Positions 1 through 32,000 of a DNA stretch of 32,000 nucleotides are shown here, piece by piece (position 1 is the first letter of the stretch; each line of letters begins with the position of its first letter). The position numbers were made by a program, and so were the translations under genes. A model generated the notes under the pieces. The model ran no database searches. It had not been told where the DNA came from and worked only from the letters and a program-made list of their open reading frames with translations. Source of the DNA: Nitrososphaera viennensis EN76 (GTDB lineage Archaea; Thermoproteota; Nitrososphaeria; Nitrososphaerales; Nitrososphaeraceae); contig NZ_CP007536.1 in NCBI RefSeq assembly GCF_000698785.1, positions 1,440,001 through 1,472,000 of the forward strand. The letters are read 5' to 3'.

Positions 1-329
1 CGCGCCATCCTTGCCTCCATCGCCATCGCCCTGACGTCAAGTTTTTCCGCCCTTGCCACGCCGGTTATGCTGCTTTCCCACTCCCTTGCGACTTGCCTGT
101 TTGCGCTCGTGACTGCCACCGCGGCTATCGCGTACAGGTCCAGCCCCTGAAAACCCCGCTTGTTCCAGCTGCTGTCAATGCCGGCAGACTCGCACTTGGC
201 CGGCCTTGGCGCATAGTTCACCCAACGCGAGCCGGCCTGCGCCATTATCCTGTCATAGTTGACGTCCCTTATCCCGGCAAGCTTGGCCTCCCTGTTCCTT
301 ATTGCGTCAAGTATTATCTCGTTGAACAC
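1..329 (-). CDS. hypothetical protein, N-terminal part only (gene runs off the left edge)
   Basis: The minus-strand frame is open from a GTG at 329 to position 1 (FNEIILDAIRNREAKLAGIRDVNYDRIMAQAGSRWVNYAPRPAKCESAGIDSSWNKRGFQGLDLYAIAAV...). Composition is protein-like. The listed + ORF 93..344 looks like its antisense shadow. No family recognised and the start choice is uncertain. Confidence 0.35.
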   Translation of the reverse strand, partial: MFNEIILDAIRNREAKLAGIRDVNYDRIMAQAGSRWVNYAPRPAKCESAGIDSSWNKRGFQGLDLYAIAAVAVTSANRQVAREWESSITGVARAEKLDVRAMAMEARMA

Positions 330-370
330 GACCGCGACGGGTAACGTTGGAGCCCCGAGTTAAAAAGTGA

Positions 371-1678
371 TCAGGCGGAGGACATCCTGCTTGCTATTTC
401 CGCAGGGTCCCACATCGTCCTTGCCCTGCCTGCTTGTGCAAGCGCTCCCGCTTCCATCACCTGCGCCGCCACCTTTGCGGCCATCGGGAGCGCGCCCGTA
501 GCACCAGGCGAATTGTAGTTCAAAACGTGCACCGACGAATCGCGTTTTAGGATGAGCGTGTCAGGGACGAACCTGCCCTCGCGGTCTATGACTGACGAGC
601 GTATGCCTGCCGTGCCCCGCTCGGTAAAGGCAGAAGGCCTCAGCGCGGGCAGGAATTCCCTGACCCTGTTTATCATCGCAGTTTTTGAAAGTGAGCTTTT
701 CAATTCCGTGCTTGCAAGCGACAGGAACTGCCTGTCAAAGAACACCTTGCGGGCGCCTGTCGCCGACGACTCTATTATCTTGGGGAGCATGTCTGCGATG
801 TTCCTGCCTAGTGAATAGGCGTACGGCCCAAAGACGGGCACTGCGTTTGGCCCCACTTCGCGCCTGCCGTCCGCCCTCACTATCCAGTGCGGGTCAAGGA
901 ACGGGTACTCGGTATGTCTGGGGACTGAATACACAGACAGCCGGGTCAGGTCGCGGTACTGCTCTGGTGCCTGCCAGTACTCGCCCCGGAAGTGCAGGTC
1001 TGTGTATTCTCTGGCGACACCCATCGAGTGCGCAATGTCCACCGCGTTTCCGCCTGCAGCGTTTACGATAAACTCTGCTTCTATCTTGCGGCCCTGCCTA
1101 GTAGATATGACGTACGCACCAGCTTTGTTTTCCACCCGCGTGACACCGTGGCCGAGAAGAACTGCACACCCAAACGACCGGAGATCCTGCAAGAGGGTGC
1201 ATGAAAACGAGCCATAGTCGACTGAGCCGTCCTTGCCGCAGTATATGGCCGCCTCGCACCGCACGTTTGGCTCCATCTTTTTGGTGCCGGCCTTGTCGAG
1301 GAGCAGCAGATCGTCCTTGGCAAGACCGTTTGCCTCGCCCCACGACATGTACTTGTGCAGGCGGTCTATGCTGCGCTCATCGGTTGCCACTTCAAGCACG
1401 CCGTCGCGCTCAAACGGCAGGCCCCGGGCCTGTGCAAACTTTTCCCACATTTCAAAGCCAAGCGATGCGGCCTTGGCAAACAGCTTTTTCTTTGCAGGAT
1501 CATAGAGGAAGGGCGCGTGCACCTTGCCGGTGTTGCGGCTGCTGGTGTGCCGGGCTATGTCAAGCTCTTGCTCCACCAGAGCCACAGAACCCGGGTCCCT
1601 TGCCTGTCCGGAAAGGAAATACGCAATCGAGGTGCCGAGGATCCCGCCTCCTATCACAGCCACGGAGTACAAGCGCAA
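371..1678 (-). CDS. lhgO: FAD-dependent oxidoreductase, L-2-hydroxyglutarate oxidase (LhgO)-like
   Basis: 435-aa ORF with an N-terminal Rossmann motif (VAVIGGGILGTS). Blocks are colinear with my memory of E. coli LhgO: HTSSRNTGKVHA, FRGEYW, VGPNAVP, GIRSSV, NYNSPGATGALP. TTG start with an A/T-rich box about 24 nt upstream. Confidence 0.8.
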   Translation of the reverse strand: MRLYSVAVIGGGILGTSIAYFLSGQARDPGSVALVEQELDIARHTSSRNTGKVHAPFLYDPAKKKLFAKAASLGFEMWEKFAQARGLPFERDGVLEVATDERSIDRLHKYMSWGEANGLAKDDLLLLDKAGTKKMEPNVRCEAAIYCGKDGSVDYGSFSCTLLQDLRSFGCAVLLGHGVTRVENKAGAYVISTRQGRKIEAEFIVNAAGGNAVDIAHSMGVAREYTDLHFRGEYWQAPEQYRDLTRLSVYSVPRHTEYPFLDPHWIVRADGRREVGPNAVPVFGPYAYSLGRNIADMLPKIIESSATGARKVFFDRQFLSLASTELKSSLSKTAMINRVREFLPALRPSAFTERGTAGIRSSVIDREGRFVPDTLILKRDSSVHVLNYNSPGATGALPMAAKVAAQVMEAGALAQAGRARTMWDPAEIASRMSSA

Positions 1679-1694
1679 GACAGCATTGCACTTT

Positions 1695-1741
1695 GATTAT
1701 ATTTATTGTTCTTGGAAGGGCGCCCGTAAAACGTTTAATAC
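1695..1741. promoter_or_regulatory. divergent promoter region with two TATA-like boxes (lhgO-like gene leftward, polB rightward)
   Basis: aataaatataat (minus sense, 1696-1707) is centred about 24 nt from the TTG at 1678. tttaatac (1734-1741) is centred about 30 nt from the TTG at 1767. This spacing fits archaeal TATA-to-TSS distance with leaderless or short-leader mRNAs. Confidence 0.35.
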
Positions 1742-1766
1742 GATACGTTGCGAGAGTCATTGATAA

Positions 1767-4457
1767 TTGGCGCAGCAGGAGGTTTTTTCACAGGAAAGGA
1801 GGAAGCGCTTTGATGACCTTCCCGAGCTCCCCGAGAACAGGCCGGCTCTTTTGCTTTCCGCAGTCTACTCTGGCGAAGAAAGAAAGGTCTATTTGAAATT
1901 CTACGATCCCCGCGACAACGTAATTTACCACTGGCGCGACAGGACAGGCCACCTGCCGTACGCCTACAGCAAGATCCAGTACGCTGACGCGGTGGACCAG
2001 ATAGTGGAAAAAGAGACGAAATACAAGGTCGAGCGCATGAAGAAAAAAGACGTAATCGCCGATCAAGAGATTGATGTATTAAAGATAACCGCGCCAGACC
2101 CGCTTTCCATAGGCGGCACCGACAACAGCCTGCGCGAAAAGGTGCGCTGCTGGGAAGCCGATATAAAATATCACGAAAACTACCTTTACGACCGCGGCCT
2201 GATACCGGGCACCTACTACGTCAGACACGGCGACAAGATAGAGCAGCACATGTACAAGATCTCTGACAAGGTCGAGTTTGAGCTCAAGGGCCTGCTGTGG
2301 GACAAGATAAAGGAGGAGGGCGAAGGGGGCAAGGAATACAGGCAATATGTAACAACATGGGCCAACCTGCTCAACCAGCCCATACCGGAGTTAAAACGCG
2401 TTGCAGTAGACATTGAAGTCGAGTCGGAGGAGGGCAGGATGCCTACGCCCCGCGACCACGACAGGCGCGTCACCGCGGTGGGCTTTGCGGGAAGCGACGG
2501 CCTGCGCAAAGTCCTGGTGCTTGGCGAGAACATGGTCGACAACGGCAAGCCCCTCATCAAGGAGGCAGAGGTGTGCAAGAGCGAAAAAGAGCTTTTGGAA
2601 AAAGCCTTTGCGGTAATCAACTCTTATCCCATAGTCCTGACGTTCAACGGCGACGACTTTGATCTGCCGTACCTCTATGCACGCTCGCAGGACGCGCGCA
2701 TCAGCAGCGACGGCAGGGCGATTCCAAAAGACGCCGTGCCCATAATCGTCAAGAAAGAGTCGTTCATCAAGCACGGCATGCAGGCCGAGCCGGTGGGGAT
2801 TCGCCACGGCGTCCACATCGACCTTTTCCGCACGTTCCAGAACCGCTCGATCCAGATCTACGCCTTTAGCCGGAAATACACGGAATTCACGCTCAACGCC
2901 ATCTGCGAGGCGCTTTTGGAAGACACAAAGCTGGAGTTTGAAGGCGATATCAGCGACCTTCCCATGCAGACGCTTGCCGAATACTGCATGAAAGACGCCG
3001 ACCTGACGTTCCGGCTCACCAGCTTTGGCGACAACCTGCTCATGAAGCTGCTGGTAGTCATTGCGAGAATAGGGCGCCTGTCAGTAGACGACATTGCCCG
3101 CTTTGGAGTCAACCAGTGGATCAGAGGCATATTGTACTACGAGCACAGGCAGCGCAATGAATTGATACCGCGGACAGACGAGCTGCATGAAAAGGGCACC
3201 GCGTCCACCGCGGCCGTCATCAAGGAGAAAAAGTACCGTGGCGGGGAGGTGGTAGAGCCGACTCCGGGCATCCACTTTAACGTAGTCGTCCTTGACTTTG
3301 CGTCGCTGTACCCGAGCATAATCAAGGTGCACAACCTCTCGTACGAGACGATAAACTGCGTGCACCCGCAATGCAGGGAAACGGGCAAGATAGAGGGCAC
3401 AACCCACTGGGTGTGCCAGCAGCGAAAGGGGCTGTCGTCGCTTCTCATCGGGTCGCTTCGCGACCTGCGCGTCAACTATTACAAGTTCCTGTCAAAGGAC
3501 AAGACGCTCCCCGCGCAGGAGCGCCAGCTCTACAACGTGGTAAGCCAGGCTATCAAGGTCATTTTGAACGCAAGCTATGGCGTCATGGGCGCCGAGATCT
3601 TTCCATTGTATTGCTTGCCTGTCGCCGACGCGACTGCCGCAATCGGCAGGAACACCATCAACGCAACCATCGACAAGTGCAAGGAGCTTGGCATCGAGGT
3701 CGTGTATGGCGACACGGACTCACTTTTCCTGAAAGAGCCTTCGCAGGAGTCAATAAACAAGGTAGTCACGTGGGCCAAGGACCAGCTTGGCGTCGACCTA
3801 GAAATAGACAAGCAGTACCGCTACGTCGTTTTCAGCGACCTGAAAAAGAACTACCTTGGCGTCTTGCCGGACGGCACGGTCGACGTCAAGGGCCTGACGG
3901 GCAAAAAGTCGCACACGCCTCCCTTTATACGCAACGCCTTTTATGAAATCCTCAGCATACTTGGCAGGGTCGGCTCCCAGAAGGACTTTGAAAGCGCAAA
4001 GGAGAGCATCAAGAACATCATCCAGCGCGACGCCAAGAACCTCGAATCGCACAAGATCCCGATGCCGGACCTGAGCTTCAACGTCATGATAAACAAGTCG
4101 CTTGCAAGCTATGGCAAGAAGGTCAACTCTGTCAAGACGATGGACGGCAAGGCCGCTCAGGTAGAGACCTACAAGGGCCTGCCGCAGCACATCAAGGCGG
4201 CAAAACTGCTTGCAGACAGGGGCAAGGAGATCAAGGCCGGCGACATTATCTCGTACGTCAAGACAAAGAACGGCGACGGGGTCAAGCCGGTCGAGCTTGC
4301 CAAGGCCGAAGAGATTGACACAGAGAAATACCTGGAGGCTATGGAATCGACGTTTGACCAGGTGCTTGGCGCGCTCAGCTTTGACTTCAAGTCGATGCTG
4401 GGCAAGCCCCGGCAGCAGAGCCTCGATGAGCTCTTTTGGAGCAAGCCTTCAATGTAA
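1767..4457 (+). CDS. polB: family B DNA polymerase
   Basis: 896-aa ORF. Exo I VAVDIEVE, Exo II FNGDDFDLPY, Exo III YCMKDADLT, motif A DFASLYPSII, motif B KVILNASYGVMG, motif C YGDTDSLF. TTG start; no in-frame ATG nearby. Confidence 0.95.
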   Translation: MAQQEVFSQERRKRFDDLPELPENRPALLLSAVYSGEERKVYLKFYDPRDNVIYHWRDRTGHLPYAYSKIQYADAVDQIVEKETKYKVERMKKKDVIADQEIDVLKITAPDPLSIGGTDNSLREKVRCWEADIKYHENYLYDRGLIPGTYYVRHGDKIEQHMYKISDKVEFELKGLLWDKIKEEGEGGKEYRQYVTTWANLLNQPIPELKRVAVDIEVESEEGRMPTPRDHDRRVTAVGFAGSDGLRKVLVLGENMVDNGKPLIKEAEVCKSEKELLEKAFAVINSYPIVLTFNGDDFDLPYLYARSQDARISSDGRAIPKDAVPIIVKKESFIKHGMQAEPVGIRHGVHIDLFRTFQNRSIQIYAFSRKYTEFTLNAICEALLEDTKLEFEGDISDLPMQTLAEYCMKDADLTFRLTSFGDNLLMKLLVVIARIGRLSVDDIARFGVNQWIRGILYYEHRQRNELIPRTDELHEKGTASTAAVIKEKKYRGGEVVEPTPGIHFNVVVLDFASLYPSIIKVHNLSYETINCVHPQCRETGKIEGTTHWVCQQRKGLSSLLIGSLRDLRVNYYKFLSKDKTLPAQERQLYNVVSQAIKVILNASYGVMGAEIFPLYCLPVADATAAIGRNTINATIDKCKELGIEVVYGDTDSLFLKEPSQESINKVVTWAKDQLGVDLEIDKQYRYVVFSDLKKNYLGVLPDGTVDVKGLTGKKSHTPPFIRNAFYEILSILGRVGSQKDFESAKESIKNIIQRDAKNLESHKIPMPDLSFNVMINKSLASYGKKVNSVKTMDGKAAQVETYKGLPQHIKAAKLLADRGKEIKAGDIISYVKTKNGDGVKPVELAKAEEIDTEKYLEAMESTFDQVLGALSFDFKSMLGKPRQQSLDELFWSKPSM

Positions 4458-4495
4458 TATAGTAGGTTTATTATCCGCGCTCTGAGAAAAAAGGC

Positions 4496-5431
4496 GTGTT
4501 GGACAAGGGCTTTTTCGACCTGTTTTTGGTGCCGGAAAAGACAAGGGCAGGCTATAGCTTTGCCGACACTCCTGTCAGGATCTCGTTCCAGGAAGCCAAG
4601 GTGGCAGTCTATGGCGTGCCTCTTGACGCGACCACGTCGTTTGGCAAGGGCACGGCGAGAGGGCCGGAGGCAATCAGGCTCACGTCTGCCCGGCAGATAG
4701 AGACTTTTGTGCTGGACGAAAAGGCCGACATTTACGAGCTGAGCCCGATATTCGACCTTGGCGACATAAAGATGCCAAAGGGCAGGGGCGCAAAGACTGT
4801 GCTTGCGTACCTTGACAGGACGATTCCACAGGTCGTATCTACGCTGCGGGAAAAGGACAAGATTCCCGTGATGCTCGGTGGCGAGCACACGCTTTCATAC
4901 TACCAGCTAAGGGCGCTGGCAGGCGAAAAGCCGTTTGTCATACACTTTGACGCCCACCGCGACATGAAGGCCGAGTACGAGGGCATGAAGTTCTGCCACA
5001 CGACTCCGTTCTACCATTTGCTGGAGTACATACCGGGCGAGGATTTCGTGCAGATAGGCATCCGCCAGACCGACAGGGAGGAAAACGACACTGCCATCAA
5101 GAGCGGCGTGACAACGTTTGACGCGTGGCAGGTGCACGACGACCTTGAAAAGGTAGCGGATTTTCTTGCCAAAAAGACGGCAGGCAGGAACATCTACATC
5201 TCGTTTGACATCGACGCTTATGACCTTCCGTACGTGCCCTGTACGGGGACGCCCGAGCCGTACGGCCTCGACCCGTTTCAGGTATTGCGCCTGATAAAGG
5301 CAATACACCCGTCAGCCAAGCTGGTAGGCATGGACATGGTCGAAGTCGGCCTGAAAAACGACGATTACCGCGAGGGCGCGCTTGCCACGCAGACCCTGTT
5401 GCGGATACTGTCGCGCAAGTACGCGCGCTAG
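4496..5431 (+). CDS. speB: arginase-family ureohydrolase, probably agmatinase
   Basis: 311-aa ORF with metal-binding signatures of the arginase/agmatinase fold: GGEHTLS, HFDAHRDM, SFDIDAYDLPY. Substrate assignment is inference; the family call is firm. Confidence 0.75.
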   Translation: MLDKGFFDLFLVPEKTRAGYSFADTPVRISFQEAKVAVYGVPLDATTSFGKGTARGPEAIRLTSARQIETFVLDEKADIYELSPIFDLGDIKMPKGRGAKTVLAYLDRTIPQVVSTLREKDKIPVMLGGEHTLSYYQLRALAGEKPFVIHFDAHRDMKAEYEGMKFCHTTPFYHLLEYIPGEDFVQIGIRQTDREENDTAIKSGVTTFDAWQVHDDLEKVADFLAKKTAGRNIYISFDIDAYDLPYVPCTGTPEPYGLDPFQVLRLIKAIHPSAKLVGMDMVEVGLKNDDYREGALATQTLLRILSRKYAR

Positions 5432-5595
5432 CAGAAGGGGGAGGGGCGTGCTTCCAGTGGAACACGGCAAATTGCAGTTACTTCTTTTATACAGCTGCAA
5501 GCCTACACCAACATTATAGAATCTCCCGGTTATCAGAATCAGGCGTTGAAAACAAAAGGTGATATAGTAAAAAAGTACCGCATAATTCTAGCATA

Positions 5596-5925
5596 TTGCC
5601 GTTTAAGGGTTTTGAGGTAGTAGGTCACAAGAATTTTATACAGACCTATGATTCTCTGCCCGAAAAGCACGAAATCAAGATACGCATTAGAGAAGTTCGC
5701 GATGAAATGCTGAGAGATATCAACAAAGGCGACTTTATCAAGAAAAAGCCGTATCCTGACAGATACCTAAAACTCAGCGTCAAGAACCTGTACGTTCATG
5801 ATCTTCCCAACACCCACAGGCTGATTTACACTATCAGGACGGATGAGGAAAAGAAAACCTACCAGTATCTGGATCTGCTGACACACAAGGAATATGATGT
5901 TCTGTTCGGCTATAGTACCAGTTAG
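5596..5925 (+). CDS. RelE/ParE-superfamily toxin-like protein
   Basis: 109 aa. The C-terminal half (LYVHDLPNTHRLIYTIRTDEEKKTYQYLDLLTHKEYDVLF) matches the RelE/ParE pattern (x-RhIY-x-I ... hhxh ... H+xxY), and the N-terminal F..TYDSLPEKHE..I resembles archaeal RelE. TTG start about 25 nt after atatagtaaaaaa. The gene sits in an A/T-richer patch. Confidence 0.5.
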   Translation: MPFKGFEVVGHKNFIQTYDSLPEKHEIKIRIREVRDEMLRDINKGDFIKKKPYPDRYLKLSVKNLYVHDLPNTHRLIYTIRTDEEKKTYQYLDLLTHKEYDVLFGYSTS

Positions 5926-6245
5926 AGAGGAATTGATTCTTCTAGAGACTTGATCGCTTCTGGACTGTCAACAAATGTCCATACGATGGTCCCGTCCCTT
6001 TCAAACATTATCTTGTTGCTCTTTTCCAGGTAATCCAGTATCGTCAAAAGTGTGTTATACTGCATTGATTTTGGCAGGCTCCTCCAGAGCTGGTTTTTCG
6101 AGGTGAATACCTTGTCGCTCTTGATGGCTTCCTCCACCATCTGAATGGTATCCAATCTGGGCATGTGTCCCGAAGGTTTTGAAAGTCTGGATACTTTTCG
6201 TCCAGCTGAATGCTTTCTGTTCTTCTGCACATGCACGTTCTTCAT
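5922..6245 (-). CDS. small winged-helix DNA-binding protein (putative regulator)
   Basis: 107 aa with an ATG start. It has a basic N-terminus followed by a wHTH-like segment (SKNQLWRSLPKSMQYNTLLTILDYLEKSNKIMFERDGTIVW). The 3' end interlocks with the RelE-like gene (TTAG at 5922-5925). Palindromes lie in its upstream region. Confidence 0.5.
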   Translation of the reverse strand: MKNVHVQKNRKHSAGRKVSRLSKPSGHMPRLDTIQMVEEAIKSDKVFTSKNQLWRSLPKSMQYNTLLTILDYLEKSNKIMFERDGTIVWTFVDSPEAIKSLEESIPL

Positions 6246-6254
6246 TATGCGTAG

Positions 6255-6290
6255 ACACCTACGTAGTAGAGCTATTTAGGTGTATACACC
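6255..6290. promoter_or_regulatory. operator-like palindrome cluster upstream of the wHTH gene
   Basis: A perfect 12-bp palindrome ggtgtatacacc (6279-6290), an 8-bp palindrome ctacgtag (6259-6266), and acaccta (6255-6261) inverted against taggtgt (6277-6283). All lie between a TATA-like box (about 6294-6300, minus sense) and the ATG at 6245. Confidence 0.4.
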
Positions 6291-6395
6291 TTTGTATAAT
6301 ACAAATATGTACCATACATGATTGTATGAAGCATCAACACTTCAACTTGTTTCTCGATAGACTGCATATCCTTTGCATTTCGCAAGTAGCATCTT

Positions 6396-8297
6396 TTAGG
6401 CCATTATCTGCGGCCTGACCGAAACGTACCTTGGCAGGTTCAGCGGCAGGTAGGGCTTGTCCTTTGTCTGCGCCTTTACCTCGTCTATCAGCTCCTGCAC
6501 GGTCATCTCGCGCTGCTTGCCCTCGTTTCTGTCGCGCACCATCAGCTTGCCGGAAGCCACTTCCTTGTCGCCGATGACTACGGTGTAGCGTATCCACTCT
6601 GTCTCTGACTCGCGGATCTTCTTTCCGACAGACTCGTCCCTGTCGTCAACGTCGGCGCGGATCTGGTTTGCAGACAGCTGCGCAAGCAGGTTGTCGCAGA
6701 ACTGCAAATGCTCCTTTGCCACCGAGATGACGCGCACCTGCGTGTGCGCAAGCCACAGCGGAAACGACGGTATGCCGCCCGTCTTTGACACCTTGGCCGC
6801 CTTTTCCATCAGCGCATACATCACGCGCTCGACCGCGCCCGAAGGCGAGTTGTGCAGTATTATCGGGTTCTTTTTCGTGCCGTCCTCGTCCACGTACTCG
6901 ATGTTGTAGCGCTTGCCGTTTTCCACGTCTATCTGGTCTGTTGAAAGCGCCGACGCCTTGCCGAGGCCGTCGACGTAGTTGAACTCCCATTTCAGCGTGA
7001 AATAAAAGAACCGCTCCTTCCACACCTCTGCAAGCACCGGCCTACCGAACTTGTTTATCAGCTCCGTGATAAAGTCCTTATTCTCGTTCCAGAAATCCTC
7101 AGTGAACCTGATTGCCATCTCGACGTCCTCGTTCTGGAGGCCAAGCGCATTTAGCACGCTTATCGAAAGCTCAAAGCGCTTGCGGAACTCCTCCTTTGCC
7201 TGCGCAAGGTCCTTGCAGAACGCGTGGCAGTCCGGCATTGTAAAGGCGCGCAGCCGGCGCAAACCTACGAGCTCGCCGGACTTTTCGCGCCTGAAAGAGT
7301 AGCGCGTCAATTCATAGAGCTTGAAGGGCATGTGCTTGTACGACACGTTCATGTCCTTTGCTATCAGGAATTGCCCAAAGCACGCCGCAAATCTCAAGAA
7401 TAGTTGTTTATTATCAGACTGTATGTTGTACTGCCTTGCAGGAAAGCGGTTAAAGTAGCTCTCCATCGATGGGTGCTTTGAATCGTACATGATTGGCGTT
7501 TCCACTTCGATGCCGCCGTACTCCATCACCCGGCGGGTCACGTACTGCTCGATGAGCGACTTCATCAGGCGCCCCTTGGGATAAAAGCGCATGTTGCCGA
7601 CGTCTGATGCCGGCTCGTAATCGGCTATTGCCATCTTTTTCATCAGGCGCACGTGCTCTGGCTGCTGGTTCACGGCGCGGTTCTTTGAAATTTCATAGTT
7701 TGTGAGCGTCTGGAGGTTTGCATCCTGCTTTTTGAACTTGTATTCGCTGACGGGGGTCAGAATGCCTCCCGGCTGCAGCACGTACCAGAACGACTTTAGC
7801 TTCTCCTCGTTCTTTAATGCTGTAGATTCTTTGCCCTCGTCGTGTTCGTGTTCGTGCTCGTGTAGGTGAACGTCTTCTGTTGCTTGCTTGGAAATCGCCT
7901 TGGCGTTTTCTGCCAGCGGATGGCCCTTGACCTTGATGTTGAACGACTTGGTCCAGCCAAAGGGCGACCTGTGCACTTCATCTACTGACTCTTTGGCAAA
8001 GCTTTCAACCGCCTTTACAATGCCTGCCGCCACGTCCGGCGCCGCAAGGTCGGAGCTCAGGTGCGCGTACGGGTAGACGAGAAGCCTTGACGCCTTTACG
8101 GTGTCCATGAATTTCTTGATCTCTCCTGCCGCCGCCTTGGCAACGCTTTCGTCGTCGTCGGTCTCTACTGCAACGAAAGCCACGACAAGATCTTCCAGTT
8201 TTACCTTGGCCTTTGAAGAAATGTCCTCGGCGCTTTTGATCTCCTTCTCGATGGGCTCGTACTCGATAAAATCAGAATGAAGTTGCAGCAGACGCAT
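6396..8297 (-). CDS. thrS: threonyl-tRNA synthetase, full-length archaeal type with N-terminal editing domain
   Basis: 633 aa. The N-terminus (MRLLQLHSDFIEYEPIEKEI...AED) is typical of the archaeal DTD-like ThrRS editing domain. It is followed by a class II core (FRREKSGELVGLRRLRAFTMPD, SPSGAVERV) and a C-terminal anticodon-binding region. Confidence 0.93.
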   Translation of the reverse strand: MRLLQLHSDFIEYEPIEKEIKSAEDISSKAKVKLEDLVVAFVAVETDDDESVAKAAAGEIKKFMDTVKASRLLVYPYAHLSSDLAAPDVAAGIVKAVESFAKESVDEVHRSPFGWTKSFNIKVKGHPLAENAKAISKQATEDVHLHEHEHEHDEGKESTALKNEEKLKSFWYVLQPGGILTPVSEYKFKKQDANLQTLTNYEISKNRAVNQQPEHVRLMKKMAIADYEPASDVGNMRFYPKGRLMKSLIEQYVTRRVMEYGGIEVETPIMYDSKHPSMESYFNRFPARQYNIQSDNKQLFLRFAACFGQFLIAKDMNVSYKHMPFKLYELTRYSFRREKSGELVGLRRLRAFTMPDCHAFCKDLAQAKEEFRKRFELSISVLNALGLQNEDVEMAIRFTEDFWNENKDFITELINKFGRPVLAEVWKERFFYFTLKWEFNYVDGLGKASALSTDQIDVENGKRYNIEYVDEDGTKKNPIILHNSPSGAVERVMYALMEKAAKVSKTGGIPSFPLWLAHTQVRVISVAKEHLQFCDNLLAQLSANQIRADVDDRDESVGKKIRESETEWIRYTVVIGDKEVASGKLMVRDRNEGKQREMTVQELIDEVKAQTKDKPYLPLNLPRYVSVRPQIMA

Positions 8298-8338
8298 ATC
8301 TCTTGATCACGGATCTATGCTAATTTATTTATAGTGTA

Positions 8339-8545
8339 TTAGCCCCATCTGGCCCTCTCGTTTTCCCTCTCTTCCTTGCTGGCCTTTTTCCATTCCTTGT
8401 AGTGCTCGTGGCACAGGTAGACGTGCTTTGAACTGTTGAGGCCCATGTCCGGGGCCATTGCGGCCTTGCTTCCGCTTATCGAACGTTCCGCCTTGTTTTC
8501 GCAGCCGCTGACGCTGCAAGAAACACCCTTATCGACTCGGCCCAT
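8339..8545 (-). CDS. small Cys/His-rich (zinc-binding?) protein
   Basis: 68 aa: CSVSGC...LCHEH, followed by a lysine/glutamate-rich tail. GC content is host-like. It lies directly downstream of thrS on the same strand. No family recognised. Confidence 0.5.
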   Translation of the reverse strand: MGRVDKGVSCSVSGCENKAERSISGSKAAMAPDMGLNSSKHVYLCHEHYKEWKKASKEERENERARWG

Positions 8546-8629
8546 AACTAACTACTACCCAAAAACCACCATATGTGTATATAAAAAGATGACTGGAATG
8601 CTTATGGAGGGCCTGCGCGAAGCTAGCCT

Positions 8630-8758
8630 ATGTATGGCCCCCTGTGCGAAAAGTGCCTCCACCCCCTAGAGCGCCACGGCTACGTGCTCACCCGGGCAAA
8701 CGGAAAAGAAGTGAGGCGCTGCGAGATAGGGGTATGCACCTGCGTCATAATGAAGTAA
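8630..8758 (+). CDS. 42-aa zinc-ribbon-like microprotein (below ORF-track cutoff)
   Basis: My own translation gives MYGPLCEKCLHPLERHGYVLTRANGKEVRRCEIGVCTCVIMK*. It has CxxC and CxxxxCxC pairs, an ATG start with an in-frame TAG two codons upstream, and a TATA-like tatataaaaa at 8577-8586. Confidence 0.3.
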   Translation: MYGPLCEKCLHPLERHGYVLTRANGKEVRRCEIGVCTCVIMK

Positions 8759-9765
8759 GGTACCGTTAACTTTTTGGCCGCGGACGTTCAACAACAAGCG
8801 ACGTGACAACCGACAACTTGGCAACATATCCTAAATGTAACAGCAAATTTCTTCAGACACGCTTGTTTTTGGCGGCAGCGATATAAAATGAGGCCCTACT
8901 CGCCATGCGTGGCTTTCGGGACCTGATGAACCCTTCTTTTAACCAATTTGGTCGGCTGATTGGCAGCTATTCTTTCAATTGATTGATTAAAACAGTTACT
9001 ATCGCCATCTTTGCTGCTGCGTTATATGCCCCAACCGACACGGGCCCGAACCTTGTCGGTGTTGTATTCAAGCATCTCGAATCTTCTTCTTTCATCGGAT
9101 GCTCCAAAACCGGAGTATCTGCGTGCACATATAATTGCCCTTGCAGCCGTCGCTCTGTGCCGTCGTTTACAATAATTATCTTTCGATTTTGTTGCATAAC
9201 AAGATGCAGTTAAACCGGGAGTAATAGCATATGCAACAATATTTGTAGATTGCAGGTAGAGTTCCTTTGGCTCATTGGTGCTCGAACACTATGTGGAACT
9301 GTGCATCTCTGGGCCCTCATGGTCCAGATCCTATGCGGGTGCGGACCCATTCTGTCTAGAATTTAAGATTCTCTATTTTTTATGCGCAACAAGAAAACGA
9401 ATCAGTTGGAGCCAATTCTCACATATCCTGCGAATTCCTTTTTCATTTCTACAGGACAACCTTCCCGCTCGGAAGCAGTTCTTGCAAAGTTCCAGTCTTC
9501 TGGGATAAGGTTTTCTACCTCTTCACTTGTGGCTATGCGTTGGACGGATATTGCCGATGCCCATGATCTGGGAACCTCTTAAATCCTGCCAAGGTGTTTG
9601 GACGTATCTTCAGAACTGCCCTCAGCAGGAGATCGCCGATCCTTTACTTCTTCTGCCCGAGTTCCCAGACTTTACAACTGTAACTTTATTGGATTCTTAA
9701 CCTCCTAATGCTGCATGCTAAACAATCAAGTGATTTCCAAATGACAGCAGAGAAATTGAACTACT

Positions 9766-10395
9766 CTACCTGTGTAAACTTTCAGCAATCTTCACCAATA
9801 CTTGAAGAGGCTGGTGCCCACGAATACCGTAAATGGTGCCATCCTGGTCATCATAGAACCTAACCCAGCCGGGCATTTTTATTGGTTCTTGTTTAACAAT
9901 ATTTCCATCTATTCTTACGGTGTCAGTCCCGTTAAATGGCTCCCATCCGATTCCTTTGTTGCCATTTACCGTGATTGGCTCAACTTTGGCTAGTGTTTCC
10001 GTATTATTTGCATAATATTCGAGTTCTTGATTCTGAAATTGAATGCTATCTTTTATCTCATCAGATTTATTGACACTGATAACTATGGCGCCTTTGTCAA
10101 TTAGTCCGCCATACGATTCAGTAAGTGGACACAGAGAATGATCTGCATAAAACATGATGACGGTACGCCCTGCATAGTCAACGCCCTCCAACTGAAATCC
10201 TGCGGGCATACTTGAAGTATCGGGTTGTTTTACCGGAAAATCGGTGACTACGGAATCAAGCGTCTTTAGCATACATGCGTCATCGTTAGCTGCTTGACTC
10301 AATCTTCCGGTGTTTGCTAATATGACAGCTCCACCAATCACAGCTGAAAGAATTACCGCCACAAGAACAATCTTTCTTCTTTCCATTGTTACCAC
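9766..10395 (-). CDS. membrane-anchored extracytoplasmic protein (DUF4367-like C-terminus?)
   Basis: One N-terminal TM helix (IVLVAVILSAVIGGAVILA). The C-terminal pattern ...GWEPF...VRFYDDQDGTIYGIRGHQPLQVLVKIAESL recalls DUF4367-type domains, from memory and weakly. The more likely start is the ATG at 10386, preceded by aGGTGGt. The gene abuts the upstream gene. Confidence 0.6.
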   Translation of the reverse strand: MVTMERRKIVLVAVILSAVIGGAVILANTGRLSQAANDDACMLKTLDSVVTDFPVKQPDTSSMPAGFQLEGVDYAGRTVIMFYADHSLCPLTESYGGLIDKGAIVISVNKSDEIKDSIQFQNQELEYYANNTETLAKVEPITVNGNKGIGWEPFNGTDTVRIDGNIVKQEPIKMPGWVRFYDDQDGTIYGIRGHQPLQVLVKIAESLHR

Positions 10396-11211
10396 CTAAC
10401 CATTACCACCGTAGTTAATCGGCGCTTGGACTGGATCATCGACTGTGCAAGAATCAGTATTATATGGTGACGAAAGGCCCGGACTAGTTGCAACAGTGTC
10501 TATTTTACTAGAGGAGCCAGTATAAGAGTAGACATAATTAAGAATGAAGCCATTAGACGAGTAGCATTTGTAATAGGGGTTAGATGAGGAGCTAAAGTAA
10601 TCGTTAAATTGCATACTACCGCTTACCCATTTCCCTACTTTTAGCGAATCGAACCACCCGGGCAAGTTATTTGATGAATCTTGCGGATGGGTCGATCTAG
10701 CAGCGTTGCCTACACTCCCTGCCGGATGCGACCCTGTCGGAAAACAGTATGAATTAGAGTTAGATATTGTGGTAGCTTTCCAGCAATAGCTCGTGGAACT
10801 AGTCTGCTGCTCTACCTTAGCGGTAAATGTAGTCCCAGCAGATAACTGTGTCCAAAGATCGTGATTCACACCTATTGTGGGTGTAACGCGGTATACTAGA
10901 TTATACTTCTCAACTGAAGAACTGCCTATCTGCGCATACCAGCCAGCGCCCATTGAAGAGTCAGTACTGTAAAAATTCACATACACCATGTAATCTCTAT
11001 GATTCCAAGGAGATGCACTGCCGCTGATACTAGGAGTGTAGACCGTCAGGCTACCTTGCACTCCCGCTTGGTCGAAATTGGATTTCATCGATTGGTATGT
11101 ATCATAATTTGTCGCGTTGGCAAGACTAGGAACAAGGAGAATTAAGGCTGCAACCATTCCTAATAGGAAATATACGGCTTGTATTCTCAAAAAATAGAGA
11201 TTAAAGTCCAT
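10396..11211 (-). CDS. secreted Ser/Thr/Tyr/Asn-rich protein, unknown function
   Basis: 271 aa. A signal-peptide-like N-terminus ends in SLANA|T. The mature part is rich in S/T/Y/N/G with paired Cys. The gene is A/T-rich and its stop directly abuts the next gene. Confidence 0.6.
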   Translation of the reverse strand: MDFNLYFLRIQAVYFLLGMVAALILLVPSLANATNYDTYQSMKSNFDQAGVQGSLTVYTPSISGSASPWNHRDYMVYVNFYSTDSSMGAGWYAQIGSSSVEKYNLVYRVTPTIGVNHDLWTQLSAGTTFTAKVEQQTSSTSYCWKATTISNSNSYCFPTGSHPAGSVGNAARSTHPQDSSNNLPGWFDSLKVGKWVSGSMQFNDYFSSSSNPYYKCYSSNGFILNYVYSYTGSSSKIDTVATSPGLSSPYNTDSCTVDDPVQAPINYGGNG

Positions 11212-11464
11212 ATATAAATTCCCTAGAAATATCTTCTATTCTGCGTGCATTTAAGGAATTAGTCGAAATATTGCGCCATTTGTGGTGGTTCTGTCGCATT
11301 GTCGTCGGATGCAATTTCATCTTGGTGATCACGAACCGACGCGAATGCTACAGTACCCAATCTTGTCGCGTAACAAAGAGCAGAGACTGGATGTAATCCT
11401 AATGCAACAAAATTGGCGATGTAATTAATCAAAAAAAGGAAAAAGGAAAGGTACAGAAAGTCTG

Positions 11465-12256
11465 CTAGCGTCTTTGTGCAACAGTGCCGTAGATAGGTTC
11501 GGTACCAAAGTGGTTTTCTATCTTTTCAGGTCCTAGCGTCATGGCAAATACAGAGTTGCCTATTATTCTGATAGTTATCGGCACATCCTGCACCGGGCCT
11601 TCCCGCATCGTGACGGTAGCTGTTCCATTGATAGTCGGGTTGCCAGATTCGTTGCTTCCAATTTCAGTCACTTTTAGATCTGACACTTCGTGTTCATGGA
11701 AGCCAGTACCGTTGGGCTGGACCATCTCTATTTTAGCCGTGAAGGAAAGGGCGGTTACATTAGCTGCCGGTGGCGCGGTTACATTAGCTGCCGGTGGCGC
11801 GGTTACATTAGCTGCCGGTGGCGCGGTTACATTACCTTCGACCTGTTCTAACTTCCAGATTCCCGCCAGTATCCACACAGGCGTGCCATCTTCAATCTGG
11901 ATGCTTGCAATCCGGCCAGTTAGCCTACCCTCCGGCAACTGCAAGCCGGTTTGGTTTCCTGTAGTCGTTTGGTTTCCTGTAGTCGTTTGGTTTCCTGTAG
12001 TCGTTTGGTTTCCTGTAGTCGTTTGGTTTCCTGTAGTCGTTTGGTTTCCTGTAGTCGTTTGGTTTCCTGTAGTCGTTTGGTTTCCTAAACCTGTCACGTT
12101 TCCAATTAGGTTCTCTCCAGCGCTTGTCGCGTTTCCAATCAGGTCTTGTATCGGATTTTGTGCGAAGCTTCTTGCCACTGAAAAAGAACCGACTAGAATA
12201 GCCGAGACAAGCACTGCAGCAATCGCTGCAGAAACTATCTTAGCATTTTCTGCCAT
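11465..12256 (-). CDS. exported or anchored repeat protein with tandem N-glycosylation sequons
   Basis: 263 aa with an N-terminal hydrophobic segment (IVSAAIAAVLVSAILVG). It contains (GNQTTT)x7 plus a partial unit, (NVTAPPAA)x3 plus a partial unit, and further NxS/T sites. Confidence 0.7.
   Translation of the reverse strand: MAENAKIVSAAIAAVLVSAILVGSFSVARSFAQNPIQDLIGNATSAGENLIGNVTGLGNQTTTGNQTTTGNQTTTGNQTTTGNQTTTGNQTTTGNQTTTGNQTGLQLPEGRLTGRIASIQIEDGTPVWILAGIWKLEQVEGNVTAPPAANVTAPPAANVTAPPAANVTALSFTAKIEMVQPNGTGFHEHEVSDLKVTEIGSNESGNPTINGTATVTMREGPVQDVPITIRIIGNSVFAMTLGPEKIENHFGTEPIYGTVAQRR
11751..11834. repeat. perfect 24-bp tandem repeat, 3.5 copies, in-frame (NVTAPPAA on minus strand)
   Basis: gcggttacattagctgccggtggc occurs at 11751-11774, 11775-11798 and 11799-11822, plus a 12-nt partial unit. 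There are no mismatches. Confidence 0.95.
11949..12086. repeat. perfect 18-bp tandem repeat, 7 full copies plus a 12-nt partial, in-frame (GNQTTT on minus strand)
   Basis: gtttggtttcctgtagtc is repeated head-to-tail from 11949 to 12074, then gtttggtttcct follows. There are no mismatches. Confidence 0.95.
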
Positions 12257-12742
12257 TTAGGAAATAATCGCTAGATGATGTTTAATGAGTTTCGACTTTG
12301 ACTGCGATATGACTCTATTTTTGACCTACAGAGATAGACTGGTTGCACTATTACACACACAGGGCGCTACAAAAAACTCGGTAAAGATGCGGACGAGCAT
12401 CGTGAAGAAAAGCCAATGGCAAAGACAAAAAACAGCAAGCAAGACACGCATGCACATACACACACGCATGTCAGGAGCAATATGACAGGCGGCACCAAAT
12501 CCTAAAGGAAGAAGAGAATGCAAAAATATCGAGTGTGCCAGATTTGCGGCTGATAAGCTGGCAAGCTTTTTTACCTTGTGCCGGCTAGATCTCGGCAATA
12601 TTTGCCAGGCACATATGAGTTATAATATATATAAATAGTTACTTTTAATCATATAAAAATCACCGGAAGTACCTTATAAAGACAGCATAGTTTACAGGTT
12701 TTTGATAACTCCTTAATATCTTTATACCGATGTAGGAAAGGC

Positions 12743-13705
12743 ATGAGCATCGAAATCTCCAGTATACTTGCGCTCCTGACTACTTTTCAGGTAGCGGGAG
12801 GAAACGATCTGGCGGCCCCGATCGTAAATTCATTAAATGAATTCGGAACAACGATAGGGCGCGCCCTGCCAAATATTGTAGCAGCGCTTGTCCTCCTAGG
12901 AATCGGATATCTGGTAGGCAAGATTGCAGGGTGGGCAGTCTCCAAAGTCATAAAGAAACTCAACCTGGATAAACACTGGAGCAAAAGCGGGATCGGGCAG
13001 GCGACGGTAAGCACCGGCTGGAGCATGTCCAGGATTTTTGGAACAGCCACAAAGTGGTTCATCTACCTCTTCTTCATAGCCGCGGCGGTAAACGTGCTGC
13101 AATTCCCGCAGATATCGCAGGCGATCAACAGTGTGTGGCTGTGGGTTCCAAACGTCGTTGCCTTTTTGCTGGTGCTGGTGATAGGTTCGCTTCTTGCAGA
13201 CTTTGTTGGAAGCTGGCTGCAAAATGAGCTTCCAAGGAGGGGAATCATAGCAGGCAAGACAATCGGCCTTGCCATAACCGGGATATTCTATGCCATAGTC
13301 CTGACAGTGGCAGTCACGCAGCTGGGCATCGGGCAGACCATACTGAACTCTGTCATAACCGCGCTGGTATGGGGGATAGCGGCGGCACTGGCGATTGGTT
13401 TTGGAGTAGGCCTCGCATACGGGTTGAAAGAGGCCATCCCTTCGATCATCAAGGGCAATACGCTCGTACAGCCGGCCATAAAGCAGGGACAGAAGATCTC
13501 GTTCAACCAGCACAGAGGCGTCGTACAGGAAGTCGGTGCATTTAGCGTAATAATAAAGGACGAGGCAGGAAGGACCGTGGTGATCCCGACAAAGAACCTC
13601 ATAGACGAAGAAATAATCGTGGAATCGGGTCCAAACCCTGAAACGCAAGAAAGGATGATGGAAAGAGGAGGAGGATCACCATCGTCGTATTCTGCGGCAG
13701 CATAA
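12743..13705 (+). CDS. multi-pass membrane protein, MscS-like mechanosensitive channel family (tentative)
   Basis: 320 aa with several TM helices. A C-terminal beta-domain pattern follows (GQKISFNQHRGVVQEVGAFSVIIKDEAGRTVVIPTKNLIDEEIIVES), which resembles the MscS middle domain. Confidence 0.55.
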   Translation: MSIEISSILALLTTFQVAGGNDLAAPIVNSLNEFGTTIGRALPNIVAALVLLGIGYLVGKIAGWAVSKVIKKLNLDKHWSKSGIGQATVSTGWSMSRIFGTATKWFIYLFFIAAAVNVLQFPQISQAINSVWLWVPNVVAFLLVLVIGSLLADFVGSWLQNELPRRGIIAGKTIGLAITGIFYAIVLTVAVTQLGIGQTILNSVITALVWGIAAALAIGFGVGLAYGLKEAIPSIIKGNTLVQPAIKQGQKISFNQHRGVVQEVGAFSVIIKDEAGRTVVIPTKNLIDEEIIVESGPNPETQERMMERGGGSPSSYSAAA

Positions 13706-13899
13706 TAAAATAGCGAGACGACAACAACCTGTGCGTGCCAGAGCTATCAACAAGGCCGCCGGTGACCTTTTTCTTCTTCCTTTTTCAGGAACTATGGCGC
13801 GTAAAGACATCAGGGAAAAATAATATCACGAAATGAACGCACCTAGAGGTTTCTTCGTGAACCTATTTCTAATGGCTGGAATTTCTGAGAGTATCGCAG

Positions 13900-14571
13900 A
13901 TGACTAGTAGTACGCGGTGGCGAAAGCTCCTGATAGGTCTGGTGATTCTTGGCGGCATCGTGGACGTTTCGGTCGCGACTTGGATTGCTGTTGCTGGTGG
14001 TGATGTTTCCAATCCAGACTTGCAATCCCTCCTGATTGGGTGGACTGTCGTTTTGAACCTAGTGATAATAGTAATTTCTGCGCTGGCGATCAAGAAGGGG
14101 CTATCGCGGCGACGGAAGCAGCAGCGCCACTTCCATAGCTCTCTGCAAACCCACCGTCCAAGCGATTTTCGCCGCACCTACACCACGATAAATGGTGAAA
14201 CGGTGAAAAGCATGGGAGAGAAGCTCTTGGCAGACTACTTTTACCAAAACGACATCCGATACCAGTACGAAAGGACGGCATGGACTACTGACAACAAGCT
14301 CAAGCACAGAAGGATGATTTCCAAGCCTGATTTTTACCTGCCGGATTATGACCTGTACGTGGAATACTGGGGAATGGTGGATACGGAGGACGAAAGCAAT
14401 AGGGCAGACTATATCAAATCAATGAAATGGAAAATGGCCAGGTACGATGAAAACAAAATCAAGTTCATATCCATCTATCCAAAGGATCTGGACGACTTGG
14501 ACCGGATTGTCCGGGCAAAAATGAGCGAATCTGCACGTACAGGCCGGGACAGAAGAGACAGGTTCTCCTAG
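13900..14571 (+). CDS. membrane-anchored protein with C-terminal PD-(D/E)XK-like (restriction-endonuclease-fold) domain
   Basis: Two predicted N-terminal TM helices (LLIGLVILGGIVDVSVATWIAVAG; LLIGWTVVLNLVIIVISALAI). The soluble domain reads GEKLLADYFYQNDIRYQYE...KPDFYLPDYDLYVEYWG...K, which fits an E...PD...ExW/K nuclease-fold pattern. The fold call is inference. Confidence 0.55.
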   Translation: MTSSTRWRKLLIGLVILGGIVDVSVATWIAVAGGDVSNPDLQSLLIGWTVVLNLVIIVISALAIKKGLSRRRKQQRHFHSSLQTHRPSDFRRTYTTINGETVKSMGEKLLADYFYQNDIRYQYERTAWTTDNKLKHRRMISKPDFYLPDYDLYVEYWGMVDTEDESNRADYIKSMKWKMARYDENKIKFISIYPKDLDDLDRIVRAKMSESARTGRDRRDRFS

Positions 14572-14631
14572 GGGATTTTATCAATAAAAAAATAAAAGGA
14601 GCAGGTCCTGCGGCTTGCGTTCTAACACGTT

Positions 14632-15061
14632 TCATTTTTTGCTATGGAAGCTACGAGTCCGCACTTTTCTGCCGCAGACAGGACAGTAGATTGTTCCCAG
14701 CGGCCGCCGTTCGGCGCATGTGCTGCAAAACGTGTTATAGAGGTAGATCGAGTTGGTGATGTCCCATTTCACCCAGATTGCAGTCGTCACGGCATCTTTT
14801 ATCTAATATAGTGCCAAGCTTCTCGAAGTTAGTACCGGAGTCGCGATATTTAGAAAAGATTTCGGCCGCGTCAAACCTGCCTCTCTCCTTTTTGCTCTGC
14901 TCGCAGTTTTTGCGCGCCAATCCCCGGGCATTGTTTGTGTAAGGCTGTTTGGCGGGTCCAAGGCAAGAGCCCGCGAGAGACACATCATCATATTCTTCTT
15001 CCCGGGTTCTTGGAGTGTCAACGGCAAAAAAGTGCAACAATTGATAACTTGCTTGTACCAA
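14632..15061 (-). pseudogene. zinc-ribbon protein gene apparently split by a 1-nt homopolymer frameshift
   Basis: The 108-aa ORF (14735..15061) ends ...FEKLGTILDKRCRDD.... The +1-shifted frame continues DAVTTAIWVKWDITNSIYLYNTFCSTCAERRPLGTIYCPVCGRKVRTRSFHSKK* to 14632, carrying CxxC-x10-CxxC. Removing one base from the A4/T4 run at 14797-14800 joins them as ...ILDKDAVTTAIW.... Alternatively, a stand-alone 52-aa ORF 14632..14790 with a GTG start. Confidence 0.35.
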
Positions 15062-15072
15062 GTAAAGTAATG

Positions 15073-15080
15073 CTTATAAC
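15073..15080 (+). promoter_or_regulatory. TATA-like box upstream of the acidic micro-ORF
   Basis: cttataac is centred about 30 nt upstream of the ATG at 15106. Confidence 0.3.
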
Positions 15081-15105
15081 AATCCTCTAGTCGGTTATTG
15101 GTGGC

Positions 15106-15192
15106 ATGTCAGAAGACGACGACTTTGAGGATGACTTTGAAGACGAGGATGAAGACGAAGATTCTTCCGACGATGACGAAGGGGACGAATAA
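15106..15192 (+). CDS. 28-aa poly-acidic microprotein (candidate)
   Basis: My own translation gives MSEDDDFEDDFEDEDEDEDSSDDDEGDE*. It has a TATA-like box at the correct distance, GGTGG just upstream of the ATG, and T-rich tracts (ggttttta, ttgtttt) just downstream. Confidence 0.35.
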   Translation: MSEDDDFEDDFEDEDEDEDSSDDDEGDE

Positions 15193-15220
15193 AAAAGTCC
15201 CCGCGGTTTTTATTGTTTTG

Positions 15221-15562
15221 TTATTGTCGTAATTTTTTGTTGTTGTTGCTGCTGCCGCCCAGCCTCTCGTACTGCATCCTGAACAATCCGATGAGCGTCT
15301 GCACGTCCTCGTCGCTGCGGACGTAAAATGTCACCCAGCCGGACTCCGGCAGGATGTGGTGCGGGGATACCTTTCCCTTTTCAACCAGCTCTTTTCTCAC
15401 TTTCATCGGAAACGGCAGGTCGGCCCAGCTTGAGCCGTGCATGTGTCCCATCTCGCGGCCGTTCAGGTCAAACTCGGTCCCGCCAAACCTGTGGGTCTTG
15501 GTTACCACGCCCGGCCATGAGAGAAGCTCGCTTTTCACCCTCTCTAGCGTGTTTGCCACCAT
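15221..15562 (-). CDS. small conserved protein, DUF5519 / luciferase-domain-like
   Basis: 113 aa. The pattern LLSWPGVVTKTHRFGGTEFDLNGREMGHMHG...DLPFP...LV..G....HHILPESGWVTF matches my recollection of that family. Confidence 0.55.
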   Translation of the reverse strand: MVANTLERVKSELLSWPGVVTKTHRFGGTEFDLNGREMGHMHGSSWADLPFPMKVRKELVEKGKVSPHHILPESGWVTFYVRSDEDVQTLIGLFRMQYERLGGSSNNNKKLRQ

Positions 15563-15634
15563 CAGTGTATATTATGACAGTATGGAGATTTAAGTGTGGT
15601 ATGAATAACTTACTTGGTAGTATTCTTTTCTCCT

Positions 15635-15922
15635 CTATACCTTGAGGCCAAAGCTCTCGGCAAAGCCCTTGAACTGGTTGTACGAGTTCAGGAACTCCAT
15701 ACCCTTCTCGCTTATGCGGTATTTCGAGTCGGGCGCCTCGCTTAGGAGGCCGTACGCCTTTAGCTCCGAAACGATGGACGAGAGCCGGCGGTGAGGCACG
15801 TTTGCCTTTCTGATGAGGTGGGTGACGGGAGCGCCTTCGTCATAGCCCTCGTAGCTGTACTGCCTTGCCGTGTCCAGTATGTCGGCTATGATGCTGATGT
15901 GCGTCCTGTTGTTATTCGGCAT
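15635..15922 (-). CDS. winged-helix transcriptional regulator-like protein
   Basis: The ATG at 15922 is preceded by GGAGG and overlaps the upstream membrane-protein gene by 11 nt. wHTH-like segment: THLIRKANVPHRRLSSIVSELKAYGLLSE...YRISEKG. The track ORF starts at a TTG at 15940. Confidence 0.6.
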   Translation of the reverse strand: MPNNNRTHISIIADILDTARQYSYEGYDEGAPVTHLIRKANVPHRRLSSIVSELKAYGLLSEAPDSKYRISEKGMEFLNSYNQFKGFAESFGLKV

Positions 15923-16559
15923 CTTTAAGCCTCCTTCCAAGGCCGCTTGTCAGGCCGAATTTTGAGAACGGTATGAACATCAGGCCAAAGCCGGCAACCT
16001 TGGCTGCCAGGGCAGGGTAGTCATAAGTGCCTGGGAATATGAAATCGTACCAGGCCAAGAGCTCCGCTACTGCTAGCGTGCCAAGTCCCGAGCCAATCAT
16101 GAGGGTGTTTGTCCTCATGGTCTGCATATACGATGCTAATGTTTCAATCGACACATATACTAGTAGAATAAAAGAAATTGACCTGACAAGATGTTCTATT
16201 GAATTTCCAGGTATTACGAATGGAGTAGCAGCTAAGGGTACCAAGGCAAGGGCGGCAGCGGAGGCGCCTCCTCTTGGCGCAAAGTCAAACGACGACTTTA
16301 GCCCATGAGACATGGCTATGAAAAAGTATCCGACTGCCTGCGCTGCAAGACCGGCGGTGTCGACTGCCCGGGCATAGCCGGGATGCACAAAGAATGCGGC
16401 TATGATGAGGGCAAAGCCGGCGGCTATCGAGGCAAACGCAAGGGTAAGGCGCAGGAGGTTTGGACTGCCGATGGTCGCATAGCCGCTGTACGCGAACCGG
16501 CCTATCATCGCAGAGATGGCTAGGCCAACGAGGTTTATCGCAAGTTCGATTTCCACCAA
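15912..16559 (-). CDS. polytopic membrane protein, unknown function
   Basis: 215 aa with about 6-7 hydrophobic helices. It is translationally coupled to the downstream wHTH gene. Confidence 0.65.
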   Translation of the reverse strand: MVEIELAINLVGLAISAMIGRFAYSGYATIGSPNLLRLTLAFASIAAGFALIIAAFFVHPGYARAVDTAGLAAQAVGYFFIAMSHGLKSSFDFAPRGGASAAALALVPLAATPFVIPGNSIEHLVRSISFILLVYVSIETLASYMQTMRTNTLMIGSGLGTLAVAELLAWYDFIFPGTYDYPALAAKVAGFGLMFIPFSKFGLTSGLGRRLKDAE

Positions 16560-16594
16560 CCGGCCGGTCGGTAATGGTTTGCGTGCAGAGTTAT

Positions 16595-16762
16595 TTACTT
16601 TTTGTAGTCGCTCAGGATGTCGCGGTAGCGCGCGTCCTTGTACGCGATGTATTTCACGTACTCGCCGTAGGTCATGTCAAACTCGCACTTGGTGCACTTG
16701 ACGTACGTGAAATCGTCTGCCAGCTCGGCTATTGCCTTGCAGTCGGGGCAGCGCACCTTCAT
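16595..16762 (-). CDS. 55-aa zinc-ribbon protein (below ORF-track cutoff)
   Basis: My own translation gives MKVRCPDCKAIAELADDFTYVKCTKCEFDMTYGEYVKYIAYKDARYRDILSDYKK*. It has CxxC-x15-CxxC, an ATG start, host-like codon and GC usage, and a TATA-like ttattatag about 25 nt upstream. Confidence 0.6.
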   Translation of the reverse strand: MKVRCPDCKAIAELADDFTYVKCTKCEFDMTYGEYVKYIAYKDARYRDILSDYKK

Positions 16763-16837
16763 GGCAGTACTGTCGTTGCAAAACTATAATAACTTTGGGA
16801 AAAAATCAGGCCGGATTTGGAAAAACCTTCTTAAGCG

Positions 16838-17194
16838 ATGGGCGGCAAGTTATACTCAAGAGCGATAAATATGGACGGCAGCCTCAAGCCGGTACTAAAG
16901 CGCCAGATAATGTTCCTGGCGGCAAGCCTCGGGGCAGGGCTTGTTTTGACCTACTTTTTCGGCTTTCTGGTAGGCCTGGCTGCAAACGTTGCGATATTTG
17001 TCGCGGCCATCTTTTACATACGCTACCGCCAGACAAAGGCGCTCGGGTCGTTTGGCTTTGGAAGCGACACTGCCGGAAGGGGCCACATGAGCGAGGGAGT
17101 GAAGTTGAAGTATGTTTGTTTGGCCTGCGGCACAGAGGTCAAGGGTACAAGGTGCTCCAGCTGCGGCTCGAACATGAAAAAGCCGCTCTTTTAG
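16838..17194 (+). CDS. membrane protein with C-terminal zinc ribbon
   Basis: 118 aa with two TM helices (IMFLAASLGAGLVLTYFFGFLVGLAANVAIFVAAIFYI). The C-terminus reads CLACGTEVKGTRCSSCG. Confidence 0.6.
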   Translation: MGGKLYSRAINMDGSLKPVLKRQIMFLAASLGAGLVLTYFFGFLVGLAANVAIFVAAIFYIRYRQTKALGSFGFGSDTAGRGHMSEGVKLKYVCLACGTEVKGTRCSSCGSNMKKPLF

Positions 17195-17198
17195 AACG

Positions 17199-17207
17199 TA
17201 TAATAAT
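17199..17207 (+). promoter_or_regulatory. TATA-like box for the YggX-like gene
   Basis: tataataat is centred about 32 nt upstream of the ATG at 17235. Confidence 0.3.
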
Positions 17208-17234
17208 GGCTAGCGCAAGAGGTTCTCTCAAGAT

Positions 17235-17495
17235 ATGAGCGGCAAGACCTGCCTGAAGTGCGGCAAGCCGATAGACGCGCCGTCAGAAGACCCGGCCGCC
17301 GACAAGTACCCGGCATGCAACGCGTGCTGGAAAGAGTGGACGACGTACGCCATCATGGTGATGAACGAGCTCAGGCTCGACATGTCCCTTCCGGAGCACA
17401 GAAAGGCGTTGCGCAAGTACGAAAGGGCGTTCTTTGGCCTTGAGAAAGGCATCGGCGAGATAGAGAAAAAGCCCGAGCAGCCGCCGTCACATTAG
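17235..17495 (+). CDS. YggX-like Fe(II)-trafficking / oxidative-damage protection protein with N-terminal Cys4 motif
   Basis: 86 aa. CWKEWTTYAIMVMNELRLDMSLPEHRKALRKYERAFF aligns with E. coli YggX [38 protein letters not shown] (from memory). The N-terminus carries CLKC...CNAC. Confidence 0.65.
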   Translation: MSGKTCLKCGKPIDAPSEDPAADKYPACNACWKEWTTYAIMVMNELRLDMSLPEHRKALRKYERAFFGLEKGIGEIEKKPEQPPSH

Positions 17496-17508
17496 TAGTA
17501 CACACACA

Positions 17509-17997
17509 CTAGAGGCCAAGCGCTTTTCTCGAATAGTCCGGAATGGCTGCAAGTATCTTCTCGCGCCTTGGAAAGGCAAAGAGCACTTCCTTGAACGAGT
17601 CTGCAAGTATCTCGCGCTCTCTGTCGCCAAGCGACTGAAACGTGTCCGTAAGCGACTGGAAGTTGAGGCGCTGGAGCGATTCTGGCTGTTTAATTATCTG
17701 GCTGCAATAGATGCTGAAAATCGCAGTGCGCTTTTCCGCGTCAAACCCTGCGAGGACCTCAAGCCACGTCTTTACCAGCACAGACAGCTTTTGCGGCTCT
17801 ATCGTCGGAGCTGCTGCAAGCGCAAGCGCGATAGTCTCCTGCCTTTCCTTCTCGGCCATGTCAAAGAATTCTGAAAGCCTTTTTTGCAGCATCGGCTTGC
17901 GCAGGAATTCCGGAAGGTTTGCAAGGATCTGGATGATGTTTCCCGCGGCGCCATTGAGATCCTGCTGCTGTCCTCCCCCTCCTGCCCCTCCGCTCAA
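17509..17997 (-). CDS. hypothetical protein
   Basis: 162-aa ORF with a helical-looking sequence and a Gly/Gln-rich N-terminus. GC content is host-like. No family recognised. Confidence 0.55.
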   Translation of the reverse strand: MSGGAGGGGQQQDLNGAAGNIIQILANLPEFLRKPMLQKRLSEFFDMAEKERQETIALALAAAPTIEPQKLSVLVKTWLEVLAGFDAEKRTAIFSIYCSQIIKQPESLQRLNFQSLTDTFQSLGDREREILADSFKEVLFAFPRREKILAAIPDYSRKALGL

Positions 17998-18059
17998 CAG
18001 CCCATCTTTTGCTGCGGCTCAATTTAATCCGTGCTGCGCAGGTGAGATTAAATAACGAC

Positions 18060-19082
18060 ATGCTGTCACAAACTCCCATGCCGTGCCTTGTGACAGTAGG
18101 CGGATTCTTTGGCGACGAGGGAAAGGGCAAGATAGTAGCGTACCTGGCAAAGAAGGACAACCCGGTTATTGCGGTGCGCGGCGGAGTGGGACCAAATGCC
18201 GGCCACACTTTTGCATTTGAGGGCAAGGAGTACAAGGTGCGCATGCTTCCAAGCGCGGCGCTCAACCCGGCGACCCGGCTCCTGATAGGCGCCGGCGTGC
18301 TCGTAAACCCGCAGGTTTTGCTAAAGGAGATTGAGATGTTCAGGGCAGACGACAGGACCTACGTCGACGCCCAGTGCGGCATCATCGAGCAGTCGCACAT
18401 TGACCGCGATAAGAGCGAGGATCACCTGAAGGGCAAGATCGGAACTACTGGGACTGGAACCGGCCCGGCAAACGCGGACAGGGCGCTTCGCACGCTGAAA
18501 CTTGCCCGCGACGTGCCGGAACTTTCATTGTTCGTTGAAGACGTCAGCAACTCGGTCAACTATGCGCTTGAGAACAACGAAAAGGTGCTGGTGGAGGGGA
18601 CGCAGGGCACGTATTTGTCGTTGTTTCACGGCGGCTACCCGTTTGTCACTTCAAAGGACGTCACGGCGTCCGGCATCTGCTCCGACATCGGAATCGGGCC
18701 GAAAAAGGTTGACGACGTGCTCGTGGTGTTCAAGGCGTACGTGACGAGGGTCGGCGGAGGGCCGCTTGCAAACGAGCTGTCTGAGGACGAGGCTAAAAAG
18801 CGCGGCTGGATGGAGTTTGGCAGCGTGACTGGCAGGCAGAGGAGGGCGGCGCCGTTTGATTTCGTCCTTGCGAAAAAGTCGATAAGGATAAACAGCGCGA
18901 CGCAGATCGCAGTCACAAAGCTCGACGTGCTGTTCCCCTCGTGCGCAGGCGTGCGCCAGTATGAAAAGATGCCGGCCGAGGCAAGAAAGTTCATCGAGGA
19001 AATAGAGGGCGAGCTGGGAGTAAAGGCGACGCTCGTAGGCACCGGCCCGGACCTTGAGGACGTAGTCGACAGAAGGCGTTAG
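18060..19082 (+). CDS. purA: adenylosuccinate synthetase (short archaeal type)
   Basis: Motifs GDEGKGK, GPNAGH, GTTGTGTGP, VLVEGTQG, GSVTGRQRR, TKLDVL. The ATG at 18060 gives 340 aa. The track ORF starts at an upstream TTG (18009). Confidence 0.9.
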   Translation: MLSQTPMPCLVTVGGFFGDEGKGKIVAYLAKKDNPVIAVRGGVGPNAGHTFAFEGKEYKVRMLPSAALNPATRLLIGAGVLVNPQVLLKEIEMFRADDRTYVDAQCGIIEQSHIDRDKSEDHLKGKIGTTGTGTGPANADRALRTLKLARDVPELSLFVEDVSNSVNYALENNEKVLVEGTQGTYLSLFHGGYPFVTSKDVTASGICSDIGIGPKKVDDVLVVFKAYVTRVGGGPLANELSEDEAKKRGWMEFGSVTGRQRRAAPFDFVLAKKSIRINSATQIAVTKLDVLFPSCAGVRQYEKMPAEARKFIEEIEGELGVKATLVGTGPDLEDVVDRRR

Positions 19083-19399
19083 GGCTTTTTCCTTGCCAAG
19101 AGCGCCTTGAGCGCGTCGCGGCACTCGCGGAGGTTGTAAAGCAGTTTTTTCCTGTCGCCTTCAAGGTCAAGGCGCGCCAGCTTTTCTCTTGCAAAAGCAA
19201 GCAGGTCGCCGTCATCGTCGTCAGCGGCCTTCTTTGGTGGTGCAGGAGGCGATTGCTCATGCTCCAATCCATGCCGCAGTTTTATGTCAAGTATCGCGTA
19301 CTCGACTGCGACGTAGGCGCGCCAGAGCGACGCAGGATCATCTGCCCTTGCAAGCACGCCCTGCGCCTGCGCGACAAGGTCGCGCGTCCTGTCGGTCAT
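19079..19399 (-). CDS. hypothetical helical protein (106 aa)
   Basis: The internal ATG at 19399 (MTDRTRDLVAQAQGVLARADDPASLWRAYVAVEYAILDIKL...) gives a sensible protein. The 181-aa track ORF extends over the neighbouring gene with an implausible N-terminus. Confidence 0.5.
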   Translation of the reverse strand: MTDRTRDLVAQAQGVLARADDPASLWRAYVAVEYAILDIKLRHGLEHEQSPPAPPKKAADDDDGDLLAFAREKLARLDLEGDRKKLLYNLRECRDALKALLARKKP

Positions 19400-19418
19400 C
19401 CGTCCGTGAAAAGGGCGG

Positions 19419-20159
19419 ATGACTTTAATACTGTATGCTTTAACCATAAGCGATTTCGATTTGCGCCTCAAAGCCCCGGTGTACATACCGCTTGCCGGCC
19501 TGAAGGATTTTGGCAGGCTAGTATGCGCGCTAGAGCGCGCCCCGATGCCGTCCTTTGCACTCACGGTCGGGGGAAAGCAGGTGCTTGCCGCGCAGCTGGA
19601 CATCATGAACGGTAGGCCTGTCATCTACTTTACAGAGGCAGAGGTAGGGGGTTCGCAGTATCTGGCGTACAGGGTGTCAAACGGCGTCGAGGAGGTCACG
19701 CTTGCCGACTCGGTCGGAAACCCGACGTTTGTCTACTCGCCCATCCTTAACGTGGAAAAGTTCCCGCCGGCGCTTGCAAAATTCGGCAAGGTGGAAAAGG
19801 GGGCAGGCTACACCGCGATAAAGCTGAAGGACATGGCAAGTTTAGCAAAGGTCGCCGCGTACAAGACTATCTACGAGGAGGCGCCGCTGCCGCTGTTCCT
19901 TGCAAAGCAGCAGCGTGGAGGCAAGGCGACAGCAGCAACAACAATAATCGGCACGATCATGAGCGTCAACGAGAACGACTCTCTGTCGTACTTTTACTAC
20001 GTCCCCCTTACGTCCGAGCCGGCGGAGCCCTTTTTGCGCTATGCCAGCCAGAGGCCGGAGCAGCCGGCATTCTGCTCAAGCCTGGACGAGCACGGCTACA
20101 TCTACCTGAAAGTGATAAGGCTTGCGGCGGACCACCCGCTGGTAAAGGCCTATGACTAG
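19419..20159 (+). CDS. hypothetical protein
   Basis: 246-aa ORF with host-like composition. It overlaps pyrF by 8 nt, which suggests co-transcription. The start is uncertain because there are only 19 bp to the divergent gene. Confidence 0.55.
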   Translation: MTLILYALTISDFDLRLKAPVYIPLAGLKDFGRLVCALERAPMPSFALTVGGKQVLAAQLDIMNGRPVIYFTEAEVGGSQYLAYRVSNGVEEVTLADSVGNPTFVYSPILNVEKFPPALAKFGKVEKGAGYTAIKLKDMASLAKVAAYKTIYEEAPLPLFLAKQQRGGKATAATTIIGTIMSVNENDSLSYFYYVPLTSEPAEPFLRYASQRPEQPAFCSSLDEHGYIYLKVIRLAADHPLVKAYD

Positions 20160-20916
20160 CTCATCATCCTCCTTTTCGCAGCGGATGGCACAGCTGGCAG
20201 GGAAAAAGAAGAGCAGGATAGTGGTGGCGCTCGACCCTGCCGCAAACAAGCGCAACCTAAAGCAGTTTGCGATAAGGACCATAGACGCGGTGGCAGGCGA
20301 AGCCTGCGCAGTCAAGTTCAACTTTCACCTCCTGCTCCCGCTGTCATCTAGGGAGATTGCAGAGGTGACCAAGAGGGCGCACAGCCGCCGCCTCCTGTGC
20401 ATAGCAGACATCAAGCTGAACGACATCGGCGACACCAACGAGGTCGCGCTTGAGCACCTCGCCAAGATGGGCTTTGACGCCGCGATAGCAAACCCGTTCA
20501 TGGGCGCAAACACGCTTGCGTCGCTTGCAAAAAAGGCGCACGCGCTGGGAATGGGCCTCATTGCGCTTGTGTACATGAGCCACCCGGATGCGGCAGACGG
20601 GTACGGCCTGCAGGCACACGGCGGCATGATGATGTACAGGATATTTCTTGACAGGGCAATCAAGGCCTATGTCGACGGCATCGTGGTCGGCGCGACGCAG
20701 GCAGACATACTGAATGAAATATCCGAGAAAAAGAAAGAGCTGAAAATTTCACTTCCAGTGTATTCGCCGGGCGTCGGCGCGCAGGGAGGCGACGCAAGGC
20801 AGGCGGTCAAAAGCGGCTCGGACTATTTGATAATCGGAAGGTCGATATTCCAGGCAAAGGACCAGGCGGCGGCGGCGCGCCGGTTCAGGCTGCTGGCGGC
20901 TTCTCCTTCTCCATGA
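20152..20916 (+). CDS. pyrF: orotidine 5'-phosphate decarboxylase
   Basis: Motifs VVALDP, DIKLNDIGDTN (the catalytic DxKxxD region) and LIIGRSI. Confidence 0.85.
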   Translation: MTSSSSSFSQRMAQLAGKKKSRIVVALDPAANKRNLKQFAIRTIDAVAGEACAVKFNFHLLLPLSSREIAEVTKRAHSRRLLCIADIKLNDIGDTNEVALEHLAKMGFDAAIANPFMGANTLASLAKKAHALGMGLIALVYMSHPDAADGYGLQAHGGMMMYRIFLDRAIKAYVDGIVVGATQADILNEISEKKKELKISLPVYSPGVGAQGGDARQAVKSGSDYLIIGRSIFQAKDQAAAARRFRLLAASPSP

Positions 20917-21322
20917 ACTGCATCGCGGCTTCAAGCAGGTTCCTTGCGTTCCTGTAGGTAAGCTGCTTTATCGCGTCGTCGTAATTTTTCCACGCAAAGC
21001 CGATGTGCTCGTGCGATATCTTTACGTCTCTGGTCTTTGTCCGGACCAAAAAGAGTACGACTTCCTTGTCGACAAGCCTCCGGGCCTTTCTGTACCTGTA
21101 CGATATTATCTGGCGAAAGCCCTCAACAAACTCGACGTCGGCGATGCCCGTCTCTTCGCGGATCTCTCTTGCCGCGGCCTCTTTTTCGGTCTCGCCTGCC
21201 TCTATGTTGCCCTTTGGGAAATCCCAGTGGCCGGCGGTATAATGCAGGAGAAGGTATTCCGGCTTGCCGCTGTCTGACGGCATAAAAACCACCACTGCGC
21301 CGGCGGACCGCTCGTCAACCAC
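20885..21322 (-). CDS. NUDIX hydrolase
   Basis: Nudix box GHWDFPKGNIEAGETEKEAAAREIREETGI (GX5EX7REUXEEXGU). GTG start. Confidence 0.85.
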   Translation of the reverse strand: MVDERSAGAVVVFMPSDSGKPEYLLLHYTAGHWDFPKGNIEAGETEKEAAAREIREETGIADVEFVEGFRQIISYRYRKARRLVDKEVVLFLVRTKTRDVKISHEHIGFAWKNYDDAIKQLTYRNARNLLEAAMQFMEKEKPPAA

Positions 21323-21682
21323 ACATTGAGGTCAACGAGGTTGTTTGTATGTTTTACCTTTTACCCACATATTATACTGTCAAGGTATCGGTTGTTGCCC
21401 CTGCACGTGCTGGACATGACCAGATCAACCACCGCAGGCTTTTTTTGCATCACTGCCAGACTCAAACCTGAAATGACGCCGGCGGCGCTTTTTTTATTAA
21501 AGAAGCTAATAATGGCTGGAAAATAATGAAATGAATGGCCCGGCAAAGCCCGCATAAGAAAAATGAAGCAGTGCCGATGATGATAATGATGATTATAAGA
21601 AACCTTGATAGTCGCTCGTGATAGACCCGAAGATTATCGCAGCAAAGCCGGCCGCCATGGCAAGTTTACAGCGCCCCTTTCT

Positions 21683-21859
21683 TTACCCCTCTTCTTCTTC
21701 CTCTTGCTCTTCCTTTTCTTCTTCCCGCTGCTGCTCCGCAACCCCGGTGGCAGCTGGCGGCGCATAGTCGTGTATGTCCTCCCATTCTTCCTGCGTCATC
21801 CAGTAGCCGCAGAACCACCTGTTTTGCGATTGCGGGTCAAGCTCGCCGTGCTCGGGCAT
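21683..21859 (-). CDS. 58-aa protein with Trp-rich core and poly-Glu tail (below ORF-track cutoff)
   Basis: My own translation gives MPEHGELDPQSQNRWFCGYWMTQEEWEDIHDYAPPAATGVAEQQREEEKEEQEEEEEG*. ATG start, with ataaataa about 33 nt upstream. Confidence 0.45.
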   Translation of the reverse strand: MPEHGELDPQSQNRWFCGYWMTQEEWEDIHDYAPPAATGVAEQQREEEKEEQEEEEEG

Positions 21860-21903
21860 TATAATCCCAGGGTTGAAAAGAAAGCATGCGTGTTATTTAT
21901 GTT

Positions 21904-23088
21904 TCAGCTGCCGCTGCCGTTTGCTTTTACCTGGTTCTCGCCCCCGCGCCTGTGGCGGAAGTGCTGGTACAGGAACGCGGCCGCTACAAGCGACACTGCA
22001 AGCCCTATCAAGAGCGACGACACCAGCGTGAACGGGCTCGTGGACAGCGTGAGCACGTCGGTGAACTGGAGCACCGGTATGTAGAGCAGGCCAAGCACCA
22101 CCAGCCGCAGTATGTCAGCCATAGCGTGCGAGCTCCCCTTCAGCCAGTTGCTCAGGAGCACGCCGGCCATTATCGTGGCGACTCCTATCCACATCATCGT
22201 TATCATGCCCTTGGTAAAGCTTCCCACGATGGCCTTGTTGGAGATTATCTGCAGCGCGTCCATCTGGGACACAGGAATGTCATGCGGTATGCTGGAAATG
22301 CCGTTTGCAATGGCTGCAAGCATCATCAGCACTCCTCCGATTATAGAGAATATCTTGATGAAGTCGGTCGGCCCCATCTTGCCAAGCGAGCTTACCGCCC
22401 TGTCGACGTCAAAGGCGCGCACCACGAACGCGCCCCCAAGGATTGCAAGTATCATGACGGTCAGCCACTTGGTCTGCTCAAGCGCGACTGCAAGGCCGCC
22501 TGCGAGCAGCAGCGCGCCTGGCACGCCGAGGAAGAACTTGCTGTACTGCGGGTCGTACATCATCGCCTTCAGGTAGCGGCCAAACACCGCGTACGAGTAT
22601 TCCACGCTCCTGCTGTGGCGGATGATGATGCGCTGGACAGACACCACGGGCACCCTCGACTGTATGACTGGAAGCACCGTCTCATCGTCCTCGCCATCTG
22701 AAACTATGACTGCGCCGGTCGCCTGGTACTTCTCGAGTATAGCCTGCACCTCCCGGCTTATCTTTTCGTCTGCCTCAACGCCCCTGTTGAACTTGCCAGC
22801 CACCACGGCCACCTCGACGTTGTAGCCCTTGCTCACCAGCTCTTCGTAGGTCTTGACCGCGCCGAAAATGGCGTTTCCGTCGGCGTCCTCAGGGTCCTCG
22901 ATTGCGAGGCGGGTGCCGGCGTTTATGCACTGGTCGCGGCCGACAATGGGCGTCTCGATGCCTCCCTTTGTCCCGATGTCGTCGTCCCTGTCGATGCATA
23001 GGACGAGCAGCCTGCTCTGTGAGGAGTCCTGGCTCTTTGGGACCTCCAGCTTGTGATTGCGGGCATAATAGTCAGGCTGGCCTGGCAT
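21904..23088 (-). CDS. DUF373-family archaeal membrane protein
   Basis: 394 aa. The soluble N-terminal domain (LLVLCIDRDDDIG...VVSVQRIIIRHSRSVEYSYA) is followed by about 6 TM helices, matching my recollection of the DUF373 architecture. Confidence 0.7.
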   Translation of the reverse strand: MPGQPDYYARNHKLEVPKSQDSSQSRLLVLCIDRDDDIGTKGGIETPIVGRDQCINAGTRLAIEDPEDADGNAIFGAVKTYEELVSKGYNVEVAVVAGKFNRGVEADEKISREVQAILEKYQATGAVIVSDGEDDETVLPVIQSRVPVVSVQRIIIRHSRSVEYSYAVFGRYLKAMMYDPQYSKFFLGVPGALLLAGGLAVALEQTKWLTVMILAILGGAFVVRAFDVDRAVSSLGKMGPTDFIKIFSIIGGVLMMLAAIANGISSIPHDIPVSQMDALQIISNKAIVGSFTKGMITMMWIGVATIMAGVLLSNWLKGSSHAMADILRLVVLGLLYIPVLQFTDVLTLSTSPFTLVSSLLIGLAVSLVAAAFLYQHFRHRRGGENQVKANGSGS

Positions 23089-23196
23089 CCGGGATATTTT
23101 ACAGGTCGTGCAACAGCTTAATTAATTTAATCAACTTTGCCCGGGGTTATTCGGTTTAATTGGGCAACGTGCAGAATACATGAGAGAAAATTACTA

Positions 23197-23793
23197 TCAC
23201 GAGCGAAAGCCGATGCACACCAGGTACAGTTCGGAGCTTTCCTGCCGGCTTGCGGTGGGCTTGCTTACGAGCACCTTGCCAAAGCTTGCCTTCATCTCAT
23301 TCTTTAGCTCGTTCAGGAACTCGCCCTCAAACACCTTGAAAACAGCGTTGCCGCCTGCCTTCAACACCTGCCTTGCAAGTGCGAGGGCGCTCCTCGTGAG
23401 GTCGATCTGCCGCGCGTGGTCCACCTCCCACATGCCGCTGACGTTTGGCGCAAGGTCTGACAATATTATGTCGGCTTTTTCTTCTCCCAGCGCCTCAACT
23501 ATTTTTGCGACCGCGGCAGGGTCGTCGATGCTTCCCTGCAGTATCGTCGCGCCGTCCACCGGCTCTACCTCCTTGAGGTCTATTCCCACCACCCTGCCTC
23601 CCGGGCCGGCCTCTTTTGTGGCGACCTGCACCCAGCCGCCGGGCGCGCAGCCAATGTCAACTACCCTGTTTCCACGCTTGAGAATGCGGTAAGAATCGTT
23701 GATCTGCTTTAGCTTGTATGCAGCCCTGCTCCTGTAGCCCTGATCCTTGGCAAGGCGCCTGTAATGGTCCCTGCGGGCGTCTGCAAGCCTCAT
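23197..23793 (-). CDS. rlmE: 23S rRNA 2'-O-ribose (U2552-type) methyltransferase RlmE/FtsJ
   Basis: RSRAAYKLKQINDSYRILKRGNRVVDIGCAPGGWVQV, ...ILSDLAPNVSG..., ...KVFEGE.... Confidence 0.9.
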   Translation of the reverse strand: MRLADARRDHYRRLAKDQGYRSRAAYKLKQINDSYRILKRGNRVVDIGCAPGGWVQVATKEAGPGGRVVGIDLKEVEPVDGATILQGSIDDPAAVAKIVEALGEEKADIILSDLAPNVSGMWEVDHARQIDLTRSALALARQVLKAGGNAVFKVFEGEFLNELKNEMKASFGKVLVSKPTASRQESSELYLVCIGFRS

Positions 23794-24242
23794 TTGGCCG
23801 GATCTTCTTCTTCCGTCTCTGAGGCCGGCGCCTGATGATGATTCTGATGCTGCTCTTGCTGCCTCCTCTGCTGGTTGGCCATGTTGAGGGACAGCACTAG
23901 CCAGTCCTCTATGAGGTTGCAGGTGATTGGGCTGTAGGAACCGTCAAGGGAGCACATGTGCTCCACGGGACAGGTGAGGCACGGCGCGTTTTCGACGCTG
24001 CTGGTGTCGATGGGCAGCTTGGTGGCGAAAAGCTTGTAGGTCCACCTGCCGTTTTCCAGCATCTTTTCCCGCCTTATAAGGGCCCGGCGCTCAAGGCGGA
24101 TTGCCACACGCGAGCCGTCGCGGCTTGTCAGGTCAAGTTCCTTCCAGAGCTCTGACTGCAGTATACCACCCTTGCCGTTTGAGACGATCGTGCGAAAGAC
24201 CTTGCCCGTCAGATCCTCGATCTGGGCTTCATTTAGTTTCAA
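23790..24242 (-). CDS. TFE-beta / RPC34-like protein (winged helix plus Cys-cluster domain)
   Basis: 150 aa. The wH-like segment is GILQSELWKELDLTSRDGSRVAIRLERRALIRRE. A CLTCPVEHMCSLDGSYSPITCNLIEDW cluster follows, resembling the Fe-S domain of RPC34/TFE-beta. The gene has a Gln/His-rich acidic tail, a TTG start and an ATGA overlap with rlmE. Confidence 0.5.
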   Translation of the reverse strand: MKLNEAQIEDLTGKVFRTIVSNGKGGILQSELWKELDLTSRDGSRVAIRLERRALIRREKMLENGRWTYKLFATKLPIDTSSVENAPCLTCPVEHMCSLDGSYSPITCNLIEDWLVLSLNMANQQRRQQEQHQNHHQAPASETEEEDPAK

Positions 24243-24347
24243 ACACAGCTACCCCGAAGACACTTCTTTTGACGCATAACTGATAAATAATCCTTTTCGG
24301 CCGCGCACTCGCGTACACGCGGCCAAAAAAGTCCTTGCTGTTACTAC

Positions 24348-24716
24348 TTACTTGGCGTTCTTGTCTTCCTGAATTATGCCAAAGAGGTTGCCCTCGGTAT
24401 CCTGGCAGGTGGCAAACCAGCCGACGCCCGGTATCGGCGACTTGGGCATGACTACCTTGCCGCCGCTTGAGGCTATCTTTTTGGAAAACTCGTCAACGTT
24501 TGCTACGCCTATGGTGTTCATGGCAGGCATTCCCGAATCGCCCTTCCTTGAGAGGCCGCCGTTTATGCCCGGCTCGTCCTTGTCGCCGGTGGTGCACATC
24601 CAGTACTCCATCGGCCCGTCCCATTTTTCAAACTTCCATCCAAACACGCTCTGGTAGAACTTGACCGCCCTTTCGGGGTTGTCTGCCGTCAGGTCGAAAT
24701 GTATCGGTCTTGGCAT
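24348..24716 (-). CDS. VOC-family (glyoxalase/bleomycin-resistance fold) protein
   Basis: IHFDLTADNPERAVKFYQSVFGWKF...GVGWFATCQDTEGNLFGI. The ATG at 24716 has a TATA-like cttaaatattt about 30 nt upstream. The track ORF starts 14 codons earlier. Confidence 0.8.
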   Translation of the reverse strand: MPRPIHFDLTADNPERAVKFYQSVFGWKFEKWDGPMEYWMCTTGDKDEPGINGGLSRKGDSGMPAMNTIGVANVDEFSKKIASSGGKVVMPKSPIPGVGWFATCQDTEGNLFGIIQEDKNAK

Positions 24717-24788
24717 GGCAAAAAGTAGATCGCAGAAATATTTAAGGATGCTTACCAAAAGTAAGCAGAGTAAAGAAAGTTACTACTG

Positions 24789-26312
24789 CTACTGCTGTTT
24801 GCCCTTCTTCTTGACCCCGAATATCTTGTTGAAGTATTCCGGGTTTTCCTGCGCTATCTCGGCAGTCTCGCCTTCCTTGACGCTTGCAAGGTTCTTGGCA
24901 AGCTTTTTCTTGTATTCCAGCTGCATCTGCCTTGCGATCTGGATGCGCTGCGCCTGCGGCGAGCCGGCGCCGTGCATCGACTCTGTGAGGTATCCCACCG
25001 CGTTCCGGCCAAGCGTCATGTTTTCAATAAGGCGGAGCATCCTCACCCTGCTCTCGGTCGAGACGCCCTTGCGTCCTTTCAGGTACTTCTCAAGCAGGGG
25101 GCCAGTCTCGGGCCCGCGAAAGTCCTTTTCCGACGGGAGCGTCACCATGAGGCCGCCGGCGATGTCCTGTGCCAGCCTGCTTATCTCGTAGGGGAATTTC
25201 GTCACGTTGTGCTTGCAGACGTTGGCCAGCATGTCGTCGCACTGCCAGTTTCCAGACGCCGTCTGGTGGGCCATGTACGAAGATGCAATGCCTGCGCCGA
25301 ATATCGTCTCATTGAGGTGCGTCATCTCCACAAGCTTGTCCTTGATGTGCGAGGCGCTTGCGACCCCGTTATAGTCCGCGATTGCCGCCGCGGCGCCTAT
25401 CAGCACGTCGCCAAGGCCAGTCTTGCAGACATACGAGCGCCTGTGGTAGCAGGTAAAGCGCTCGACCAGCATTGCTGCATAGTCGTACTCGCCGTCCAGA
25501 AAGATGAGCTCGTTTGGAATGAACACGTTGTCGAATATTATCATGGCCTCCTGACCTCCGAACTTGCTGTTGCCGGCGTCAATGTCGCCTTCTTCCATCG
25601 ACCTTGTGTCGCACGACTGCCTGCCATAGATGTACGTGATGCCCGGGGCGTCGACCGGGACTGCGCCGACTATGGCATAGTCCTTGTCCTCCGCTTTCAG
25701 GCGCATGGTGGGCATGACGAGTATCCAGTGCGAGTTGATGCAGCCGGTCTGGTGCGCCTTGGCACCGGTGATGTAGACGCCCTTTTTGTCCCTCTTGACG
25801 ATGTGCACGAACATGTCCGGGTCGGGCTGCTGCGACGGCGAGAGGCTCCTGTCGCCCTTGACGTCCGTCATGGCGCCCCCGATGACATAGTTCTCGCGCT
25901 GGATCATCTTGATGAACTCCTTCAGGCGCGCGTGGTATGGCGTTTTGTACTTTTGGTCGACTTCGTAGGTAGTGGAATACAGTGAGTTAAGGGCGTCCAT
26001 GCCGACGCAGCGCTGGAAGCAGGTGCCCGTCAGCTGGCCAAGCCTCCTCTGCATCCTGTTCTGGTTCACAAGGTCCTCGGCGCTTTCCGCGATGTGGAGG
26101 AACCTGTTTACCTGCAGGCCGGATATCGACGACTTGGCTCCCGCCATCTCTGGCTCGGCGTTTGCAAGGTCGTACGTGGCGGCCACTGCGTTAATGGAGG
26201 GGCGGATCATGGGATGGTCCACCGGCTCCTTTACAAGCTGTCCAAAAAGATAGACTTTGAGTTTCCTTCCCCTGAGGCTCTCTACGTACTCAGCCCCGTT
26301 CTTTATCGGCAT
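24789..26312 (-). CDS. abfD: 4-hydroxybutyryl-CoA dehydratase / vinylacetyl-CoA isomerase
   Basis: 507 aa of the HpaB-like fold. Candidate [4Fe-4S] ligand contexts are TGTCFQRCVGMD and FTCYHRRSYVCKTG. Typical N-terminus MPIKNGAEYVESLRGR. Confidence 0.88.
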   Translation of the reverse strand: MPIKNGAEYVESLRGRKLKVYLFGQLVKEPVDHPMIRPSINAVAATYDLANAEPEMAGAKSSISGLQVNRFLHIAESAEDLVNQNRMQRRLGQLTGTCFQRCVGMDALNSLYSTTYEVDQKYKTPYHARLKEFIKMIQRENYVIGGAMTDVKGDRSLSPSQQPDPDMFVHIVKRDKKGVYITGAKAHQTGCINSHWILVMPTMRLKAEDKDYAIVGAVPVDAPGITYIYGRQSCDTRSMEEGDIDAGNSKFGGQEAMIIFDNVFIPNELIFLDGEYDYAAMLVERFTCYHRRSYVCKTGLGDVLIGAAAAIADYNGVASASHIKDKLVEMTHLNETIFGAGIASSYMAHQTASGNWQCDDMLANVCKHNVTKFPYEISRLAQDIAGGLMVTLPSEKDFRGPETGPLLEKYLKGRKGVSTESRVRMLRLIENMTLGRNAVGYLTESMHGAGSPQAQRIQIARQMQLEYKKKLAKNLASVKEGETAEIAQENPEYFNKIFGVKKKGKQQ

Positions 26313-26552
26313 ATAATGAGGTACTTTACGATGTTCTTATTTATATCTTCCAGCTTTCGCTCTACAAGAGAACAAGTTGTCTATTTCTGCAGTATTGCCG
26401 TGAGAAATTTGTACGGGCTAAGTATTACCCAGATAATGCATTTTAAGAAGTCATTTTGGTTTGCCTGCTCGGGTGATTCCTTGTTTCTGGATAAATTTCT
26501 CTTTGACCCATTATTGTTGATTCAGCAGACCCTTTCTGGATATACACACTCT

Positions 26553-26678
26553 TTATGTCCTGGATGAATCGAGAAAATCCTGCAAGAGCTCGCACACCAC
26601 AGCGGGTTTCTCGGCAAAAGGCGCGTGTCCAGCATCCTTTACTATTATGGCCAGCGAGTTTCTTATTCCCTCTTTGAA
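26553..26678 (-). pseudogene. out-of-frame C-terminal remainder of the alpha/beta hydrolase (carries the catalytic-His motif)
   Basis: The -1 frame relative to the upstream ORF reads FKEGIRNSLAIIVKDAGHAPFAEKPAVVCELLQDFLDSSRT*. This is the canonical alpha/beta-hydrolase C-terminus (DAGH.P..E.P). Confidence 0.65.
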
Positions 26679-27460
26679 AATTTGACAGTATTCTGGGGGA
26701 TCAGCTTGTCCTCGCTTCCCCAGATAATCAGCGTCGGGATGTTGTTTTGACCGATCAGCTTTAGCCTCTTGATTCCTATTTGCGTGCTTGTGCTGTTGTC
26801 GTAAGCCGACTTGAAGGCAAGTTGCGCATTTGGCTGTTGTATTCTGTAGATAAAGCCATCGACCAATATCTCGGGAATTCTAGTCGGGTTTGCCACCAGC
26901 TGCTCGAACACCTCCCTGACAGATTGTTTTGAAGGGTTCATTGCAGCGTCAAGGTACCTCCTAAGCAGAGGTGTTTGACCTTGCAGCATTCCCGAGGAGT
27001 CCACCAAGACCAGTTTGTCAACGAGGCCTCTTTGCTCTATTGCAAGTTGCGCCGCTACGTAGCCTCCTAATGAATGGCCTACAATGCTGGTTTTCCCGTC
27101 ATCTATGCCAATTTTGTGCATGAATTCTGCCACGGCCTGCGCGAAATTCTCGATGGTGTAATAATTCATGTCTGGGGGCTTGTCGCTGCCTCCGAATCCG
27201 GGCAGGTCTATGGCAACTGCATGAAAACCAAAGAGCGACATTGCATCAGGAATATCAAGCCATCTATCTGCCGATGACCCGAGACCGTGAATGAACAGCA
27301 CGTGCCGAGGAGGTTGATGACGATGTTGCTGTTGTTTTCCGCTTTTGGGTCTCCCAATAGAAGAAGTAGAAACAGGAAATAGTGCATCATCATCCCTCCT
27401 GATGCTTGCCTCAAGGTACCTCACTCGTACTTGGCCTATGCTCGCATAGGATTCCTTCAT
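26663..27460 (-). CDS. alpha/beta-fold hydrolase, truncated by a frameshift before the catalytic His
   Basis: HVLFIHGLGSS, nucleophile elbow GHSLGG, LVLVDSSG, IIWGSEDKLIP. The ORF then stops 10 codons later at 26663. An unusual Q/H/P-rich insert (KQQQHRHQPPRH) precedes the first strand. Confidence 0.8.
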   Translation of the reverse strand: MKESYASIGQVRVRYLEASIRRDDDALFPVSTSSIGRPKSGKQQQHRHQPPRHVLFIHGLGSSADRWLDIPDAMSLFGFHAVAIDLPGFGGSDKPPDMNYYTIENFAQAVAEFMHKIGIDDGKTSIVGHSLGGYVAAQLAIEQRGLVDKLVLVDSSGMLQGQTPLLRRYLDAAMNPSKQSVREVFEQLVANPTRIPEILVDGFIYRIQQPNAQLAFKSAYDNSTSTQIGIKRLKLIGQNNIPTLIIWGSEDKLIPQNTVKFSKRE

Positions 27461-27586
27461 CTTTATGACGTCTGCTTCCAGAAGGCATGTTTACGTTTAT
27501 CTCTTTTTTCCACAAGACGAATATGGCCACGAATTTTCATTAGAGAAAGAGAATTTGGCAAAACGCCCGATTTTTTAACAGTACCA

Positions 27587-28084
27587 CTATTGTATGTAGG
27601 ACTGGCTTGCCCTGTCGAATTTCTTGACCAGCTGGAACTCCCGGCCAAACTGCGTCTGCATCATGTTGCGCAGCTGCGGGAACAGCGATGATGGGTCTTC
27701 CTTGGCCATTTTGGTCGAGCCGTGATCCTCTCCGAGCATCGTCTTGCAGAGGTTGTAGGTCATCTGGCGCACCGTGTTTTCGTCGATGATGCCAAGGCTG
27801 TGCAGGTATTCGTGCGCCAGAACCATGAACACGTACGCGTTGTATTCTGCTTCCGAGCCGGACAGCCTGCGGATTGCGGCAAGCACGTGGCTGTTCATCA
27901 CTATTACGTTTGAGCCCAAGATATGGTAGGCGCCAAGGTTTGTCGGCATGACCTGCAGTATCAGGCTCAGGCCGGCGCGGTGCATCTTGAATTTTTCATA
28001 GACGGCGCTCTTGACCAGCTCAAAGGCTTCATCAAAGTCCTTCAAGCCTGCTACTCTGGCCCGGAACTCTGCCTGCGATTGCAC
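27587..28084 (-). CDS. HExxH motif protein (putative zinc metallopeptidase), unknown family
   Basis: VLAHEYLHSLG. The track ORF (to 28156) uses a TTG inside the IS terminal repeat, which cannot be ancestral. The GTG at 28084 lies about 31 nt from a TATA-like tttata (28113-28118, minus sense). The start is uncertain. Confidence 0.5.
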   Translation of the reverse strand: MQSQAEFRARVAGLKDFDEAFELVKSAVYEKFKMHRAGLSLILQVMPTNLGAYHILGSNVIVMNSHVLAAIRRLSGSEAEYNAYVFMVLAHEYLHSLGIIDENTVRQMTYNLCKTMLGEDHGSTKMAKEDPSSLFPQLRNMMQTQFGREFQLVKKFDRASQSYIQ

Positions 28085-28138
28085 TCTAGTAATAATTGTG
28101 CACAATCGACCGTATAAAGCCGGCAGTAAGCCGGAGCT

Positions 28139-28144
28139 TACTTC
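28139..28144. repeat. left copy of 6-bp flanking direct repeat TACTTC (target-site duplication)
   Basis: It immediately abuts the left terminal inverted repeat and is identical to 29481-29486. Confidence 0.75.
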
Positions 28145-28188
28145 GGGTTCTGTCAAGTCTCAGGTTGATGAGCAACCCTGTCAACTTT
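28145..28188. repeat. left terminal inverted repeat (44 bp)
   Basis: gggttctgtcaagtctcaggttgatgagcaaccctgtcaacttt. It contains two direct CTGTCAA copies (28150-28156, 28178-28184). Confidence 0.9.
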
Positions 28189-29336
28189 CGATAGTTGTTG
28201 ACAGAAACTTAACTTGCTTGCATCGACTTTCAGAATTGCCGGCTCCTTGCTGCTGGGTTTCTGTACCATTGCTTCATCTGCAAGCCCTTTTGAACGCTGG
28301 AACGCGTCAGCGCCCTTCTTTGCTATGTTCATCGCAGCTACAACGTCACGGTCCATCCACTTATTGCATTCTTGGCACCATAATTGCCGTCTGTGGACGA
28401 AATCGTGATGCTCTGCCCCTTGGAGTCTCTTTCCGCATCGAGGACAGAGCTGCGACGTTCCTCTCGTCTGACCTTTCGTTAGTGTTATTACTTTAACGCC
28501 TGCCCAAGCCGCCTTGTACTCTACTTGCCTCTTCAGCTCGTGGAACGGCCAAGAGTTCATCTTTCCTCGATGGTCGCGGCCTTGGTAATTCCAACGCTGG
28601 TATAGGCGGCGAATGAAGGTTATATCCTCAAAAACTATTGCCGCTTTCTGTTCTTTTGCCCGCTGTACAATTGCTTTTGATACATTGTGCAATAGCTGGT
28701 TAACGCGGTTTTTCCTGCGCAGGCCATACTTGCCTGCTATGTTTTTCCTTATCCTCGCATTGTTGCGCTTGAAGGAGCGGATTGCAGAGCGCGTGTTTTC
28801 TGCTACCTGTACGGCTTTCGATGCATCAAAGGTGATTATCTTTTCCTCGTTGCCATATGTGACGTTTGCAAGGTTCCTGTCAACCCCTGCTATCGCGATG
28901 CATTCAATCTCTGCCACTTCTTTAGAGTAGCAGATGCTCTCACCGTGTTGTTGGCGGCAAGAGTGAAAGAACGTACTATCACGGCGGGATCGGACAGGAT
29001 GTTATTGATGTAGGCATTGAGTAGGATGCCAAAGTACTGTCGATCACCAAGAGGAACCTTCAAAGCGCCTTTTTCGACCTTGAAACCGTAGGATGAGATT
29101 AGAATTGCCTTCTTTAGATATGGTGTTTTTGTAGGAAAACCGCGCTTTAGCGATTGCTTTCTGTTTGCAATTATGCCGGCTGCCTTTGAAATCGCGTGCA
29201 GCTTGTAGTAAGAAATGATGTCATACTTGGCAAGAGCAGGATAGCAGAGCACCGATAGCCTCTTTAGAGTCGAAGCATCATTTTGCGGGCCGATTCTAAT
29301 GCAGTCATTAACCATTTTTCTGAATGTTTCCATCAT
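28153..29336 (-). pseudogene. tnpB: TnpB-like RNA-guided-nuclease/OrfB gene, split into two ORFs (28890..29336 and 28153..28917)
   Basis: The C-terminal ORF has RuvC-I AGVDRN, RuvC-II IVFEDI, zinc finger CPRCG...CQEC and RuvC-III RDVVAAMNIA. The N-terminal ORF ends ...FTLAANNTV, then the frame breaks at gtgAGAGc (28937-28941). Removing one AG gives ...NNTVSICYSKEVAEIECIAIAGVDRN.... Confidence 0.8.
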
Positions 29337-29436
29337 TGGAAATAACTGCTCGGTCTAGCAGGTCTTCTGCTCCACGCTCTTTACTGCCAACAACGATAAT
29401 CCGTTAACAAGTTGATATATAAGATTTGATCAGCCA

Positions 29437-29480
29437 AAAGTTGACAGGGTTGCTCATCAACCTGAGACTTGACAGAACCC
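29437..29480. repeat. right terminal inverted repeat (44 bp)
   Basis: aaagttgacagggttgctcatcaacctgagacttgacagaaccc is the exact reverse complement of 28145-28188. Confidence 0.9.
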
Positions 29481-29486
29481 TACTTC
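29481..29486. repeat. right copy of 6-bp flanking direct repeat TACTTC
   Basis: It immediately abuts the right TIR and is identical to 28139-28144. Confidence 0.75.
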
Positions 29487-29492
29487 GCAATC

Positions 29493-29500
29493 TTTTTTAC
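29493..29500 (+). promoter_or_regulatory. TATA-like box of apt
   Basis: ttttttac is centred about 26-29 nt upstream of the GTG codons at 29523 and 29526. It begins only 7 bp beyond the right TSD copy (13 bp beyond the end of the IS). Confidence 0.35.
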
Positions 29501-29522
29501 TGCCACCCCATGCGTAGTGTCC

Positions 29523-30056
29523 GTGGTGGCCAAGCTAAACCTCGACAGGATAATCGGCAAGCATCAGGACTTTCCAAAACCAGGCATACTTTTCCGCGAC
29601 ATCAATCCTGTTTTTCGGAACCCCGACGCCCTCAAGTTCATTGCAAGCGAGTTTTCCCGCAAGTTTTCAAAGACGAGGTACGACGCTACTGCCGGCATCG
29701 AATCCAGGGGCTTTGTCGTCGCGACGGCGGTTGGCATGAAGGCGGGCAAGGGCGTGATAATGATAAGAAAGGTAGGCAAGCTTCCCGGCCCCACCATCAA
29801 GAAATCGTACGACATTGAATATGGCAACGCCACGATGGAGCTGCAGACAGACGCGGTGAAAAAGGGTCAAAGGGTCTTGATAGTCGACGACCTGATTGCG
29901 ACCGGCGGCACTGCCGTCGCGGCTGCGCAGCTGGTGGAAGAACTTGGAGGCAAGGTCGCGGGCTTTGGTTTTGTAATAGAGCTGGCAGGATTAAAGGGCG
30001 CCGACAGGCTGCGCCAGATGGGCTACAGGGTAGAGTCTCTGGTGGTGTACGACTAG
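29523..30056 (+). CDS. apt: adenine phosphoribosyltransferase
   Basis: DFPKPGILFRDINPVF, GIESRGF, PRPP motif VLIVDDLIATGGT. The track ORF start (TTG at 29469) lies inside the IS TIR. A GTG at 29523 or 29526 fits APRT length and the TATA spacing. Confidence 0.85.
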   Translation: MVAKLNLDRIIGKHQDFPKPGILFRDINPVFRNPDALKFIASEFSRKFSKTRYDATAGIESRGFVVATAVGMKAGKGVIMIRKVGKLPGPTIKKSYDIEYGNATMELQTDAVKKGQRVLIVDDLIATGGTAVAAAQLVEELGGKVAGFGFVIELAGLKGADRLRQMGYRVESLVVYD

Positions 30057-30851
30057 ATGGAAAAGGCAGACATTGGCATCATCGGGGGCACGGGCGTCTA
30101 TGATTCAGGACTTTTCAGCGACAAAAAAGAGGTCAAGGTGCACACGCCGTACGGCGAGCCCTCCGACCTCATCACGATAGGCGAGTACGCGGGCAGGAAG
30201 GTTGCGTTCCTGCCAAGGCACGGCAGGGGCCACAGGATACCTCCCCACAGGATCAATTTCCGGGCCAACATCTGGGCGCTAAAGCAACTTGGCGTCAAGC
30301 GCATAATCGCGCCTTCGGCGGTCGGGAGCCTCGGCTTTGACTACAAGCCCGGCCACGTCGCGCTTCCCGACCAGTTCATCGACTTTACCAAGAAAAGAGA
30401 ATACACGTTTTACGACGGCGGGCAGGTGGCGCATGTCTCGATGGCAGACCCGTTCTGCCCCGAGATCCGCGACGTCGCGGCAAAAGTAATCGAGAAACTG
30501 AAATTCCCGTTCCAGCCAAGGGCGACGTACGTCTGCATCGAAGGCCCGCGCTTTTCAACCCGGGCAGAATCAAAATTTTTCCGCGACGTCATGAAGGCCG
30601 ACATCATCGGCATGACGCTCGTGCCAGAAGTCACACTTGCGCGCGAGGCCGAAATTTGCTATCTCTCGGTGGCGACCGTCACCGACTATGACGTCTGGGC
30701 AGAGATACCTGTTACATCAAAAGAGATCATCGAGACGCTCCACAAGAACGTGGAAAAGACGAAAAAGCTCGTTGCAGAGCTGATACCGGCCGTGCCGATG
30801 GAACGCGCGAAATGCGCCTGCGGAAACGCGCTCGAAGGCTCGCTACTCTGA
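30057..30851 (+). CDS. mtnP: S-methyl-5'-thioadenosine phosphorylase
   Basis: [56 protein letters not shown]. The ATG directly follows the apt stop codon. Confidence 0.9.
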
Positions 30852-31154
30852 TGATGACGGCGGCTTGATCCCTTCCGGGAGGACGACGTCGCCTTCCACT
30901 ATCTTGCGCTGGATGGTGTCCACCAGCGCGTCCGGGTCGATGCCCATCTTGGCCACCTTGTCAAGCGTCGTCTTTGCTATCTTGACGCTTGCGTTGTGGC
31001 CGCCTATCCTTCCAAAGGCGATGGCGGTGAACCGGAACTCTTTTCCCTTTACTACAAAATAGCCTGACAGTTTTGCGGCAATTTCGCTCCCGTCAGCGTT
31101 CTTGACAAACACGGTCACTGGAGGAACATCATTATCGCCGCTGGCGCGCTCCAT
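30843..31154 (-). CDS. hypothetical protein (103 aa)
   Basis: The internal ATG at 31154 ([42 protein letters not shown]...) gives a sensible protein. The upstream part of the 174-aa track ORF is Arg/Gly/Gln-rich and overlaps the neighbouring gene. Confidence 0.5.
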
Positions 31155-31159
31155 TTTAC

Positions 31160-31582
31160 TTACTTGCCCTCTACTTCCACATTGCGGTTTACGTTGTTCT
31201 TGACCAGAAAGCTCCACCAGTCGGGGTCGGCTATGGCATAGTCCTTGACGTCGATTTCTACCGGCTTGTCGTCGGCGTCCTCGAACCTGAACCGGCCCTC
31301 TTTTACCAGCTTGACAAGGCGCCAGCGCAGGTGCCCCTTCCGCTTCCTGCTCACAGCGACTGCCCACTCTTCTTCCTGCTTTTTCTTGGGCATGCCAATG
31401 TAGTCGACGATTTCAAGGATGCCGAGGCGCTTTTCCTCGCAGAACATCTCCTTTGTCAAGAGGCTGCGCCAGATGTCCACCGATCCGAGCGTCCTCCCGT
31501 TCTCATTGATGTTTATCACTCCAAAGTAGACTACCTTGTCGCCTCCCGTCGGATCCGAAGTCGCCATATCTTCTTTTGCCAT
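31160..31582 (-). CDS. hypothetical protein (140 aa)
   Basis: The internal ATG at 31582 (MAKEDMATSDPTGGDKVVYFGVININENGRTLG...) gives a sensible protein. The 195-aa track ORF extension overlaps the upstream HTH gene out of frame. Confidence 0.5.
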   Translation of the reverse strand: MAKEDMATSDPTGGDKVVYFGVININENGRTLGSVDIWRSLLTKEMFCEEKRLGILEIVDYIGMPKKKQEEEWAVAVSRKRKGHLRWRLVKLVKEGRFRFEDADDKPVEIDVKDYAIADPDWWSFLVKNNVNRNVEVEGK

Positions 31583-31601
31583 ACAGAGAGCCGGCTGACG
31601 C

Positions 31602-31961
31602 CTATTTAGTCCTTGCATCCTCAAACGGCTTTTCAAGCACGATCCCGATGTTGTCAACCCGCAGGTTCTTCTTGAACGGGATGCTGTCCTCGGCGCAGCG
31701 GCGCCTGTAGCGGTTGGTGACTGCAAAGCGGGGGTGCAGCGACTCAAATTCTGTGGCAGTTATCTCGATCACCATCCCGCGGCCGACGAGGGATTTTGCA
31801 ACCTCCAGCGCCTGCTTCTCGCTAATGCCCACTGCCTTTGATATCCGGGCAGCATCCATCTTGCCAGTCTTTACGATGGCGACGTACGCTCTAGCTTCTT
31901 CCGGGCTTATCTTTAGCTCCTCTATTATGGCCTGCTCGACGTTAGAGAGGTTGACTGCCAT
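31602..31961 (-). CDS. TrmB-like HTH transcriptional regulator (short form)
   Basis: LKISPEEARAYVAIVKTGKMDAARISKAVGISEKQALEVAKSLVGRGMV matches the TrmB N-terminal wHTH pattern. Confidence 0.6.
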   Translation of the reverse strand: MAVNLSNVEQAIIEELKISPEEARAYVAIVKTGKMDAARISKAVGISEKQALEVAKSLVGRGMVIEITATEFESLHPRFAVTNRYRRRCAEDSIPFKKNLRVDNIGIVLEKPFEDARTK

Positions 31962-32000
31962 TTCGCTTACTTTACTTCAAGCGAGTTGAGGACGTCCTCG

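Follow-up and report, generated by a model that had tools for sequence, protein, structure and literature searches.

A tnpB gene carried between IS6-like terminal inverted repeats in the archaeon Nitrososphaera viennensis

Results

The element and its target site

The stretch of the Nitrososphaera viennensis EN76 genome analysed here (32,000 bp, referred to as the window) contains a tnpB-like gene between long terminal inverted repeats (TIRs), inserted in the 72-bp spacer between apt and the gene for a 168-aa HExxH protein. The inverted repeat that a preliminary description of this DNA had placed at 28145-28188 and 29437-29480 is exact, with 44 of 44 positions complementary where shuffled sequences would be expected to give no match, and no further copy of it or of a related tip occurs in the 32-kb window. 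The same description gave the target-site duplication (TSD) as the 6-bp sequence TACTTC. This does flank both ends (28139-28144 and 29481-29486), but the longest exact direct repeat is the 7-bp TACTTCG (28139-28145 and 29481-29487), which shares the first base of the 44-bp TIR, and a duplication of 8 bp is more likely. Because the TIRs of relatives begin GGTTCTG and are accompanied by 8-bp duplications, the reading favoured from these comparisons is a 43-bp TIR starting GGTTCTGT with a TSD of 8 bp, represented by TTACTTCG on the side of the right, tnpB-downstream end (RE; 28138-28145) and by CTACTTCG on the side of the left, tnpB-upstream end (LE; 29480-29487), the two copies agreeing at seven of eight positions. 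A 44-bp TIR with a 6-bp TSD also fits the empty site, and does so with zero mismatches. Under the 43 + 8 reading the element occupies 28146-29479 (1,334 bp), with the right-end TIR at 28146-28188 (44 bp if 28145 is counted) and its exact inverted copy, the left-end TIR, at 29437-29479.

The insertion is real. In addition to the exact inverted repeat, the empty site …GGAGCTTACTTCGCAATC… is present in two related contigs from soil metagenomes (L176 and L177), in which TTACTTCG occurs once, while the duplicated 8 bp are found twice in the occupied site. The empty site that had been predicted, ...GAGCTTACTTCGCAATC..., can be read in both contigs.

The tnpB gene and its relatives

A TnpB-like gene on the minus strand is the sole coding content of the element, and the RuvC triad and CxxC finger that had been described for its product are present in the translation as GVDRNL, FEDI, MDRD and CPRC...CQEC. 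The product matches Pfam PF07282 (E 7.6e-18), the C-terminal ORF scoring 64.9 bits against a GA of 26.3, and the repaired protein reaches 102.9 bits on the NF040570 guided_TnpB model (cutoff 100), which places it in the TnpB family; PDB matches were weak and were to TnpB/Cas12f chains. The gene lies in two frames (29336 to 28890 and 28917 to 28153). The N-terminal fragment (MMETFRK...; 28890-29336) is preceded by a conserved N-terminal extension of TnpB (LLAVKSVEQ..; 29337-29393), a 60-nt stretch that is open and of equal length in relatives and that in the window is interrupted upstream by an in-frame TAG at 29355-29357. The C-terminal fragment (28153-28917) holds the triad and the finger, and has its stop codon within the TIR. 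The frame is shifted by two inserted bases, AG, within the sequence GAGAG (28937-28941, minus strand), which are lacking in three relatives (L001, L003 and L041), and the protein junction at this point falls between ..NNTV and SICYSKEV. A TATA-like box, CTTATATATC (29413-29422, minus strand), could serve as an archaeal promoter for tnpB, the sequence CTTATAT being conserved in L001.

Residues D152, E236 and D328/D330 and the four cysteines are invariant in our alignment (A1) and are also found in the window translation, in an ORF that is broken. As judged from its sequence this copy is a relic, with tnpB frameshifted and prematurely stopped and with ends and an RNA region that look intact. A programmed frameshift was considered and rejected, there being no slippery site and the relatives being in frame, as was domestication as a nuclease-dead, TldR-like protein, the catalytic residues of the clade being invariant. 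The insertion had been thought recent; the identity of the TIRs is weakly in keeping with this, whereas the two lesions in tnpB and the one TSD mismatch under the 8-bp reading are not.

The TnpB clade comprises more than 1,100 proteins and 452 metagenome loci, and its elements have hosts among Nitrososphaeria, Bathyarchaeia and Asgard archaea. In 69 of 88 relatives no more than about 50 bp separate the 3' tip from tnpB, and a whole Nitrososphaeria/Bathyarchaeia clade of TnpB abuts this IS6-like end. The TnpB C-termini finish in QP(K/E/R)T or E(S/P)IS before the stop codon, reading into the TIR, and the same architecture, with a length of ~1.25-1.37 kb, recurs in dozens of diverged loci. Among 30 non-redundant TIR pairs, ten have TSDs that match at 8/8 positions and five at 7/8. 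TSDs are missing from about half of the TnpB elements with paired TIRs, which counts against the IS6-like reading preferred below and is the sole, indirect hint of cointegrate (copy-in) transposition.

IS6-like ends and a candidate transposase partner

The right-end TIR is a bipartite IS6-like end, GGTTCTGTCAAGTCTCAGGTTGA...CTGTCAACTTT, which can be aligned, across about 50 nt, to the termini of elements that encode a DDE_Tnp_IS240 transposase. It starts GGTTCTGTCAAG, the first 8 nt of which are those of the published IS6 consensus (PMC6807381), and bacterial IS6/IS26 elements have the TIR consensus GGTTCTGTTGCAAA together with an 8-bp TSD (PMC6807381, PMC7986276). A pattern for the 20-nt tip gave matches in 92 archaeal stretches. 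In many archaeal phyla the tip brackets IS6-like transposase genes, MITEs, including RNA-only MITEs without tnpB, and unrelated cargo such as helicase, Fic and methyltransferase genes, and 8-bp duplications are usual; TSDs of 8/8 were found in the transposase-bearing L078 and L088, in the MITE L080, and in L031 and L035. MITE-like deletion derivatives and DDE transposase genes bounded by similar TIRs, both of which the preliminary description had thought worth looking for, therefore exist. The transposase-bearing elements used for reference were L078, L088 and L180, as in L038, L054, L056 and L062 a second TIR was not found, the locus being cut or the end diverged; a Nitrosotenuis transposase locus (L182) has no recognisable TIR.

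Seventeen element ends stand beside IS6-like transposase genes. The transposase genes bracketed by the tip score 47 bits on PF13610 (GA 27) and their homologues carry the NCBI label 'IS6 family transposase', although on the NCBIfam IS6 model the partner-type transposases score 109-111 and so fall below its cutoff of 125. Archaeal 'IS6' elements, it has been argued, may form a family of their own (Harmer & Hall, PMC6807381). By tblastn no IS6-like transposase was detected in the element, the window or the TnpB loci, and none was found in any genome shown to hold this type of TnpB element. The genus label Nitrososphaera does not appear among the best 120 transposase homologues, and tnpB and a transposase were never found within one element (0 of 98 ends). 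With no transposase in cis, we infer mobilisation in trans. This agrees with one proposal of the preliminary description, a non-autonomous TIR element that carries tnpB, since IS6-like genes share both its TIR tip and its 8-bp TSDs, and the sequence comparisons point to an IS6-like DDE_Tnp_IS240 transposase as the probable partner.

The same description had offered, as its other proposal, an undescribed 'OrfB-type' IS group. Such a group would be autonomous, with TnpB or an unknown dedicated enzyme carrying out transposition with TIRs and TSDs. The failure to find a linked or same-genome transposase and the large size of the TnpB clade would suit such a group. The proposal is nevertheless unsupported, because the ends are common to non-TnpB cargo, transposase genes and RNA-only MITEs, and it is quite improbable in our view. 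The window copy and the MITEs still bear TSDs without a functional tnpB, and TnpB is an RNA-guided RuvC nuclease for which no strand-transfer activity is known.

It could also be argued that the partner is a DDE transposase of some family that is not IS6-like, and that a similar GG..CTG terminus arose by convergence. TIRs of other families likewise contain bases G1, G2 and G7 (Harmer & Hall, PMC6807381), and whereas window-type elements have the end sequence GGTTCTGTCAAGTCT.., some TnpB subclades have variant tips, GGTTCTGTTAACTTATC and GGCACTGT.., with no transposase element carrying these variants among those sampled. However, the identity extends over at least 22 nt and covers both modules of the ~50-nt bipartite end, DDE_Tnp_IS240 is the only transposase type beside the tip in the 92 stretches, and the 8-bp TSD agrees with IS6. 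Convergence with another family is improbable on these grounds, and an IS6-like partner is preferred.

A predicted structured RNA that ends with the element

Covariation, a covariance model and an MFE fold together predict an ωRNA-like structured region that overlaps the 3' end of tnpB and continues up to the element boundary (28146-28290, minus strand). The covarying structure spans the last 105-145 nt of the element, and its consensus contains 21 pairs, 16 of which show compensatory changes. Paired cells amount to 94.5%, compared with 25-46% when the alignment is slid, a level reached by 0 of 500 shuffles. The 3' strand of the terminal helix is provided by TIR bases 9-14; in helix 4 all six pairs have compensatory changes, these TIR bases covarying with the C-terminal coding region of tnpB. 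The covariance model scores 73 bits on the window region (E 1e-14), its matches adjoin the TIR tip in 24 of 24 cases, and the MFE fold recovers the same helices as the consensus. Scanning the element against Rfam with a limit of E ≤ 1 gave no true match, only a chance similarity to Chloroflexi-1 (20 bits, the gathering score being 80). The many G·U pairs place the structure on the sense strand.

These findings bear on the possibility that a conventional TnpB-only element became nested by chance inside a pre-existing IS6-type MITE, with no relationship between the TIRs and tnpB. MITEs with these ends are indeed known (L080 and L091), and an extra TIR module of ~38 nt is found in the window and in L001 and is absent from most relatives. 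Nesting is nonetheless very improbable, given that the tnpB frame and the RNA both extend into the TIR, that in helix 4 the TIR bases covary with the tnpB coding region, that the arrangement and its length are kept across so many diverged loci, and that there is no second, inner pair of element ends.

The guide of a TnpB ωRNA is the DNA directly past the right end. The scaffold here ends exactly at 28146, and as the last ωRNA helix uses TIR bases 9-14, the presumed guide would begin with the duplication. On this view of TnpB biology, and assuming about 16 nt, the predicted guide-encoding flank outside the RE is 28130-28145 (minus strand), which reads CGAAGTAAGCTCCGGC and in the empty site is preceded by TTG.

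A T-rich motif on one side of the duplication

This TTG (29488-29490, minus strand; CAA on the plus strand) lies directly 5' of the LE-side duplication as a TAM-like target motif that was already there in the empty site. Across the elements compared, a T-rich trinucleotide, W-T-R (TTG/TTA/ATA), stands next to the duplication, 5' to it, at the LE in 21 of 30 cases and at the RE in 1 of 29, against a background of 6.6% (p about 1e-18), and the asymmetry is also seen in ωRNA-only MITEs. This placement is the geometry that a TAM would need, and makes the motif a candidate TAM. TT is, however, present at one end in all seven non-TnpB elements with TSDs, and the motif may therefore reflect a preference of the transposase alone.

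A short conserved motif upstream of the left end, hairpins close to the right end and a protein of the TnpB family are what would be expected of an ordinary IS200/IS605 element of the IS1341 group, mobilised in single-stranded form by a Y1 TnpA acting in trans, and in which the inverted repeat would be an incidental subterminal hairpin. The resemblance to that group includes the RuvC triad and zinc finger, a structured RNA that overlaps the 3' end of the gene up to the boundary, and a guide presumably taken from the flank. Single-strand peel-and-paste transposition produces no target duplication, whereas the 8 bp here are single in the empty site and double when it is occupied, and TSDs that agree at 7-8/8 positions, and whose sequences are unrelated to one another, occur in 15 of the 30 relatives; the findings thus do not fit insertion immediately 3' to a tetra- or pentanucleotide with no TSD. 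Long TIRs are by definition absent from IS200/IS605, and here an exact 43/44-bp TIR is matched by TIR pairs in 30 non-redundant relatives, the ends being inverted rather than direct and common to DDE transposase genes. The conserved motif, moreover, lies 8 bp from the end of the element, while in IS1341 it abuts it. We consider an ordinary IS200/IS605 origin extremely improbable.

Discussion

We think it likely that the element is a non-autonomous archaeal transposon, IS6-like and of the DDE type, which carries an OMEGA cargo (tnpB and ωRNA) and was inserted with a TSD. A staggered-cut DDE reaction, with transposase presumably supplied by an IS6-like element elsewhere, would have placed it in the spacer between apt and the HExxH gene and left 8 bp of the target in duplicate. 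On the tnpB strand, the ωRNA would be read out across the right TIR, the bases that form its last helix being followed by the invariant outer 8 bases, ACAGAACC, which would join it to a guide made up of the duplicated 8 bp and the downstream flank. If landing sites have a T-rich trinucleotide (in this case TTG) immediately 5' to the duplicated bases at the tnpB-upstream end, the empty allele would as a consequence consist of a TAM-like motif followed by a match to the guide, and be cleavable in principle; in the occupied allele the guide match would end after 8 nt. TnpB could in this way convert or eliminate empty alleles.

A further, tentative reading, which we regard as possible but rather doubtful, is that OMEGA has become functionally fused to the IS6-like transposon, such that each new insertion programmes TnpB against its own empty allele. 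The terminal 14 nt of the transposon would then be the last ωRNA helix plus linker, the guide would start in the TSD, and the TAM would be supplied by an asymmetric landing preference, with TTN + 8 bp at the upstream end.

TnpB in DDE/TIR transposons (IS630 and IS5-type) was reported in 2023, and Altae-Tran et al. (2023, PNAS, PMC10691335) describe six TnpB branches that are associated with DDE transposons and bounded by inverted terminal repeats, DDE-1 to DDE-6, as well as solo TnpBs whose flanking ends are those of elements that carry a transposase. The novelty that had been attached to a TnpB with TIRs and a TSD was thus overstated. Like these branches and eukaryotic Fanzor, the present system has an OMEGA nuclease inside a TIR-bounded, TSD-making DDE transposon; it also shares with the branches a tnpB 3' end less than 250 bp from the transposon end and solo TnpBs that are presumably mobilised in trans. 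It differs from them in its archaeal hosts, in the absence, among the ends sampled, of any element with both tnpB and transposase, and in its probable, IS6-like partner, which is not named in the main text of PMC10691335 or in the 2026 review that lists ISL2, IS630 and IS1031 as DDE partner families (PMC13565253). Outside the supplementary definitions of DDE-1 to DDE-5 (PMC10691335), no literature linking TnpB to the IS6 family, or reporting IS6 in Nitrososphaera, was found. The pairing may therefore be new with regard to the partner family and of a familiar type, given the DDE/TIR TnpBs of 2023, and it may coincide in part with one of DDE-1 to DDE-5.

In comparison with IS6/IS26, and with its archaeal and long zinc-finger clades in particular, the element resembles the family in the GG and G7 at its TIR start, in TSD length, in its MITEs and in the transposase of its partner elements. 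In contrast it encodes no transposase, its TIR is bipartite and about 43-50 bp long instead of 14-18 bp, and the transposases of the partner elements, at about 370 aa, have additional zinc modules at the N terminus. Passenger genes are frequent in the present group, while for the family a single tIS (ISDsp3) has been noted (PMC7986276). As in mobile insertion cassettes (MICs) and transporter IS, a passenger without transposase lies between transposon ends and would rely on a related IS acting in trans, but the passenger here is a mobile-element nuclease whose RNA is merged with the transposon end.

Cas12 descends from TnpB, whose accepted role, established in IS200/IS605 and IS607, is to restore the transposon after scarless excision. 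Associations with DDE transposons are known, but are rare and little analysed. The present findings suggest IS6-like elements as a further partner family of TnpB, in ammonia-oxidising and other archaea, and offer an unusually clean anatomy, with an empty site, numerous TSDs of independent origin, a covarying RNA that ends at the transposon end and a strand-specific motif in the TAM position. They also show that passenger-carrying transposons exist in archaea, having gone undetected in a 2019 survey of Thaumarchaeota (PMC6563490). The use of an RNA-guided nuclease to a target-duplicating and perhaps non-excising transposon becomes a testable question. If the fusion of OMEGA and transposon were true, it would amount to an RNA-guided homing drive, serving an archaeal transposon that makes TSDs and may be non-excising, and parasitised in turn by ωRNA-only MITEs; it would also contradict the recent view that only scarlessly excising transposons benefit from OMEGA.

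Results

The insertion of the TnpB element is real. With the flanking 168-aa HExxH protein as the handle for an empty-site search, two metagenome contigs (L176 and L177) were found in which this protein is 94% identical and its gene lies 72 bp from apt. Their spacer reads …GCCGGAGCTTACTTCGCAATCTTTTTTACTG…, the two flanks of the window joined via one copy of the repeat, and the unoccupied site which the preliminary description had suggested looking for is therefore seen in both. The element occupies the divergent spacer, 72 bp in relatives, between apt and the HExxH-protein gene. At 28011-28156 and 29469-29560, the mechanical ORFs of both neighbours now start within the terminal inverted repeats (TIRs), and it is probable that the insertion has cut each gene off from some of the promoter region that the two share.

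Sequence reading and a repeat finder agree with the earlier account that 28145-28188 and 29437-29480 are reverse complements at 44/44 positions and that TACTTC is present on both sides. No further copy of the 44-mer occurs in the window even when 3 mismatches are allowed, and shuffled sequence is expected to contain none. With 47.1% G+C, the element lies below the window as a whole (52.6%). The direct repeat is exact over 7 bp, TACTTCG (28139-28145 and 29481-29487), and two placements of the boundary fit the data: a 44-bp TIR with a 6-bp target-site duplication (TSD) and no mismatches, as originally proposed, or a 43-bp TIR from GGTTCTG with an 8-bp TSD, TTACTTCG/CTACTTCG. The second has one mismatch between the TSD copies, but it is preferred because relatives start at GGTTCTG-like bases and duplicate 8 bp. 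With the preferred 8-bp boundary, the TIRs (28146-28188 and 29437-29479) are identical over 43 nt, including a second module that is missing from the right end of most relatives, whose two ends agree over 15-25 nt only. This identity stands beside two disabling lesions in the enclosed gene, and may reflect homogenisation or replacement of the ends.

The minus strand carries the coding content, split between two frames: 29336..28890 encodes 148 aa and 28917..28153 encodes 254 aa. The C-terminal part matches Pfam Cas12f1-like_TNB (E 7.6e-18) and contains the motifs GVDRNL, FEDI, MDRD and CPRC…CQEC, which bears out the TnpB-like gene with a RuvC triad and finger recognised previously. Joined between ..NNTV and SICYSKEV, the repaired protein passes NCBIfam NF040570 (RNA-guided endonuclease TnpB; 102.9 vs 100 bits) and finds >1,100 relatives, the best 75% identical and most labelled Nitrososphaera. 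DNA alignment with three relatives places a 2-bp insertion at 28937-28941, and the 60 nt preceding MMETF (AVKxxxQ…), an open segment in relatives, are interrupted in the window by an in-frame TAG (29355-29357). Because of these two lesions the window copy is unable to make full-length TnpB, unless they are sequencing errors.

Association with the TIR tip extends across the TnpB clade as a whole. In a sample of 80 metagenome relatives (47-68% identical) and the genome loci, tnpB is followed within ~50 bp by the tip TTGACAGAACC, allowing ≤2 mismatches, in 69/88, and the TnpB C-termini, …QP(K/E/R)T-stop or …E(S/P)IS-stop, are the TIR read in frame. An inverted partner is recognisable in 30 non-redundant elements; TSDs match at 8/8 positions in 10 and at 7/8 in 5, all of different sequence, and are lacking in about half.

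The same ends bracket other genes. The relatives L001 and L003 have one tip, GGTTCTGTCAA…, at both ends, and L001 is flanked on both sides by TAAACTTT. Scanning one genome per species with the pattern GGTTCTGTCAAGTCTNNGGTTG gave 92 stretches, from Methanoperedens, Bathyarchaeia, Methanocellaceae, Methanothrix, Thermoplasmata, Asgard archaea, Nitrososphaeria and others. The end architecture is bipartite, GGTTCTGTCAAGTCTTCGGTTGAT-N8-CTGTCAAAnTTCGGTTG; the window TIR aligns with these ends over its full length, and 8-bp TSDs flank L031, L035, L078, L080 and L088. The consensus end of IS6/IS26 is GGTTCTGTTGCAAA, with 8-bp TSDs (PMC6807381, PMC7986276). Among loci with both ends present, the cargo is an IS6-type DDE transposase in L078 (PF13610, 47 bits vs GA 27; remnant in L016), which supplies the DDE transposase bounded by similar TIRs that had been sought; an 815-aa ResIII helicase-MarR-RNase H fusion in L021 (636-3259); a Fic/DOC protein in L009 (6441-7447); a conserved cassette of two genes lacking Pfam matches in L045 (1638-2970) and L036 (212-1471, minus strand of the locus); and nothing in L080 and L091, which are MITEs. 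The passengers of L021, L045, L036 and L009 are unrelated and bracketed by a common tip; a 2019 survey reported passenger-carrying transposons as undetected in archaea (PMC6563490).

The L078 element (128-5367, Thermoplasmata MAG) is 5.2 kb long, with near-identical 50-nt TIRs and the 8-bp TSD ACTCTTGG, and it carries ORFs beyond that of the IS6-like transposase, one of them coding for an 853-aa N6-methyltransferase-like protein. Only 8 bp separate its left end from a further TIR end (…ACAGAACC) upstream, so that two elements abut with those 8 bp in common. In a Nitrososphaera sp. MAG, L067 (5783-5826) has a TIR 93% identical to that of the window, behind which neither tnpB nor a transposase follows; ~730 bp beyond it lies a second GGTTCTGTCAAA in direct orientation. 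L067 may represent a solo end, or else an element with unrecognised cargo.

IS6-like transposase ORFs neighbour 17 tips and TnpB of the studied type 8, never both within one 2.6 kb among the tips examined. An IS6-like transposase was found neither in the window, nor in the sequence flanking TnpB loci, nor in any genome also holding the studied element type. Homologues in Nitrosotalea, Nitrosotenuis and Nitrosopumilus are named 'IS6 family transposase' by NCBI and score under the NCBIfam IS6 cutoff; placement of archaeal members in IS6 is disputed (PMC6807381). The probable partner transposases (L180 1512-4687; L038 6719-7840; L056 1341-4267, the last with two tandem copies) are ~370 aa, with SWIM-like and IS1-type zinc modules ahead of the DDE domain. 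Their elements are at least 3 kb and hold additional small ORFs (one MazE-like), in contrast to the archaeal IS6 entries of 700-750 bp in reviews, and they may form a separate long IS6-like group.

Alignment of 33 diverged right ends gave an RNA consensus of four helices and 21 base pairs, 16 with compensatory double changes. Paired cells make up 94.5%, vs 25-46% with partners slid, and 0/500 shuffles were as good. The structure is assigned to the tnpB sense strand because G·U pairs are frequent. In helix 4, codons for …SKL(S/T) pair with TIR bases 9-14, and both strands change jointly when the end is of the GTCAAGTC rather than the GTTAACTT type; the outer 8 bases, ACAGAACC, do not vary and stay unpaired. 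These helices also form when the window sequence is folded, and the predicted RNA is consistent with an ωRNA-like guide RNA ending in the TIR. A covariance model from the alignment found 24 sites in 695 kb, all abutting a TIR tip and more than 10 without tnpB upstream.

MITE-like deletion derivatives, also anticipated in the preliminary description, were found as a multi-copy RNA-only family of ~415 bp in two Bathyarchaeota MAGs (BA_23/BA_24) and as an RNA-only Asgard derivative of ~268 bp with the TSD TCATGTGA. The Bathyarchaeota loci (L006, L019, L030, L050, L069, L073, L076, L079 and L083), and likewise L090 and L095, lack tnpB and comprise a left end GGCACTGTCAAC…, an ωRNA-like 3' part of ~230 nt that is conserved, and the right-end tip; TSDs of 7-8/8 bp are present in six and follow TTG or TTA in every case. 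The Asgard derivatives, both on the Atabeyarchaeia chromosome CP147779, are L061 (4840-5107), which has the TSD just named and is 81% identical to window 28208-28287, and L015 (4433-4543).

Discussion

In tnpB orientation, TTG, TTA or ATA directly precedes the upstream TSD copy on its 5' side in 21/30 elements, against 1/29 downstream and a background of 6.6% (p about 1e-18); the middle one of these three bases is T in 26/30. The window reads aTTG, CGAAGTAG and GGTTC in succession, and the TTG pre-exists in the empty site; the motif is present also in RNA-only MITEs with TSDs. In established TnpB biology, the DNA that directly follows the right end serves as the guide, so the presumed guide here is the TSD copy plus flank, and the empty allele would therefore read motif plus full guide match, while the occupied allele would match over 8 nt only. 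This layout is the arrangement that a target-adjacent motif (TAM) needs, and the motif is a putative TAM. Non-TnpB elements with TSDs likewise carry TT here at one of their ends (7/7), and the motif may therefore in the first place be a landing preference of the transposase to which the TnpB TAM has become matched, as in IS605.

To our knowledge IS200/IS605 and IS607 have neither TIRs nor TSDs, and the window element, which has both, therefore falls outside these families although it shares their TnpB/ωRNA module. The preliminary description had considered a TnpB in a TIR element possibly undescribed. The general phenomenon is already known from Altae-Tran et al. 2023 (PMC10691335), where six TnpB branches are tied to DDE transposases; inverted terminal repeats are present in all six, and some TnpBs that are solo lie between these ends as well. 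A 2026 review (PMC13565253) names ISL2, IS630 and IS1031 as partners and calls such associations rare in prokaryotes. Within the literature searched, what appears to be new is a probable IS6-like partner, a TIR tip that merges with a predicted ωRNA, and the putative geometry in which TAM, TSD and guide would adjoin.
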